In this document: piece after piece, positions 1-64,000 of the stretch | Layout of the letters: every line of letters starts with the position of its first letter | Position numbering within the stretch: position 1 is the first letter of the stretch | NCBI GenBank assembly: GCA_963842525.1 | Contig: CAWJGT010000020.1 | Coordinates: 64,001-128,000 of the forward strand | DNA: 64,000 bases | Origin: an uncultured Holophagales bacterium | Lineage (GTDB): Bacteria; Acidobacteriota; Thermoanaerobaculia; Multivoradales; UBA5704 | Direction of reading: 5' to 3' | Made by a program: the position numbers and the translations under genes | The notes under the pieces: generated by a model | What the model saw: the letters and a program-made list of their open reading frames with translations, nothing else | What the model was told of the DNA's origin: nothing | Database searches by the model: none

Positions 1-2
1 GC

Positions 3-713
3 AGCGGCGACCTGGCGCGGGTCAGGCCGGATGGCCATCTCGAGTTTCTGGGGCGGATCGACTTCCAGGTCAAGCTCCGCGGCTTCCGCGTCGAGCTGGG
101 GGAGATCGAGGTCGTCCTCGCCGCACATCCGCGGCTGCGGGAGAGCGCGGTGGCCGTGCGCGAAGACCGCCCGGGAGACCGGCGGCTGGTCGCCTACTTC
201 GTGGCGGACGAGGAGGTCGCTGCGGCCGAGCTGCGCGACTGGCTGCGCGAGCGCCTGCCGGAGCACATGGTGCCGGCGATCTTCGTCCGGCTCGACGCCC
301 TGCCGCTCACAGGCAGTGGAAAGGTTCAGCGCTCAGCCCTGCCCGCGCCCGAGGCCCTGCGCGTCGAGAGCGCCCCCTACGTGGAGCCGCGCACCGCCAT
401 GGAACGGACGATCTCCGCCGTCCTGCGCGAGGTGCTCGGCGTCGACCGCGTGGGCCGTGACGACAACTTCTTCGACCTCGGCGGCCATTCGCTCCTGATG
501 ATCCGGGCGGCTTCGGGCCTCTCGGAGAAACTGAGCCGCAAGGTCCCGGTAATCGATCTCTTCCGCGCCCCGACCGTTGCCTCCCTGGCCCGCCATCTTG
601 CCGCGGAAGGAGACGTCCTGCCCGCTCTCGACCAGCTCGAGCAGCGCGCCGAGACCCGCCGCCAGTCCCTCGGTCGCCGCCGCGAGCTGCGCCAGGGGCG
701 GGCGAAATCCTGA
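3..713 (+). CDS. NRPS, C-terminal fragment (end of adenylation domain plus peptidyl carrier protein); 5' truncated by the window edge
   Basis: Frame from nt 3 reads SGDLARVRPDGHLEFLGRIDFQVKLRGFRVELGEIE (A7/A8 motifs), then LPLTGSGKV (A10) and DNFFDLGGHSL (phosphopantetheine site). No TE domain follows. Confidence 0.93.
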   Translation, partial: SGDLARVRPDGHLEFLGRIDFQVKLRGFRVELGEIEVVLAAHPRLRESAVAVREDRPGDRRLVAYFVADEEVAAAELRDWLRERLPEHMVPAIFVRLDALPLTGSGKVQRSALPAPEALRVESAPYVEPRTAMERTISAVLREVLGVDRVGRDDNFFDLGGHSLLMIRAASGLSEKLSRKVPVIDLFRAPTVASLARHLAAEGDVLPALDQLEQRAETRRQSLGRRRELRQGRAKS

Positions 714-742
714 CCCCATTGGCAGCAAATTAGAGCAACAAG

Positions 743-1120
743 GCCGCAGCGGAGCGTCATAGGTTTGCATCGAATCGGGCTTGACGCGCTGCGAAAAAAG
801 GTCATACTGCTGCGACCCGAGGTCGTGCACGAGCCGCGCACGCTCGCGCCGCTGTGACTCACGGCCGAGTCGCAGCGACGCGAGGATGGTTTGCATCACG
901 CCGACGCAGATTTGCACCGGCACAAGGTAGAGTCGCAGCAAAAAGAGCCCGTGCGCGAGCGGCAGAGGGACGATTGGCAGCGGCTGGAGGTCGAGCACGA
1001 GCGGAAGAGGGTCGCCCGTGCCGTCAAGGGCCTCATTTCGCAGCAAAAAAAGGGCGAGTCACAGCGGCGCGAGGCCGGCTTGCAGCAGCGCGAGGTCGAG
1101 GGCTGCGGAAGAGGGTGAGC
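743..1120. repeat. Degenerate 21-bp-period tandem array (~17-18 units) with an internal inverted repeat
   Basis: Units in register from 743, e.g. gtcgcagcgacgcgaggatgg (869), ttggcagcggctggaggtcga (974), gtcacagcggcgcgaggccgg (1058), cttgcagcagcgcgaggtcga (1079). 843-860 is the exact reverse complement of 1056-1073. Confidence 0.7.
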
Positions 1121-1121
1121 T

Positions 1122-2690
1122 TCAAAGCCGCAGCACTCGGATCCTCCGTCCGCGGTGCTCGACCTCGTTTTCGGAGCAACGATCCGGGGCTGGCGGAGCC
1201 TCGGAGCGGCCGTCGAAGATGATCAGCGTGCCCGTGTCCAGGCCGAGCCGTTCGAGATAGCTGGAGAGCTGCTCGAGGCCCTGCTCCAGTGGATCGGGCC
1301 GGCCATCGCGCCAGACCTTGAGCTCCAGAGCCCAGCGCTGCATGCCGCCCGGATAGGGCCAGCGGATGTGGAGGTCGATACGTCCGCTGCCGACGGCGTA
1401 CTCCCGGTCGATGAAGCCTCCGCCATTGACGACCCGTTGGAGATAGGCCATGAAGACGAGCTGGGCCGCGGCCTCGGAGTAGGGTTGCCGCTGGAGGAAG
1501 AACTCGGCGTGCTCGCACCAGAAGGCGCGGAAATCGGCGAGCAGCTTCTCGAATCTCAGGGTGCCGTCCGGAGCGATGTAGGGCGCGCGAGGCACCGGCA
1601 GGGACTCCTGAACAACCCAGGCCAGAGCACGGGGTATCACCTCGCGGTAGATCGGGTTGGCGATCTCCAGGCCGGCGGGTCCGGACGTGACCAGGCCCAG
1701 GTCCTTGACGAACTGCATATCGTCTTCGAGCAAGTCCGGAGAGAGGAGCTCGCCGGCAAGGATCGGCTCCAGGACCCGGCGAACACGCGGCTCGCGCAGG
1801 CGGTCGATCAGGGAATCGAGATGGGTGTCCCGCCGCTCGATGAGCGCTTCCTTGGCTCGCTCGATATGGCTGGCTTCGATGGCGACGGTGCGATCCGGCA
1901 CCTCCTTGAGCACCGCCTGGCGCGCCAGGGCGTTCACCAGCCAGGGTTGGCCTCGCGTGAGCTCGTAGGCCAGGGACTTCGCTCCTTCGGTGAAGGCCTG
2001 CCCTGTCTCCTCTGTGTGCTGGTCGTAGAGCTCGGCCACCTCTTCCGCGTTAAAGTTGCGTATCGTGAGCGATTCGACCTTGATGTTGAAGGGAGATGAG
2101 GTGCCGAGGCTCTCCGACTCAGACCGCACGCGGATGCGGTAGTCCCGCACGTCCCGCAGGCCGACCAGAGCCACGGACTGGGGAAAGCTGCCAGGGCGGT
2201 CCGAATAGCCGGACCGGAGCTGGCGCAGGACTGACAGAAGAGTATCGTCCTGGAGGGCGTCGATCTCGTCCAGGAAGAGCACCACGGGCCGGGGGGAGCG
2301 TTGGCACCAGTGTGTGAGGTAGGTCAGGAACCGGGTCTCGGCATTGACAGCTTCGAAGCTCTCCACGGGCTCCGGCTGGATCTCAGGCGGGAGCGACCGC
2401 GCCCGTAAAGCAATAGACTGGAGCACCGCGGAGACTCCCTTGTCGATGTCGTTGCGAGCGGTCTGCCCGCTCTCGCAACTGGCATAGAGGGCAGCATAGC
2501 GGCCTTCAGCCGTCAATTTCCCGGCCAAGATCCGCACCGCTGTGGTCTTTCCCGTCTGGCGGGGTGCATGGAGGACGAAGTACAGCTCCTGGTCGATCAG
2601 CGCACGGACCTGGGGCAGCCGGCGCTCCGGCGGCAGCATGTAGTGCTTATCCGGATCGCAGGGACCGGCGGTATTGAAGAAGCGAGCCAT
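1122..2690 (-). CDS. AAA-family ATPase with C-terminal PD-(D/E)XK-like nuclease domain
   Basis: Start MARFFNTAGPC; Walker A HAPRQTGKTT; Walker B VVLFLDEID; C-terminal REYAVGSGRIDL...ALELKVWR. Confidence 0.85.
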   Translation of the reverse strand: MARFFNTAGPCDPDKHYMLPPERRLPQVRALIDQELYFVLHAPRQTGKTTAVRILAGKLTAEGRYAALYASCESGQTARNDIDKGVSAVLQSIALRARSLPPEIQPEPVESFEAVNAETRFLTYLTHWCQRSPRPVVLFLDEIDALQDDTLLSVLRQLRSGYSDRPGSFPQSVALVGLRDVRDYRIRVRSESESLGTSSPFNIKVESLTIRNFNAEEVAELYDQHTEETGQAFTEGAKSLAYELTRGQPWLVNALARQAVLKEVPDRTVAIEASHIERAKEALIERRDTHLDSLIDRLREPRVRRVLEPILAGELLSPDLLEDDMQFVKDLGLVTSGPAGLEIANPIYREVIPRALAWVVQESLPVPRAPYIAPDGTLRFEKLLADFRAFWCEHAEFFLQRQPYSEAAAQLVFMAYLQRVVNGGGFIDREYAVGSGRIDLHIRWPYPGGMQRWALELKVWRDGRPDPLEQGLEQLSSYLERLGLDTGTLIIFDGRSEAPPAPDRCSENEVEHRGRRIRVLRL

Positions 2691-2745
2691 GATCCGCAAC
2701 TGTAGCACCAGCCCTCCGGCATCAAACTGGCATAATACGCAGCGT

Positions 2746-3606
2746 ATGTACGACGAGCTGTTGGAAACCGCCCTGGCGGCTGCACAGGCCGGGGCCGAGG
2801 TGATCAAGCGCTGGTTCCGAGATGCGGATCTGGAGGTGCGGCGCAAGGGACAGAACGACTTCGTCACCCGGGCCGATCAGGAGAGCGAAGCAGCGGTCCT
2901 GGCCGAGATCCGCCGGCGCTATCCAGACCATGGCATCCTCGCCGAGGAAGGGACCGGCAACGAGGCCGTCCGCGGCAGCGACTACCAGTGGCTCGTGGAC
3001 CCGCTGGACGGCACCACCAACTTCCTCCAGGGGCTGCCGGTCTACTGCGTCTCGGTCGCCTGCCGCCGCGGCGACGAGCTGGCCGCCGCCGCCATCGTCG
3101 ATCCCGAGGGCGGCAACATGTTCACGGCCACCCGCGGCGGCGGGGCCTTCTGGAACGGCCGCCGGATGGAAGTCTCGCGCCAGGAGGGGCTCGACGGCTC
3201 CTTTCTCGCCACCGGCTATCCGTTCCGGGCGCTGCCCACGCTCGACGTCTACCTCGCCATCTTCCGCGATGTCTTTCTCCATTCCAAGGCCATCCGGCGC
3301 TGCGGCTCCGCGGCCCTCGACCTCGCCTACACCGCGGCGGGGGTCTACGATGGCTTCTTCGAATTCCGACTCTCGCCTTGGGACATCGGGGCCGGCATCC
3401 TGCTGATCCGCGAGGCCGGCGGGATGGTGACCGACCTCGACGGCGGCCACGCCTACTTCCGGAGCGGCAACATCCTGGCCGGCGGACCGGCCGTGCACGA
3501 GGGGCTCCTCGCCGTCGCGGCGCGCCATGCGAGCGAGGCCGAGATCGACCTGCTGAACCCGATCGCCAACCCCGTCGCGCCGGCCGCCTCCGTGGGGGCT
3601 CCATGA
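2746..3606 (+). CDS. suhB: Inositol monophosphatase family protein
   Basis: DFVTRAD, WLVDPLDGTTNF, GSAALDLAY and WDIGAG motifs. Confidence 0.92.
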   Translation: MYDELLETALAAAQAGAEVIKRWFRDADLEVRRKGQNDFVTRADQESEAAVLAEIRRRYPDHGILAEEGTGNEAVRGSDYQWLVDPLDGTTNFLQGLPVYCVSVACRRGDELAAAAIVDPEGGNMFTATRGGGAFWNGRRMEVSRQEGLDGSFLATGYPFRALPTLDVYLAIFRDVFLHSKAIRRCGSAALDLAYTAAGVYDGFFEFRLSPWDIGAGILLIREAGGMVTDLDGGHAYFRSGNILAGGPAVHEGLLAVAARHASEAEIDLLNPIANPVAPAASVGAP

Positions 3607-4685
3607 GGCTCTTCGGCCGCCGCTTCGAGCATGCCCCCACGCCCGAAGCGAGCTGGAGCCTCGAGGTCCAGATCCATCCCGGCGACATCCGCAAGCGGGT
3701 CCGCTATCTCTTCCTCTCGCGGATCCAGGTCACCCTCCTGTCGATCGTCGCTCTGACCTATCTGTTCCTTCTGGCCTTCACCGCCGCGGTCGCTCCCGGC
3801 GTCGTCGGCGGCATGCTGAACCGCCACGAATACCAGGCCCTGGCTGTCGAGCGCGCCCGCCAGGGAGAGCGGGTCCAGGCCCTCGTCGAACGCCTGGAGC
3901 GCCTCGCGGAGCGCACCGACGGTTTGCGCCAGCAGATGGACAAGATCTTCCTCGCCTATGGCGTGCCCCAGGGCCGGGCCGCCGGCCAGGGAGGTTTTCC
4001 TTTTACGGCGGCGCCGGTGCCCGCATCCATCTACTCCCAGGCGATCCAGCAGGGCAACCGCGTACGTGCCCGCGCCGGCGAGCGGCTGACGGTGCTCGAG
4101 AGCTATCTGACCGAGCTGCGACAGTTCGAGCGTGAGCACCCGGACCAGGTGCGTGCGACACCATCGGTCTCCCCGCTGCGTGGGGACTTCGTGCTGATCA
4201 GCTCTTTCCGCACCCGCCGCAGCCCCTTCACCGGCGAGCTCGACTTCCACACCGGGTTCGACCTCGCCGCTCCGCTCGGCACTCCAATCCACGCTCCCGC
4301 CGACGGGATCGTCTCCTTCGCGGGCCTCTATCCCATGGGGCGCAGCGCGGCCTGGTGGCGCTACGGCAACCTCGTGGCCCTGCGTCATGGCGACATCTTC
4401 GTGACCGTGTTCGGCCATTGCGAGGAGATCCGCGTCCGCCCCGGCCAGAGGGTGAGCCGCGGCGACGTCATCGCCACGGTGGGCAACACCGGCTGGAGCA
4501 CGAGCCCGCACGTTCACTACGAGATCCGCCGCCAAGGGGCGGACGGGGAATTCCGGCCGATCGATCCGGTGGTCCACATCCTGGATCACCACTGGCAGAA
4601 CGAGGACGACCGGTCACTCCTGCGTGCGCGGAGCGGCCCCCTCCGCAGCGGCTACGAGCCACTGCCGCCCGGATTCGCGAAATGA
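3603..4685 (+). CDS. M23 family metallopeptidase with N-terminal TM helix and coiled coil
   Basis: ATGA overlap with suhB; HTGFDLAAP, YGN, GQRVSRGDVIATVGNTG and HVHYE motifs. Confidence 0.9.
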   Translation: MRLFGRRFEHAPTPEASWSLEVQIHPGDIRKRVRYLFLSRIQVTLLSIVALTYLFLLAFTAAVAPGVVGGMLNRHEYQALAVERARQGERVQALVERLERLAERTDGLRQQMDKIFLAYGVPQGRAAGQGGFPFTAAPVPASIYSQAIQQGNRVRARAGERLTVLESYLTELRQFEREHPDQVRATPSVSPLRGDFVLISSFRTRRSPFTGELDFHTGFDLAAPLGTPIHAPADGIVSFAGLYPMGRSAAWWRYGNLVALRHGDIFVTVFGHCEEIRVRPGQRVSRGDVIATVGNTGWSTSPHVHYEIRRQGADGEFRPIDPVVHILDHHWQNEDDRSLLRARSGPLRSGYEPLPPGFAK

Positions 4686-5482
4686 GGGCTCCTGCCGACG
4701 ACGTCGCGCCGACGATGCTCATCCCCCGGGGCACCCGGATCGAGCTGGACGCCGACGGACAGCTCTCGATCCACGCCCCCGGCAACCTGGTGGTCCAGAG
4801 CTCGGGCAAGTACGGAACCCTGGAGTCCATGACCGGTTCGATCCGCATCGACCGCGGGGCCGAGGTCGAAGCTGTGACGGTCCGCTGCGCCGACACCTGT
4901 TATGTGCAGGGATTCCTGACCGCCTGGAAGGTCTCCGCCCGGTCGCTCCAGCTCGAGGGCTCGGCGCGCGCCCACGTGGTCCTCCAGGAAACGCAGCGTC
5001 TGGAGATCGGCCGGGACGCGCGGCTGGTGGGCAATTTTTCCTCCGAGAAGGAACTCTTCGGCCTCTTCTCCCGCTTCGCCCATCAGCTCCGTTCGATCCC
5101 GCTCTTCTTCGACCGGCGGCAGGCCCCGGCCGAGCTGCCCCCCGCGCGCGAGGACCAGCGCGGGGAGCGCAGTGATCGCCACGATCGGAACGATGAGACG
5201 ATTGACATCCGGCCGCCGGGCAAGCCGGCCTCGCAACTTCCGGAGCCGCTCCTGCTCGCCATGGTCCTCCTCGAGCGCGAGGCCGAGCGCCGGATCCATC
5301 CCATCGCCGCCCAGCGTGCCCTCGACCAGCTCATCGAGCTCCTCCAGCAGCAGGACCTCGACACCCTGGAGCACACCTGGCGCCTCCTCTTCCGCCGCAT
5401 CGCCGAGCCCCGCGAGCACGTCAAGCGGGCCTACGAGCTGGTGGGGGAGCACTACGCGGACGCCTCGGCCCAGGGCAGCTAG
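4682..5482 (+). CDS. Hypothetical protein with a bactofilin-like (beta-helix) N-terminal region
   Basis: ATGA overlap with the M23 gene; alternating hydrophobic/Gly beta pattern (GSIRIDRGAEVEAVTVRC..CYVQG..LEIGRDARLVGN). Confidence 0.55.
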   Translation: MRAPADDVAPTMLIPRGTRIELDADGQLSIHAPGNLVVQSSGKYGTLESMTGSIRIDRGAEVEAVTVRCADTCYVQGFLTAWKVSARSLQLEGSARAHVVLQETQRLEIGRDARLVGNFSSEKELFGLFSRFAHQLRSIPLFFDRRQAPAELPPAREDQRGERSDRHDRNDETIDIRPPGKPASQLPEPLLLAMVLLEREAERRIHPIAAQRALDQLIELLQQQDLDTLEHTWRLLFRRIAEPREHVKRAYELVGEHYADASAQGS

Positions 5483-5609
5483 GATCCGGCGTACCCGCTG
5501 ACACCCGCTGACTACCGGGCTGGAGAACGCATCCCCGGCCTGCTAGACTCTGCCGGCTCCACCCGAGCCGGCTTCCTGGACGTGGTTTCCCATTTGAGAG
5601 GAGCTCCTG

Positions 5610-6476
5610 ATGAGTGACATTTGTATCGGTGTGATCGGCGGCAGCGGTCTGTACGCCATGGAAGGGCTGCAGGTCCGGGAGGAGAGGCGCATCACGACGC
5701 CGTTCGGCGATCCCTCCGACGCTTATGTCATCGGCGAGCTCGAAGGGCGGCTGGTCGCTTTCCTGCCCCGCCACGGCCGCGGCCACCGGCTCTTGCCCAC
5801 CGAGCTCAACTACCGGGCGAACGTCTTCGGTTTCAAGCTCCTGGGCGTCGAGCAGATCGTCTCGGTCTCCGCCGTGGGCTCGATGAAGATCGAATACAAG
5901 CCGACCGACATCGTCGTCCCCGACCAGTTCTTCGACCGCACCCGGCACCGCCAGGACACCTTCTTCGGCAACGGCCTGGTTGCCCACGTCTCCCTGGCGC
6001 GGCCGATCTGCCCGCGGCTGATCGACCCGTTCGTCGACGCGGCCCGCGCCGCCGGCGCCACGGTCCACCGCGGCGGCACCTACCTCAATATGGAGGGGCC
6101 GCAGTTCTCGACCCGGGCCGAGTCGGAGATCTACCGCCAGTGGGGGATCGACATCATCGGCATGACCAACCTGACCGAGGCGCGCCTCGCCCGCGAGGCC
6201 GAGATCTGCTACGCCACGCTCGCCATGGTCACCGACTACGACTGCTGGCACGAGCACGAGGTCACCGGCCAGGAGGTCATGCAGGTGGTGGCCCAGAACG
6301 TGAAAATGTCGCAGGAGGTGGTGCGGCAGATCGTCAGCCGCATCCCGGAAGAGCGGCCGGCCGACTGCCTGTGCGCCAGGGCTCTCGCAGAGTCGCTCAT
6401 CACGGAGCGGTCCCTGATCCCCGAGGAGACGAAGCGGTCTCTCCAGCCCCTCATCGGGAGGTACATCCCGGTTTGA
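5610..6476 (+). CDS. mtnP: S-methyl-5'-thioadenosine phosphorylase
   Basis: IGVIGGSG, FLPRHGRGH, EGPQFSTRAES, GMT and VTDYDCW motifs. Confidence 0.93.
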   Translation: MSDICIGVIGGSGLYAMEGLQVREERRITTPFGDPSDAYVIGELEGRLVAFLPRHGRGHRLLPTELNYRANVFGFKLLGVEQIVSVSAVGSMKIEYKPTDIVVPDQFFDRTRHRQDTFFGNGLVAHVSLARPICPRLIDPFVDAARAAGATVHRGGTYLNMEGPQFSTRAESEIYRQWGIDIIGMTNLTEARLAREAEICYATLAMVTDYDCWHEHEVTGQEVMQVVAQNVKMSQEVVRQIVSRIPEERPADCLCARALAESLITERSLIPEETKRSLQPLIGRYIPV

Positions 6477-7279
6477 CCCGCATCCTGGTGACCAACGACG
6501 ACGGGATCTTCTCCGAAGGGATCCGCTGCCTGGCCGAGGCGCTGGCCGAGCTGGCGGAGGTCGTCGTCGTGGCGCCCGACCGCGAGCAGAGCGCCACGGG
6601 CCATGCCCTCACCCTGTCGCGGCCCCTGCGCATGCAGAAGGTCCGCGAGAGCTGGTACGCGGTGGACGGCACGCCCACCGACTGCGTCAACCTGGGCGTC
6701 CTCGGGCTGCTCAAGGAGAAACGGCCGGACTTCGTGGCCTCCGGCATCAACTTCGGGCCGAACCTGGGCGACGACGTGACCTATTCGGGTACGGTGAGCG
6801 CCACGTTCGAAGGGACGCTCCTGGGCATTCCCTCGGTCGCCTTCAGCCAGGAGATCTCGGAGGGGTTCTCGTTCGGCCCCGCGGCGGTGTTTGCGCGCGA
6901 CCTCTTCCGCATCCTGATCGAGACCAAAGAGGAGCTGCCGCGCGACCTGCTGCTCAACGTCAACGTCCCGGCCGGCGGCATCCGCGGCGTGCGCTTCACC
7001 CGGCTGGGGCGGCGGGTCTACAAGCAGTCGGTCATCGAGAAGCTCGACCCGCGCGGTCGCAAGTACTACTGGATTCATGGCGTGCCGCAATGGGAGCAGG
7101 CCAGCGGCACCGATTTCGAGGCCATCTCGCTCGGCCACGCCTCGGTGACACCGCTCCATCTCGACCTCACCTACTACCCCGGCCTGGAGAGCTTCGCCCA
7201 CCTCCACGAGAAGCTCTCCGGCCTCCGCTTCGCGGACTACGGGCCCGCCGGCTCGGAGCCGGCCCGCCGGTCCGAATGA
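6473..7279 (+). CDS. surE: 5'/3'-nucleotidase SurE
   Basis: TTG start overlapping the mtnP stop; RILVTNDDG, GTPTDCV, SGINFGPNLG and YSGTV motifs. Confidence 0.95.
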   Translation: MTRILVTNDDGIFSEGIRCLAEALAELAEVVVVAPDREQSATGHALTLSRPLRMQKVRESWYAVDGTPTDCVNLGVLGLLKEKRPDFVASGINFGPNLGDDVTYSGTVSATFEGTLLGIPSVAFSQEISEGFSFGPAAVFARDLFRILIETKEELPRDLLLNVNVPAGGIRGVRFTRLGRRVYKQSVIEKLDPRGRKYYWIHGVPQWEQASGTDFEAISLGHASVTPLHLDLTYYPGLESFAHLHEKLSGLRFADYGPAGSEPARRSE

Positions 7280-7283
7280 GCCG

Positions 7284-7943
7284 ATGAGCGACCCTTTCGC
7301 CGTCCAGCGCGAGCGGATGGTGCGCGACCTGATCGCCGCCCGGGGCGTCAAGGACGAGCGGGTCCTCGGGGCGCTCCGTTGGGCGCCGCGGCACCTGTTC
7401 GTCAAGGACCACCTGCAGCGCCAGGCCTACGGCGACCACGCACTGCCGATCGGCGCCGGGCAGACGATCTCGCAGCCCTATATCGTGGCGCGCATGACCG
7501 AGCTGCTGGAGGTCAGCCCGGAGCATTCCGTGCTGGAGATCGGCACCGGCTCGGGCTATCAAACGGCCGTCCTCGCCCGGCTCGCGCGCTGGGTCTACAG
7601 CCTGGAGCGCATTCCCGAGCTGGCTCGCGACGCGATCCCGCGCATGCGCCAGCTCGGCCTCGCCAACGTCAAGATCCAGGTCTTCGACGGCACGGTGGGA
7701 TGGAGCGAGTGGGCGCCCTACGACCGCATCCTGGTGACGGCCGGAGCTCCCAAGGTGCCGGAGCCGCTCCTCGGGCAGCTCGCTCCCGGCGGCGTCCTGC
7801 TCGTCCCCGAAGGGCCGTTCAACGCCCAGAAGCTCGTGGTCTACCGCAAGTCGGCCCGCGGCGGCATGCGGCGCAGCGAAGGGGAGGACGTGGCCTTCGT
7901 GCCGCTGCTCGGCCGCCACGGCTGGAAGGAGCCGCCGAAATGA
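7284..7943 (+). CDS. pcm: Protein-L-isoaspartate O-methyltransferase
   Basis: QTISQPYIVA, VLEIGTGSGYQ and APYDRILVTA motifs; surE-pcm synteny. Confidence 0.95.
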   Translation: MSDPFAVQRERMVRDLIAARGVKDERVLGALRWAPRHLFVKDHLQRQAYGDHALPIGAGQTISQPYIVARMTELLEVSPEHSVLEIGTGSGYQTAVLARLARWVYSLERIPELARDAIPRMRQLGLANVKIQVFDGTVGWSEWAPYDRILVTAGAPKVPEPLLGQLAPGGVLLVPEGPFNAQKLVVYRKSARGGMRRSEGEDVAFVPLLGRHGWKEPPK

Positions 7944-8212
7944 GGGCGGTCCGTCTGGTGCTCCGCGGGCGTGTGCAAGGAGTGGGCTTTCGCTGGTTCA
8001 CCCGCCACGCGGCCCGCGAGTTGGGGATCGCGGGCCGGGTGCGCAACCTGCCGGACGGGGCGGTGGAGGTGCACGCCGCCGCCGACCCGGAGACGCTGGC
8101 ACAGTTCGTCGAACGGCTGCGCGAAGGGCCGCCGGGCTCGCGGGTCACCGCCGTCGACGAGCAGGAGCTGGCCACCGTCCCCGACGGGGACGGCTTCGAT
8201 ATTGAACGCTAG
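7940..8212 (+). CDS. acyP: Acylphosphatase
   Basis: GRVQGVGFR and GRVRNLPDGAVE motifs; ATGA overlap with pcm. Confidence 0.92.
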   Translation: MRAVRLVLRGRVQGVGFRWFTRHAARELGIAGRVRNLPDGAVEVHAAADPETLAQFVERLREGPPGSRVTAVDEQELATVPDGDGFDIER

Positions 8213-8229
8213 AGGACCGCTAGAGGGAG

Positions 8230-8760
8230 ATGGAGAGTATGGACGACCTGAAGAAGCACATCCGCGAGGTGCCGGACTTCCCGAAGCCGGGCATCCTCTT
8301 CTACGACATCACCACCCTGCTGCAGCACCCGCTGGCGCTGCGCAAGACGGTCGACCAGTTCGTCTGGTTTTTCTCCGAGAGGAACATCGACAAGGTCGTC
8401 GGCATCGAGTCCCGCGGCTTCATGTTCGGGCCCATCGTGGCCTACGACCTGAACGCCGGCTTCGTGCCGGTGCGCAAGCCGGGCAAGCTGCCGTGGGAGA
8501 AGATCCGCGAGACGTACGAGCTCGAGTACGGCAACGACACCCTGGAGATGCACCGCGATGCCATCCAGCCGGGGGAGCACGTGCTGGTCGTCGACGACCT
8601 GGTGGCGACCGGCGGCACGGCGCTCGCCACGGCGCGCATGGTCGAGAAGCTCGGCGGCAAGGTCGCAGGCTTCGGTTTCATCGTCGAGCTGACGTTCCTC
8701 GACGGGCGCAAAAAGCTGGAGGCGGCAGGATACGAGGTCGCTTCGCTGATTCAGTATTGA
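8230..8760 (+). CDS. apt: Adenine phosphoribosyltransferase
   Basis: [21 protein letters not shown] and [13 protein letters not shown] motifs. Confidence 0.95.
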
Positions 8761-8802
8761 CGATGCAAAGCGGACGAGGGAAGGCGCCGGAGGCGGTTGG
8801 GT

Positions 8803-8808
8803 TATAAT
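8803..8808 (+). promoter_or_regulatory. Putative sigma70 -10 hexamer for the tRNA
   Basis: TATAAT ending 13 nt before the tRNA 5' end in a GC-rich context. Confidence 0.5.
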
Positions 8809-8821
8809 CCCGGCCGCCTGT

Positions 8822-8898
8822 GCGGCTATAGCTCAGGTGGACAGAGCAGGAGTTTCCTAAACTCTTGGTCGGGGGTTCGAGTCCTCCTAGCCGCACCA
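8822..8898 (+). tRNA. tRNA-Arg(CCT)
   Basis: Acceptor stem GCGGCTA/TAGCCGC, D arm GCTC..GAGC, anticodon loop TT-CCT-AA, T loop TTCGAGT, encoded CCA end. Confidence 0.95.
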
Positions 8899-8953
8899 AT
8901 CCTGACGCTTCGGCCCTGTTCCAAGACAGGACAACTTTTCGGGAGTCTGTTTG

Positions 8954-9739
8954 ATGAGCCAACGTCTGACCCGCAAGGAGATCAAGCGCGACGAATTCAC
9001 GTCCGTCATGGGACGGGGTGTCGAGTATGCCGAGACCCACATCCGGACGATGATGCTCGCGATCGGCGCTGTCGTTGCCGCCGTCTTGATCAGTTTCGTG
9101 ATCTACCTCCTCCTCGGCATGCGTTCCGAGAAGGCCAACGAGGCCCTGGCGCGCGCGATCAAGGTCTATAACGCGCCGGTCGAAGCCACCGGTGCAAAGC
9201 CGGACGATCCGAAGTCCCCGAGCTTCGCCGACGAAGCGGCCCGGACGGCACGCGCCAAGGCGCTGTTCGAGGCGGTCCGCGACGACTATGGCATGAGCGA
9301 CGCGGCCGATGTGGCAGGCCTCTACCTCGCCCAGGTCGCGGTGTCCGAAGGCAATCTCGACCAGGCGCGCAAGCTGTGGACCGACTTCGTGGACGACCAC
9401 GGCGACAGCCTCCTCGCCGGCGAGGCGCGGATCAACCTGATCCACCTCGACCGCCAACAGGGCAAGGGGCAGGACCTGGCCCAGCGTCTCAAGACGATGC
9501 TGGAGGAGCAGGAGCCGCCGCTGCCCAAGGACGTGCTCTTGAACGAGCTGGGCCAGACCCTCGAGCAGCTCGGCCGCCGGGAGGAGGCCGCCCAGGCGTA
9601 CCGCCAGATCGTCGACGACTACCCGCAGTCCCGCTACCGCGGCGAGGCGCAGCAGAAGCTCTCCGCTCTCGATCCCACGCGGGCCGGGGGCGGCGCCGGC
9701 ACCCCCATGCAGGCGATCCCCGGCTTCCCGGGCTCCTGA
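8954..9739 (+). CDS. Membrane-anchored TPR protein (YfgM-like)
   Basis: LTRKEIKRDEF N-terminus, single TM helix, then TPR-like helices. Confidence 0.75.
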   Translation: MSQRLTRKEIKRDEFTSVMGRGVEYAETHIRTMMLAIGAVVAAVLISFVIYLLLGMRSEKANEALARAIKVYNAPVEATGAKPDDPKSPSFADEAARTARAKALFEAVRDDYGMSDAADVAGLYLAQVAVSEGNLDQARKLWTDFVDDHGDSLLAGEARINLIHLDRQQGKGQDLAQRLKTMLEEQEPPLPKDVLLNELGQTLEQLGRREEAAQAYRQIVDDYPQSRYRGEAQQKLSALDPTRAGGGAGTPMQAIPGFPGS

Positions 9740-9756
9740 CCGCGGCAAGCGGCAAG

Positions 9757-11043
<1,287 letters not shown>

Positions 11044-11080
11044 ACGCCGCACTCCTCCGACCCCCGCTACGGCACATTTT

Positions 11081-11455
11081 TCAGCCCCTTCCCAGCAGGT
11101 GCTCCGCGAATGCCCGGTCGCTGGGCGCCAGGTCGTAGGTGGGTAGCTCCTCGGGGAGGACCCAGGCGAGGGCCGAGTGCTCCAGGGCGATCGGCTCGCC
11201 GGCGATCTCGACGGGGTGGAATTCGACGATGAAGGCCGAGCCGGGGTCCGGCACGGAGAGGAGCAGCTCGCCCATCGCGGTCATCTCGACCCCCAGCTCC
11301 TCGGCCAGCTCGCGACGGGCGGCGTCGAACATCGATTCGCCGGGCAGGAGCTTGCCGCCGGGAAACTCCCAGAGGCCCGCATGCCGCTTGCCCGGCGGGC
11401 GCCGGCAGAGGAGCAGGCGTCCGTTCCTTTCGATCACGGCGGCAACGACCTTCAT
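11081..11455 (-). CDS. NUDIX hydrolase (MutT/NudG-like)
   Basis: Nudix box WEFPGGKLLPGESMFDAARRELAEELG. Confidence 0.9.
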   Translation of the reverse strand: MKVVAAVIERNGRLLLCRRPPGKRHAGLWEFPGGKLLPGESMFDAARRELAEELGVEMTAMGELLLSVPDPGSAFIVEFHPVEIAGEPIALEHSALAWVLPEELPTYDLAPSDRAFAEHLLGRG

Positions 11456-11541
11456 GACATCCTCAAGAATCTTGGCATCCCTCTCGCAAGCACTCTATCG
11501 TTCGCCGTACACCGAGAGGAGCTTGCCGGAGAGGACACGCA

Positions 11542-15611
<4,070 letters not shown>

Positions 15612-15615
<4 letters not shown>

Positions 15616-17544
15616 ACGACATGCGCAACCTGAAGCTCTCTGCCGCGGTGTGTCTCGCCGCCATCCTCGCCGGACCCCCCGCCCAGGCCGGCCAGACCCA
15701 GGCCGGTCAGACCGCCGAGGCGGCCGATCTCAAGAGGCTCAGCATCGAGGAGCTGATGCAGATCGACGTCACCTCGGTCTCCCGGCGCGCCGAGCCTTTC
15801 TCCCGGGTCGCCGCGGCCATCTCGGTGATCACCGGCGAGGAGCATCCGTCGCTCGGGCGCCAACAGCCTCCCTGAAGCCTTGCGCCTGACCAACACCCTG
15901 CAAGTCGCCCGCAGCACCCAGGGGAGCTGGGGGATCAGCGCCCGCGGTTTCAACGCCACCACCGCCGACAAGCTGCTCGTCCTGATCGACGGCCGCAGCG
16001 TCTATACGCCGCTGTTCTCCGGCGTCTTCTGGGACGTGCAGGACGTGCTCCTGGAGGACATCGAAAGGATCGAGGTCATCCGCGGCCCCGGGGCGACTCT
16101 GTGGGGTGCGAACGCGGTCAACGGCGTCATCAACATCATCACCAAACGGGCCGAGGACACCCAGGGAGGGCTGGCGGTCGCCGGCGGCGGCACGGAGGAA
16201 AAGGTGTTCGGCGCGGCCCGCTACGGCGGCACGGTGGGCGACCGTGGCCATTTCCGGGTCTACGGCAAGCACTCCGAGCGCGATGCGCTCGTCTTCGTCA
16301 CCGGCGAGGATGCCCGCGATCCGATGCATCTAAGCCAGGGCGGCTTCCGCACCGACTGGCGGACCTCGGAGGCCGATTCCTTCACCGTGCAGGGAGACGC
16401 CTACACCGGCAAACTCGGCGCGGCAATCCGGGACGACACCGATCTCGACGGCGGCAACCTGCTCGGCCGCTGGAGCCGCCGCTTCTCCGAGCAGTCCGCT
16501 CTGGAGGTACAGGTCTACTGGGACCGCACGCACCGCCGCATCCCGGGCCTGTTCGAGGAGCACCGCGACACCGTGGACCTCGACGTGCAGCAGACCCTCC
16601 GCCCGCGCGAACGGCACGAGGTGATCTGGGGGCTCGGCGTGCGCCGCACGCGCGACCGGGTGGGCAACAGCCCGTCCCTCGCCTTCCTGCCGGCGCGCCG
16701 GGAGCAGGACCTCTTCAGCCTCTTCGCCCAGGACGAGATTGCCCTGCAAGGTGACCGGCTGTACCTGACCCTCGGGACCAAGCTGGAGCACAACGACTCC
16801 ACCGGCCTGGAGGTCCAGCCCAACGTCCGCCTCGCCTGGACGCCGAACGAGCGGCGCACGGTGTGGGGCGCGGTGTCGCGGGCCGTGCGTACCCCGACGC
16901 GCCTCGACGAGGACCTCGTGACCTTCGCGGCCGGCCGGCCGGTCCTCACGGGAAGCCGTGATTTCGAGTCCGAGAAGCTGCTCGCCTATGAGCTCGGCTA
17001 CCGGTCGCACATCAACCCGGAAGTCTCGCTCGACGTGGCGGCCTTCTACAACTTCTACGACGACCTGCGCAGCCAGGAGCCCCAGGTGGGCGGTCCGATC
17101 GTCCTGGCCAACAAGCTGAGCGCCGAGGCCTGGGGCGTCGAGGTTCGAGCGAACTTCCAGCCGCTCCCCTGGTGGCGCTCGTACTTGGGCTACGTCTGGT
17201 TCGACAAGGACCTCCACTTCGATCCGGACAGCCGGGACCCGACCGGGGGCGCGGGGGAGGGCAACGATCCCGCGAACCGGGCGATGGTGCGGACGAGCTT
17301 CAACCTGCGCGGCGGCGTCCAGCTCGACGGATTGCTGCGCTGGGTGGACCGCCTGCCGTCTCCGCCTGTGCCGTCCTACCTGGCCCTGGACCTGCGCGTG
17401 GGCTGGCGTCCCGTGCGTTCGCTGGAGCTCTCTCTGGTGGGCCAGAGCCTGCTGGAGGACAGCCATGCGGAGTTCGGCCCGGCCACCCCCCAGCGCGAAG
17501 AGGTCGAGCGCAGCGTCTACGGGAAGCTGACATGGTCGTTCTGA
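15612..17544 (+). CDS. TonB-dependent receptor (one +1 frameshift near 15843)
   Basis: Signal peptide and LSIEELMQIDVTSVS; removing one base gives ITGE(E/D)IRRSGANSLPEALRL, continuing into LVLIDGR..IERIEVIRGPGATLWGANAVNGVINIITK; C-terminal WSF. Confidence 0.88.
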
Positions 17545-18083
17545 GGGCGCGAGCCCTGGCGCTGCTCGCCGCGCTGCTGTACTTCTCGGGAAGGGCGGCG
17601 GCGCAGCCGGGCGTGTATCAGGAGTACGACGTCAAGGCGGCCTTCCTCTACAATTTTGCGAAGTTCGTCGAGTGGCCGCCCGACGCTCTCGGAAGCCCCG
17701 AGGAGCCGATGGAGATCTGCGTCTTCGGGGACGATCCGTTCGGCGAGAGCCTGGACGCCGTCGTCCGTGGTGAAACCCTGAACGGCCGCCGGCTCGTCGT
17801 CCGCCGGACGCGCAGCCTCGCGGACCTGCGCGACTGCCAGGCCGTCTTCCTCCCGGGCGCGGAGAGAAGCCGGCTCGCCGAGGCCCTCGCCACCCTGCGG
17901 GGCGCCAGCGTCCTTACGGTCGGGGAGGTGGACGGGTTCCTTTCCCAGGGGGGAATGATCCGTTTCGTCCTCGACCAGGGCCGGGTCCGCTTCGAGATCA
18001 ACCAGGAAGCTGCGGAGCGCGGCGGGCTCAAGCTGAGCTCGAAGCTGCTGCGTCTGGCCCGCGCGGTCTACCCCGAACGCTAG
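17532..18083 (+). CDS. YfiR/DUF4154 family periplasmic protein
   Basis: Signal peptide; EYDVKAAFLYNFAKFVEWP; VRFEIN..GLKLSSKLLRLA. Confidence 0.88.
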   Translation: MVVLRARALALLAALLYFSGRAAAQPGVYQEYDVKAAFLYNFAKFVEWPPDALGSPEEPMEICVFGDDPFGESLDAVVRGETLNGRRLVVRRTRSLADLRDCQAVFLPGAERSRLAEALATLRGASVLTVGEVDGFLSQGGMIRFVLDQGRVRFEINQEAAERGGLKLSSKLLRLARAVYPER

Positions 18084-18093
18084 GAGCGCCCTC

Positions 18094-19617
18094 TTGCCCG
18101 ACCTCCTGCTGCGCAACATCCCGATCCGCCGGAAGATCGTCCTGATCATCATGCTGGCGACCGGCGGCGCCCTTCTGCTGGCGGGTGTGGCGCTGATCGC
18201 CTCGGAGCTGCGGCGCTTCCGCCGCGAGATGGAGGACGACCTGAAGACGATGGCGGAGATCATCGCGCACAACAGCACCGCCGCCCTGAGCTTCAGCGAT
18301 CCGGCGGCGGCGGCGGAGACCCTGGCGGTCCTGCGCAAGAAGCCTTCGATCAAGAGCGCGGCCGTCTATGGCCAGGACGGTTACCTGTTCGCCACCTATC
18401 GTCGCGACCAGGGGGGCCGCGAGCCCCCGGCCCGCGCGGGCGCGGACCGCGTGGCCCGCGGCGAGAGCGCGGTCACCCTGTTCCAGCCGATTCTTTTGGA
18501 GGGGCGGAGAATCGGCACCGTCTACCTGGAGAGTGACCTGAGCGAGCTGTATGGCCGGGCCCGCGAGCAGACCCTGACGGTGACGGCGGTCTTCGTGGTC
18601 TCGGGGCTCGCGGCCCTGGTGTTCTCCTCCGGCCTCCAGCGCGTGATCTCGAAACCGATCCTGGAGCTGGCCGGGACCGCCCGCGCCGTCTCCGAGCGCA
18701 AGGACTTCTCGATCCGTGCGCACCGGCAGAGTGGCGACGAGCTGGGCCGGCTGGTCGACGCCTTCAACGAGATGCTGGAGCAGATCCAGGCGCGCGATTC
18801 GGAGCTGCTGCAAGCCAAGGAAGGGCTCGAGCGGCGGGTCGAGGAGCGCACCGTCGCCCTGCGTCACGAGCTCGCCGACCGGCTGCGGGCCGAGCGGGAG
18901 CTGGAGGAGAAGAACGCCGCGCTGGAACGGAGCAACCAGGACCTCGACGACTTCTCCTACATCGCCTCGCACGACCTCAAGGAGCCCCTGCGCGGGATCC
19001 ACAACTTCTCCGCCTTCCTGCTGGAGGACTACGCCGACAAGCTCGACGACGAGGGGCGCTCGCGCCTCGAGACCCTGACCCGCCTCAGCCGGCGCATGGA
19101 GGATTTGATCGACTCGCTCCTCCACTTCTCCCGCCTGGGGCGGGCCGACCTGGCGATCGACGAGGTGGACCTGAACGGCGTGGCAGCCGAGGTGGTCGAC
19201 GCGCTCGGCATCAACCTGCAGGAGAGCCGGGCCGAGGTCCGGATACCCCGGCCGCTGCCTACCGTGCGCTGCGACCGCGTGCGGGTGCGGGAGCTGTACC
19301 ACAACCTGGTCGTCAACGCGATGAAGTACAACGACAAGCCGGAGAAGTGGATCGAGATCGGTTACAGTGACGACGGTGCCGGCAGTCCGCCGACCTTCTA
19401 TGTCCGCGACAACGGCATCGGCATCCAGGAGAAGCACTTCGACTCGATCTTCCGTATCTTCAAAAGGCTGCACGGCCGGGACAAGTTCGGCGGCGGCACC
19501 GGCGCGGGCCTGACGATCGTCAAGAAGATCGTCGAGCGGCACAACGGCCGCATCTGGGTCGACTCGGCCTGGGGCGAAGGCACGACGATCCATTTCACCC
19601 TGGACAAGGAGGCCTGA
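18094..19617 (+). CDS. Membrane sensor histidine kinase (periplasmic sensor, HAMP, HisKA, HATPase)
   Basis: Two TM helices, HAMP DELGRLVDAFNEM, ASHDLKEPLR, DNGIG and GAGL motifs. Confidence 0.92.
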   Translation: MPDLLLRNIPIRRKIVLIIMLATGGALLLAGVALIASELRRFRREMEDDLKTMAEIIAHNSTAALSFSDPAAAAETLAVLRKKPSIKSAAVYGQDGYLFATYRRDQGGREPPARAGADRVARGESAVTLFQPILLEGRRIGTVYLESDLSELYGRAREQTLTVTAVFVVSGLAALVFSSGLQRVISKPILELAGTARAVSERKDFSIRAHRQSGDELGRLVDAFNEMLEQIQARDSELLQAKEGLERRVEERTVALRHELADRLRAERELEEKNAALERSNQDLDDFSYIASHDLKEPLRGIHNFSAFLLEDYADKLDDEGRSRLETLTRLSRRMEDLIDSLLHFSRLGRADLAIDEVDLNGVAAEVVDALGINLQESRAEVRIPRPLPTVRCDRVRVRELYHNLVVNAMKYNDKPEKWIEIGYSDDGAGSPPTFYVRDNGIGIQEKHFDSIFRIFKRLHGRDKFGGGTGAGLTIVKKIVERHNGRIWVDSAWGEGTTIHFTLDKEA

Positions 19618-20064
19618 GTGCGTACGCCGAATCAACCGATCCTGCTCGTCGAGGACAGCCCGGAAGACTTCGAGGCCACGGTGCGGGCCTTCAAGAAGTC
19701 GGGGTTGAAGAACCCCATCGTCCGTTGCGAGGACGGCGACGGAGCCCTCGACTACCTCTACCGGCGCGGCCCCTGGGCCGACCCGGAGGAGTCGCCCCGC
19801 CCGGGGGTGATCCTGCTCGACCTGAACCTCCCCGGCACGGACGGGCGCGAAGTCCTGACCGAGATCAAGAAGCACGACCAGCTCCGCCACATCCCGGTCA
19901 TCGTCCTGACCACCTCCAACGACCAGCGGGATGTGGAAGCCTGCTATCAGGCAGGCGCCAACAGCTACATTCAGAAGCCGGTGGACATGGACGGCTTCCT
20001 CAAGGCCATCGAGCGGCTCAACGGCTACTGGTTCGAGGTCGTGGTCCTGCCCCGAGGGGACTGA
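19618..20064 (+). CDS. Single-domain response regulator (Rcp1-like)
   Basis: ILLVEDS, ILLDLNLP, LTTS and GANSYIQKP motifs. Confidence 0.92.
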   Translation: MRTPNQPILLVEDSPEDFEATVRAFKKSGLKNPIVRCEDGDGALDYLYRRGPWADPEESPRPGVILLDLNLPGTDGREVLTEIKKHDQLRHIPVIVLTTSNDQRDVEACYQAGANSYIQKPVDMDGFLKAIERLNGYWFEVVVLPRGD

Positions 20065-20081
20065 TGGGACCGAGGGGACCG

Positions 20082-21850
<1,769 letters not shown>

Positions 21851-21851
<1 letters not shown>

Positions 21852-21930
21852 AAGACCACAAGGACGGCAAGGACCACAAGGACGCCCTTTTCATTGTCGT
21901 CCTTTGGGTCTTGCTGTCCTTTTCGTCCTT
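21851..21930. repeat. Palindromic element built from 9-bp units (aaggacNNN x4, then inverted gtcctt units)
   Basis: aaagaccac aaggacggc aaggaccac aaggacgcc followed by complementary gtcctt-containing units; starts at the kinase stop codon. Confidence 0.6.
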
Positions 21931-21967
21931 GAGCGGGGCCACCCCGGCGGCGGGGTATATTGCCCCC

Positions 21968-22942
21968 ATGCCCGCCTCACCCCCTGCCCCCATCCTTGCC
22001 ATCGTCGGCGCCACGGCCACTGGCAAGAGCGCCCTGGGGATGTTCCTGGCCGAGGAGCTCGGCGGCGAGATCGTCAGCGCCGACGCGCTCCAGGCCTACC
22101 GGGGGTTCGACATCGGCACGGCCAAACCGGGGCCGGAGGAGCGGGCGCGGGTCCCGCACCACCTGATCGACATCCTGGAGCCGCACGAGCGCTACTCGGC
22201 CGGAGAGTTCGCGCGGCGGGCCCGCGCAGCCATCGCCGGCATCCAGGCCCGCGGCCGGCTGCCGCTCGTGGTGGGGGGGAGCGGCCTCTACCTGCGCGCC
22301 CTCTTCGCGGGGATCAGCCCGACCCCGCCGGGCGATTCAGCGGTGCGGCAAAGGCTCCACGAGCGCCTGGCGGAGGAGGGGCTGGAGGCGCTGACCCGCG
22401 AGCTGGAAAGGGTCGATCCGGCCACCGCGGAGCGGCTCGCGACGGGAGACACCCAGCGCGTCCTGCGCGCTCTGGAGGTGGCCGAAGTGAGCGGAGAGCC
22501 GCTCTCCGCCTGGATTTCGCGCCAACCCTTTGGGATTCAGCGGATTGCGGCAGACCATGTCGGATTGACGCTTCCGCGGAGCATCCTATACGATCGAATC
22601 GCGAGCCGCGTGGCTCGGATGATGGACGCAGGCTGGCTTGGCGAGGTCGCCCGGCTGCGGAGCCGGGGCCTCGATCCCGGCCTTCCTGCGTTCCAGGCCA
22701 TTGGGTACAGGCAGCTAGCCCGTTATGTGAAGGAGGAAGAGGAATGGTCCCTCGATCGAGCCATCGCCGAGACGATTCGAGCGACCTGCCGCTTCGCCAA
22801 ACGACAGGAGACCTGGTTTCGGAAGGAATCCGATATCTCCTCTATTGCCTGGTTCTCGGCCCAGGATATGAACCATCTTTTTCCTAGGGTACTAGAACAT
22901 GTCAAATCCAGGGGTCTCGGGAGGTGGAGGGCGTATGGCTAA
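21968..22942 (+). CDS. miaA: tRNA dimethylallyltransferase
   Basis: GATATGKS, DIGTAKP, HHLID, VGGSGLY, QAIGY and AKRQETWF motifs. Confidence 0.95.
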   Translation: MPASPPAPILAIVGATATGKSALGMFLAEELGGEIVSADALQAYRGFDIGTAKPGPEERARVPHHLIDILEPHERYSAGEFARRARAAIAGIQARGRLPLVVGGSGLYLRALFAGISPTPPGDSAVRQRLHERLAEEGLEALTRELERVDPATAERLATGDTQRVLRALEVAEVSGEPLSAWISRQPFGIQRIAADHVGLTLPRSILYDRIASRVARMMDAGWLGEVARLRSRGLDPGLPAFQAIGYRQLARYVKEEEEWSLDRAIAETIRATCRFAKRQETWFRKESDISSIAWFSAQDMNHLFPRVLEHVKSRGLGRWRAYG

Positions 22943-23153
22943 GCACAACATCAACATTCAAGACGGCTATCTGTTCCAGAGCCTGAAGGAGGGGCAGACG
23001 ATGTACCTGGAGCTGGTGACCGGGAAACCGCTCCTGGGGCGTCTGAAGCGCTTCGATCGCTTCGCCGTGGTGATCGAGAGCGAAGGGAAAGAGATCCTGA
23101 TCTACAAGCATGCGATCGCGACCATTGCCGCAGCGCCTCATCCTGCGGCGTAG
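22935..23153 (+). CDS. hfq: RNA chaperone Hfq
   Basis: NIQDGYL, G.L..FDRF and IYKHAI motifs; miaA-hfq synteny. Confidence 0.9.
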   Translation: MAKHNINIQDGYLFQSLKEGQTMYLELVTGKPLLGRLKRFDRFAVVIESEGKEILIYKHAIATIAAAPHPAA

Positions 23154-24492
23154 CGCGACAGCCGCCGTCCTCCTGGCCCTTCTGGAGGTCTGGCTCGGGG
23201 CCTGTATACCCCGGCCCGCGTCGGCACCGCCCACCCGACAGCCCGAAAAGCCGCCGGAGCTGGCGCTTGCGCGCCAGGAGAGGGCCTATCTCCTCGACCC
23301 CCTGGAGGGCTATCCCCAGGAGGTCGATCCGGTCCGCCGCGAGCGCCTCGAGCGGGCCACCCGCGCCTTGCTCACGGGCGACCTCGAGGCCGTCCGGGAG
23401 ACCGCGGCCGAGCTCCTGGACGTGGACCCCGGCTTTGCCCCGGCCCACGTCCTGGCGGCGCAGGCCGACTTCGCCGAGGGCCGCCATCGCGGAGTAGTGA
23501 GCCGTCTGCTGCCGGTCGGCGACCAGACGCCGGGCTATGTCGCGAGCCAGCTCCTTTTCGGCCGCGCGGCCGAAAAGGAGGGGGACCTCCCCCTCGCCTA
23601 TGCCGCCTATCGCGCCATCGCCACCCGCAACCAGCTCGCCTTCCAACGGCTGGGCGAGCTCCACCCGCGTACCATCGAGATCCTCGCCAACCGGCTGAAC
23701 GAGGCGCTGCGTACCGGGCACACCGAGGAGGCGGACAAGCACCTCGCCCTGCTGCGGAGCTGGGGGCCCTCGGAGACCGCGACCCTGGAGGGCGCGCGTG
23801 CCGTGGCCGTGGCGCGCGCCGACCCGAAAGCCGAGCTGGCGGCCGTCAAGGAGCTCTCGCGCCGCAAGCCGGGCGACCGGCCGCTGCTGGAACGGCGGGC
23901 GGACCTCGAGCTGACGGTGGGCGACCCCGGCGCCGGGCTGGAGATCATCCAGGGCCTCGCGGCACAGCACCCCAGGGACCCGGCGCTGGCCGAAAAGCTG
24001 GACGCCGCCAAATTCCTCTGGCGCCTCTCGCTGCTGCCGAAGGCGGTCCAGGAGGTGGCGGCGAAGCCCGCGCTCAACCGGGCGGGCTTCGCCGTGCTGC
24101 TCTACTGGCTGGTGCCGAGCGTGCGCTACGCGCGCCCGAACGCCGGCCGGATCGCGACCGACGTGCTCGACCATCCGCAACAGGAGGAGATCGTCCGGGT
24201 GCTCAACCTCGGGCTGATGGACGTGGACTCGACCCTGCACCGCTTCTCCCCCTCGGCAACGATCCGCCGGGGCACCGCGCTGCGCAGCCTCGTCCGCCTG
24301 CTCTCCGGCTCCGGGCAGGCCATCCCCTGCCTGGGCGGGGCCAGGCCCTCGTCGCAAAGCGGTGTCTGTACGACTGCTGCGGCCTGCGGTCTGGTCCCGC
24401 AGGGAGAGGACTGCGACACCGGGACGGCCCTGTCGGGCTTCGAGGCGGTGGAGCTCATCCGGCGCACACAGAAGCTCCTGGGCGGCTCGTGA
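23110..24492 (+). CDS. Putative TPR-containing lipoprotein (start uncertain)
   Basis: LGAC lipobox-like segment, helical TPR-like repeats and a Cys-rich C-terminus; coding-like codon usage. Confidence 0.6.
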   Translation: MRSRPLPQRLILRRSATAAVLLALLEVWLGACIPRPASAPPTRQPEKPPELALARQERAYLLDPLEGYPQEVDPVRRERLERATRALLTGDLEAVRETAAELLDVDPGFAPAHVLAAQADFAEGRHRGVVSRLLPVGDQTPGYVASQLLFGRAAEKEGDLPLAYAAYRAIATRNQLAFQRLGELHPRTIEILANRLNEALRTGHTEEADKHLALLRSWGPSETATLEGARAVAVARADPKAELAAVKELSRRKPGDRPLLERRADLELTVGDPGAGLEIIQGLAAQHPRDPALAEKLDAAKFLWRLSLLPKAVQEVAAKPALNRAGFAVLLYWLVPSVRYARPNAGRIATDVLDHPQQEEIVRVLNLGLMDVDSTLHRFSPSATIRRGTALRSLVRLLSGSGQAIPCLGGARPSSQSGVCTTAAACGLVPQGEDCDTGTALSGFEAVELIRRTQKLLGGS

Positions 24493-25043
24493 CCTTCACC
24501 ATCCCGAACCTCCTCTCGCTGCTGCGCATGGGGCTGGTGCCCCTGTTCATCATCGCCGTCCTCGACGGCGAGCTGCGCAAGGCCTTCCTGGTCTTCCTGG
24601 TGGCCGGGATCACCGACGCGCTGGACGGCTTCATCGCCCGCTTCGCCAACCAGCAGTCGCTGCTCGGCGCCTACCTCGACCCGATCGCCGACAAGATGCT
24701 GCTGACCTCGGCCTATGTGACCCTGGCGATCCCGAGCCTGAACCACGGCGCGCCCATCCCGATCTGGATCACGGTCCTGGTGATCGCCCGCGACGTGCTG
24801 ATCCTGGTGATGGCGCTGGTCTTCTACCTGGCGGCCGGAGTGCGGAAGTTCCCGCCCTCGATCCTGAGCAAGATCACGACGGCGGTCCAGGTGATCGCGG
24901 TCGTGCTGGTCCTGACCTCGGCCTTCTGGCCCGGCCTTGAGCCGGTGGCCACCTGGCTCCTCTTCCTGGTGGCCCTGCTCACCGTCGCCTCGGGCCTCGC
25001 CTACGTCGTCCGCGCCCCCAGGCTGCTCGCAGGAAACGCCTAG
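24489..25043 (+). CDS. CDP-alcohol phosphatidyltransferase (PgsA-like)
   Basis: TIPNLLSLLR and TDALDGFIAR..LGAYLDPIADK signature. Confidence 0.92.
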   Translation: MTFTIPNLLSLLRMGLVPLFIIAVLDGELRKAFLVFLVAGITDALDGFIARFANQQSLLGAYLDPIADKMLLTSAYVTLAIPSLNHGAPIPIWITVLVIARDVLILVMALVFYLAAGVRKFPPSILSKITTAVQVIAVVLVLTSAFWPGLEPVATWLLFLVALLTVASGLAYVVRAPRLLAGNA

Positions 25044-25100
25044 CGGCTCAGCAGCGGGTCGTGCCGAAGGCGCGGAGCGGGTGCAGCATAGAATCTCCGC

Positions 25101-25406
25101 ATGCCCTGCTCCGGCTGCCGCCTCGTTCTTGCCATCCTCCTCGTCGTCTCGATTCTTCTGCCGCAGACACCTTCCGTCGCGGCCGGTGGAGAGGCCTCGC
25201 TCCTCCTGACCGGCGCACGGGTGTGGACGGGCGATCCGGCGCGGCCCTGGGCCGAGGCCGTTGCGGTCGGCGGCGAGCGGATCCTCGCGGTCGGCACTGG
25301 GGCGGAGGTGGCTGCCTACCGCGGGCCGGCCACCCGGGTGATCGACCTTCAAGGCCGCTTCGGCGGCTTGTTTAGATGTGGCTCGAGGATCTCTGCCACG
25401 ATCTGA
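25101..25406 (+). pseudogene. Truncated amidohydrolase (YtcJ/amidohydro_3-like N-terminus only)
   Basis: Signal peptide plus LLLTGARVWTGD..AEAVAV.GERILAVG..TRVIDLQGR; breaks off before the expected PGxxDxHxH motif. Confidence 0.75.
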
Positions 25407-25653
25407 GTGACCGCAGCGTAGTGAGGATCGGTTGTCAGCAAGACCGAGCCACACTGCATGGCGCCTGCGGCGATCCAGATATCATTTCGTCGGAATTGGA
25501 GAGCCAACTCGACGCAAGGAGTCGGAGAATGAATGCGTAGCGCTCCGCCGTCTCCTCGTCCGACTGCGAGGCTTCCCGGATTCGATGCCGAATTTGCGGA
25601 TGGCCCCTTTTGAAGGCGGAGTAGGCGGAGGTGTCGAGGAAGATCCCGCTCAC
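25349..25653 (-). pseudogene. Degenerate VapC/PIN toxin (internal deletion plus frameshift)
   Basis: IFLDTSAYSAF in one frame and NDIWIAA..LLTTDPHY in another; the middle of the PIN fold is missing. Confidence 0.75.
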
Positions 25654-25904
25654 TCCCAGAGCTCCGGATCGACCCTGCGCTGCTCGGCCAGAGCGCCCTC
25701 GAAGGCCGCCGCTTCCTCATCAGACCAGGTGCCCGCGAGGTGATCGAGGTCGTGGTGAAGCTCGCGGCTAACGGCCCGCTGTCCCGTGGCTTCCTCCAAC
25801 ATGCGGATGACCGTCCTGTTGAGACTGAGGCCGTATGTACCCGCGCGCCTGCGGATAGTGTCCTGGAGCTTCGGGGGGATGTTGCGCAGAGTGATGGCTG
25901 TCAT
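25650..25904 (-). CDS. Ribbon-helix-helix antitoxin (FitA-like)
   Basis: ITLRNIP..IRRRA..GLSLN; directly upstream of and overlapping the PIN gene. Confidence 0.75.
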   Translation of the reverse strand: MTAITLRNIPPKLQDTIRRRAGTYGLSLNRTVIRMLEEATGQRAVSRELHHDLDHLAGTWSDEEAAAFEGALAEQRRVDPELWE

Positions 25905-26036
25905 CACAGGGCTCCTTCCGGTTTCAGGCGGCTGCATCACTCCGTGCAGCATGATGCATCATACCATGGCGTCCTGGTGAATCATGAGGCCGGGGGGGTG
26001 AGCTTCGGTCTCGTCTTCTGATAACATGCCCCTTGG

Positions 26037-29540
<3,504 letters not shown>

Positions 29541-29644
29541 ACCGTCGTGCAGGAGGAGGATCGAAGGCTCGTCTGGTCCTTGCCTTGTACCGGCGATGCG
29601 CAATAGAATTCTCATCTAGGAACGACTCCGAAAGGGAGCACGCC

Positions 29645-30409
29645 ATGAGCCAGCCAGCCGTCGCGGCACTCGCGCCTCTACCCTTCGAGCTCGTCTACAG
29701 CGACGGGGAACCCTTGGAATCCGAGTGGCATGTTCACCAGTTGCCCCTCCTCTGGGAGGTGATCCGCCAGGCCATGGTGGAACAGGGACGAACCGACTTC
29801 TACATCGGCACCAACATGTTCGTCTACTACTCCCTGGAGCAGGCGCGCGAGGTGGCGCGCGAGGTGGAGGAGAACCTGGAGCCCCGAGCCTTCCGCGGCC
29901 CGGACGTATTCTGGGCGGGCGGCGTTTCCGGGCACATGCGCAAGCTCTGGGCGGCATGGGAGGAAGGCGGGCGCTTGCCCGATGTGATCATCGAGCTGCT
30001 GTCGCCGTCCACCGCGAGGAAAGACCGCACCGAGAAGAAGGATCTCTACGCCCGGGTCTTCCGGACGAAGGAGTACTTCATGGCGGACCCGGAGGCCCGG
30101 AAGCTGGAAGGGTTCGATCTGGCGGGCCGGGCCTATCGGGCGAAGATGCCTGCTGGGCAGGGATGGCTCTGGTGTGAGCAACTCGGGGCCTTCCTCGGAT
30201 TCTGGCACGGTGTCTGGATGGGCGGCGAGGCCGACTGGGTCCGGCTGTTTCGTCCCGACGGCAGCCTGCTGCCGACAGAGGCCGAAGAGGAGCGGCAGAA
30301 GGCCGAAGCGGAGCGGCAGCGGGCCGATTCGGCGGATCAGCGTGCCGAGGCGGCGGAGGCAGAGCTCGCACGCCTGCGCGTTCTTCGAGCAGAGCGCGGC
30401 CGGGGATGA
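29645..30409 (+). CDS. Uma2 family endonuclease with C-terminal coiled coil
   Basis: SDGEPLESEWH, GPDVF and PDVIIELLSPST..D..EK motifs. Confidence 0.88.
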   Translation: MSQPAVAALAPLPFELVYSDGEPLESEWHVHQLPLLWEVIRQAMVEQGRTDFYIGTNMFVYYSLEQAREVAREVEENLEPRAFRGPDVFWAGGVSGHMRKLWAAWEEGGRLPDVIIELLSPSTARKDRTEKKDLYARVFRTKEYFMADPEARKLEGFDLAGRAYRAKMPAGQGWLWCEQLGAFLGFWHGVWMGGEADWVRLFRPDGSLLPTEAEEERQKAEAERQRADSADQRAEAAEAELARLRVLRAERGRG

Positions 30410-30509
30410 TCTAGCTCAATCCCATGTTTGCGATCGTAGAGGCGAGTCGACGTCCTCCACCGCATGAGGCAGCGGCTCGAGAGGCACCTGAAAGGGCGGA
30501 ACTGTGTCT

Positions 30510-30945
30510 TTATGCCAAAAGCCGTGGCGCTGGCTCTCCGCCACCTGTCTTTGCCGCTCTGCCATGAACGCAGGGCCAGAGGCTTTAGCCGTAGCTTCAC
30601 TGCCATAGATCTTTGGGCCAAAGACCATGGCGGAGAGCCAGAGGTTTTAGTCACAGCTTCACTGCCACGTGTCTTTGCGCCAAAGACCGTGGCGCTGGCT
30701 CTCCGCCACCTGTCTTTGCCGCTCTGCCATGAACGCAGGGCCAGAGGCTTTAGCCGTAGCTTCACTGCCATAGATCTTTGGGCCAAAGACCATGGCGGAG
30801 AGCCAGAGGCTTTAGTCACAGCTTCAATGCCACGTGTCTTTGCGCCAAAGACCGTGGCGCTGGCTCTCCGCCACCTGTCTTTGCCGCTCCGCCATGAACG
30901 CAGCGGCAGAGGCTTTAGCCGCAGCTTCACTGCCACATTTCTTTG
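30510..30945. repeat. 165-bp tandem repeat (~2.6 copies) with internal inverted repeats
   Basis: ccgtggcgctggctctccgccacctgtctttgccgctc recurs at 30522, 30687 and 30852; internal tggctctccgcca/tggcggagagcca and ctttg(g/c)gccaaag palindromes. Confidence 0.9.
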
Positions 30946-31307
30946 CATGAAAGGATAGCGAGCTCCAGGATGGACGTTGCGGGCCGCGAGGATCTTGCCG
31001 TCGTCCGCTGCCGCTGCCGGTTCTCCCTCTCCCGGTCGGTGGGGGGCAATAGGAGAGAGAGCCAGGGGGCGTGCATGAGGTCCACCGCGGATCAACCAAG
31101 GGTCTCCTGGCAGTCGACCGGTCCGTTCTCTCACTTGCCGCAGTCAGAGCGGGCGACCCAAATGGCGGTGTTTCGGGGATGTGGAGCGTCGGGTGCAGGG
31201 CGGGACGGTACTTCAAGGGCGGGATCATCGCGGTCTTCTTCCGAGAGAAGCACGAGCGTCCGCTTCCGCCGAGAATCCTCTGGCACCTCAAAGGCCGGAA
31301 AGTCACC

Positions 31308-31424
31308 CCCTGGGACCGCGGGCGTCCCGCCCGCACAGGCTCCCAGCGACCGTTGTGTTGCCGGAAAGCCTGTGGCGGCCCCAAAGCCCGTGGAGGGCGG
31401 GCGAGACGCCCCGCGATCCCAGGG
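31308..31424. repeat. REP/REPIN-like inverted pair
   Basis: ccctgggaccgcgggcgtcccgcccgc ... gcgggcgagacgccccgcgatcccaggg; related pair at 34048-34213. Confidence 0.65.
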
Positions 31425-31611
31425 AAAAACAAGCTAGCTCATGCGCCCGGGGTGCCTTTCTGCTCCAGGAGCGCCTCCAGGTTCTGCAACGAGTGCCAGG
31501 CGATTCTCTGGCGATTCTCTGGATCTGTGGGGCCGACCGGGCAACCGGCCGGGTCTACCCGATTCTCCGGCGGCGTATTGCAGTGAAGTACGCCGCCGCG
31601 GTAAACCCGGA

Positions 31612-33189
31612 TTAGCGATAATTCTGATAGGATGGGAGTCTCGTCCAACGCGCCAGTCTGAGCTTGGGCAGGATCTGGGTCAACAGCTCCTCGATCTCGC
31701 GGGGCGGCTTCTCAAGCTGATTGGGATCTCTCGCCTTCACCCGGTCTCGATGGCGCTCGAGTTCGACCGCAGTCGCGAGAGCCGCATCCACCGCCTCCCT
31801 TTCCTCTTCGGGAACAAGGTCGGACAGCTCCTGGATCAACGCCTTGAACTGGTAAGAGCGGAGGGCTGGATAGAGGTCGGAGGGTTTGACGTCCGGGAAC
31901 CAGAGCACGTTTTGGTATGTCGTCGGCGTCTGCCACCCGATCTGCTGGTTTTCATCGAGGGCACGCTCGAACGTCGCCAGGCGTGACGCGATCTCGCGAT
32001 CGAGCGACTGGATCCTCGCGGTGTCGCCAGCGGCTTCGGCCGCTGGCGACCGCGCGACCGGCGTACTCTCTCCTCGCGAGAGCCGCGCCGCCCCGGTACC
32101 CTCTCTTTCCTCGCTCGTCGGGGAAGGTATCGCGCCGCTCGTTGCCCTGTCCTCCAGACCTTCGTCGCTCTCCTGCACGGGGGCGCTCGTGAGTTCGCGC
32201 ATTCCTTCTGCTCGATTCGAGGCGCCTCTTCCGCGCCAGGTCGGCGCGGTCACAAGCAGCAGAGTCAAGAGCGCCAAGACGATCCCCATCGCAAGTAGAG
32301 CCTGCCGAATCCGCCGCGGTCGTTCCCTTTCATGTCTCTCCTCGTCAGGCCTGGAGACGCTCCCCAGGACCTGCAAGAGCCGCACGAATTCCGGATAGGA
32401 CCGGCTCCCGCTCCAGCCGCTCAGGTCGATGCTCGGGGCGCCACCGAATTCCGGTGGCAAGGCTACAGGCTCCACCTTGACACCAACCAGCTTCCTCCGC
32501 CCTAATGCCCACTCAGCCTCGGCCCTGACCCAGTCGGACGCCAGTCCCCGGGGAGACCACAGGATCAGGACAGCTCCGGAAGATTCGAGGGCACGCTGGA
32601 TTGAACTCTCGAACGATTCACCGACTGGGATCGAAAAGTCCCACCAGACCGGCAAGCCGCTCCTCTCGAGCGCTTGGACGAGAGCTTCCGCCCTGGCTCG
32701 GTCGTCGCGGGCATATCCCAGGAAGATGGGGTCTGCCGACGGCTTTGTCTCGAGGGGGATCAGGTCCGACTCGGCAGGTCTCTCCTGCAGGGGCTCTGTT
32801 CCCAGGTGCCGCCGTAGAGCGTCGAGGAGCCGCTGCAACTCGCCGTGATCCGTACTCGCGCCGGCCCATGTGGACAGATCGGCGTACTGGACCAGCCTGA
32901 AGGAGATCGGGACATGGGCGGGGCGGATCATGGCCGGAAAGAGCTTCCGGTGCTCCATCCCGAAGTCCGCTTCTGTCCTGACCCAGCGAGACTCGACGGA
33001 GTACGGCGACCAGAGGGCCGTGATCGCCCTGGCGGCCGGGAGCTTCTCGTCGAGTACCTCGTCCCAGCTCTTGCCGATGGGAATAGCTCGATCCCAGAAG
33101 ACCTCCCATCCCTCCCGACTGAAGACCTCAACGAGTCTTTCGGCCGTCGCCCGATCTTCGTTCGCGTAGCTCAAGAAAATATCTGGCAT
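31612..33189 (-). CDS. Tandem TIR-TIR domain protein with TM helix and C-terminal domain of unknown function
   Basis: DIFLSYANED..VFWD..S..SVESRWVRTEA and IFLGYARDD..VWWD..SDWVRAEA; TM ALLAMGIVLALLTLLLVTA. Confidence 0.88.
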   Translation of the reverse strand: MPDIFLSYANEDRATAERLVEVFSREGWEVFWDRAIPIGKSWDEVLDEKLPAARAITALWSPYSVESRWVRTEADFGMEHRKLFPAMIRPAHVPISFRLVQYADLSTWAGASTDHGELQRLLDALRRHLGTEPLQERPAESDLIPLETKPSADPIFLGYARDDRARAEALVQALERSGLPVWWDFSIPVGESFESSIQRALESSGAVLILWSPRGLASDWVRAEAEWALGRRKLVGVKVEPVALPPEFGGAPSIDLSGWSGSRSYPEFVRLLQVLGSVSRPDEERHERERPRRIRQALLAMGIVLALLTLLLVTAPTWRGRGASNRAEGMRELTSAPVQESDEGLEDRATSGAIPSPTSEEREGTGAARLSRGESTPVARSPAAEAAGDTARIQSLDREIASRLATFERALDENQQIGWQTPTTYQNVLWFPDVKPSDLYPALRSYQFKALIQELSDLVPEEEREAVDAALATAVELERHRDRVKARDPNQLEKPPREIEELLTQILPKLRLARWTRLPSYQNYR

Positions 33190-33508
33190 ACGGGTTGCCG
33201 TTCGCGTATCTACCGGGCGCTGGCCACGCCCGGCGCGCCTGCTTTCCCGCGACATCCTCCCCTGTGGAGGTACAACCGCGGCAGTCGCCTGCCCCGAACG
33301 TCACTTGAGGAGAATCGTACACCCTCTCGACCATCAACCCTGCTACTTAGGGCTCGTCACGAAATAAGTGTCGCAGTTTCGGTCTTCCAAAGAAGCTCGC
33401 CAGCGATCCAGGAAGGTTCTCACCGCAGAGCCCGGTCTATCGTGTCATGCTGAACGGGAGTGTAGGATCTAGGGCGGGAAGCCGGCAGTCCTGCTGGTCC
33501 CGCGGACT

Positions 33509-34021
33509 GGTTCGACTCCCCGCGGTGGATGGAGCTGCTGCCGCGGTGGGCGTTGCCGCCGCCGCGGCAGCGGTTCGACTTCCCGCGGTGGCTGTAGCTG
33601 GTCCCGCGGTGGGCGTTGCCGCCGCCGCGGCAGCGGTTCGACTTCCCGCGGTGGCTGTAGCTGGTCCCGCGGCGGGCGTTGTCGCCGCCGCGGCAGCGGT
33701 TCGACTTCCCGCGGTGGCTGTAGCTGGTCCCGCGGTGGGCGTTGCCGCCGCCGCGGCAGCGGTTCGACTTCCCGCGGTGGCTGTAGCTGGTCCCGCGGCG
33801 GGCGTTGTCGCCGCCGCGGCAGCGGTTCGACTTCCCGCGGTGGCTGTAGCTGGTCCCGCGGTGGGCGTTGTCGCCGCCGCGGCAGCGGTTCGACTCCCCG
33901 CGGTGGCTGTAGCTGGTCCCGCGGCGGGCGTTGTCGCCGCCGCGGCAGCGGTTCGACTCCCTGCGGTGGCTGTAGCTGGTCCCGCGGTGGGCGTTGTCGC
34001 CGCCGCGGCAGCGGTTCGACT
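33509..34021. repeat. 63-bp tandem repeat (8 full copies), each of three 21-bp CCGCGG-cored subunits
   Basis: GGTTCGACT starts at 33509, 33572, 33635, 33698, 33761, 33824, 33887, 33950 and 34013. Confidence 0.95.
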
Positions 34022-34047
34022 CGCGCAAGGGCCGAGCCATCGCCCAC

Positions 34048-34213
34048 TGGGAGCGCCGGCGTCCCGCCGGCCCACAGTCCCCGCGGCTACGGCGACCGGC
34101 GATGGGCCTCCGCAGCCAGCCCGAACCCCCACCTCGCTTCCCGCCGTTCTTCCCAGAAGGCCGGGCTTTCGGCCCGCTGTCTTGATGATGCCGGCGAGAC
34201 GCTGGCGCTCCTA
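34048..34213. repeat. REP/REPIN-like inverted pair
   Basis: tgggagcgccggcgtcccgccggc ... gccggcgagacgctggcgctccta. Confidence 0.65.
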
Positions 34214-34310
34214 GCGTCGCGCCGTACCTTTGGTGCAGTCGTCAGACGGCGTTGACTTCCCGGGGCGAGAGAGCCCGCAGATGAGACACTTATTTCGTGA
34301 CGAGCCCTTA

Positions 34311-34412
34311 GTGCTCGGCACGAAACAAGTGTCTCAGACGCCAGTTTTTAGCGCTTTGTGGGGGTCTCGATCGAGAAATTCGGACATGAGACAGTTATTT
34401 TGTGCCGCGCAC
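34311..34412. mobile_element. 102-bp MITE of the same TIR family
   Basis: GTGCTCGGCACGAAACAAGTGTCTCA ... TGAGACAGTTATTTTGTGCCGCGCAC (22/26 complementary); TTA on both sides (34308-34310, 34413-34415). Confidence 0.75.
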
Positions 34413-34571
34413 TTAGCTATAGCTAGAAGCTTCCTTCGGGCCAACTCCTCTTCGATCCGATCGGCGTGCCTCAGAGATAGGTGCCTGTGGATGCTCGGAG
34501 CCTGCGGCCAGCCTGTACTTACTCACCTGGACCTCTGAGTGAGCCCTTTGCAGGAGCTACAATCCCCGCCC

Positions 34572-37259
34572 ATGGAGCTCCTCACCACCCACATCAACGC
34601 CGACTTCGACGCCGTTGCGGCGATGGTTGCGGCGTCGCGGCTCCATCCGGAGGCGGGCCTGTTCTTTCCGGGGTCGCGCGAGGAGTCGGTGCGCAGGATG
34701 CTGGAGAGCGGCTTGTTCGAGCTGCCGGAGCTGCAAGCGCAAGGACGTCGATCCCGGCGTCCTGACGCGCGTCATCCTCTGCGATGTCCGGCAGCGCGAC
34801 CGGATCGGCGTGGTGGCGGATTGGCTTGCGGAGAATCCGGGGATCGAGGTCTGGGCCTACGACCATCATCCGGATTCGGATGAGGACATCCCCTTCCGCG
34901 GCGGCATTGTGGACCCGGAGGCGGGGTCGACGTCGACTCTGCTGGTGGAGGAGATGCGGCGCCGCGACATCTCCTGTACGAGCACCGAGGCGAGCCTGCT
35001 GCTGATGGGGCTCTACGAGGACACGGGCTCGCTCACCCATGCGACCACGGGTCCGCGCGACTTCATGGCCGCTCTCTGGCTTCTGGAGCACGGCGGCGAC
35101 CTCGCCGCGGTCCGCCGCTTCGCGGCCCGCCCGCTCGATGCGCAGCACATCGACGTCCTCCACCGCATGATCCAGCGGCTGGAGGTCCACCGGCTCCGCG
35201 GCCACCGGGTCGGCCTGGTGGAGTTGGACCTGGGCGGCTACGTCGAAGAGCTGGCGCCGCTCGTCTCCCGCTGCCTGGAGACGTTCGAGCTGCCGCTGCT
35301 CTTCGCCCTGTTCGGCGAGGGGGAGGAGAACGATCGCGTGACCCTGATCGCCCGCGGCGAGCTTGAAGGGTTCGATCTCGGGCAGGCCCTGGCCGGCTTC
35401 GCGGAAGGGGGCGGAGGCCATGCCACGGCCGCCGCCGCGCGCCTGCGCGGACGGACCACGTTGGAGGTCCGCGAAGAGCTTCTCGAATATCTACGTCGCA
35501 CTTTGCCCCCCGCAGCCCGTGCCCGCGACCTCATGATCTCGCCGTTCTTCGAGCTTCCCGCGGGGACCGCGGTCGATGACGCCAAAGGCCGCCTCAATAC
35601 ATGGCGGGTCAACGCTTCTCCTGTGATCGAGCCCACCGGACAGGCCATCGGGACCGTCACGCGGCAGCTCCTCGACGCTTCGATCCAGCATGGGCTGGGA
35701 CAGCGGCCGGTCGAGACCGTGATGTCCCGCGACCTGGTGTGGGTCGACCCGGCCGCGCCGGCCGAGGAGGTGGGGGAGAGGATGCTCGCGCGCCATCCCC
35801 GGTTCGTGCTGGTCGGCGATCCCGCGTCGGGCCGTCCGATCGGGCTCGATCACCCGCATGCAGCTCCTGCGGCATCTGCACGGCCGCATGGCGACCTTCG
35901 AGGAGCGCCTCGACCGCCGGGCCGAGCAGCAGCGGGAAAAGCGGATGCGGGTCGCGGATCTCCTGGAGCAACGCCTGCCGCGAGCTCTTGAAGCGGCGGA
36001 TCGAGCGGATCGCCGCAGTCTCGCGCGAGACCGGCAGCCCCGTCTACCTGGTGGGTGGGCTGGTGCGCGACCTGCTGCTCGAGCGGGAGAACCGGGACCT
36101 CGACCTGGTGGTGGAGGGGGACGGCCTCGGCTTCGCCGCCCGGCTGGCCGAAGCCCTGGGGGGACGGGTGCGGGAGCACCAGGCCTTCCTCACCGCCGTG
36201 GTCGTCGACGCCGAGGGGTTCCATATCGACGTGGCCACGGCGCGCAGCGAGTTCTATCGCGCTCCGGCCGCGCTGCCGGAGGTGCAGATGTCGGCCCTCC
36301 GCCAGGACCTCTTCCGGCGCGACTTCACGATCAACACCCTGGCGATCCGGCTGGGGCCCGAGCCGGTCCCCGAGCTGATCGACTACTTCGGCGGCAGGAA
36401 CGATCTCAAGGAGAAGACCCTGCGGGTGCTGCACAGCCTGTCCTTCATCGACGACCCCACGCGCGTCCTGCGTGCCGTGCGGCTGGAGCTGCGGCTGGGC
36501 TTCCGCATCTCGGCGGAGACCCTCCGTCTGATCGAGGTGGCGCTCGCCGAAGGGGTCTTCGATCACCTTTCGGGCGGCCGGCTCCGCGAGGAGCTGCAGC
36601 TCCTGCTCGACGATCCGGCGCTCGCCTTGCGCGGGATCGAACGGCTGGGCGAGCTCGGCGTCCTGCGCGTCGTCCACCCGCGGCTCGAGATCGGCGACGC
36701 TGTCCGCGAACGGCTGCGCGTCCGCGCGGGCGGCCTACGACTGGTACCAGCTCGAAGGGCTCGACCGATCCCCCGGTCGTCTCCTGGCGCCTGCTCCTGA
36801 TGGCGCTGACGCGCGACTTCGAGAGCGCGGACCTCGAACGGGTGGCCGATCGACTCCTGCTGGCAGGAGAGGACCGCCGGCTCCTGACGACCTTCCCACA
36901 GCGCCTGGCCCGGGCGCACGCGGTCCTCGGCGCTGGGGAGACTTCGGAAACCGTTCCGCCTCACCGCGCCGCCGAGGTGCTGGAGCCGCTGCGCGGCGAG
37001 GAGCTGCCTGCTCCTGATGGCCGAGGGAGACGAGGCGGTCCGCGCCTGGGTGCGCCGCGACCTGACCGAGCTGCGCCGGCTGGAGCTGCGCATCCGCGGC
37101 GCCGACCTGATCGCCGCGGGCGTCGCGCCGGGACCGCGGATCGGCCGCGCCCTGGAGGCGACCCGGCGGGCCCGCCTCGACGGCCTCCTCGACGGACCCG
37201 AGGAGAGGCAGGCCGAGCTGGACTATGCTCTCTCCGTGGCAACGGAGACGACGGCGTGA
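34572..37259 (+). CDS. tRNA nucleotidyltransferase with DHH, DHHA1 and CBS domains (six apparent +1 frameshifts)
   Basis: THINADFDA, YDHH, GLYEDTGS, GGGHATAA, CBS pair, YLVGGLVRD..DLDLVV, DLFRRDFTIN and SFIDDPTR across successive frames; shifts near 34734, 35848, 35981, 36720, 36763 and 37007. Confidence 0.85.
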
Positions 37260-37897
37260 AGACCCTCCTCGTGATGACCCTGGTTGTCCTGACGTCCCCG
37301 GCTCTGGGTGCGCCGGCCGACCCCCGCTCCCTGGAGGTTCTGCGGTACGACTGCGCCAGCGAGCTCGGACGGCGGGAGGTGACCCTGTTCGGCAACGGCA
37401 CCATCCGCCTGCGCGAGGGTCCGCTGGGCAAGGAGCTGATGGGGCTGGCGGAGCTCAACCCGGACGAGCGGGAGGGCGCGGTGAACCGGCTGAAGGCCGA
37501 GGACCTGTCCGAGGCGAAGCAGCTGCCGAAAGGCCTCGAAGGGGCCTGGATCGAGAAGTGTATGCTGGCTCTCCAGCTTCCCGGCCAGCCGATTCAGGTG
37601 TTCCACTTCGGGCGCTATGACACCCTGCCGCTCGGGATCTCGCGGGTGGTCCAGGTCGCGCAGGACCTGGCCGCAAAGGTGCCGGCTCTTAAAGGGGACG
37701 AGGAGCTTCCGCACGACTACGAGCCGAAGGAGTGGGACGTGCTGAAGCGGGTCGACGGCTACCCCTACCGGGTCGTCGGCTTCACCTGGGACGGCCAGGG
37801 GATCGAGATGCTGGGGCTGGAGCAGCCGATCACGCTCTTCGTGCGCAAGGACCAGCTCCGCAACGAGTTCGTGGCCGTGCTGTCGAGAGGCCGGTGA
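37256..37897 (+). CDS. Hypothetical secreted protein
   Basis: GTGA overlap start; signal peptide VKTLLVMTLVVLTSPALGA; coding-like codon usage. Confidence 0.7.
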   Translation: MKTLLVMTLVVLTSPALGAPADPRSLEVLRYDCASELGRREVTLFGNGTIRLREGPLGKELMGLAELNPDEREGAVNRLKAEDLSEAKQLPKGLEGAWIEKCMLALQLPGQPIQVFHFGRYDTLPLGISRVVQVAQDLAAKVPALKGDEELPHDYEPKEWDVLKRVDGYPYRVVGFTWDGQGIEMLGLEQPITLFVRKDQLRNEFVAVLSRGR

Positions 37898-38451
37898 AGC
37901 CGGGGGTCCGGGTCACCGGGGGGGCGCACCGCGGGCGCGGCCTCGCCGTGCCTCCAGGGGCGCGGCCGACCGAGGGGAGGGTCCGCGAGGCGCTCTTCTC
38001 GATCTGGGGCGACCGCCTGGAAGGTGCGCGGGTCCTCGACCTCTTCGCCGGCAGCGGCATCGTCGGCCTGGAGGCCCTGAGCCGGGGCGCGCTCTCGGCC
38101 CTCTGCGTCGACGAGAGCCTGCGGGCGGTCCAGATGATGGAGCGCAACGCCGGGCTCCTCCAGGAGAAGGCCGCCGAAATCCGCCGCCTCACCCTGCCCG
38201 CCGGCCTGGCGCGTCTGGTCGCGGAAGGCGCCGGCCCGTTCGACCTCGTCTACATCGACCCCCCCTATAATTTCAATCTATATGACGAGCTGCTCGCCGC
38301 CCTGGCGCCACTCCTGACGAAGCACGCCGAGGTGGTCGTCGAGCACTCCTCGCGGCGGGACATGCCGATCCAGGCAGGACCGCTGGTCCGGGTGGATGCG
38401 CGACGGTATGGGGAAGGCTCGCTGAGCTTCTATCGCTGGGAGCCAAGGTAG
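37894..38451 (+). CDS. rsmD: 16S rRNA (guanine966-N2)-methyltransferase
   Basis: RPTEGRVREALFS, VLDLFAGSG..GLEALSRGA and DPPY motifs. Confidence 0.92.
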   Translation: MKPGVRVTGGAHRGRGLAVPPGARPTEGRVREALFSIWGDRLEGARVLDLFAGSGIVGLEALSRGALSALCVDESLRAVQMMERNAGLLQEKAAEIRRLTLPAGLARLVAEGAGPFDLVYIDPPYNFNLYDELLAALAPLLTKHAEVVVEHSSRRDMPIQAGPLVRVDARRYGEGSLSFYRWEPR

Positions 38452-38468
38452 GGGAGAATGGGGGGGCG

Positions 38469-40184
38469 ATGACACCTGAACGGCTCCGGCAGCTCCTTGG
38501 CGGCGAGTCCCTCGAAGTCGAGTACAAAAGCGAGCGGAGAGGGCCATTCAACGACCGGGATCTGGTCGAGGCAGTGGTCTGCCTGGCCAATCGGCCGGGA
38601 ACTGGAACCGGCTACCTCCTCCTCGGAGTGGAGGACGATCGCCAGGTGACCGGCGCCAGACCCCGGCACGAAAGCGGTCGGCGGACCGATCCTCTTCTCG
38701 TACAGACATTGATCGCTCACCGGACCAGCCCCTCCCTCATCTGCCGAGCCGAGGTGGTGCCGGTTGAAGAGCGCGAGGTTCTGGTCATTGAGGTACCGGT
38801 CTCAGCAGTGCCGGTCTGCACCACTGACGGAACCTATACGAGGCGAAGGCTCGATCGGCAGGGGCGGCCGGAATGTGTCGCCTTCTCTTATCACGACATG
38901 CAGACGCAGCGGGCCGACCGGGGTCTCCTCGACTACTCTGCCCAGGTTGTCCCCGAAGCGCGGTGGGAAGATCTCGATCCCCTGGAATTCGAGCGGTTTC
39001 GCCGTAACATCCGGGAGAGCGTAGGGGTCGGAGATCGCGCCCTCGATGAGTTGCCGGACTTGGAACTCGCCAAAGCTCTGGGGGCTGTGGAGGCGAACCA
39101 TGAAGTCCGAGCGATTCGGATCCTGGGTCTGTTGCTCTTCGGCACCCCTGAGGCGCTCGGCAAGTGGATCCGCCCCTATGAGGTTGCCTTTCAGGTGCTT
39201 TCCCCTCAGGTCGAGGTCAACGACTTCTTCCACTGGCCGTTGCTGCGGGTGATCGACGAAGTCCTCACCCGCTTTCGTGCCCGCAACCGGGAGGATGAGA
39301 TCTTCGCCGGATTCCAGCGAATCGGAGTTCCCAGCTACTCGGAAATCGCTTTCCGCGAGGCCGTGGCCAACGCCCTCATTCATCGAGATTACACACGCCT
39401 CGGCGCAGTCCACATTCAATGGTGGCCGGATCGGATCGAAATCTCAAACCCCGGAGGGTTTCCTGAAGGCGTCCGGCTCGACAACCTGCTCGACACTACA
39501 CCGCGGCCCCGGAACCCGCTCCTGGCAGACGCTTTCAAGCGAGCCGGAATCGTGGAGCGGACGGCCCGCGGCATTGACACGATCTTCTATGAGCAGCTTC
39601 GGAATGGACGGCCGGAGCCTGATTATGGGAGGACTTCCTCGACGAATGTCGTCCTCGTCCTCCCCGGAGGCGCCGCGGATCTGGCTTTCGTCCGCCGGGT
39701 CGTGGAGCGAGGCCTCGCCGGTGAGCGGCTGGGCCTGCCTTCGCTCCAAGCGTTCTGGCAGGAATGGCAAGGAGCCAAAGCTCAATCCTCGCCCGAGCGC
39801 CTCTTGGAGCCCACCGGTGAGGATGGGCTGATCATCATCTCCATTGGAGGCGAATCCATTCGGCCGACTGTCGAGGCATCCCTTGAAGAGTTGGGTCTTC
39901 ATCCAGCCCTCGTTCTCGTCGACTTCCACTCCACCGAATACGTGGCGCCGGAAAGGAGGGGATGGGAGGCGGAAGCACGGCAGATCCGGAATCTCGTCAA
40001 GAGCTTCGTTGAAGACCCCCGCGTCTCGCGCCTCCACCTCTTCTATCGCGGGCCCGTGGTCCTGGCCCCTTTGCTCGGGGCCTTGATTGCACCCGTCAAG
40101 CCTCTGATCGTCTATTATTACCAGGACGGCGGCTACCGGCCGGCGTACACCTTGAACAGGAGGTTCCTCATCTCCAGAGATTGA
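38469..40184 (+). CDS. Schlafen/AlbA_2 plus HATPase_c_4-type ATP-binding protein with a C-terminal SAVED-like lobe
   Basis: GESLEVEYKSE..VCLAN..GYLLLGVEDD (AlbA_2); REAVANALIHRDY..IEISNPGG..PRNPLLA (HATPase_c_4); C-terminal RLHLFYRGPVVLAPLLG..LIVYYYQDGGY resembles the SAVED C-terminal motif. Confidence 0.8.
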   Translation: MTPERLRQLLGGESLEVEYKSERRGPFNDRDLVEAVVCLANRPGTGTGYLLLGVEDDRQVTGARPRHESGRRTDPLLVQTLIAHRTSPSLICRAEVVPVEEREVLVIEVPVSAVPVCTTDGTYTRRRLDRQGRPECVAFSYHDMQTQRADRGLLDYSAQVVPEARWEDLDPLEFERFRRNIRESVGVGDRALDELPDLELAKALGAVEANHEVRAIRILGLLLFGTPEALGKWIRPYEVAFQVLSPQVEVNDFFHWPLLRVIDEVLTRFRARNREDEIFAGFQRIGVPSYSEIAFREAVANALIHRDYTRLGAVHIQWWPDRIEISNPGGFPEGVRLDNLLDTTPRPRNPLLADAFKRAGIVERTARGIDTIFYEQLRNGRPEPDYGRTSSTNVVLVLPGGAADLAFVRRVVERGLAGERLGLPSLQAFWQEWQGAKAQSSPERLLEPTGEDGLIIISIGGESIRPTVEASLEELGLHPALVLVDFHSTEYVAPERRGWEAEARQIRNLVKSFVEDPRVSRLHLFYRGPVVLAPLLGALIAPVKPLIVYYYQDGGYRPAYTLNRRFLISRD

Positions 40185-40201
40185 AGAGGTCAGGGATGGC
40201 T

Positions 40202-40483
40202 TGACACAAGGCCCTCCGTCGCGCGAGCGGCGGATGCAAATCGGGTGAATTGCCGGAAAGCCCGGGGACGGGTCACCGGCAGCCAAGGCCGGCATGGAGG
40301 ATCGCGATCCGAGGGGCTGGCAAGGTTCAGAGACTAGGACCCGAGCGAAAGCGGTAATGGTCCCACGAGCGCCCGACGCCTCCCTCGGGAGGCGATGAGA
40401 TAGTCCGTTCTACCGACATGATCCGGTGTTTCTTGAAACGGTAGAAGCCGGGGATAAAGAGCCTCGGCGGTAACAAACCCTGG
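40202..40483 (+). ncRNA. Group I intron-like ribozyme, ORF-less and intergenic
   Basis: P/Q/R/S elements AATTGCCGGAAA, CCGGCAGCCAAG, GTTCAGAGACTA and GAGATAGTCC; P3 40241-47/40370-76; P4 40251-56/40276-81; P7 40330-36/40401-06; P8 40377-94; P9 40408-15/40439-46; GNRA loops on P2 and P5. Ends approximate. Confidence 0.88.
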
Positions 40484-40558
40484 CTAAAGTTCCCAGGACC
40501 TCTTCAGCGGCAGCTCATTTTTTCGCCTGACCGGATAGAATCCCCCTCGCCAACGGTC

Positions 40559-41758
40559 ATGCGTCCCATCTCCCAACGCCGGCGCGCCGGCACGCCCTTC
40601 GGCTGCCTGATCCTGTTCTTCGGGATCTTCCTCGCCTTCGGCTCGGTGTTCCTGTACTTCTTTTTCCTGCGGCCGGTCGGAGGCCTGCTGGCAGCCCGCT
40701 CCTGGACAGAGGTGTCCTGCGTGGTGCTGGAGAGCCGGGTGGCCGAGAGCTCCGACTCGGACGGGACCACCTACAAGCCGGACATCCTGTACTCCTACTC
40801 GGTCGGCGGCATCGTCCATCAGTCCCGGCGCTACGACATGATGGAGGCCTATTCGAGCGGCTATGACGGCAAGGCCGAGATCGTGGCCCGCTACCCTCCC
40901 GGCAGGCAGACCTCCTGCTGGGTCGATCCCGCCAACCCGAACGAGGCGGTGCTCTCGCGAGGCTTCTCGGCGGCCTATCTGGTCGGGCTCTTCCCGCTGA
41001 TCTTCGTGGCTGTCGGTGCCTTCGGGCTCATCTGGGCGGTGCGCCAGAAGAACAAGACGCGCACAGCGGCGGCGCGGACGGGTGGCCCTGGCGACATCGC
41101 CTCTCCTTTCGGAGTCCAGATCCCCACCGAAGCCGCGGGTCCACTGGAGCTGCGGCCCAAGATGACGCGCCTCGGCAAGCTGCTCGGCCTTCTTTTCGCC
41201 AGCGTCTTCTGGAACGGGATCGTCTCGGTCTTCGTCTGGCAGGCCGTACAGCTCTGGCGGCAAGGACAACCGGACGGCTGCATGACCACGTTCCTGATCC
41301 CCTTCGTCCTGATCGGCCTGCTCCTGATCTTCGGCGTGTTCCAACAGCTCCTGGTGCTGTTCAATCCCCGTCTGAAGATCACGCTCAGCCGGGGTGTGCT
41401 CGCGCCGGGAGAGCCCGTCCACCTCCAATGGACGCTCTCGGGACGGGCTGCCGGTGTCCACCGCCTGCAGATCGTGTTGGAAGGGAAGGAAGAGGCCACC
41501 TACCGCCGCGGCACCGACACCTGCACCGACCGCGAGACCTTCGCCTTGGTCACGGTCGTCGATACGACCGAGCCCTTCACGATCCCGGCCGGCTCGGCGC
41601 CTCTCGAAGCGCCCGCCGGGACCATGCCCTCGTTCGCAGCCGAGCACAACAAGATCATCTGGACGCTGAAAGCTGTCTGTGAGATCCCCGGCTGGCCCGA
41701 TTCCGAGGACGAGTACGAGATCCTGGTGGCCCCCGGGAGCTATGGAGGCTGGTCGTGA
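40559..41758 (+). CDS. DUF3592-domain membrane protein
   Basis: TM helix, then SW.EV.C.VLES.V..SDSDGTTYKPDILYSY..C.VDP.NP.EAVL; further TM helices and a soluble beta domain. Confidence 0.75.
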   Translation: MRPISQRRRAGTPFGCLILFFGIFLAFGSVFLYFFFLRPVGGLLAARSWTEVSCVVLESRVAESSDSDGTTYKPDILYSYSVGGIVHQSRRYDMMEAYSSGYDGKAEIVARYPPGRQTSCWVDPANPNEAVLSRGFSAAYLVGLFPLIFVAVGAFGLIWAVRQKNKTRTAAARTGGPGDIASPFGVQIPTEAAGPLELRPKMTRLGKLLGLLFASVFWNGIVSVFVWQAVQLWRQGQPDGCMTTFLIPFVLIGLLLIFGVFQQLLVLFNPRLKITLSRGVLAPGEPVHLQWTLSGRAAGVHRLQIVLEGKEEATYRRGTDTCTDRETFALVTVVDTTEPFTIPAGSAPLEAPAGTMPSFAAEHNKIIWTLKAVCEIPGWPDSEDEYEILVAPGSYGGWS

Positions 41759-42147
41759 GCTGGATCCAGGTCGAGACCGCCGACGGTGTGACCTCCTTCC
41801 TGCCGGGCGCTACGGTCGAGGGTAAGACCTTCTGGCGCCTCGATCCGCCGCCCGAGAGCGTCGAGCTGCGGCTTTTCTGGTACACGGAAGGGAAGGGAGA
41901 CCAGGACGTAGGGATCGTCGAGGCCATCCCCTTCGCCGACCCGGCCCGGGAGGACCGGCGTTCCTTCCAGCTCCGCCTGCCCGAAGGGCCTTTCAGCTTT
42001 TCCGGCAAGCTGATCTCGCTCACGTGGGCGATCGAGGTCGTGGCCCAGCCCGGCGAACGGATGGGGCGCCTCGAGATCACCGTCTCGCCGACCGGTCAGG
42101 AGATCCGGCTCGCGCCTGGAGGAGGGTCCCATCCGGGCCCGGGATAA
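41755..42147 (+). CDS. Hypothetical protein (beta-sandwich/arrestin-like)
   Basis: GTGA coupling; VELRLFWYTEGKG..LPEGPFSFSGKLISLTW resembles the C-terminal domain of the upstream gene. Confidence 0.65.
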   Translation: MSWIQVETADGVTSFLPGATVEGKTFWRLDPPPESVELRLFWYTEGKGDQDVGIVEAIPFADPAREDRRSFQLRLPEGPFSFSGKLISLTWAIEVVAQPGERMGRLEITVSPTGQEIRLAPGGGSHPGPG

Positions 42148-42709
42148 CCCCTTCACGGTCCAGCGGGTCCTGGCTGTCCGCTACCGGCCCTCCGGCACCA
42201 CCTGGGAGGAGCTGCTCGCGAGGCTGGCCGCGTTGCGCTACCGGGCCGCGATCGTCGGCCCGCACGGCCGTGGCAAGACGACGCTCCTCGAAGACCTGGC
42301 TCCCCGCCTCGCCGCGCTGGGGCTGGCGATCCGGACGATCACCCTGAACGAGGCGCATCCGCGGCTGGACGGCCGGGACCGCGAGCTGCTCCGGCGCCTC
42401 GGCCCACGCGACTGCCTCCTCCTGGACGGGGCGGAACGGCTGGGCCGGCTCGCCTGGCTGCGCCTGCGCCGGCAGACCCGGACCGCCGGAGGCCTCGTGA
42501 TCACCGCCCACACCCCGGGCCTCCTGCCGGCTCTGATCACCTGCGAGACCACGCCCCATCTGCTCGACGGAATCGTCCGCGACCTCCTCGGGCCGGAGGC
42601 GGACGGCCTGCGACCCACGGCGGAGGAGCTGTTCGCCCGGCACCGGGGCAACCTGCGCGATGCTTTACGGCAGCTCTACGACGTCTACGCGGAAGGGAGG
42701 AGAGATTGA
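42131..42709 (+). CDS. Small P-loop ATPase; start codon uncertain (ATC after GGAGG)
   Basis: IVGPHGRGKTTLL and LLLDGAE; the frame is open upstream of the called ORF to (I)RARDNPF at 42131. Confidence 0.7.
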   Translation: MRARDNPFTVQRVLAVRYRPSGTTWEELLARLAALRYRAAIVGPHGRGKTTLLEDLAPRLAALGLAIRTITLNEAHPRLDGRDRELLRRLGPRDCLLLDGAERLGRLAWLRLRRQTRTAGGLVITAHTPGLLPALITCETTPHLLDGIVRDLLGPEADGLRPTAEELFARHRGNLRDALRQLYDVYAEGRRD

Positions 42710-43182
42710 AACGTCCCATGCTTCCACTGGCCCTGCTCCTGTTGACCGGCTGTGTCGCCGTTCGCGAGGCTCCGGAAACCCCGCACCCGGCCCGCCGGGT
42801 CATCTCGACGGACCGTGCTCCGGCGGCCATCGCGGCCTACTCGCAGGCCATCCAGGTGGGGGATACCCTCTGGCTGGCCGGCCAGATCGGCCTCGATCCG
42901 GCCACCCGCGAGATCGTCCCAGGAGGCCTGGAGGCGGAGACCCGCCGCGCCCTGGACAACTGCAGGGCCGTGCTGGAGGCGGCCGGCTTCTCGCTGCGGG
43001 ACGTGGTGCAGGTCCAGGTCTTCCTGGCGGACATCAGCGACTACACAAAGCTCAACGAGGTCTATACCGGCTACTTTCCCAAGGACCCGCCGGCTCGCGC
43101 CGTCGTGGCGGTCGCGGCCCTGCCGCGAGGTGCGCGGGTGGAGATCGTCATGACCGCGGTCCGCCACGGAGGCGAGGATTGA
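42706..43182 (+). CDS. RidA/YjgF family protein with lipoprotein signal
   Basis: APAAIAAYSQAI, AGQIGLDP, NEVY..YF..PPARAVV.V..LP; N-terminal LLLLTGC. Confidence 0.88.
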   Translation: MKRPMLPLALLLLTGCVAVREAPETPHPARRVISTDRAPAAIAAYSQAIQVGDTLWLAGQIGLDPATREIVPGGLEAETRRALDNCRAVLEAAGFSLRDVVQVQVFLADISDYTKLNEVYTGYFPKDPPARAVVAVAALPRGARVEIVMTAVRHGGED

Positions 43183-43242
43183 CCCGCTGCCTCGGTCAGC
43201 GATAAGGTCTCCCCCAGATTCCAAAAAGAGAGGAAACGGGCC

Positions 43243-44427
43243 ATGCCTGATTCGGTGACCGTGAGGAGCAGTCAGTCGTGGTTTTCCCGCATCGGCGGGT
43301 CGATCAAGAGCGTCCTGGTCGGCCTGCTGCTGTTCGTCGCCTCCTTCCCGATCCTGTTCTGGAACGAGGGCCGGGCCGTGCGCACCGCCAAGAGCCTGGA
43401 GGAGGGCGCCGGAGCGGTGGTCAGCGTGCCGGCGGACGCGGTCAATGCGGCGAACGCCGGGAAGCTGGTGCATATGAGCGGCGCCGTAGCAACGGACGCG
43501 CCCCTGGTCGACCCGGACTTCGGCGTCCAGGCGTCCGCGGTCAAGCTGATCCGGGACGTCGAGATGTACCAGTGGAAGGAAAACGAGAAGTCCGAGACCA
43601 AGAAGAAGCTCGGCGGCGGGGAAGAGACGGTGACGACCTACACGTACGAGAAGGCCTGGTCGTCCGACACCATCGACTCGGCGAGCTTCCAGGAAACCTC
43701 CGGGCACGAGAATCCGGGGAGCTTCCCGGTCCAGGCCAACACGGTGGTGGCCGATCCGGTCCGGCTCGGCGCCTTCCAGCTCTCGCCCGAGCAGATCGAC
43801 AAGCTCACGGATGCGCAAGACCTGCCGGTCAACGATGCCATGGGCGAGGCGATCCCCGAGCCGATGCGGGAGCAGGTCCAGGTGAGCGGCGGGGTCTTCT
43901 ACATGGGCGAGAACCCGTCCTCGCCACAGATCGGCGACGCGCGGATCCGCTTCCGCGTCGTCCGGCCGTCGACGGCGAGCGTGGTGGGCGTCCAGACCGG
44001 GAGCACCTTCGCGCCCTTCCAGGCCGAGGCAGGAGATGCGGTCCTCCTGGTGGAGGAGGGTACCCACGGCGCGGCCGAGATGTTCCAGTCGGCCCAGGAC
44101 GCCAACAAGGTGATGACCTGGATCCTCCGCGCGCTCGGCTGGTTCCTGATGTTCATCGGCCTGACGATGGTCTTCCGGCCGATCTCGGTCTTCGCCGACG
44201 TGGTCCCCCTGTTCGGCACGATGCTGGGCGCCGGTCTGGGGATCTTCTCCTTCCTGATCTCCGCGGCCCTCTCGATCCTGACGATCGCCGTCAGTTGGCT
44301 TTTCGTCCGGCCGCTCCTGGGGATCACATTGCTGGTGGTGGCCGTCGCCGCCATTGTCTGGCTGGTGCGGCTCGGCAAGAAGAAGAAAAAGGCGCGGATG
44401 GGGGCGCCGGTAGTGCAGACGGCGTAG
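43243..44427 (+). CDS. TMEM43 (DUF1625) family membrane protein
   Basis: LFWNEGRAV, L.RDVEMYQW.E, Y.K.WS..IDS..F..GHENP and PQIGDARIRF motifs; C-terminal TM helices. Confidence 0.85.
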   Translation: MPDSVTVRSSQSWFSRIGGSIKSVLVGLLLFVASFPILFWNEGRAVRTAKSLEEGAGAVVSVPADAVNAANAGKLVHMSGAVATDAPLVDPDFGVQASAVKLIRDVEMYQWKENEKSETKKKLGGGEETVTTYTYEKAWSSDTIDSASFQETSGHENPGSFPVQANTVVADPVRLGAFQLSPEQIDKLTDAQDLPVNDAMGEAIPEPMREQVQVSGGVFYMGENPSSPQIGDARIRFRVVRPSTASVVGVQTGSTFAPFQAEAGDAVLLVEEGTHGAAEMFQSAQDANKVMTWILRALGWFLMFIGLTMVFRPISVFADVVPLFGTMLGAGLGIFSFLISAALSILTIAVSWLFVRPLLGITLLVVAVAAIVWLVRLGKKKKKARMGAPVVQTA

Positions 44428-44429
44428 GG

Positions 44430-44995
44430 CCCTCACCCCCCTGACCCCCCTCTCCCATCCGCCCTCCCGGCCCCCGGGAGAGGGGGGAAGAATAGAATTG
44501 AGAGGAGGCTTTTCGGAATGGCATTCCGTGGCTCTTTGGAGCGGAGGGACTCCTTACGGCGGGAGGACTTCACCCACGCGAAACGCAAATCGCGGGAGCT
44601 GCGCAGAGAGCCGACCGAGTCCGAAGCGGCGCTCTGGGAGTTGCTGAGGAACCGGAGCCTCGTTGGAATGAAGTTCCGGCGGCAGGTGCCGGTTGACCGC
44701 TACATCGTCGATTTCTACTGTCACGACCGAAGGCTTGTCGTAGAGGCTCGACGGGGACATCCATGCCTTACCCGAGCAGGAGATGCATGACGCAAGTCGT
44801 GACACCCACCTGCGCTCCCTCGGTTTGAGAATTCTCCGCATCCCCAACGCTGTGATCTTCAAAGATCCCGATGCAGTCTTGAGGGCAATTCGCGAGGCGG
44901 CAAACCGTCCCGTGGCCATCCCGAAGAGCAGGTAACCCTTCCCCCTCTCCCGGGGGAAGGGAGGGCGGATGGGAGAGGGGGCCAGGGGGTGAGGG
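44430..44995. mobile_element. DUF559 cassette bounded by ~58-bp self-palindromic inverted repeats
   Basis: CCCTCACCCC..CCCCTCTCCCATCCGCCCTCCC..CCCCCGGGAGAGGGGG (44430-44487) and its near reverse complement (44941-44995). Confidence 0.65.
44518..44935 (+). CDS. DUF559 (Vsr-like) endonuclease (+1 frameshift near 44746)
   Basis: RELRREPTESEAALW..LR..KFRRQ..YIVDFYC..LVVE then LDGDIH..D..RD..L..LG.RILR. Confidence 0.85.
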
Positions 44996-45022
44996 GCTCC
45001 CGAAGGCTACAATGCCCCTGTC

Positions 45023-47641
45023 ATGGCTGAAGTCGTCATCCCCTCCAACGTAGTCGCCACCGTGCTGGCTCCCGAGACCCGTCTTGGCCGCCCGTCCCTC
45101 GCCGCATACATCCCGCCGGGGGGGACGTCCGATCCGGACGAGATCCTCTCGCGGTTCCTGGAGTGGGTATCCGCGATCGGGCTCGAGCTCTATCCGGCGC
45201 AGGAAGAGGCCCTGCTCGAGATCATGGCGGGCCGGCACGTCATCTTGAACACCCCGACCGGGTCGGGCAAGTCGCTGGTCGCCCTCGGCCTCCACTTCAA
45301 GGCCATGTGCGAAGGCAAGACCTCCTACTACACCAGCCCCATCAAGGCCCTGGCGAGCGAGAAGTTCTTCTCCCTGTGCGATGAGCTCGGCGCGGTCAAC
45401 GTCGGCATGCTGACCGGCGACGCCAGTATCAACCCCGACGCCAAGGTGCTCTGCTGCACGGCCGAGGTGCTCGCCAACATGGCGCTGCGCGAGGGGGAAG
45501 GGCTCGACGCCCCCTACGTGGTGATGGACGAGTTCCACTACTACTCGGACCGCGAACGCGGCTGGGCCTGGCAGGTCCCTCTCCTGCTGCTGCCGCGGAC
45601 CCGCTTCCTCCTCATGTCCGCCACCCTCGGCGATGTGAGCGCCATCGCGGAGCACGTCCAGGAACGGACCGGCGTCGAGGTGGCCGTCGTCAGCTCCGAG
45701 CATCGCCCCGTCCCTCTCGACTTTGAATACCGGGAGACGCCGCTCCACGAGACCGTGGAAGTCCTGCTCAAAGAGGGCAAGGCGCCGATCTACATCGTGA
45801 ATTTCACCCAGCGGGAGTGCGCCGAGCTCGCCCAGGCCTTGACCAGCATGCAGATCACCACCCGCGAGGAGCGCGAGCGCATCCGCGACGCGATCGGCAA
45901 TTACCGGCTCGACACCCCGTACGGCAAGGAGTTCCGCCGCTTCCTCTCCTTCGGCGTTGGGGTCCACCATGCGGGCCTCTTGCCCAAATACCGCCTGCTC
46001 GTGGAGCAGCTCTCGCAGCACGCGCTCCTCAAGATCATCTGCGGCACCGACACCCTGGGCGTGGGGGTCAACATCCCGATCCGTACCGTGCTCTTCACCA
46101 AGCTCGCCAAGTACGACGGCAACAAGACCTCACTCCTGTCGGTCCGCGACTTCAAGCAGATCGCCGGCCGCGCCGGCCGCAAGGGGTTCGACGACAAGGG
46201 CAGCGTGGTCTCCCAGGCGCCCGAGCACATCATCGAGAAGCGCAAGAGCGAGAGCAGCGGCAAGAAAGGCAAGGTCTTCAAGGGGCCGGCCAAGGGGGAG
46301 GTCTCGTGGACCCAGGAGACCTTCGAGAAGCTCATCCAGCGCCCGCCGGAGACGCTCAAATCCCGGTTCCATATCACCCACGGCATGGTGCTCAACCTCC
46401 TGCAGCACGATGCCGAGCAGGACGACCCGAACCTCCGCAACTTCGACTCCCTCCGGGAGCTGATCCGCCGCAGCCATGAGGACGAGGGAAGCAAGAAGCG
46501 CCTCCTGACCCAGGCCGCGGTCCTGGTCCGCTCCCTGTACCGCTCCGGCATCATCCGTATGAAGCGGGATTCGGTGACCGACTACCTGTGGGCCGTGATC
46601 GCCGAAGACCTCCAGTGGGATTTCTCGCTGTTCCACGCCCTGTCGCTCTATCTCGTCGAGACCGTCGGCCGGCTGGAGCCCGAGTCGCCGGACTATTCGT
46701 TCAACCTGATCTCGCTGGCCGAGTCGATCCTGGAGAACCCGGACATCATCCTCCGCCGCCAGGAGGACAAGCTGAAGCAGGCGCTCCTCGCCCAGCTCAA
46801 GACGGACCACGTCCCCTATGAGGAGCGGATGGAGAAGCTGGAGACAGTGAGCTATCCCAAGCCGCTCTCCGATTTCCTCTACGGCACCTTCAACATGTTC
46901 CGCGGCCACCACCCCTGGGTAGGAGGCGAGGACATCCGCCCGAAGTCGATCGGCCGCGAGATGTGGGAGGGCTATCTGAGCTTCGCGGACTACGTGAAGC
47001 ACTACGGCCTCCAGAGGAGCGAAGGGGTGCTGCTGCGTTACCTCTCGCAGCTCTATCGGACGCTCGACCTGAACGTCCCCGAGGCGGTCAAGAACGAGGC
47101 GGTGCTCGACGCGCTCGGCTTCCTGCGCACCGTGCTGGAGCACACCGACACGAGCCTGCTGGAGGAGTGGGAGAGCCTGATCCACCCCGAGCTGGTCCTG
47201 CAGCGGGGCGAGCAGCGGAAGGTGGCGACCGAGGCGCTGTGGATCGAAGAGCTGGTCCACGACCCGAAAGCCTTTGCCGCCCGGGTGCGCGCCGAGATGC
47301 ATCTCCTGGTAAGGGCCCTGGCAAGCCGGGACTGGGAAGAGGCCGCCGCCTCGATCCGCCAGGACCCGGACGATCCCGAGACCGTCTGGGACGCCGAGCG
47401 TTTCGAGGCCGCACTGGAGCCCTTCTTCGCCGAATACAGCGAGCTCGTCTTCACCGCCGAGGCCCGCCGCCATCAGTGGACCCAGGTCCGTCCCACGGGA
47501 ACGCCCCGCGTCTGGGAGGTGAGCCACACCCTCGTCGACCCCCAGGGAGACAACCTCTGGGCCCTCCTCGGCACCATCGACCTCAGCCGTCCCGACGAGA
47601 TCGACGGGCCCCTCCTGCGGCTGCAGAGGATCGGGCCGTGA
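45023..47641 (+). CDS. Ski2/HelY-like DEAD/DEAH helicase (DUF3516 C-terminus)
   Basis: TPTGSGKS, MDEFHYY, MSAT, HHAGLLP, TDTLGVGVN and QIAGRAGR motifs. Confidence 0.92.
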   Translation: MAEVVIPSNVVATVLAPETRLGRPSLAAYIPPGGTSDPDEILSRFLEWVSAIGLELYPAQEEALLEIMAGRHVILNTPTGSGKSLVALGLHFKAMCEGKTSYYTSPIKALASEKFFSLCDELGAVNVGMLTGDASINPDAKVLCCTAEVLANMALREGEGLDAPYVVMDEFHYYSDRERGWAWQVPLLLLPRTRFLLMSATLGDVSAIAEHVQERTGVEVAVVSSEHRPVPLDFEYRETPLHETVEVLLKEGKAPIYIVNFTQRECAELAQALTSMQITTREERERIRDAIGNYRLDTPYGKEFRRFLSFGVGVHHAGLLPKYRLLVEQLSQHALLKIICGTDTLGVGVNIPIRTVLFTKLAKYDGNKTSLLSVRDFKQIAGRAGRKGFDDKGSVVSQAPEHIIEKRKSESSGKKGKVFKGPAKGEVSWTQETFEKLIQRPPETLKSRFHITHGMVLNLLQHDAEQDDPNLRNFDSLRELIRRSHEDEGSKKRLLTQAAVLVRSLYRSGIIRMKRDSVTDYLWAVIAEDLQWDFSLFHALSLYLVETVGRLEPESPDYSFNLISLAESILENPDIILRRQEDKLKQALLAQLKTDHVPYEERMEKLETVSYPKPLSDFLYGTFNMFRGHHPWVGGEDIRPKSIGREMWEGYLSFADYVKHYGLQRSEGVLLRYLSQLYRTLDLNVPEAVKNEAVLDALGFLRTVLEHTDTSLLEEWESLIHPELVLQRGEQRKVATEALWIEELVHDPKAFAARVRAEMHLLVRALASRDWEEAAASIRQDPDDPETVWDAERFEAALEPFFAEYSELVFTAEARRHQWTQVRPTGTPRVWEVSHTLVDPQGDNLWALLGTIDLSRPDEIDGPLLRLQRIGP

Positions 47642-47699
47642 GCAGGCCTCAGAAACCTGAGGCGCTGCAAAAGCGTAGTGTCAGCAGGGAGGATTCTCG

Positions 47700-47897
47700 A
47701 TGGGCAAAGTCCTCGTCTGGCTGATCCTGCTCGTCATCTGCTGGCCTCTGGCCCTGCTGGTGCTTGTCCTCTATCCGTTCGTCTGGCTCCTCTCTCTGCC
47801 GTTCCGGCTGGTGGGCATCACCCTGGACGCGGTATTCGAGCTTCTCAAGGCCATCCTGTACCTGCCGGCCCGGGTCCTGAGCCCGCGGCGGGCCTGA
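47700..47897 (+). CDS. Small hydrophobic membrane protein
   Basis: GGAGG RBS; 65-aa hydrophobic ORF. Confidence 0.7.
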   Translation: MGKVLVWLILLVICWPLALLVLVLYPFVWLLSLPFRLVGITLDAVFELLKAILYLPARVLSPRRA

Positions 47898-47934
47898 GGC
47901 CTGGTCGCCGGGGCTCGTGGTACCATCCCTGCGT

Positions 47935-48493
47935 ATGGCGGTCGCCTCCCAGCTTCTGACCGCAGAGGATCTTCTTCGGATGCCTCGTGACGGCTGGCGT
48001 TACGAGCTGCGTGGAGGGGGAGCTTCGACGCATGCCGCCTCCGGGCTTCCAGCACGGCACAACGGCAGGAGAGATCAGCGGACGGCTCTTTCAGCACGTC
48101 CAGGCGAACAACCTTGGCGTGGTTCCGGCCGCAGAAACCGGCTACAAGCTCCAATCGAATCCGGACACCGTTCGCGCACCCGACGTCTCCTTCGTCTCCC
48201 GGGAACGGCTCTCGGCGCTTTCCTTTGATGAGGAGGGGTACTTTCCCGGCGCCCCGGACTTCCTTGTCGAGGTCGTGTCCCCATCGGACAGCTTCGCCGA
48301 GGTGCAAGAGAAGGTATACCTCTGGTTGGCCGCCGGCGCCAAGCTCGTCGTCGCGATCCTTCCGCGTCAGCGAGCCTGCTTCGTCTACCGGCCTGGACAG
48401 GCGGTTCTCCGCCTCGGGTCAGCGGACACTCTCGACGCATCCGATGCAGTGCCCGGCTGGACCCTGAGCCTCGCAGAGATCCTCAAACACTGA
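47935..48493 (+). CDS. Uma2 family endonuclease (+1 frameshift near 48010)
   Basis: LTAEDLLRMP..RYEL then VEGELRRMPPPG..HG; RAPDVSF; APDFLVEVVSPSD. Confidence 0.85.
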
Positions 48494-48692
48494 GGGCGCG
48501 CCGGCTCAACGGACCGCGTCTCGGTTCGACGGGATTCCCGCACCTACCAGGTAAGAGAAGCCCTTCTATCCTGCTCCGTTTCTTGCAAGCTTTTAGCGGG
48601 CCCTACGAGCTGGCCCTGACGTCCTGGGGCCGGCCTCTTCGACGGCGGGACTGTTTCCCGCTGCTCCGTCCTGGTTCAAGGAGAAGCTCGGT

Positions 48693-51632
48693 ATGTCCAA
48701 TTTCACCCTGCCCCGTCGGCTGCCCTGGGCGGCCGTCGTGGCAACTTCTCTGCTGCTTTGGCCCACGGCTTCGTCTGCGGCCGGCGCTCCGGCCGGCGAG
48801 GACGCCTCTGCACCGGCGTCCGTGCCGTCCGACGTGCAGCCAGCGCCCTCTCCGGAAGAGATCCAGAGAGAATTCGCGCGCCTGAAACAAGAGAACAAAA
48901 AGAAGGATGAGGAACAGAAGGAAGCCTATCTCCGCTCCATGCCGTACCCAGGCGGGCAGCTCGACGAGAGCGATGTGGTCCGGATGCACTCCGCCCGCCT
49001 GTGGTATCTGTTGACCTACCCGACGGGCGTCATGCCGTCCACGCCCTGGACCAAGGCGAAGAAGCACGTCAAGGGCAAGGTGAAGGATGCGGAGCCCTGG
49101 CCGGGCGAGCCGCTCCGATCGATCTTCGACTCCGCGGCGGATGAGGAGATCGCGGGAGTGTCCGGCAAGGCGGTCATCCCGCCCGGCACCAACACCTGGG
49201 TCCTGTACGGGCCCAAGCCACTCGACTCCGTCGGCACCACGAACAACGCCTATCGCTATGGCATCGTCACCGGCCGCGTCAGCGCGGGCGGCCTAGCCGT
49301 CGACCCCAGCAATCCGAGCACCGCATATGCCGCATTCTCCGCGGGCGGTCTGTGGAAGACCACGAACCTGGGCGCGGCCACGGTGACCTGGACGCCACTC
49401 TGGGAGGACAAGGACTTCGTCACCCAGTCGGCCGGCGCCATCGAGATCGATCCGAACAACAGCAACGTCGTCTACGTCGGCACAGGAGATTGGGACGCTA
49501 ACGATCAGTTCGGCGAAGGGATCATGAAGACGGCCGACGGCGGCGCGACCTGGGCCCACCTGGGCGCCGACGTCTTCACTCCTTATTCGCCGACCCATCC
49601 GGCGGGCGGCAACCGCTGGTCCAACCAGAACATCCGGACCATCGAGGTCGACCCGAAGAATTCGAACAGGATCCTGGCCGGCACCCGCTTCGACCTCTAC
49701 ATCTCCCATGACGCAGGCGCGACGTGGCAGATCTGCGGCTTTGGCAACGGTTACACCAATCCGGCGGCGAGCAATCCGACGGCCAATGCTGTCAACCGCA
49801 TCAGCAGCATCTACCTCGACGGTCGCGGCGCGACCACCGTCGCCTATGTGGCAGTCGGCTACTATGCGAACAACGGCAACGGCAACAACGGCGTCTACCG
49901 GTTCAACATGCCGGCGAGCGGCTGCCCGGTATGGCCGTCGGGCTTCACTCTCCTGTCGGGCGGGTTCCCTGCCAGCACCGGCAACGGAGTCAACCAGGCT
50001 GCCGGTGGCAGCATCACCGGCCGCATCGAGCTGGCGGCGGGGTTCGGCACTGATGGCCTCCTGACCCTCTATGCCCAGGTCGCCAAGGCCACGGACCAGA
50101 CGGCAGAGGGGACCTACGTGCTGCGGCCGGACGGCGGGTCCACGACCTGGACCAAGCTGACGGGCAGCACGACCTATCCGACCTGCGCCGGCGGCTCGAG
50201 CGGCACGGGACAGGATTGGTACGACCTGTTCATCGCGGTCGATCCTGCCAATGACAAGACCCTCTACATCGGGCACATCGACGCGTTCAAGTCGACGGTG
50301 AACGCCACCTACACCTCGATCACGGCGTCCAACTTGACGAATGTCTACACGACCTCGTGTCCGTCCTACGGCAAGGTCCATCCGGACCAGCACGCCCTCG
50401 CCTTCGTGCCGGGCACGAGCGGCTCGACGTTCCTCCTCGGCAACGACGGCGGCGTCTACTACAACAACAACCGCGGCGACGTGAACGCCTGGAAACAGCT
50501 CAACGACACGATCAACACGACCCAGTTCTACGCCGGCCAGATCGGCAAGGACTTCGCCGGAGGCGGGGCCCAGTGGTGGCTCGGCGGCATGCAGGACAAC
50601 GGCAACGGGAGTTGGGACAGCACGAAGCCGACGCTCCTCTCCACCGGCCGCTCGGTCGGCGGCGACGGGTTCTTCTCCGCCTTCGATGTGCTCGCGGGCA
50701 CCGAGACCGCCGGCTGGTGGTTCACGGAGTACACCTACGGCTCCATGTACTGCTCGCGCAACAGCGGCGCCGACGGCCCGTTCTCCTCGGCCTGCGGCCC
50801 GAACCAGACCGGGACGGCGGACTGGAGCGCCCCGTTCCTGATGGACACGCTGCACTGCACGAGCAGCGTCTGCCGCAACATGATCTTCGGCGAGGACTAC
50901 GTCCATGCGGCAGGCGCCTTCGGCGTGCAGAAGCCGACCTGGAAGCGGGTCTCCCCCCGGCTGACGCGCGGCGGCTCGGTCGATTCCATCATCACGCTCA
51001 ACCTGGCTCCCAACAACCCTCGGGCCGCGGCCGCGGGCACCAGCGACGGCAAGCTCTGGTGGTCGGACAACATCCACACGGGTACGAATTGCACGCAGGC
51101 GGCGGCCAACACCTCGTCGTTCTCGTGCTCTCCGAACATGAGCGCCACCTGGCGTGACGTGGACTCGACCAACGCCGTGCTGCCGAACCGGGCGATCCAG
51201 GGCGTCGCCTTCGATCCGACCGATCACACCCGGATCTACGGCGCCGTGGGCGGCTTCAACATCAACACCCCGACCACACCGGGCCATTTGTTCGAGCTCA
51301 AGTGGAACGGCTCGGCCTGGACCCGGGCCAACAAGACGGGCAACCTGCCGGACGTGCCGGCCGCGTCGGTGGCGGTCAACCCGCTCAACCGCAAGCAGGT
51401 CTTCGTGGGCACTTTCTTCGGCTTCTACTACACGGACGACATCGACGCGGCCACCCCGGTCTGGGCGCGCTATCAGTGGGGTCTGCCCAACACCGTCATC
51501 CAGTACCTGACGGTCGATCGCGGCCCGGCCGCGAGCCCGTTCCTGGGCACCACGCTCATGGCCTTCACTTATGGCCGCGGCGTCTATGCCATCAAGCTCC
51601 CCACGGGAGGCGCCAGCTTTCCGGCGCACTGA
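48693..51632 (+). CDS. Secreted BNR/Asp-box beta-propeller protein (sortilin/GH74-like fold)
   Basis: Signal peptide; GGLWKTTN, KTADGGATW, SHDAGATW, HPDQH, GNDGG and TYGRG motifs. Confidence 0.8.
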   Translation: MSNFTLPRRLPWAAVVATSLLLWPTASSAAGAPAGEDASAPASVPSDVQPAPSPEEIQREFARLKQENKKKDEEQKEAYLRSMPYPGGQLDESDVVRMHSARLWYLLTYPTGVMPSTPWTKAKKHVKGKVKDAEPWPGEPLRSIFDSAADEEIAGVSGKAVIPPGTNTWVLYGPKPLDSVGTTNNAYRYGIVTGRVSAGGLAVDPSNPSTAYAAFSAGGLWKTTNLGAATVTWTPLWEDKDFVTQSAGAIEIDPNNSNVVYVGTGDWDANDQFGEGIMKTADGGATWAHLGADVFTPYSPTHPAGGNRWSNQNIRTIEVDPKNSNRILAGTRFDLYISHDAGATWQICGFGNGYTNPAASNPTANAVNRISSIYLDGRGATTVAYVAVGYYANNGNGNNGVYRFNMPASGCPVWPSGFTLLSGGFPASTGNGVNQAAGGSITGRIELAAGFGTDGLLTLYAQVAKATDQTAEGTYVLRPDGGSTTWTKLTGSTTYPTCAGGSSGTGQDWYDLFIAVDPANDKTLYIGHIDAFKSTVNATYTSITASNLTNVYTTSCPSYGKVHPDQHALAFVPGTSGSTFLLGNDGGVYYNNNRGDVNAWKQLNDTINTTQFYAGQIGKDFAGGGAQWWLGGMQDNGNGSWDSTKPTLLSTGRSVGGDGFFSAFDVLAGTETAGWWFTEYTYGSMYCSRNSGADGPFSSACGPNQTGTADWSAPFLMDTLHCTSSVCRNMIFGEDYVHAAGAFGVQKPTWKRVSPRLTRGGSVDSIITLNLAPNNPRAAAAGTSDGKLWWSDNIHTGTNCTQAAANTSSFSCSPNMSATWRDVDSTNAVLPNRAIQGVAFDPTDHTRIYGAVGGFNINTPTTPGHLFELKWNGSAWTRANKTGNLPDVPAASVAVNPLNRKQVFVGTFFGFYYTDDIDAATPVWARYQWGLPNTVIQYLTVDRGPAASPFLGTTLMAFTYGRGVYAIKLPTGGASFPAH

Positions 51633-51644
51633 AGGAAGAGGGAG

Positions 51645-53309
51645 TCAGGGGGTGAGGGCCACGACGGTCACTCGCCCCCTGCCCTGGTCGCTCGGATCGA
51701 AGAGGAGCACCTCGGGCCGGCCGTCGCCGTCCAGGTCCTCCGTGCGGGGGCCGGCGAGTTGGGAGCCCGGCCCCAAGACGCGGGTCCCCACCCCGCCGGT
51801 GCCGAGCGAGACCTCCACCGCCATCTCGCTGATGCCTGGGATCTGGACGATCTGGCGGGGCCGGCGGTCCAGGATCTCCTTGCGCGGATCCGGCGTCCCG
51901 GCGAAGACGACGAGCTGGCCCCCCTTGGCGGCCACGAGGTCGGGGAGCCCGTCGCCCGTGACGTCCTGTCCGAAGCTCCAGGCCTTGGCCTCCAGCTCGT
52001 TGAGGAACGTCTTCCGGCTGGACGTCTCGAAGCGGCCGTTCCCGCGGCCGAACCAGGCTTCGACCACCATGTCTCCGCCGAGCATCCCCTCCGGCTGCAG
52101 CAGGACCAGGTCGTCGTGCCCGTCCCGGTCGAGGTCGAGGACGACCGGCTGGGCCGGCTGCCAGCGGTGGCTGACGGTCTGGACCGCGAGCACCGGACCG
52201 GTCCCGGAGCGGCTGCGGTCGGCGCCGAGGAGGAAGACGCGGAGCTTCCCCTTTTCGAACAGGCTTCCCCCTTCCGCAGTGGTGACGAGCAGGGCCGGAC
52301 GTCCGTCGAGCGCGACGTAGCGGTAGCTGTCGACCGACTCGGGGGCGGGGAGGCGCGACCAGCTCTCGGTCCGCTGCGTGGCACCCCCGGGCCCGGGCTC
52401 GAGCAGCAGGGTCCGCAGCCGGATGTTGCCCTGCGCATCCGGGCCGGCGGCCCAGACCGGAGGACCGTCCCGGCGGGGGATGGTGGTCACCGCAGGGGTC
52501 GAGAGCCAGAGGCCCGTCGCCTCCCGGCCGGCCTTCACCGGCAGCTCGAGATCCGGGCCGGCAACGAGCCGGCCCGAGCCGTCGGCCGTCCAGGCCCGGA
52601 AGCGTCCTACCACGGTGGCTTCGAAGCTTGCTTTCGTGCCTGCGTTGGTACCGGTACTCCATCTCAGGTCGAGCCCTGGCTCGGCGAGGAGGAGGAGCGG
52701 CGCGGTTGGGCTGTCCGGGATGCCGACGCTGTGGATCTTCCCCGGCTCTCCGACCAGCACCTCCTCGCTGCCGTCGCCGTCCAGATCGACCGCTGCAAGG
52801 GCGTTCGCCGCGGCAGGCAAGCCCTCGCGCAGGAGCCACGGCGGACCGCTCTTCGCGGGATCGACGAGATACAGCGAACGTGGGCCTTCGGGCGTGTCGC
52901 TGTCCTCGGGGCCCTGGGGAGAAGGCGGCGCCGTCAGGGCTACGATCCGGCGCCGGCCGTCGGCGCCCTTGGGGAGAGCGACCGCGATCAGGTTCCCGGG
53001 CAGCACGGCGTCGACCCGCCGCCCGCCGGTGACCGGAGTGACCGTCACGCCCACGGCGGGCGGTGGAGGCGGAGGCTTCTCCTTCTCGGCGGCCACGACG
53101 ATCGCCGGGAGAAAAAAGAGGACGAGGAGAATCGCGAGCCGGAGTGGTCCCTCACCCCCAGCCCCTCTCCCATCCTCACTCCCAGCCCCCCGGGAGAGGG
53201 GAGCCGTAACTCCTTCCAGCCTTAGCGTCTCTCCTGCCTTTTCCCCCCTCTCCCGGGGGAAGGGAGTGAGGATGGGAGAGGGGGGCCAGGGGGGTGAGGG
53301 CCTTCTCAC
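51645..53309 (-). CDS. FG-GAP/VCBS repeat secreted protein (N-terminus contains an in-frame palindromic element)
   Basis: DLDGDGSEE, DLDRDGHDDL, DVTGDGLPDL and DLDGDGRPE; GTG start overlaps the upstream TGA. Confidence 0.8.
   Translation of the reverse strand: MRRPSPPWPPSPILTPFPRERGEKAGETLRLEGVTAPLSRGAGSEDGRGAGGEGPLRLAILLVLFFLPAIVVAAEKEKPPPPPPAVGVTVTPVTGGRRVDAVLPGNLIAVALPKGADGRRRIVALTAPPSPQGPEDSDTPEGPRSLYLVDPAKSGPPWLLREGLPAAANALAAVDLDGDGSEEVLVGEPGKIHSVGIPDSPTAPLLLLAEPGLDLRWSTGTNAGTKASFEATVVGRFRAWTADGSGRLVAGPDLELPVKAGREATGLWLSTPAVTTIPRRDGPPVWAAGPDAQGNIRLRTLLLEPGPGGATQRTESWSRLPAPESVDSYRYVALDGRPALLVTTAEGGSLFEKGKLRVFLLGADRSRSGTGPVLAVQTVSHRWQPAQPVVLDLDRDGHDDLVLLQPEGMLGGDMVVEAWFGRGNGRFETSSRKTFLNELEAKAWSFGQDVTGDGLPDLVAAKGGQLVVFAGTPDPRKEILDRRPRQIVQIPGISEMAVEVSLGTGGVGTRVLGPGSQLAGPRTEDLDGDGRPEVLLFDPSDQGRGRVTVVALTP
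53149..53300. repeat. Empty copy of the CCCTCACCCC inverted-repeat element
   Basis: Both arms closely match 44430-44487 and 44941-44995, but only a short spacer lies between them. Confidence 0.8.
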
Positions 53310-54967
53310 GATCCACCCTCGCTCAAATAAAGATCAAGGCGGACCGGATGCGTGGTGCCTCGATCGTCGCCTCGCTTGGGCGCCTGCGGCTGGATGACCA
53401 GGAGGTCGGCGAGGCGGTCGCCGTCGAAGTCGCGGACCTGGACGAGGCCGAGGTCGCGCGGCGCCTCTTCGAGCTGGACGGCGAGGTCGGGCTGCGCGGC
53501 GTAGGAACAGTCCGGGTGCCCGCGATGGATGGTCACGGCCTTGCCCCTTCCCATCTGCACGAATTCGGGCCGGCCGTCGCCGTCGAAGTCGCCCGCGAAT
53601 TGCGAGACGTGGCCGATCTTCAGGTTGTTCAGGTTCAGGTTGAATCTCCCCGAGAGGTCGAGCCCCCGCACCGGGCGGAAGGCGCCGCCGGTCTGGCACA
53701 AGACGTGGAAGTCGAGGTCGATCCCCAGGCGGCGCACGGTGACGATCTTGGCGACCTGGAACACGGAGAAGTCGAGGGTCATGGCCACCAGGTCCATGCG
53801 GCCGTCGCCGTTCAGGTCCTGGAAGCCGCCCGGCAGCCGGATCTCTCCTTCGTCGTTGCCTCCCCCCATAGCGTAGCCCTCGGCTTCGAATTGCTGGTAG
53901 GGGCGGGGCTCCATGGAGAGGTCCGGCCGGGCGCGGTGGAGCTGATAGAGGAACACGGGCCGCTTGGCGTGCTTCATCTCCTTGCGGAAGCCGGCGTTTT
54001 CGCCCGGCCCCTTGTCCTCCTGGGTCACGTATTCGGCCTTGCCGTCGCCGTCCAGGTCGCCGAACCAGACCGGCTCGGGCTCCGTGGAGTCGGTCTCGCC
54101 GGTCTTCCGAGTCTGCACGGTTTCGCCCAGAGGAGCGATCGGCTCGGCGAAGCGGCCGCCGCCCAGGTTGCGCAGCACGCGGAACCCCGGAAGGCCTCCC
54201 TGCGAGGGCCGCAACAGCAGGTCGGGCAGGCCGTTGCCGTCGAGGTCGGCCACCTCGGGCAGCGGATAGTGCCGTAGGAGGGGGCTGGAGCCAGGAGGTT
54301 GGAGGCCGTCGACGGGGAAGCGGACCCGCGAGGCCGGAGACGTCCGGAGCCCCTCCGGGCCACTGAGGTAGACCGAGGCGCCCTCGGGCGTGGGGAGCAG
54401 GAGGTCCGCCCTGCCGTCGCCGTCGAGGTCGCGGACCAGGCCAAGACCGGAGAGGAAAACGCCGGTCCCGGTCAGCACGGACCGTTCTGCGAGGACCGGC
54501 TCCCAGGCCAGCTCGGAGCCTCCAGCCCGCATCCGCAGGACCGACAGCCCCGCATCGGTGAGGGCGACGATCGGCAGGCCCGGAGGCCCGGCTTCGATCG
54601 AAAGCACCGATGGATCGAGAGCGAGCGCAACGCCCTGCAGCTCGAATCCGCCGGGGCGCCCCCGGAAGACCCGCAGCTCCCGCCGGTCGATCAGCGACGG
54701 GACGACCGTGAGGACCTCGACCAGCCCCTCGACGTCGTCCATCTTGGTCGACTCTTCGATGCTGATCTGGTCCCACCGTGTCACGGCGGTCACCACCGTG
54801 AGGTCGATCCGGCCGTCGCCGTCGACATCCGCCGGTACGACCGAGGCCGGCGCGCCGGGAAGCTCCAGGACCTGGTAGCGGAGAGCGAGCTTCTCGCGCC
54901 GGGCGAGGGTGGGGGAGGAGAGAAGGCTGAGCAGGAGGAGGACGAGGAGCGAGCGCGAGCGGAACAT
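53306..54967 (-). CDS. FG-GAP/VCBS repeat secreted protein
   Basis: Signal peptide MFRSRSLLVLLLLSLL; at least seven DxDGDG-type motifs. Confidence 0.85.
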   Translation of the reverse strand: MFRSRSLLVLLLLSLLSSPTLARREKLALRYQVLELPGAPASVVPADVDGDGRIDLTVVTAVTRWDQISIEESTKMDDVEGLVEVLTVVPSLIDRRELRVFRGRPGGFELQGVALALDPSVLSIEAGPPGLPIVALTDAGLSVLRMRAGGSELAWEPVLAERSVLTGTGVFLSGLGLVRDLDGDGRADLLLPTPEGASVYLSGPEGLRTSPASRVRFPVDGLQPPGSSPLLRHYPLPEVADLDGNGLPDLLLRPSQGGLPGFRVLRNLGGGRFAEPIAPLGETVQTRKTGETDSTEPEPVWFGDLDGDGKAEYVTQEDKGPGENAGFRKEMKHAKRPVFLYQLHRARPDLSMEPRPYQQFEAEGYAMGGGNDEGEIRLPGGFQDLNGDGRMDLVAMTLDFSVFQVAKIVTVRRLGIDLDFHVLCQTGGAFRPVRGLDLSGRFNLNLNNLKIGHVSQFAGDFDGDGRPEFVQMGRGKAVTIHRGHPDCSYAAQPDLAVQLEEAPRDLGLVQVRDFDGDRLADLLVIQPQAPKRGDDRGTTHPVRLDLYLSEGGS

Positions 54968-55019
54968 GCTTCTACAGAGACGTGGGAGCGCTCGGAATGT
55001 TACCTCGTCCCTCGGAGGG

Positions 55020-55370
55020 ACCACCGTCCGCGTCTCCGGCGCCGCGAAGCGCGTCACGCGGACCGCGGGTCCTGTGACTGGACTCGCCAATGTGCGTCCG
55101 GCTTCGCAAAGCCGGTGACAGGCACCACGGTCCGCGTGACCGGCCTCATGGTCTGTGTGGCAGGGACCACGGTGCCTGTGACATGGACCGGAAGATGGGG
55201 CCGCGCCTTTCGAGGCCGGTGACCGAGACCACGGTCCGTGTGACAGGGACCGCGAAGCGGGACGCGCGACGCTTGGCTCGCCACCGGGCGCTTCCGAGCC
55301 CGGCGGCCTCGATGTTGCCGGAGCAGACCGGACTGACGGTCCCGGACGCTGGAGCGGCGGGTCCGGGCGA
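55020..55370. repeat. Degenerate 21-bp-period tandem array
   Basis: accaccgtccgcgtctccggc (55020), accgcgggtcctgtgactgga (55062), accacggtccgcgtgaccggc (55124), accacggtgcctgtgacatgg (55166), accacggtccgtgtgacaggg (55228). Confidence 0.7.
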
Positions 55371-55376
55371 ATCTCT

Positions 55377-55751
55377 TCAGTACGGTTTGCAAGCCAGCGG
55401 CCCGAGCAGAGGCGAGAAGTGCTTCAGATTCGTCGTAAAGAGAGGGAGTTGGAGACGATGAGCACAAGCAGCGATCAGGCAATCCATCACATCCACATTG
55501 TGGCTCAACCGAAACGCGAGAGATTGACGGATAGCCCAGTCGAAATCCCCGGACTGAGGATCAATCCGTTGGAAGCGGTTCAGGAGCTTGACAGCCCTCC
55601 GTTGTTCCTGCCGATTCACTGCGCCATCCAGGGTCTCGAGCCAAACCATGGGTGTAATGCCGAGCCGGGGCTCTTGCTCGATCCAGGAGAGAGAAGGCGG
55701 ATACCCGCGGAGGAGATCGACGAGGACCACCGTATCGAGCAGACCGGTCAC
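55377..55751 (-). CDS. VapC/PIN domain toxin
   Basis: LLDTVVLVD, W.E and DCLIAA..LFTTNLKHF; GTGA overlap with the antitoxin. Confidence 0.88.
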   Translation of the reverse strand: MTGLLDTVVLVDLLRGYPPSLSWIEQEPRLGITPMVWLETLDGAVNRQEQRRAVKLLNRFQRIDPQSGDFDWAIRQSLAFRLSHNVDVMDCLIAACAHRLQLPLFTTNLKHFSPLLGPLACKPY

Positions 55752-56032
55752 CACGAACGCCGCTCGCGCCGCCGTCGCCGTTGCTCTTCGACCCATTCGG
55801 CGGCATCAGTGATTCCCTTGTCCTTCCAACCGCCGGTGAGCCCTGCTGCAACGATCTCGGCTCCGGTCATAGGCACGACCTTCAAGGCCTCATCGAGCTC
55901 TTCGGGGGTCCAGGCCGGCTCAAGGGGGATTTCGATCGTGACGCGGGCCTCTCCAGGAGGAAGACCCGGAGGCAGCTCAACCTCCAACTCGCCCTTTTCG
56001 GTGATACGGCCGTTCAACTGGATCATCGCCAT
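55748..56032 (-). CDS. Putative antitoxin
   Basis: GRITEKGELEVELP beta-type N-terminus, WKD..DAAEWVEEQR C-terminus; coupled to the PIN gene. Confidence 0.7.
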   Translation of the reverse strand: MAMIQLNGRITEKGELEVELPPGLPPGEARVTIEIPLEPAWTPEELDEALKVVPMTGAEIVAAGLTGGWKDKGITDAAEWVEEQRRRRRERRSW

Positions 56033-56078
56033 TTCGCTCCCCGGGTATTCTACTCCGAGAATTGCTCGCGGTACACCT

Positions 56079-57030
56079 CTATATTCCCTCTCTCCCGGGG
56101 TGAGGCCGGAGCCGCGCCAGCACCTCGTCCGCCCCATTCTCGCGCATCCTGGCCACGCAGGCCGTGGCGACCTCGGCAGGGTCGCGGCCGGTCGCCTCGG
56201 CCTGGGCGACATGGCGGCCGTCCGGTGTGGCCAGGAGTGCAGTCAGGCGAAGGCCGCCGTCGTCAGAACGGGCCCAGGCGGCGAGGGGGAGGGTGCAGTC
56301 CCCTCCGAAGGCGGCGACCACGCGGCGCTCGGCGTCGGCGGCGCGGGCGGTTGGCTCGTGATCGAGGGCGCGGCAGAGCGCTTCGGCGGGGGTGCCCTGG
56401 CGCGTCTGTAGAGCGAGCGTGCCCTGGCAGGGAGCGGGGACCAGGACATCCGGGGGGATCGGATGGAGCGGCAGGTCCTGGAGCCCGAGGCGGGCGAGGC
56501 CCGCGCCGGCCAGGATCACGCCGGCGGCGCCGGTCTCCCGCCACTTGCGGAGGCGCGTGTCCACGTTGCCGCGGATCGGCTCGATGTGCAGGTCCGGCCG
56601 CCGCATCAGGATCTGCGCGCGCCGGCGCAGGGCACCGGTGAGCAGCACGGCCCCGGCAGGCAGCTCGTCCAGGTCCCCGGCGACCTCGCTCACCAGGACG
56701 TCCCGCGGATCCGCCCGCTCGGGATGCGCGGCCACCACCAGGCCCTCCGGCAGGCGGACGGGCAGATCCTTCATCGAGTGCACGGCGAGGTCGAGCGAGC
56801 CGTCGAGCAGGCCGCGCTCCAGCTCCTGGGTGAAGAGCCCCTTGCCGCCCACCTTGGCGAGGTCGCCGGTCACCACGTCGCCGGTCGTGATCGACCGGCA
56901 CCAGCTCGACGGTCAGGCCGGGGTGCAGGGCTTCGAGGGCGCGGGCGACCATCCCGGACTGCGCCAGGGCCAGCGCGCTCCCGCGGGTGCCGAGGCGGAG
57001 CCGGCGGGCCTCAAGCGTTGTCGTCGTCAT
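56079..57030 (-). CDS. hemC: Hydroxymethylbilane synthase (+1 frameshift near 56892)
   Basis: LRLGTRGSALALAQ; GGKGLFTQELE; AVHSMKD; RGNVDTRL; GDCTLP. Confidence 0.92.
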
Positions 57031-58291
57031 CCAGGTGGAACAGCTCGCGCACGAAGTCCAGCCGGGAGAGGTCCTGCTGCGCCCCGTCGCGGGCCCGCAG
57101 CCGTGTGCTCGGATGGTGAAGGATCTTGCGCACCAGCGACCGGGTGAGGCGGTCGAGCTCTTCGTGCATCTCGGGCGGGAAGCGGGGGAGCGCCTCCTCG
57201 AGCTCGTGGCGGCGGATGCGCTCGGCCTGCTTCTGGAGGCTCGCCACTACCGGCTCGGCCTCCAGGCCGCTGTACCAGGAGCGGAGATGATCGAGCTCCT
57301 GCTCCACGATCTCCTCGACGCGGGGGACCTCCTCCTTGCGCCGCTTGAGGTTGCGCTGGATCAGGAAGTCCAGCGAATCGACCGTATGGAGGAAGAGGTT
57401 GCCGAGCTTGGCCGCGGAGGGCTCGACGTTGCGCGGTACGCCCAGGTCGACCACCAGCAGCGGCCGGGTGGGGCGGTTCCGCATGGTCTCCTTGAGCTGC
57501 TTGCGGGTGAGCACCGGCTCGTCCGCGGCGGTCGAGACCACCACCACGTCCGCCTCGCGCACCGCGGACATCCGGTCCTCGAAGGCGATCAGCTCGGCCT
57601 GCGGGATCTCCTCCTTGAGCTGCAAGGCCCGCTCGCGGCTGCGGTTGGCCACCTCCAGCCGGCGCGCGCCGCGCTCCACCAGGGGGCGGGCCACCGAGCG
57701 GGCGATCTCGCCGGCGCCGATCAGCAGAATGCGGCTCGCCTCCAATCCGCTGAAGATGTTGCGCGCCAGCTCGACCACCGCGTAGCCGAGCGAGACCGCG
57801 CCGGCTGAAATCTCGGTTTCCTGGCGGGAGCGGGCCCCGGCCGCGAGGGCGCTACGCAGCAGGCGCTTGAGCACCGGGCCGCTCGCCCCGACCGTTTCTG
57901 CGAGCTGGGCCTGCTGGCGGACCTGGCCGAGGATCTCCGGCTCGCCGAGCACCATGGATTCGAGGCCGCTGGCCACCCCGAGCAGGTGGCGGGCCGCCTC
58001 GCCGTTGCGCTTGACGTAGAGCCTCCCCGGCTTTTCCAGCTCCGGAGCCTTCCGCAGGAAGACCAGCTCGAGGGCGGCCCGGTAGGCCTCGTCTTCTTCC
58101 CGCGGCTGGAGATAGACCTCCGTCCGGTTGCAGGTCGAGAGGATGTACGCCTCGGCGATCCCGGACCGGGCCAGCAGGTGAACCAGGACGTGCTCCGCCT
58201 CCTCGCCGTTGCAGGACACCCGCTCGCGCAGCTCGATCGGCGAGCACCTGAAATCGGTGCCTACGAGCAGCAGGGGAGGATCCGGATGCAT
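57011..58291 (-). CDS. hemA: Glutamyl-tRNA reductase
   Basis: STCNRTEVY, SGLESMVLGEPEILGQV, IGAGE and DLGVPRN motifs. Confidence 0.95.
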   Translation of the reverse strand: MHPDPPLLLVGTDFRCSPIELRERVSCNGEEAEHVLVHLLARSGIAEAYILSTCNRTEVYLQPREEDEAYRAALELVFLRKAPELEKPGRLYVKRNGEAARHLLGVASGLESMVLGEPEILGQVRQQAQLAETVGASGPVLKRLLRSALAAGARSRQETEISAGAVSLGYAVVELARNIFSGLEASRILLIGAGEIARSVARPLVERGARRLEVANRSRERALQLKEEIPQAELIAFEDRMSAVREADVVVVSTAADEPVLTRKQLKETMRNRPTRPLLVVDLGVPRNVEPSAAKLGNLFLHTVDSLDFLIQRNLKRRKEEVPRVEEIVEQELDHLRSWYSGLEAEPVVASLQKQAERIRRHELEEALPRFPPEMHEELDRLTRSLVRKILHHPSTRLRARDGAQQDLSRLDFVRELFHLDDDDNA

Positions 58292-58300
58292 GACGGCCGC

Positions 58301-59125
58301 CTACAGGAAGACATGGAAGTCCGAGAAGAAGAAGTTGACCGCCATCAGCGAGAAGAGGATGGCCGCGAAGCCGGCCAGGCTGGCGACCGCGGTCTGCCGC
58401 CCCTGCCAGCGCTGGAACCGGCGCAGCAGGAGGGCCAGGGCGTAGAGCGCCCAGGTGGCGAGCGTGACCAGGATCTTGGGGTCGCGCAGCCAGCCCTCGT
58501 GGAAGAGCCGCTGCGCCCAGAAGCCACCGGTGATCACCGCGCCGGTCAGGCTGACGAAACCCACGAACAGCGCGCCGAGCATCATCCGCTCCAGCACCTC
58601 GAGGGGTGGCAGCTTGCCGTAGAAGGTCGAGAAGCGGCCGGCCTTCAGGTCTCGATAGAGCTGCAGGAACAGGAACGCGTAGGCCGCTCCCACCACGAAG
58701 CCGGTGTAGCCGAGCAGGGCGAGCGAGACATGGACCGCGAAGAACGGGTCGTGGAAGATGGCCCGGTCCGGCGGGTTCGGTCCGTTGAGCACGGAGGCCA
58801 GGAGCTGGAAGAAGAAGACCAGTGCCACCATCCAGAAACCGGTCGAGCGCGCGCGGCCGTGCCACTCCACGAAGACGTAGACCACCGCCACCGCGAAGGC
58901 GACGATCGACAGCGCCTGGGACACCGTCGCGGCCGGGAACTGCCCGTGATGGACACCGAGGGCCACCAGATAGACCAGGTGCAGCAGCACCGTGCCGCGC
59001 AGGGCCGGCGTAGCGGCCCGGTTCGCCACCGGGTGCGCGCTGAAGAAGAGGACGCCGTAGGCGATCGTCGCGCCCAGATAGAGGAGCGGGAGCAGAAGGG
59101 TCGCGAGGTCCAGGAACGTGCTCAT
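58301..59125 (-). CDS. Cytochrome c assembly protein (CcsA/HemX-like)
   Basis: Multiple TM helices; [29 protein letters not shown]; upstream of hemA. Confidence 0.85.
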
Positions 59126-59229
59126 GTCGCGTGACAGATCAGGAGAATGCTAGCACTCCTGGGGGTCGGTTGCCCGTCTGCGCATCCTCTGCTACTGTCC
59201 CCCGGCTTGGGGAGACGGAGCACCGCGCC

Positions 59230-60562
<1,333 letters not shown>

Positions 60563-60641
60563 ACGGTCGCTGACGCGGCCGGCGTGCCCCGTGGTATTTT
60601 TGCCCGGCCATCCCAGGCAGAGCCGGAGAGGATCGACGACC

Positions 60642-61928
<1,287 letters not shown>

Positions 61929-61932
61929 AAAT

Positions 61933-61958
61933 GTAGGGGCGGGGCTTGTCCCCGCCCG
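61933..61958. repeat. GTAG-type REP-like hairpin
   Basis: gtaggggcggggcttgtccccgcccg immediately after the icd stop. Confidence 0.55.
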
Positions 61959-62085
61959 GCCTCTGTCCCTTCCTTTCCCTCCCGCGCACCAGACCTTTTA
62001 GAAGTCGTTCTGAAGGTCTTCGTTCCCCGCGAGCTTACTCGCAGGCCGGCAGGGAGCCGGGCTGCTTCTGTGCGGAGGTAGAATC

Positions 62086-63267
62086 ATGTTCCAGCGGAGG
62101 ATGACGTTCGGTCTCGCGTTGGCCGGCACCGCGCTCGCCTTGGTCGGGGCGGTGGCTCCGGCCAGGGCGCAAGGGAGGATCAAGGTCGGGGACGAGCTGC
62201 CGTACAAGGTCGCGTCCCCCGCGGCCTATCCGACCGGCGCCGCCCATCGCCCGGTCGTCTGGTCCGAGACGGTCGTCTCGCCCGGGGCGACGTTCCTGCG
62301 GCTCCACTTCAACAAGTTCAACCTTCCGGACGGCGATTACCTCACCATCTCCAGCCCGGACGGGGAGGAGTTCTGGACCTACACCGGCAAAGGGCCGCGC
62401 GGCACGGGCGCATTCTGGGCGTTCAGCGTCGAAGGGGACACGGCGGTCCTGGAGCTGCACACCGGCAATCGCCTCGACCGGGCGCGCGCCCGCCGCTTCG
62501 GTCTCGCGGTCGACCGCATCGCCCACGGCACGGCGCCGCTCTATGAAGAGCAGGGCCCGCCGGCCAAGATCATCTGCGGCACGGACGGCCGGCGGGACGC
62601 GGCCTGCTACACCAGCATCAACACGCGGCCGGTGGCGCGGCTGTCGTTCCAGAGCGGCGGCTCCAGCTTCGTCTGCACCGGCTGGCTGGTGGCCGGCTCG
62701 AACAGCAGCACGATGCTGACCAACAACCACTGCGTCGCCAACCAGACCGAGGTCAGCACCGTCCAGGCGCGGTTCAACTACCAGCGCACCACCTGCGGCG
62801 GCACGACCACGGCGAGCTTCACGACCTATGCGGGCGGCACCTTCCTGCGGACCAGCTCGAGCCTCGACTACACGCTCCTGACCCTCCAAGGCAATCCGGA
62901 GGCAACCTGGGGCGAGTACACCGCCACCTCGAAGCTTCCGACGGCGGGCCTGCTCATCAACTTCCCGCAGCATCCGGGCGGCGGCTTGAAGCGGGTCGGC
63001 TTCTGGAAGGACTCGGCCCAGACCCTGCGGTGCGACACCGCTTCGGTGGGCGGCAGCTATGGGTATACCTCGGGCAGCCAGATGGCGTATTCCTGCGACA
63101 GCGAGGGCGGCTCGTCCGGCTCGCCGATCATGGACGCGGGAACGGGCCGGATCATCGGCCTGCACCATCTCGGCGGTGTGGGGGGCGCGACCTGCCTGAA
63201 CGCCGCGACCATGATGAGGAACGTCTGCCCCAACGCCGGCGCGCTCCTGAGCTGCGCCACCAACTGA
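62086..63267 (+). CDS. Secreted trypsin-like (S1) serine protease with N-terminal CUB-like region
   Basis: Signal peptide; CTGWL, LTNNHC, LDYTLL, QHPGG and DSEGGSSGSP motifs. Confidence 0.9.
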   Translation: MFQRRMTFGLALAGTALALVGAVAPARAQGRIKVGDELPYKVASPAAYPTGAAHRPVVWSETVVSPGATFLRLHFNKFNLPDGDYLTISSPDGEEFWTYTGKGPRGTGAFWAFSVEGDTAVLELHTGNRLDRARARRFGLAVDRIAHGTAPLYEEQGPPAKIICGTDGRRDAACYTSINTRPVARLSFQSGGSSFVCTGWLVAGSNSSTMLTNNHCVANQTEVSTVQARFNYQRTTCGGTTTASFTTYAGGTFLRTSSSLDYTLLTLQGNPEATWGEYTATSKLPTAGLLINFPQHPGGGLKRVGFWKDSAQTLRCDTASVGGSYGYTSGSQMAYSCDSEGGSSGSPIMDAGTGRIIGLHHLGGVGGATCLNAATMMRNVCPNAGALLSCATN

Positions 63268-63432
63268 CCAACTGCGATTCCATCATCTGGCAGCCCCTGG
63301 CCTCCGCGCTTCCGGAGACCAGGGGGTGCCATGCTTCCCGTTTCTTGCTCCCGCCCTGTATTCAAGGTACAATCGTAGAATAGCAAGAACAGATATATCA
63401 GAGATATATTGCCAATTCCAAAGGAGAAGGTC

Positions 63433-64000
63433 ATGCCCTCATTAGGAGACTGGCTGGTGACTCGCGGGTGCACGAAGACTGCCGCAATGGTGACCAGGGG
63501 CAGTCAGGTCGTACGGAAGAATTTCCAGTGGAACCCGAACGTCCCGCTGGAGGGCGGGGCACGACACCGCCCGACGTTCAAGGAGCGGTACGGTCTCGAT
63601 CTCGACGAGCGCCGGGGCACCCTCCCAGTGGAACCCGCGGACATCAGCGAGCTCGAGAGCTTTCTCGCCAGGCGGCCCGACGTATTCGGCCTTCCAGCCG
63701 GCCACAAGCTGACCGAGCAGGACAGGACGGACCTCTTCCACGTCCTCGGGCCGCTGAACAATCTGGCGATCAAGGACCTGGTGCTCCCCGAGATAAGGAA
63801 GGAACACACCACGCCCACACCCACGCCGAGACCCACACCTACACCGACACCGAGACCCACACCTACACCGACACCGAGACCCACACCTACACCGACACCG
63901 AGACCCACACCTACACCAACACCGAGACCCACACCTACACCAACACCAATACCAACACCACCAACCCCGCCCAGGCCTTCCCTGGGAGACTGGCTGGCCA
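63433..64000 (+). CDS. Hypothetical protein with Pro/Thr linker, 3' truncated (absent from the ORF track)
   Basis: AAGGAG RBS and ATG at 63433; open to the window end: MPSLGDWLV...(PRPTPTPT)x5...PSLGDWLA. Confidence 0.75.
63826..63945 (+). repeat. 24-bp coding tandem repeat (~5 copies)
   Basis: ccgagacccacacctacaccgaca-type unit at 63826, 63850, 63874, 63898 and 63922. Confidence 0.9.

Follow-up and report, generated by a model that had tools for sequence, protein, structure and literature searches.

A conserved group I ribozyme behind SAVED-ending genes: a candidate two-part module

The locus and its SAVED-ending gene

The window, by which we mean the whole stretch of 64,000 nucleotides that was analysed, carries a gene for a 571-aa protein at 38469..40184, delimited from the ORF list and characterised with Pfam, NCBIfam and PADLOC. 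A group I intron or ribozyme follows at 40202..40489; this element, its parts and the gene all lie on the forward strand. According to Pfam, the upstream neighbour is a Cons_hypoth95/RsmD-type methyltransferase gene (37732-38451) and the downstream neighbour a DUF3592 gene (40559-41758), as the first-pass annotation had stated when it named rsmD and DUF3592 on the two sides. The same annotation had likened gene and ribozyme to an inserted unit. In one of five same-genus genomes (G003), about 360 nt and then DUF3592 follow the methyltransferase gene, with no module in between; the remaining four differ downstream. A sequence scan found no promoter-like site between the ORF and the ribozyme and no credible terminator in that gap, the total being three terminator-like sites against 1.9 expected. 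Together with the comparative data below, this supports the co-transcription of gene and ribozyme that had been proposed. No public sequencing run contains the window itself, the best share being 0.10.

The protein matches SLFN_AlbA_2 (aa 13-127, 50.1 bits) and HATPase_c_4 (aa 313-392, 68.8 bits) in Pfam. Its C-terminal part matches SAVED (PF18145) at aa 494-561 with 27.8 bits against a cut-off of 26.2, over profile positions 118-189 only; the NCBIfam SAVED model NF033611 gave 40.7 bits against a cut-off of 33 in the same protein, and PADLOC reported the C-terminal match as well. The region coding for this SAVED lobe, the protein part that co-occurs with the ribozyme, spans 39813..40160 (aa ~449-564). 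An AlphaFold2 model of the lobe had a pLDDT above 85 over residues 61-180 of the model, and its best Foldseek matches were Cap4 (6vm6, E 1.7e-5), a viral SAVED protein (9r8s) and Cap5 (8ysq), with SAVED-CHAT (8tl0), CalpL (9eyj) and TIR-SAVED also among the top matches and with 111-129 aligned columns for SAVED entries down to rank 26. As modelled, the C-terminal domain of the 571-aa protein is thus a SAVED/CARF fold. A single lobe and the second half of the profile align in the window protein rather than two fused CARF-like lobes; the full two-lobe domain occurs in seven other ribozyme-linked proteins. A homodimer model of the lobe, 2-fold and formed via the most conserved motif, scored 0.80 against 0.30 for the best control, the mark for this score being attained by 20 of 30 solved pairs and 1 of 23 single chains. 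Runs shared at least 98% of their contacts, and the pLDDT of the partner was no lower than 84. This pass may stem from a resemblance to CARF/SAVED dimers with solved structures.

Anatomy of the ribozyme

The Rfam model RF00028 (Intron_gpI) matched at 40162..40425 over its full length (1-253) with 55.9 bits (gathering 50, E 1.7e-11), and relatives scored 54-62.8 bits. There was no second RF00028 match in the window or the rest of the 9.95-Mb genome, and no other Rfam match in the window, any recognised aptamer included. Rfam and the consensus structure together delimit an element of 288 nt with P2, P3, P4-P5, P6/6a/6b, P7, an extra hairpin between P7 and P3' (40337-40363), P8, P9, P9.1 (40447-40468), a tail and the terminal G40489. 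The consensus comprises 67 pairs, 42 of them with compensatory changes on both sides, and 97.5% of its cells are paired; none of 500 shuffles reached as high a value and slid controls gave 29-45%. The ribozyme core is near invariant across phyla; the loops and the extra hairpin's inner part are near invariant as well. A constraint at the RNA level on the AGG AGG codons of a conserved Arg-Arg was considered and rejected, since other loci have CGA AGG, CGT CGA and the like.

The P1 hairpin (40198..40213) is formed by the 5'-exon end GGCU (40198-40201) and the guide GGCC (40210-40213). It contains a U40201.G40210 wobble that places the 5' splice site after U40201. This wobble is present in 25 of 26 aligned sequences (alignment columns 21-25/36-40), and the pair adjoining it covaries (UA 19, CG 4, AU 1). 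The splice site predicted by the first-pass annotation, 17 nt past the stop codon, matches the invariant P1 U.G of this 26-sequence alignment. A first reading based on the P1 of cmscan had put the splice site in the coding frame, 11 nt before the stop; it was rejected because the cmscan P1 shifts between relatives, whereas the hairpin with the invariant U.G is found downstream of the stop. The ribozyme end originally placed at 40485 did not hold, because the conserved RNA continues beyond the Rfam model to G40489. Position 40485 corresponds instead to the U that closes a conserved GGCU, four bases ahead of the terminal G.

The two exons can pair with each other. The 5'-exon strand (40182..40196) starts with the stop codon UGA, and its partner is the 3'-exon strand at 40491..40506. 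The window duplex has a predicted energy of -27.5 kcal/mol, which none of 33 non-cognate partners bettered, and the helix covaries across 34 loci (-29.5 kcal/mol for cognate against -18.4 kcal/mol for non-cognate pairs). It extends to the stop codon in the window and into the last codons at loci such as L039. Several other identities of this structure were tried and rejected. It is not the P10 of a P1-less GIR1-like ribozyme, since the presumed P2 proved to be P1 and the closing helix the exon-exon pairing; an intrinsic terminator was discounted because no U-tract follows the hairpin in the loci inspected and the terminator scan was at chance level; and a tRNA-like host was discounted because ARAGORN recognised none at 34 loci.

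Judged by these comparative patterns, the ribozyme RNA is under selection despite interrupting no coding frame. Self-splicing is most likely its activity, given that P1 with its U.G wobble, the guanosine-site helix P7 and the terminal G are all kept. There is no room for a homing endonuclease ORF in the 288-nt intron, and no endonuclease family was found among the neighbours of 16 loci.

Co-occurrence with SAVED and the conserved 3' tail

Three DNA-pattern scans of 185,579 species genomes and a protein-first scan yielded 38 loci of this ribozyme subfamily, in Acidobacteriota, Myxococcota, Actinomycetota, Cyanobacteriota and other groups. The subfamily is sharply separated: its loci score at least 219 bits with nhmmer, against at most 113 bits for the best piece of every other scored pattern hit, and two of those lower hits (L165 and L167) are broken subfamily copies. 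Starting from the RNA, we found a same-strand ORF ending in SAVED or one-lobe SAVED just upstream in 32 of 37 assessable loci, with 15-50 nt between stop codon and 5' splice site in the loci measured; no such ORF lies upstream in the other five (L041, L057, L070, L068, L086). Starting from the protein, we found that all 12 loci recovered with the one-lobe domain carry the ribozyme, as do all four C-terminal-domain matches among 100 relatives. The expectation that homologs would carry the ribozyme downstream is therefore confirmed from both directions, and the comparative data support the notion of a two-part system.

The identity of the partner had to be narrowed. The first-pass annotation had paired the ribozyme with a Schlafen-ATPase-SAVED-like protein as a whole. 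The ribozyme is absent from the nearest homologs of the N-terminal part (65% and 49% identity), whose C-terminus is a winged helix. On the other hand, SAVED parts with the ribozyme follow diverse N-terminal parts: AlbA_2 with HATPase_c_4, an XRE-type HTH_3 (Actinoplanes, 210 aa), a ParA-like/KGGVGR ATPase, and AAA-ATPase_like with PDDEXK_9 (PD-(D/E)XK). The link is therefore to SAVED and not to the Schlafen/ATPase part. SAVED proteins diverge down to 13-20% identity while the ribozyme core stays near identical across the carrier phyla, and no intron-less allele was found among the 12 members of the one-lobe family. The module is spread by horizontal transfer across phyla. Carriage by phages was rejected as an explanation, none of 26 viral-contig pattern hits belonging to the subfamily. 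Some copies are decaying or displaced: L041 lacks a SAVED gene, L165 is a deletion remnant, L167 carries an insert and L046 is degenerate. In the ribozyme tree L041 falls inside a SAVED-linked clade; otherwise the tree is too poorly resolved to be set against receptor type. Co-inheritance from one ancestral insertion would equally yield co-occurrence. Cultured carriers include Enhygromyxa salina DSM 15201, Sphaerisporangium aureirubrum JCM 30346, two Actinoplanes strains and Nodosilinea sp. P-1105.

A tail specific to the subfamily ends the intron. In the window it occupies 40482..40489 and consists of GGCU, a copy of the 5'-exon end, followed by AAA and the terminal G. All 38 loci keep the pattern (G/C)GCU plus 2-5 nt plus the terminal G. 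Spacer and terminal G read AAAG in the window, and AAG, CGAG, ACGAG or other sequences at other loci; the sequence that follows the terminal G is free to vary. None of the 28 related tRNA introns listed has a 3' extension bearing the GGCU copy. Pairing between the copy and the guide is beyond covariation testing because both are invariant.

A metatranscriptome (X9) connects this tail with a circular form. Two contigs of relatives from this one run, 85-95% alike to the window, have the tail GGCU joined straight to intron nucleotide 1, and the nucleotides after GGCU, up to the terminal G, are missing; parts of the stretch without cover in this comparison carry no weight. One contig is a closed 304-nt cycle with a wrap-around of ~30 nt. 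These are contig-level data, of which an unassembled tandem DNA repeat is another possible source. The joined arrangement, circular or tandem, occurred in DNA in none of the 185,579 genomes, and a search of 241 million metagenome records gave two matches, which are chance. A stable circular form of the ribozyme seems to exist.

We also searched for a protein that might supply a SAVED ligand. No protein cyclase was found among 67 neighbouring ORFs of 16 loci, and no CD-NTase (SMODS) in the operon at any of the 16. The earlier remark that no CD-NTase or Cas10 gene is visible in the window can be extended, since SMODS is absent from the whole genome (96.4% complete) and no Csm1 or Cmr2 match lies near the window, sub-threshold Csm1-like matches being confined to contigs C14 and C12. 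The complete Actinoplanes genome and Enhygromyxa salina gave no match to SMODS, Csm1 or Cmr2. A possible cyclase is encoded elsewhere in the window's genome and in three of five other host genomes tested. In the window's genome, CHAT-SAVED and TIR-SAVED genes stand beside a weak Csm1-like match, so a type III cyclic oligoadenylate could be the real ligand there.

Interpretation and comparison with known systems

The reading that we favour, with a probability of roughly 0.4, is a conserved two-part module in which a SAVED effector or regulator gene is co-transcribed with a group I ribozyme in its 3' UTR, and SAVED senses a product of this ribozyme. Lying in the loop of the flank hairpin, the ribozyme would self-splice to leave an mRNA with a 3' hairpin and a free 288-nt intron. 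The GGCU copy of the tail would then dock on the guide sequence, and the bond after it would be cleaved, the RNA's own terminal G being the simplest candidate for the attack. Such cleavage would free the last 3-6 nt as a small, possibly cyclic oligonucleotide, predicted to be AAAG (A40486-G40489) in the window, and the new GGCU-3'OH would join the intron 5' end, which would account for the circle in the metatranscriptome contigs. Either the small product or the processed intron would be sensed by the SAVED domain, and the ribozyme would take the place held by the CD-NTase in CBASS and by Cas10 in type III CRISPR, possibly with a role in defence. The first-pass annotation had already suggested that the ribozyme might supply an RNA ligand. 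With the subfamily-specific 3' element and the circular junctions, this idea can be sharpened to a released short oligonucleotide of A(A)AG type, possibly cyclic, that SAVED may sense. A stricter version, possible but doubtful, is an RNA-only signal synthase in which, once splicing is complete, the intron's terminal G would attack the bond after the tail GGCU and give a 3',5'-linked cyclic oligonucleotide (cyclic AAAG in the window) that activates the SAVED protein of the same transcript, with ring size matched to receptor symmetry. We know of no precedent for a 3-6-nt ring from a group I active site; the nearest for a small ring is the 3-nt lariat of the lariat-capping ribozyme. With ligand and receptor coming from one transcript, the trigger is not obvious.

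Instead of making a ligand, the ribozyme could regulate its own mRNA from the 3' UTR. Splicing or its failure would determine how stable or how abundant the effector mRNA is, for instance through a protective 3' hairpin made by splicing, and the SAVED ligand would come from elsewhere, a source for which may be the possible cyclase in the window's genome and in three of five other hosts. The gap without promoter or terminator fits such a role, as does the reach of the exon helix, which takes in the stop codon in the window and extends into the final codons at loci such as L039. Since the window stop codon provides the first three bases of this helix, translation may be coupled as well. The distance between stop codon and splice site varies too much (15-50 nt) for coupling to termination to be general. 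In Clostridium difficile, an exapted group I ribozyme without an endonuclease is known to control the expression of a neighbouring gene (review PMC8987985). Nevertheless, cis-regulation leaves unexplained why SAVED is the partner across unrelated N-terminal domains and why the ribozyme is missing from paralogs that share the N-terminal architecture but have a winged helix; it gives the conserved GGCU copy near the 3' end no role, and Actinoplanes and Enhygromyxa have no detectable cyclase. We consider it somewhat unlikely.

The RNA might also be a stoichiometric partner or antidote, with SAVED binding the linear or circular intron or its tail and the RNA restraining or guiding the effector, much as in type III toxin-antitoxin pairs. 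The strict 1:1 linkage in cis, the apparently stable circular form and the near-invariant loops and inner extra hairpin, as expected of protein contact sites, would agree with this. It is unlikely on three counts: solved SAVED domains, by their entry titles, bind small cyclic or linear oligonucleotides and not folded RNAs, neither the repeat array nor the RNA-before-toxin order of type III pairs is found, and the conserved catalytic core would be needless for a mere scaffold. Finally, a single insertion of a selfish or relict intron of tRNA type into a hairpin loop downstream of an ancestral SAVED gene may lie behind the association; inheritance and transfer along with that gene would then explain it by descent instead of function. 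The related introns are indeed of the ordinary tRNA kind and share the 5'-exon end GGCU, and the decaying or displaced copies are in keeping with this origin. But the element has no homing endonuclease ORF and no subfamily member among the viral-contig hits, and a UTR gives no selection for splicing, yet the core is near identical where SAVED has fallen to 13-20% identity. The one-lobe family has no intron-less allele, and new conserved 3' elements have been gained, not lost. A purely selfish or relict element is in our view decidedly unlikely.

To our knowledge, SAVED/CARF sensors are known only as receivers of protein-made signals, from CD-NTases or Cas10; the SAVED family described here has one constant partner, a self-processing RNA. 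No description of a ribozyme-SAVED pairing was found in the openly accessible literature searched. If the ribozyme makes or is the ligand, it would be the first natural ribozyme to act as a signal generator, and circularisation of group I introns, a chemistry long known, would gain a physiological role. An RNA-only synthase would amount to a second-messenger pathway with a catalytic RNA as its "cyclase". Read as soberly as possible, the finding still adds a second clear example, besides the riboswitch-ribozyme of Clostridium difficile, of bacteria having put a group I ribozyme to use for a function of the host. In addition, "orphan" SAVED effectors are flagged as members of a system.

The subfamily is derived from tRNA-type introns. 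Bacterial group I introns in tRNA anticodon loops (tRNA-Thr, -Asn and -Leu, and the Azoarcus tRNA-Ile type) share its catalytic core with identical P7 strands, a 5' exon ending in GGCU or CGCU, the U.G wobble with the guide and the lack of an endonuclease ORF. Their exons pair as the anticodon stem, and the exons of the subfamily pair likewise. In those introns the host is a tRNA (ARAGORN, 28 of 41 relatives), whereas in the subfamily it is not (0 of 34), and its exon helix of 10-16 bp has no visible function of its own. The subfamily adds P9.1, the long tail and the 5'-exon copy before the terminal G, and it is fixed behind SAVED genes. When the Azoarcus intron circularises, its terminal G is retained and 3 or 5 nt are lost at the 5' end (PMC13168695). 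In the X9 junction, by contrast, intron nucleotide 1 is present and the 3' end is missing.

The lariat-capping (GIR1) ribozyme is derived from group I introns, has lost P1 and branches via a 2'-OH to form a three-nucleotide ring next to its terminal-G site. Here P1 is intact and no conserved branch site follows the terminal G, which sets the present ribozyme apart from the lariat-capping type. Known type III toxin-antitoxin systems have a repeat array, with the RNA before the toxin, instead of the single structured RNA found here downstream, for which DNA shows no tandem form. CBASS and type III CRISPR, with a CD-NTase or Cas10 and SAVED/CARF effectors, have in common with the present loci a C-terminal SAVED sensor on varied effector domains. 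They differ in that the loci have no cyclase gene, two hosts have none genome-wide, and the sole conserved partner is an RNA; the window's type also has one SAVED lobe instead of two. Neither SMODS in the operon, as in CBASS, nor Cas10 and CRISPR nearby, as for type III effectors, was found.

A further comparison is with the c-di-GMP-II riboswitch-controlled group I ribozyme of Clostridium difficile, reportedly described by Lee et al. in 2010. According to the review PMC8987985, this ribozyme likewise has no endonuclease, lies outside a coding frame, serves a neighbouring gene and is tied to a nucleotide second messenger; it follows an aptamer in a 5' UTR, where it restores a ribosome-binding site. 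The ribozyme of the window, by comparison, has no aptamer recognised by Rfam, is located in a 3' UTR and is linked to a sensor protein.

The SAVED-ending gene and the RNA that follows it

The first-pass annotation had described a gene ending in a SAVED domain and followed by a group I ribozyme, an observation that is borne out by Pfam and NCBIfam SAVED matches and by an Rfam match of the RF00028 type. The gene, on the plus strand at 38469-40184, encodes 571 aa with the architecture AlbA_2 / HATPase_c_4 / SAVED. Pfam places SLFN_AlbA_2 at aa 13-127 and HATPase_c_4 at aa 313-392, and its SAVED match at aa 494-561 (27.8 bits, cut-off 26.2) covers the second half of the profile; the NCBIfam SAVED model gives 40.7 bits (cut-off 33), and the top PADLOC SAVED model 40.9 bits. 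Modelled with AlphaFold2 from 27 relatives, the C-terminal 185 aa had a mean pLDDT of 78.8 and exceeded 85 at residues 61-180. The top PDB fold matches of this model are SAVED domains, namely those of Cap4 (6vm6, E 1.7e-5), a viral SAVED ring nuclease, Cap5, SAVED-CHAT, CalpL and TIR-SAVED; SAVED entries up to rank 26 span 111-129 aligned columns, which is one lobe. This one-lobe domain was predicted to form a 2-fold homodimer via its most conserved motif, with a score of 0.80 (best control 0.30), at least 98% contact agreement between runs and partner pLDDT of at least 84. Of 30 solved pairs, 20 passed the mark used for homodimers, as did 1 of 23 single chains, and the pass of the one-lobe domain may stem from resemblance to solved CARF/SAVED dimers.

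For the RNA, a single Rfam group I intron match spans 40162-40425 (55.9 bits, gathering threshold 50), with no other in the window or elsewhere in the 9.95-Mb genome, and no promoter-like or terminator-like signal was found between the ORF and the ribozyme. The consensus structure, based on an alignment of 26 ribozyme relatives, has 67 pairs in 13 helices, with 97.5% of the cells paired and two-sided changes at 42 of the 67 pairs. None of 500 shuffled controls attained the observed values, and slid controls gave 29-45% pairing. Since the U.G wobble of the P1 hairpin (GGCU/U...A-GGCC, 40198-40213, plus strand) is kept in 25 of the 26 sequences and the adjacent pair covaries, the 5' splice site lies after U40201, which confirms the earlier placement. 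The conserved RNA extends past the end of the Rfam model: P9 is followed by P9.1 (loop GAUAAAGAG), GGUAACAA, 5-7 variable bases, GGCU, AAA and G40489. We interpret G40489 as the terminal G, so that the intron runs from 40202 to 40489.

Its flanks form an exon-exon helix, in which the 15 nt before P1 (40182-40196, stop codon first) pair with 40491-40506. Over 34 loci, the mean pairing energy is -29.5 kcal/mol for cognate flanks and -18.4 for non-cognate ones (sd 6.3, n=1122). At 25 of these loci no more than 2 of 33 foreign partners outdo the cognate flank; the preference is weakest at L040, L054 and L093, where 10-11 of 33 are better. Reading the helix as the P10 of a P1-less ribozyme was rejected, as it corresponds to the exon-exon pairing of tRNA introns. 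At L040 and L047 the tail motif is tandemly doubled, as GGCUAAG, nine bases and GGCUAAAG, and the second copy alone adjoins the exon helix.

The ribozyme subfamily and tRNA introns

Relatives were collected with three DNA patterns: a strict one (18 loci), a relaxed P7-based one (74 loci) and one combining the P7 3' strand with the P9.1 loop (37 loci). A family profile split the 74 loci and the window cleanly into 34 at 219-322 bits and 41 at 87 bits or less. According to ARAGORN, 28 of the 41 low scorers, and none of the 34, are intron-split tRNA-Thr, tRNA-Asn or tRNA-Leu genes. Like the subfamily, these tRNA introns follow a 5' exon that ends with GGCU or CGCU; at the 3' end they have only P9 plus five or six bases, without P9.1, the long tail or the GGCU copy. 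Because they lack this 3' extension, we place the ribozyme of the window in a derived subfamily of tRNA-type introns. With L124/L164, L162, L169 and L163 added, the subfamily totals 38 loci. Its hosts are Acidobacteriota, Myxococcota, Actinomycetota, Cyanobacteriota, Bacillota, Aminicenantes, KSB3 and MAGs labelled Proteobacteria and Enterobacterales; no member was found among 26 viral-contig pattern matches.

Several other loci deserve mention. Two are decayed: at L165 (about 1000-1130) a truncated AlbA_2/HATPase_c_4 ORF is fused straight to the ribozyme 3' half, the SAVED lobe and the ribozyme 5' half being deleted, and at L167 (97-243, 509-624) an insert of about 265 nt splits the ribozyme. 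L166 (4536-4623, Nevskia MAG) and L168 (3050-3133, Lysinibacter MAG) are other group I introns that share the P9.1 loop and GAUAACA tail with the subfamily and lack the GGCU copy; their 3' flanks are mutually alike and look protein-coding. A different, sub-threshold group I match (L006, G084:C1:584285-584510, 41.9 bits) sits beside a weak tmRNA/tRNA-like match, probably as an ordinary intron of a small RNA gene.

Co-occurrence of ribozyme and SAVED domain

Upstream of the ribozyme, a same-strand SAVED-ending ORF is present at 32 of the 37 assessable loci (L163, cut by a contig edge, was left out). At 24 loci including the window, the distance from the end of an ORF with the one-lobe domain to the core pattern is 144-173 nt, and L124 is the 25th locus with such an ORF. 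Seven more (L062, L075, L093, L103, L106, L162 and L169) have a full two-lobe SAVED at the ORF C-terminus, with Pfam scores of 23.2-90.2 bits, the 23.2 of L093 being below the 26.2 cut-off. The N-terminal part is AlbA_2 plus HATPase_c_4 at most of the SAVED loci, HTH_3 in a 210-aa protein of two Actinoplanes strains, a ParA-like/KGGVGR ATPase at L106, L162 and L169, AAA-ATPase_like plus PDDEXK_9 at L093, and short or without a family match at L103 and L062. One Polyangiaceae MAG has two modules on two contigs, differing in receptor and in spacer (the bases after the tail GGCU through the terminal G): AlbA_2/HATPase_c_4 with one-lobe SAVED and AAAG at L104, a ParA-like ATPase with full SAVED and ACGUG at L169. 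At L050 a helicase ORF precedes the 101-aa ORF that contains the domain, and a frameshift may be involved. The five loci without an upstream SAVED ORF are L041, L057, L070, L068 and L086. L041 has a DUF1501 gene instead; as its ribozyme falls inside a SAVED-linked clade (support 95/82), the SAVED gene was probably lost secondarily. The upstream proteins of L068 and L086 are mutually homologous and match PADLOC C3a59, a type III CRISPR ancillary family, at 36.7 and 21.7 bits.

Scanning from the protein side, with the one-lobe domain as query, recovered 12 loci, every one of which has the ribozyme. The check for linkage between ribozyme and protein homologs that the first-pass annotation proposed is thus positive both ways, at 32/37 from the RNA and 12/12 from the protein. 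Among 100 relatives of the window's genome, aa 448-571 has matches in four, the same four with an above-threshold intron match, and the two are adjacent in each. The N-terminal 430 aa have their closest homologs (65% and 49% identity) in proteins with a winged-helix C-terminus (HTH_24/MarR_2), whose genes lack the ribozyme, as do CHAT-SAVED and TIR-SAVED, the other two SAVED genes in the window's genome (contig C14). These controls indicate that the ribozyme follows one particular SAVED group, and neither SAVED generally nor the Schlafen/ATPase part. The association is strong from either starting point and concerns the SAVED part specifically. Selection acts on the ribozyme even though splicing there restores no reading frame, and we put the probability that gene and ribozyme function together at about 85%. 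In a literature search outside subscription journals and supplements, no description of a ribozyme-SAVED pairing was found.

The 67 neighbouring ORFs at 16 loci have no family in common and include no SMODS and no Cas10. Whole-genome searches found no SMODS in the window's genome (96.4% complete), the complete Actinoplanes sp. CA-131856 or Enhygromyxa salina, and found it away from the module in three myxobacterial genomes. Csm1/Cmr2 models gave only two matches, both Csm1-like, sub-threshold and in the window's genome, one of them situated between the CHAT-SAVED and TIR-SAVED genes. These genes lie about 15 kb apart on C14, the ORF between them has 894 aa (28.8 bits, cut-off 170), and the region (L113, L160 and L114, at 144310-144861, 151397-151834 and 159117-159671) probably represents a divergent type III CRISPR-like signalling locus. 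The two genes that flank the module in the window are adjacent without it in one of five same-genus genomes, and the downstream region differs in the other four. The sole defence-type neighbour among the 16 loci is an Eco57I-type restriction-modification methylase gene directly 5' of the SAVED gene in a Haliangium MAG (L037, 3664-5496). An 872-aa DEAD-box helicase with DUF3516 (45023-47641), a few kb downstream of the module, is not conserved among the neighbours of the 16 loci. The window's only tRNA is tRNA-Arg(CCU) at 8822-8898.

Circular junctions and a candidate small product

No public run contains the window (best share of words 0.10), and the RNA evidence comes from four metatranscriptomes containing the conserved core of relatives. 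Run X9 holds two contigs of relatives with back-joints. One (304 nt, depth 8) reads P9, tail, 12 letters ending GGCU-AAC, then the guide sequence and the remaining intron, and its initial ~25 nt are repeated at the end, as expected of a closed cycle in a k=31 graph. The other (151 nt) reads P7/P9, 57 unaligned letters, then GGCU and the P1 loop. In both, the tail GGCU is joined to intron nucleotide 1 and the final A(A)AG is missing. Both junctions are in contigs of relatives from one run, and they could also arise from an unassembled tandem repeat; searched as a DNA pattern, the permuted order occurs in none of 185,579 genomes, and 241 million metagenome records gave two chance matches. In run X19, one contig continues linearly beyond the 3' splice site. 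An X19 contig, a single record at window 40209-40333, passes from sequencing-adapter letters directly to GGCU and the P1 loop, the fragment end being precisely at the first G of GGCU.

The circularisation site of a group I intron, as known from work on Tetrahymena, is a 5'-exon-like stretch docked on the guide sequence, a rule also cited in the Azoarcus paper discussed below. The stretch that best fits this description in the subfamily is the GGCU of the tail, which precedes the terminal G by 3-6 nt. We propose that this GGCU docks on the guide sequence. If the terminal G cut after it, the product would be a ring of 3-6 nt; if free G or water did so, it would be a linear piece. Either cut would leave an intron with a GGCU-3'OH end, from which reversal of the first splicing step would give precisely the X9 circle. 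The predicted piece is AAAG in the window and AAG, CGAG, AGAG, GAG, UAG, ACGAG, ACGUG or AAAAAG elsewhere. Known SAVED ligands are of the same size class. The predicted length is even at 21 of 25 one-lobe loci and odd at 7 of 7 two-lobe loci, counts in which related sequences are non-independent and the terminal G is ambiguous where the next base is also G. This split by receptor type fits a small ligand weakly, as does the predicted one-lobe homodimer. That the ribozyme supplies the SAVED ligand is possible though somewhat doubtful, and that such a ligand is a small ring seems unlikely.

PMC13168695 describes circles of the Azoarcus intron, the solved tRNA-type case, in which the terminal G is retained and 3 or 5 nt are missing at the 5' end. 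Compared with the circles described there, the X9 junction is of a different kind, with nucleotide 1 kept and A(A)AG missing.

Follow-up and report, generated by a model that had tools for sequence, protein, structure and literature searches.

A group I ribozyme in the 3'-UTR hairpin of a SAVED-type sensor gene: a candidate domesticated family linked to cyclic-oligonucleotide signalling genes

In the window, namely the whole 64,000-nucleotide stretch of DNA that was analysed, a group I ribozyme lies directly behind a gene whose product has a SAVED-type C-terminus, and a DUF3592 gene (40559-41758) follows. The coordinates of the gene and of the RNA are given in Table 1. The conserved element extends from the closing helix at 40183 to 40505, which is slightly larger than the 40196-40485 delimited in the first-pass annotation of this DNA. 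Three reading frames of at least 60 aa overlap 40184-40505, namely the partner gene with its 3' end and two on the minus strand (39444-40295 and 40484-41647), the latter known as reading frames only. The earlier observation that no homing endonuclease or transposase ORF lies inside the element holds within 40184-40505, and the window element is neither an IStron nor an endonuclease-bearing mobile intron.

Table 1. Coordinates of the partner gene and of the ribozyme elements in the window.
Feature	Position	Strand	Description
Partner gene	38469-40184	+	571 aa; SLFN/AlbA_2, HATPase_c_4 wHTH-type, SAVED-type C-terminus; TGA 40182-40184
C-terminal SAVED-like sensor module	39792-40181	+	aa 442-571; the protein part that co-occurs with the ribozyme
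Closing helix, 5' strand	40183-40191	+	GAAGAGGUC; overlaps the stop codon
P1 hairpin	40198-40213	+	GGCUU 40198-40202 with AGGCC 40209-40213; U40201.G40210 wobble
5' exon end			GGCU; 5' splice site after U40201; internal guide AGGCC 40209-40213
Intron proper	40202-40483	+	282 nt if omegaG = G40483
P2	40215-40234	+	GCGA loop; compensatory changes in 7 of 8 pairs
P3	40241-40247	+	with CGCCCGA 40370-40376; 100% of cells paired, 2 pairs covary
P4-P5-P4'	40251-40281	+	GGGA loop in P5; covariation helices 4 and 5
P6/P6a/P6b	40282-40326	+	P6a: all 6 pairs covary
P7, 5' strand	40330-40336	+	GAGACUA, A40331 bulged; invariant in 23 of 23 rows
P7.1-type hairpin between P7 and P3'	40337-40363	+	GAAA tetraloop; 2 pairs covary
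P8	40377-40394	+	3 pairs covary
J8/7 and P7, 3' strand	40395-40406	+	AUGAGA, then UAGUCC (40401-40406); invariant
P9	40408-40446	+	long loop with conserved AUAAUCC...GAAA-type segments (window: AUGAUCC...GAAA)
P9.1 hairpin	40447-40468	+	invariant loop core GAUAAAGA; 5 of 7 pairs covary; family-specific
Single-stranded tail	40469-40482	+	GGUAACAAACCCUG; AACA invariant
3' end	40483-40489	+	invariant GCU, then AAAG with conserved AG (40488-40489)
Closing helix, 3' strand	40497-40505	+	GACCUCUUC; perfect 9-bp complement of 40183-40191

The Rfam cmscan of the whole window, which was run at gathering thresholds, gave two matches in all, one of which is a tRNA at 8822-8895. The other is RF00028 (Intron_gpI) at 40162-40425 of the plus strand, with a score of 55.9 bits against the cut-off of 50 and an E-value of 1.7e-11, and it spans the full model (positions 1-253 of 253). 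The covariance-model check that the first-pass annotation had proposed is therefore significant, and the complete group I ribozyme that it had described is confirmed by this score and by the covariation given below; each helix that it had named was found in its place, including the U.G wobble of P1 and the P7.1-type insertion between P7 and P3'. In the Rfam alignment, P1 is set wrongly at 40166-40189, and the alignment ends short of P9.1. The window copy is the only group I match in the scan of the whole genome (~9.95 Mb), and relatives reach 58.9-77.5 bits against RF00028.

Covariation was determined on an alignment of 23 distinct relatives (A2), on which the structure consists of 74 pairs in 14 helices. 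As many as 98.1% of the 1701 cells are paired, and compensatory changes, where both sides of a pair have changed, are found in 34 of the 74 pairs. None of 500 shuffled controls matched the real alignment on any of the five measures, and the pairing fell to 28-45% when the 3' partners were slid by 1-3 columns. The pseudoknotted P3-P7 core is present together with P4-P6 and P8 and is backed by covariation over the 23 rows. All 23 rows share, without change, the U.G wobble of the 5' splice site, the P7 sequence including the bulged A, the J8/7 segment and the 3' G; the +1 pair of P1 covaries (U-A, C-G, and A-U in L121). By the general group I model, the G40332-C40405 pair is presumably the guanosine-binding pair.

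The ribozyme is probably self-splicing. The G, C and U of the 3' GCU are each invariant in 23 of 23 rows, the motif GCU N1-4 AG recurs in metagenome copies, and in most copies, by eye, the two bases preceding G40483 are able to pair with the CCGU that follows P7. The 3' splice site likely follows G40483, the candidate omegaG; G40489 is conserved too, and the choice between the two positions is uncertain. Across the copies compared, no complementarity for P10, the pairing of the guide with the 3' exon, is possible, because the P1 loop varies while the start of the 3' exon, CU..AG, stays fixed. The exon-exon closing helix may replace P10.

The intron (40202-40483) occupies the loop of the hairpin 40183-40191/40497-40505, which begins at the stop codon of the partner gene, and the stop codon (40182-40184) lies 17 nt 5' of the 5' splice site. 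An equivalent closing helix of different sequence is found in 35 of the 35 loci in which both splice sites can be placed; the folding was tried on 36 loci, and L102, which is without P1, was left out. The mean pairing energy of the flanks is −25.1 kcal/mol for cognate flanks, compared with −16.1 kcal/mol (sd 5.7) for non-cognate and −15.5 kcal/mol for shuffled flanks, and the cognate partner ranked first or second in 21 of 34 loci. When joined, the flanks give the hairpin alone. ARAGORN found no tRNA in 39900-40800, and RF00028 is the sole Rfam match in this region at E<=1. Together with the stop codon 5' of the splice site, these results show that the flanks are not the halves of a tRNA, rRNA or protein gene; at the window locus, the flanks do not join as those of an intron in the strict sense, namely into a tRNA, an rRNA or an ORF. 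The ribozyme had, however, been described as lying free in an intergenic region with no host gene, which is wrong: it sits in the 3'-UTR hairpin loop of a SAVED-domain gene, and this arrangement recurs across phyla.

Extension of the ORF by splicing is ruled out, the stop codon being 5' of the splice site in all loci read. Translation coupling, for which the stop codon should always lie within the closing helix, is also ruled out by a distance that varies, by eye, from 0 to ~35 nt. The terminator scan of 38000-41000 gave three sites against 1.9 expected by shuffling, with none 3' of the element and none at the closing helix, and in several relatives a separate terminator-like hairpin is seen by eye 10-40 nt beyond the element. 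The closing helix is ruled out as an intrinsic terminator because the scan is empty there and the relatives have separate hairpins downstream.

The partner protein has an SLFN/AlbA_2 domain at aa 13-127 (Pfam E 5e-13) and HATPase_c_4 at aa 313-392 (4e-19). The SAVED match (Pfam E 2.5e-6, 27.8 bits against 26.2) covers only positions 118-189 of the 190 in the profile, and the module is about half as long as a complete SAVED domain. In PADLOC, the protein matches SAVED4--SAVED_TM with an E-value of 4.3e-11. A profile of 18 modules matches the PDB SAVED proteins 9r8s, 9eyi, 6vm5 and 6vm6 with E-values of 2e-6 to 9e-5. In the AF2 model, residues 80-200 mostly have a pLDDT above 90, and the top Foldseek matches are Cap4, Cap5, SAVED-CHAT and CalpL SAVED over 111-129 columns. 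By sequence and by fold, the C-terminus matches SAVED, the match covering about half of a complete domain.

The ribozyme-first scans, whose patterns specified ribozyme bases only, gave 48 distinct copies in Acidobacteriota, Myxococcota, Actinomycetota, Cyanobacteria and candidate division KSB3, i.e., in at least five phyla; because the scans needed exact patterns, this census is skewed to close relatives. Among the copies are those of cultured isolates of Actinoplanes (L052, L084), Nodosilinea (L029) and Stenomitos (L015). The 38 copies with enough upstream sequence were classed, and in 36 of them the upstream gene ends in a sensor domain or is a CD-NTase (SAVED 31, C3a59-type TM protein 3, CARF 1, CD-NTase 1, none of these 2), where all counts come from related sequences and so are not independent events. 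At L108, the ribozyme adjoins the cyclase and not a sensor, so the link is to a signalling operon and not strictly to a sensor domain. The stop codon lies 145-177 nt 5' of P7 in most loci. The N-terminal domains vary, being SLFN+wHTH, AAA-ATPase+PD-(D/E)XK, HTH_3 or wHTH alone. No other neighbour gene common to the lineages was found across the loci compared, and no transposase or endonuclease is a common neighbour.

The protein-first searches for the module covered 92, 251 and 301 genomes (644 in all). The full C-terminal SAVED module was found in 10 of the 644, with the ribozyme directly downstream in 10 of 10, and no intron-less allele exists among these 10 module genes. The ribozymes of two genomes (G560 and G917) had escaped the ribozyme patterns and were reached from the protein side. 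In the family search, only ribozyme-bearing genomes match the query at 447-571, and the closest N-terminal homologues, at 65% and 63% identity over aa 1-435, end in a different C-terminal part and lack the ribozyme. A single 130-aa module query against 401 genomes of the phylum found, besides the window itself, just one weak relative at 29% identity, which lacks the ribozyme. ParA/MinD-SAVED-module fusions account for 6 of 62 proteins, none within the loci examined for the ribozyme. In a sister species, a different ORF occupies the same RsmD-DUF3592 gap; therefore, the gene and the ribozyme come and go as one unit.

Between copies, the intron is on average 78% identical and the 390 nt of coding sequence next to it 59%, and in each of the 78 pairs the intron has the higher identity. 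The identities of the intron and the module correlate (Spearman 0.57; Mantel 0/2000 permutations), and the copies differ by 2-33%. The ribozyme core is intact and under strong purifying selection. The two origins considered in the first-pass annotation thus fared differently: a recent ectopic insertion is rejected by the co-divergence of ribozyme and module and by the differences between the copies, and a domesticated regulatory or processing ribozyme fits the comparative data.

The best explanation, which we put slightly above even odds (a probability of roughly 0.55), is that the RNA belongs to a domesticated family of 3'-UTR group I ribozymes that would act as the cis partner of cyclic-oligonucleotide sensor genes. 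Because the pairing of RNA and sensor recurs in at least five phyla, the data suggest that the ribozyme works for the adjoining gene and is not a stray intron. The ribozyme and the last ~130 codons, which encode the SAVED-type module, behave as a co-inherited cassette that has been joined to different effector domains. Computation shows how the RNA folds, that its catalytic elements are invariant, where it lies, that it and the module occur together whichever of the two is searched for, that both diverge in parallel, and that the RNA is conserved beyond the neighbouring coding DNA. From there, we infer co-transcription, splicing and a biological role according to the following scheme. The ribozyme would be transcribed together with the gene, and a guanosine nucleotide bound in P7 would attack after GGCU (U40201). 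The freed 5' exon would then attack after G40483, while the closing helix, in place of P10, would hold the exons together. The mRNA would end in a re-sealed stem-loop, and a structured RNA of 282 nt would be released. In cis, the RNA would thereby control the sensor-effector mRNA or the encoded protein, or serve as a partner to either. A search of sequencing runs gave no RNA run that contains the region and one DNA run with a small share.

Co-divergence and linkage are equally to be expected of a passively co-inherited element. In this respect, the ribozyme could be a selfish relic, that is, an intron derived from tRNA anticodon loops that lodged once in the 3'-UTR hairpin of a SAVED gene, travels with the gene as a passenger, and persists for the sole reason that its splicing rebuilds a hairpin needed by the mRNA. 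Textbook examples of group I introns in tRNA anticodon loops are those of Azoarcus tRNA-Ile and Anabaena tRNA-Leu. The tRNA introns of our scan (class A loci) are the nearest relatives of the window family: P7 and J8/7 are identical, the hairpin between P7 and P3' is also found in them, their exons likewise pair around the insertion site, and many copies are without an internal ORF. The exon helix of the window family resembles an anticodon stem. Several class A segments carry HNH endonuclease ORFs. ARAGORN recognises a tRNA with an intron in 48 of the 69 class A segments and no tRNA in any of 22 segments of the window family. The exons of the latter are, in contrast, the two strands of a 3'-UTR hairpin and not a tRNA, and the family has an extra P9.1 domain and tail as well as the fixed GCU..AG after the 3' G. 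The relic is also supported by two intact-looking copies without a sensor gene upstream, one behind a DUF1501 gene (L050) and one behind a DUF4058 gene (L015), and by decayed ribozyme fragments (G003/L062 and L102).

In PMC9481103, group IIC introns are described as inserting beside intrinsic terminator hairpins, which gives a precedent for a selfish intron that settles at such hairpins. Like the window element, they avoid ORFs by sitting at a hairpin behind a gene. However, they are another class of ribozyme, are mobile and encode a reverse transcriptase, whereas the window element is without a mobility gene and keeps to a single protein module. A selfish relic also has to account for the ribozyme in every one of the 10 module genes, for an RNA that is more conserved than the flanking coding DNA in all 78 pairs, and for the lack of an endonuclease or other mobility gene. 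Moreover, no copies were found in the collections searched, where the family pattern gave 0 loci in viral_contigs and blastn gave no match to 40184-40505 in plasmids and phages. At least three partner types without detected mutual similarity (SAVED, CARF and C3a59-type) occur beside the ribozyme in addition to the CD-NTase, which is not expected of a passenger because all of them belong to cyclic-oligonucleotide signalling. We consider the selfish relic, including its retention for the sake of the hairpin, to be rather unlikely.

Going further than a domesticated cis partner, the ribozyme could itself take an active part in the signalling of a minimal immune module: either the sensor would read an RNA product of the ribozyme or the ribozyme would read a cyclic oligonucleotide. 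The RNA product would be the excised intron, the re-sealed hairpin or an oligonucleotide from the GCU|A(A)AG tail. This appears unlikely at present; if it were true, a catalytic RNA would stand in for a protein cyclase or regulator of cyclic-oligonucleotide immunity, or do part of its task.

The corresponding version in which the ribozyme is ligand-responsive seems improbable. Here, the ribozyme would sense the signalling nucleotide, alter its own reaction and tune the fate of the effector mRNA in step with the signal of the sensor, and the sensing could be done by the guanosine site or by the family-specific P9/P9.1/tail domain. The association with several kinds of cyclic-oligonucleotide signalling genes points in this direction, as do the invariant single-stranded GAUAAAGA and AACA, which are absent from the related tRNA introns; however, these invariant segments may be ordinary tertiary contacts. 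The precedent comes from C. difficile, whose allosteric c-di-GMP-II/group I ribozyme (Lee et al. 2010, cited through PMC9481103) lies in a 5' UTR beside its aptamer and is reported from one species only. It resembles the window element as a bacterial group I ribozyme in the UTR of an mRNA that is linked to nucleotide second-messenger signalling, and it serves gene control and not the repair of an interrupted gene, a function that we infer for the window element. At the window locus, RF00028 alone was found, so that neither the element nor its surroundings contain a known aptamer, and the position is a 3' UTR and not a 5' UTR; the window family also differs in occurring in at least five phyla beside SAVED/CARF-type genes.

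It is still more doubtful that the RNA itself is the ligand, or the maker of the ligand, of the SAVED/CARF-type sensor. The sensor would in one version be filled by the intron after its excision or by the spliced hairpin, as an antitoxin-like or activating RNA. In the other, the ribozyme would cut a small oligonucleotide, possibly a small circle, off its own 3' end (GCU|AAAG), and the terminal G would attack at a different P1, in which GCU pairs with the GGC of the guide. The scarcity of cyclases favours these versions. A cyclase adjoins the ribozyme in only one of the 38 classed loci (L108, which has its own CD-NTase and in this way also counts against them). No CD-NTase cyclase was found in the neighbouring ORFs of the window, so that a CD-NTase beside a SAVED or other effector, as in a CBASS operon, is not seen there, and the own genome (96% completeness) gave no SMODS or PDLC00773 cyclase match. 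Among the 79 neighbouring ORFs, none of the 25 PADLOC families listed, out of 32 matched, is a cyclase, an absence that covers those 25 only. A weak Csm1/Cas10-like ORF lies between two other SAVED genes in the own genome, and a protein cyclase may thus exist in trans. The GCU and the following AG are invariant without a splicing-based reason, and RNAalifold pairs the guide with the 3' GCU. However, the would-be product varies in length and sequence among close relatives (AAG, AAAG, UAG, GAG, CGAG), more in keeping with a loop than with a specific ligand, and the chemistry of so small a circle is unproven.

Control of the downstream DUF3592 gene by a 5'-UTR element, which the common strand and the distance of 54 nt from the end of the element to the gene start would allow, is contradicted by the comparative data, as the downstream gene differs or is convergent at other loci while the upstream gene alone is conserved, and same-genus relatives have the DUF3592 gene without the ribozyme.

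To our knowledge, the allosteric ribozyme of C. difficile is the only known exception to the view of bacterial group I ribozymes as selfish introns. As a domesticated cis partner, the window family would be a second and far more widespread exception, with no gene interrupted and with copies in at least five phyla. In the openly accessible literature that was searched, nothing was found that connects group I ribozymes to SAVED, CARF or CBASS, to cyclic oligonucleotides or to defence against phages, and the family appears previously undescribed, as no description of it was found. If the link is functional, a catalytic RNA joins the parts list of CBASS and type III-like immunity, and ribozyme biology gains a natural 3'-UTR group I device. 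The family also offers a compact RNA, predicted to be self-excising, with a built-in exon clamp.

Structured RNAs encoded beside a defence effector and co-inherited with it are represented by retron ncRNA and by the ToxI RNA of type III toxin-antitoxin systems, which the window RNA resembles in its position beside an effector. They are, however, not group I ribozymes, and we know of none beside SAVED/CARF sensors. By analogy with these RNAs, the window RNA might bind a protein. The partner resembles the CBASS effectors Cap4 and Cap5 and the SAVED/CARF effectors of type III CRISPR in having a C-terminal SAVED-type sensor with varied effector domains, whereas its module has about half the SAVED length and a ribozyme, not a cyclase, is the constant neighbour. 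Homology of the SAVED module with the C-terminal domain of the C3a59-type proteins was considered and dropped, since the two have no significant profile similarity (hhalign probability 7.4%). For the latter domain, NARF (PF20299) came up as a lead in the ESM Atlas with a score of 0.89, which is below the bar.

The Rfam scan of the window gave a match to RF00028, the group I catalytic intron family, at 40162–40425 on the plus strand (55.9 bits, E 1.7e-11), which spans the whole model and exceeds its curated cut-off of 50. This covariance-model check, together with a reading of 39700–41000, bears out the group I ribozyme proposed in the first-pass annotation, and the helices paired there by eye are all present at the same positions. 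In the Rfam alignment, P1 is misplaced and the alignment stops short of P9.1; the P1 of the first-pass annotation is the version backed by the relatives. The match is the only one to group I introns in the 9.95-Mb assembly (34 contigs, 96% complete). The other Rfam match in the 64-kb window is an ordinary tRNA gene at 8822–8895 (63.5 bits), which is unrelated to the ribozyme.

Table. Helices of the ribozyme and the genes adjoining it (window positions)
Feature	Position	Strand	Remark
Partner gene	38469–40184	+	571 aa: SLFN/AlbA_2, HATPase_c_4, C-terminal SAVED
P1	40198–40202 with 40209–40213	+	U40201.G40210
P2	40215–40234	+	
P3	40241–40247 with 40370–40376	+	
P4/P5	40251–40281	+	
P6	40282–40326	+	
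P7	40330–40336 with 40401–40406	+	A40331 bulged
GAAA-capped hairpin, P7 to P3' interval	40337–40363	+	
P8	40377–40394	+	
P9	40408–40446	+	
P9.1 (further hairpin)	40447–40468	+	
DUF3592 protein gene, downstream	40559–41758	+	

As shown in the table, the ribozyme is placed between two genes of its own strand. The stop codon of the partner gene (40182–40184) lies 17 nt ahead of the 5' splice site; therefore, splicing would be without effect on the protein. The first-pass annotation had considered that the flanks might be halves of an ordinary gene, which would make the element a routine intron; a tRNA search of the flanks found none, and RF00028 was the sole Rfam family at E ≤ 1 in the ribozyme and its flanks. 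Neither a sigma-70-like promoter between the partner gene and the ribozyme nor a terminator-like site 3' of the element was seen. In a sister species, another ORF (390 aa, without a Pfam match) occupies the interval from the RsmD-like gene to the DUF3592 gene, which indicates that the gene-plus-ribozyme unit behaves as exchangeable cargo. This interval (38452–40558) is a variable slot, filled in the window by the SAVED gene and the ribozyme. Elsewhere in the window, 33500–33999 is a local composition outlier, with GC (0.758) and AT skew (−0.587) far from the values of the adjoining stretches.

Among 92 genomes from the same family, RF00028 matched six, namely the window's own and five of a sister genus (58.9–67.7 bits), where the ribozyme begins just 3' of the stop codon of a homologous gene and another gene, running convergently, lies downstream. 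A pattern scan using only 23 bases of P7 and J8/7-P7', applied to 185,579 species at one genome per species, returned 90 stretches of two classes. Members of the first class are introns lodged in tRNA anticodon loops; run so as to permit introns, ARAGORN called an intron-bearing tRNA in 48 of 69 segments, and in many uncalled segments an HNH-type ORF displaces the 5' exon beyond the segment. These loci (L009–L098), several with an HNH-type endonuclease ORF, are the nearest relatives and occur in Burkholderiales, Acidobacteriota, Hymenobacter, Saccharibacteria, Chloroflexota and cyanobacteria; the contig of L028 carries two intron-bearing tRNA copies in tandem.

The second class, the family of the window's ribozyme, comprises 23 distinct loci including the window, after exclusion of five duplicates and one false flag (L082), and ARAGORN called a tRNA in none of its 22 segments. 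According to the record titles, its hosts are Acidobacteriota (Thermoanaerobaculia and others), Myxococcota (Haliangium, Polyangium, Kofleriaceae), Actinoplanes, two cyanobacteria (Stenomitos and Nodosilinea) and candidate division KSB3. With a pattern specific to the family, 31 further stretches were detected in metagenome contigs and none in viral contigs, and blastn against plasmid and phage records gave no match. A 105-nt core piece from P6' to P7' (81% identical) in a species of the same genus (L003, the same locus as L062; G003:C405, about 12897–13001) is found in unrelated surroundings close to the end of a contig, without P1–P5, P9 or a SAVED gene, and looks like a decayed remnant. The metagenome locus L102, with the family pattern near P7, no placeable P1 upstream and no P9.1 motif GAUAAAGA downstream, is a partial or rearranged copy.

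In the alignment of the 23 distinct ribozymes, RNAalifold predicted 66 pairs, 33 of them with compensatory changes. A manually built structure, to which P1 and the P7 pseudoknot were added, was tested as well; its 74 pairs in 14 helices are paired in 98.1% of 1701 cells, with both-side changes in 34 pairs. None of 500 shuffles reached any of these measures, and slid controls gave only 28–45% pairing. P7, J8/7, the U.G wobble and one G near the 3' end are invariant, and the +1 pair of P1 covaries (U-A, C-G, and A-U in L121). The mean nucleotide identity of the intron is 78%, against 59% for the adjoining 390 nt of coding DNA (amino-acid identity 44%), and the intron is the more similar in all 78 pairs compared. 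The data show that this group I ribozyme family is intact, is under strong purifying selection and interrupts no gene.

The genes upstream were classed for the 38 ribozymes with enough upstream sequence, from a pool of 48 distinct sequences (both pattern scans plus one protein-first sequence). A SAVED-module gene is upstream in 31, including L103, which was assigned by eye owing to a frameshift. A TM/coiled-coil protein occurs in three (PADLOC C3a59, E 4e-5 to 6e-10), for which the ESM Atlas gave a lead to NARF (score 0.89), to be taken as a lead only. One locus has a CARF protein (PDLC01168, E 1.3e-11) and one, L108, a CD-NTase (SMODS, E 2e-24), the sole classed case of a cyclase directly adjoining the ribozyme; the remaining two have unrelated genes, DUF1501 (L050) and DUF4058 (L015). 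On its metagenome contig, L108 forms a compact, CBASS-like operon, in which a 2TM protein (PADLOC Mem_02/C3a55) and then the CD-NTase (oriented 2–1768, upstream of the ribozyme) precede the ribozyme at the 3' end. The N-terminal fusions to the SAVED module vary (SLFN+wHTH, AAA-ATPase+PD-(D/E)XK, HTH_3 or wHTH alone). In the protein search, 6 of 62 proteins carry the module on ParA/MinD-type ATPases (P0002, P0046, P0048, P0051, P0053, P0056). No further neighbour gene is common to the lineages. At the non-redundant loci, 79 neighbouring ORFs matched 32 PADLOC families, and the 25 of these that were listed include no cyclase.

The link was also examined from the protein side. Homologues of the N-terminal 435 residues of the partner were found in 62 of the 92 family genomes, and residues 447–571 were matched in the six ribozyme-bearing genomes only. 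The nearest homologues of the N-terminal part (65% and 63% identity) have a different, wHTH-like C-terminus and no RF00028 match even at E 0.1. A profile of 18 SAVED modules found the full module in two of 251 genomes from the family to which the Polyangium carrier belongs, and in two of 301 from the order of an acidobacterial carrier. In the two new module genomes, G560 and G917, a ribozyme missed by the pattern scans lies directly downstream (65.5 and 60.6 bits). Over these three samples, module and ribozyme occur together in 10 of 10 module-bearing genomes; a single-sequence search of 401 genomes of the phylum gave only one weak relative (29% identity), without a ribozyme. Intron and module identities are correlated (Spearman 0.57, 253 pairs; Mantel, 0 of 2000 permutations). 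On these data, the ribozyme and cyclic-oligonucleotide signalling genes are a single heritable unit, and this holds chiefly for the C-terminal SAVED-type module.

In Pfam, the SAVED domain of the partner scores 27.8 bits against 26.2, over profile positions 118–189 of 190, and PADLOC assigns the protein to SAVED4--SAVED_TM (E 4.3e-11). The module profile matched the SAVED proteins 9r8s, 9eyi, 6vm5 and 6vm6 in the PDB (E 2e-6 to 9e-5). The AlphaFold2 model (mean pLDDT 76.7, mostly above 90 in the last ~120 residues) matches the SAVED domains of Cap4, Cap5, SAVED-CHAT, CalpL and a viral SAVED ring nuclease over 111–129 columns, roughly half of what a full SAVED domain spans. The window's genome gave no match to a SMODS or PDLC00773 cyclase, nor to Cmr2. 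On contig 14 (G000:C14:144310–159671), two other SAVED genes lie about 15 kb apart, and an 894-aa ORF between them is weakly Csm1/Cas10-like (28.8 bits, far below the cut-off). These may form a divergent type III-like signalling locus, and cyclic oligoadenylate could therefore be supplied in trans by a protein.

The sequence 40183–40191 (GAAGAGGUC), which overlaps the stop codon, is perfectly complementary to 40497–40505, and a closing helix of differing sequence was found in every relative. Of 36 loci tried, L102 was left out for its missing P1, and the joined exons form a stem-loop in all 35 with both splice sites placeable. The mean pairing energy of cognate 5' and 3' flanks is −25.1 kcal/mol, compared with −16.1 (sd 5.7) for non-cognate and −15.5 for shuffled flanks. 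In 21 of 34 loci the cognate partner came out in one of the top two places, a ranking blurred by flanks common to close relatives. Taken together, these results indicate that the ribozyme occupies the loop of a hairpin in the 3' UTR, much as the tRNA-intron relatives are seated in the loop of the anticodon stem.

We consider, with a probability of roughly 0.55, that the element is a domesticated 3'-UTR ribozyme. It would self-splice out of the hairpin loop with guanosine as the cofactor and would work in cis, its target being the effector mRNA, with which it is presumably co-transcribed, or the sensor protein of that mRNA. The main rival, a passive relic of a tRNA intron, is distinctly less probable: the RNA is highly conserved, no empty allele of the SAVED module was found among the 10 module genomes, and the ribozyme stands behind several partner types of one signalling pathway which have no detected mutual sequence similarity. 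A bolder reading, in which the ribozyme responds to the signal, is improbable. That the RNA is or makes the ligand of the sensor is more doubtful still, as the length of the would-be product varies among close relatives. According to an excerpt of a 2022 review (PMC9481103), the only known natural allosteric ribozyme is the c-di-GMP-II/group I arrangement of C. difficile, in one species. Within what full-text searches of a literature library brought up, no group I ribozyme was tied to anti-phage defence, to cyclic oligonucleotides or to SAVED, CARF or CBASS; the excerpt of a 2026 defence-system review (PMC12948488) mentions no group I ribozyme.

At the 3' end of the domesticated ribozyme thus proposed, GCU (40483–40485) is invariant, and 1–4 bases on there is a conserved AG (40488–40489). 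The likeliest omegaG is G40483, which is invariant and in the cyanobacterial copies stands immediately 3' of a small hairpin; by eye, most copies allow the two bases preceding it to pair with CCGU located 3' of P7. A P10 pairing cannot form in the family, because the P1 loop is variable while the start of the 3' exon is fixed. There are three possibilities for the fixed bases: the AG may pair with CU at the 5' exon end; the guide GGC may accept the GCU as an alternative substrate, a pairing that RNAalifold chose in the ribozyme alignment; or the element may have two 3' splice sites. In some copies (L045, L065, L111 and L123), the 3' motif GGCUAAG is doubled, 15–25 nt apart, or stands just 3' of a small hairpin, a hint that the motif has some importance of its own.
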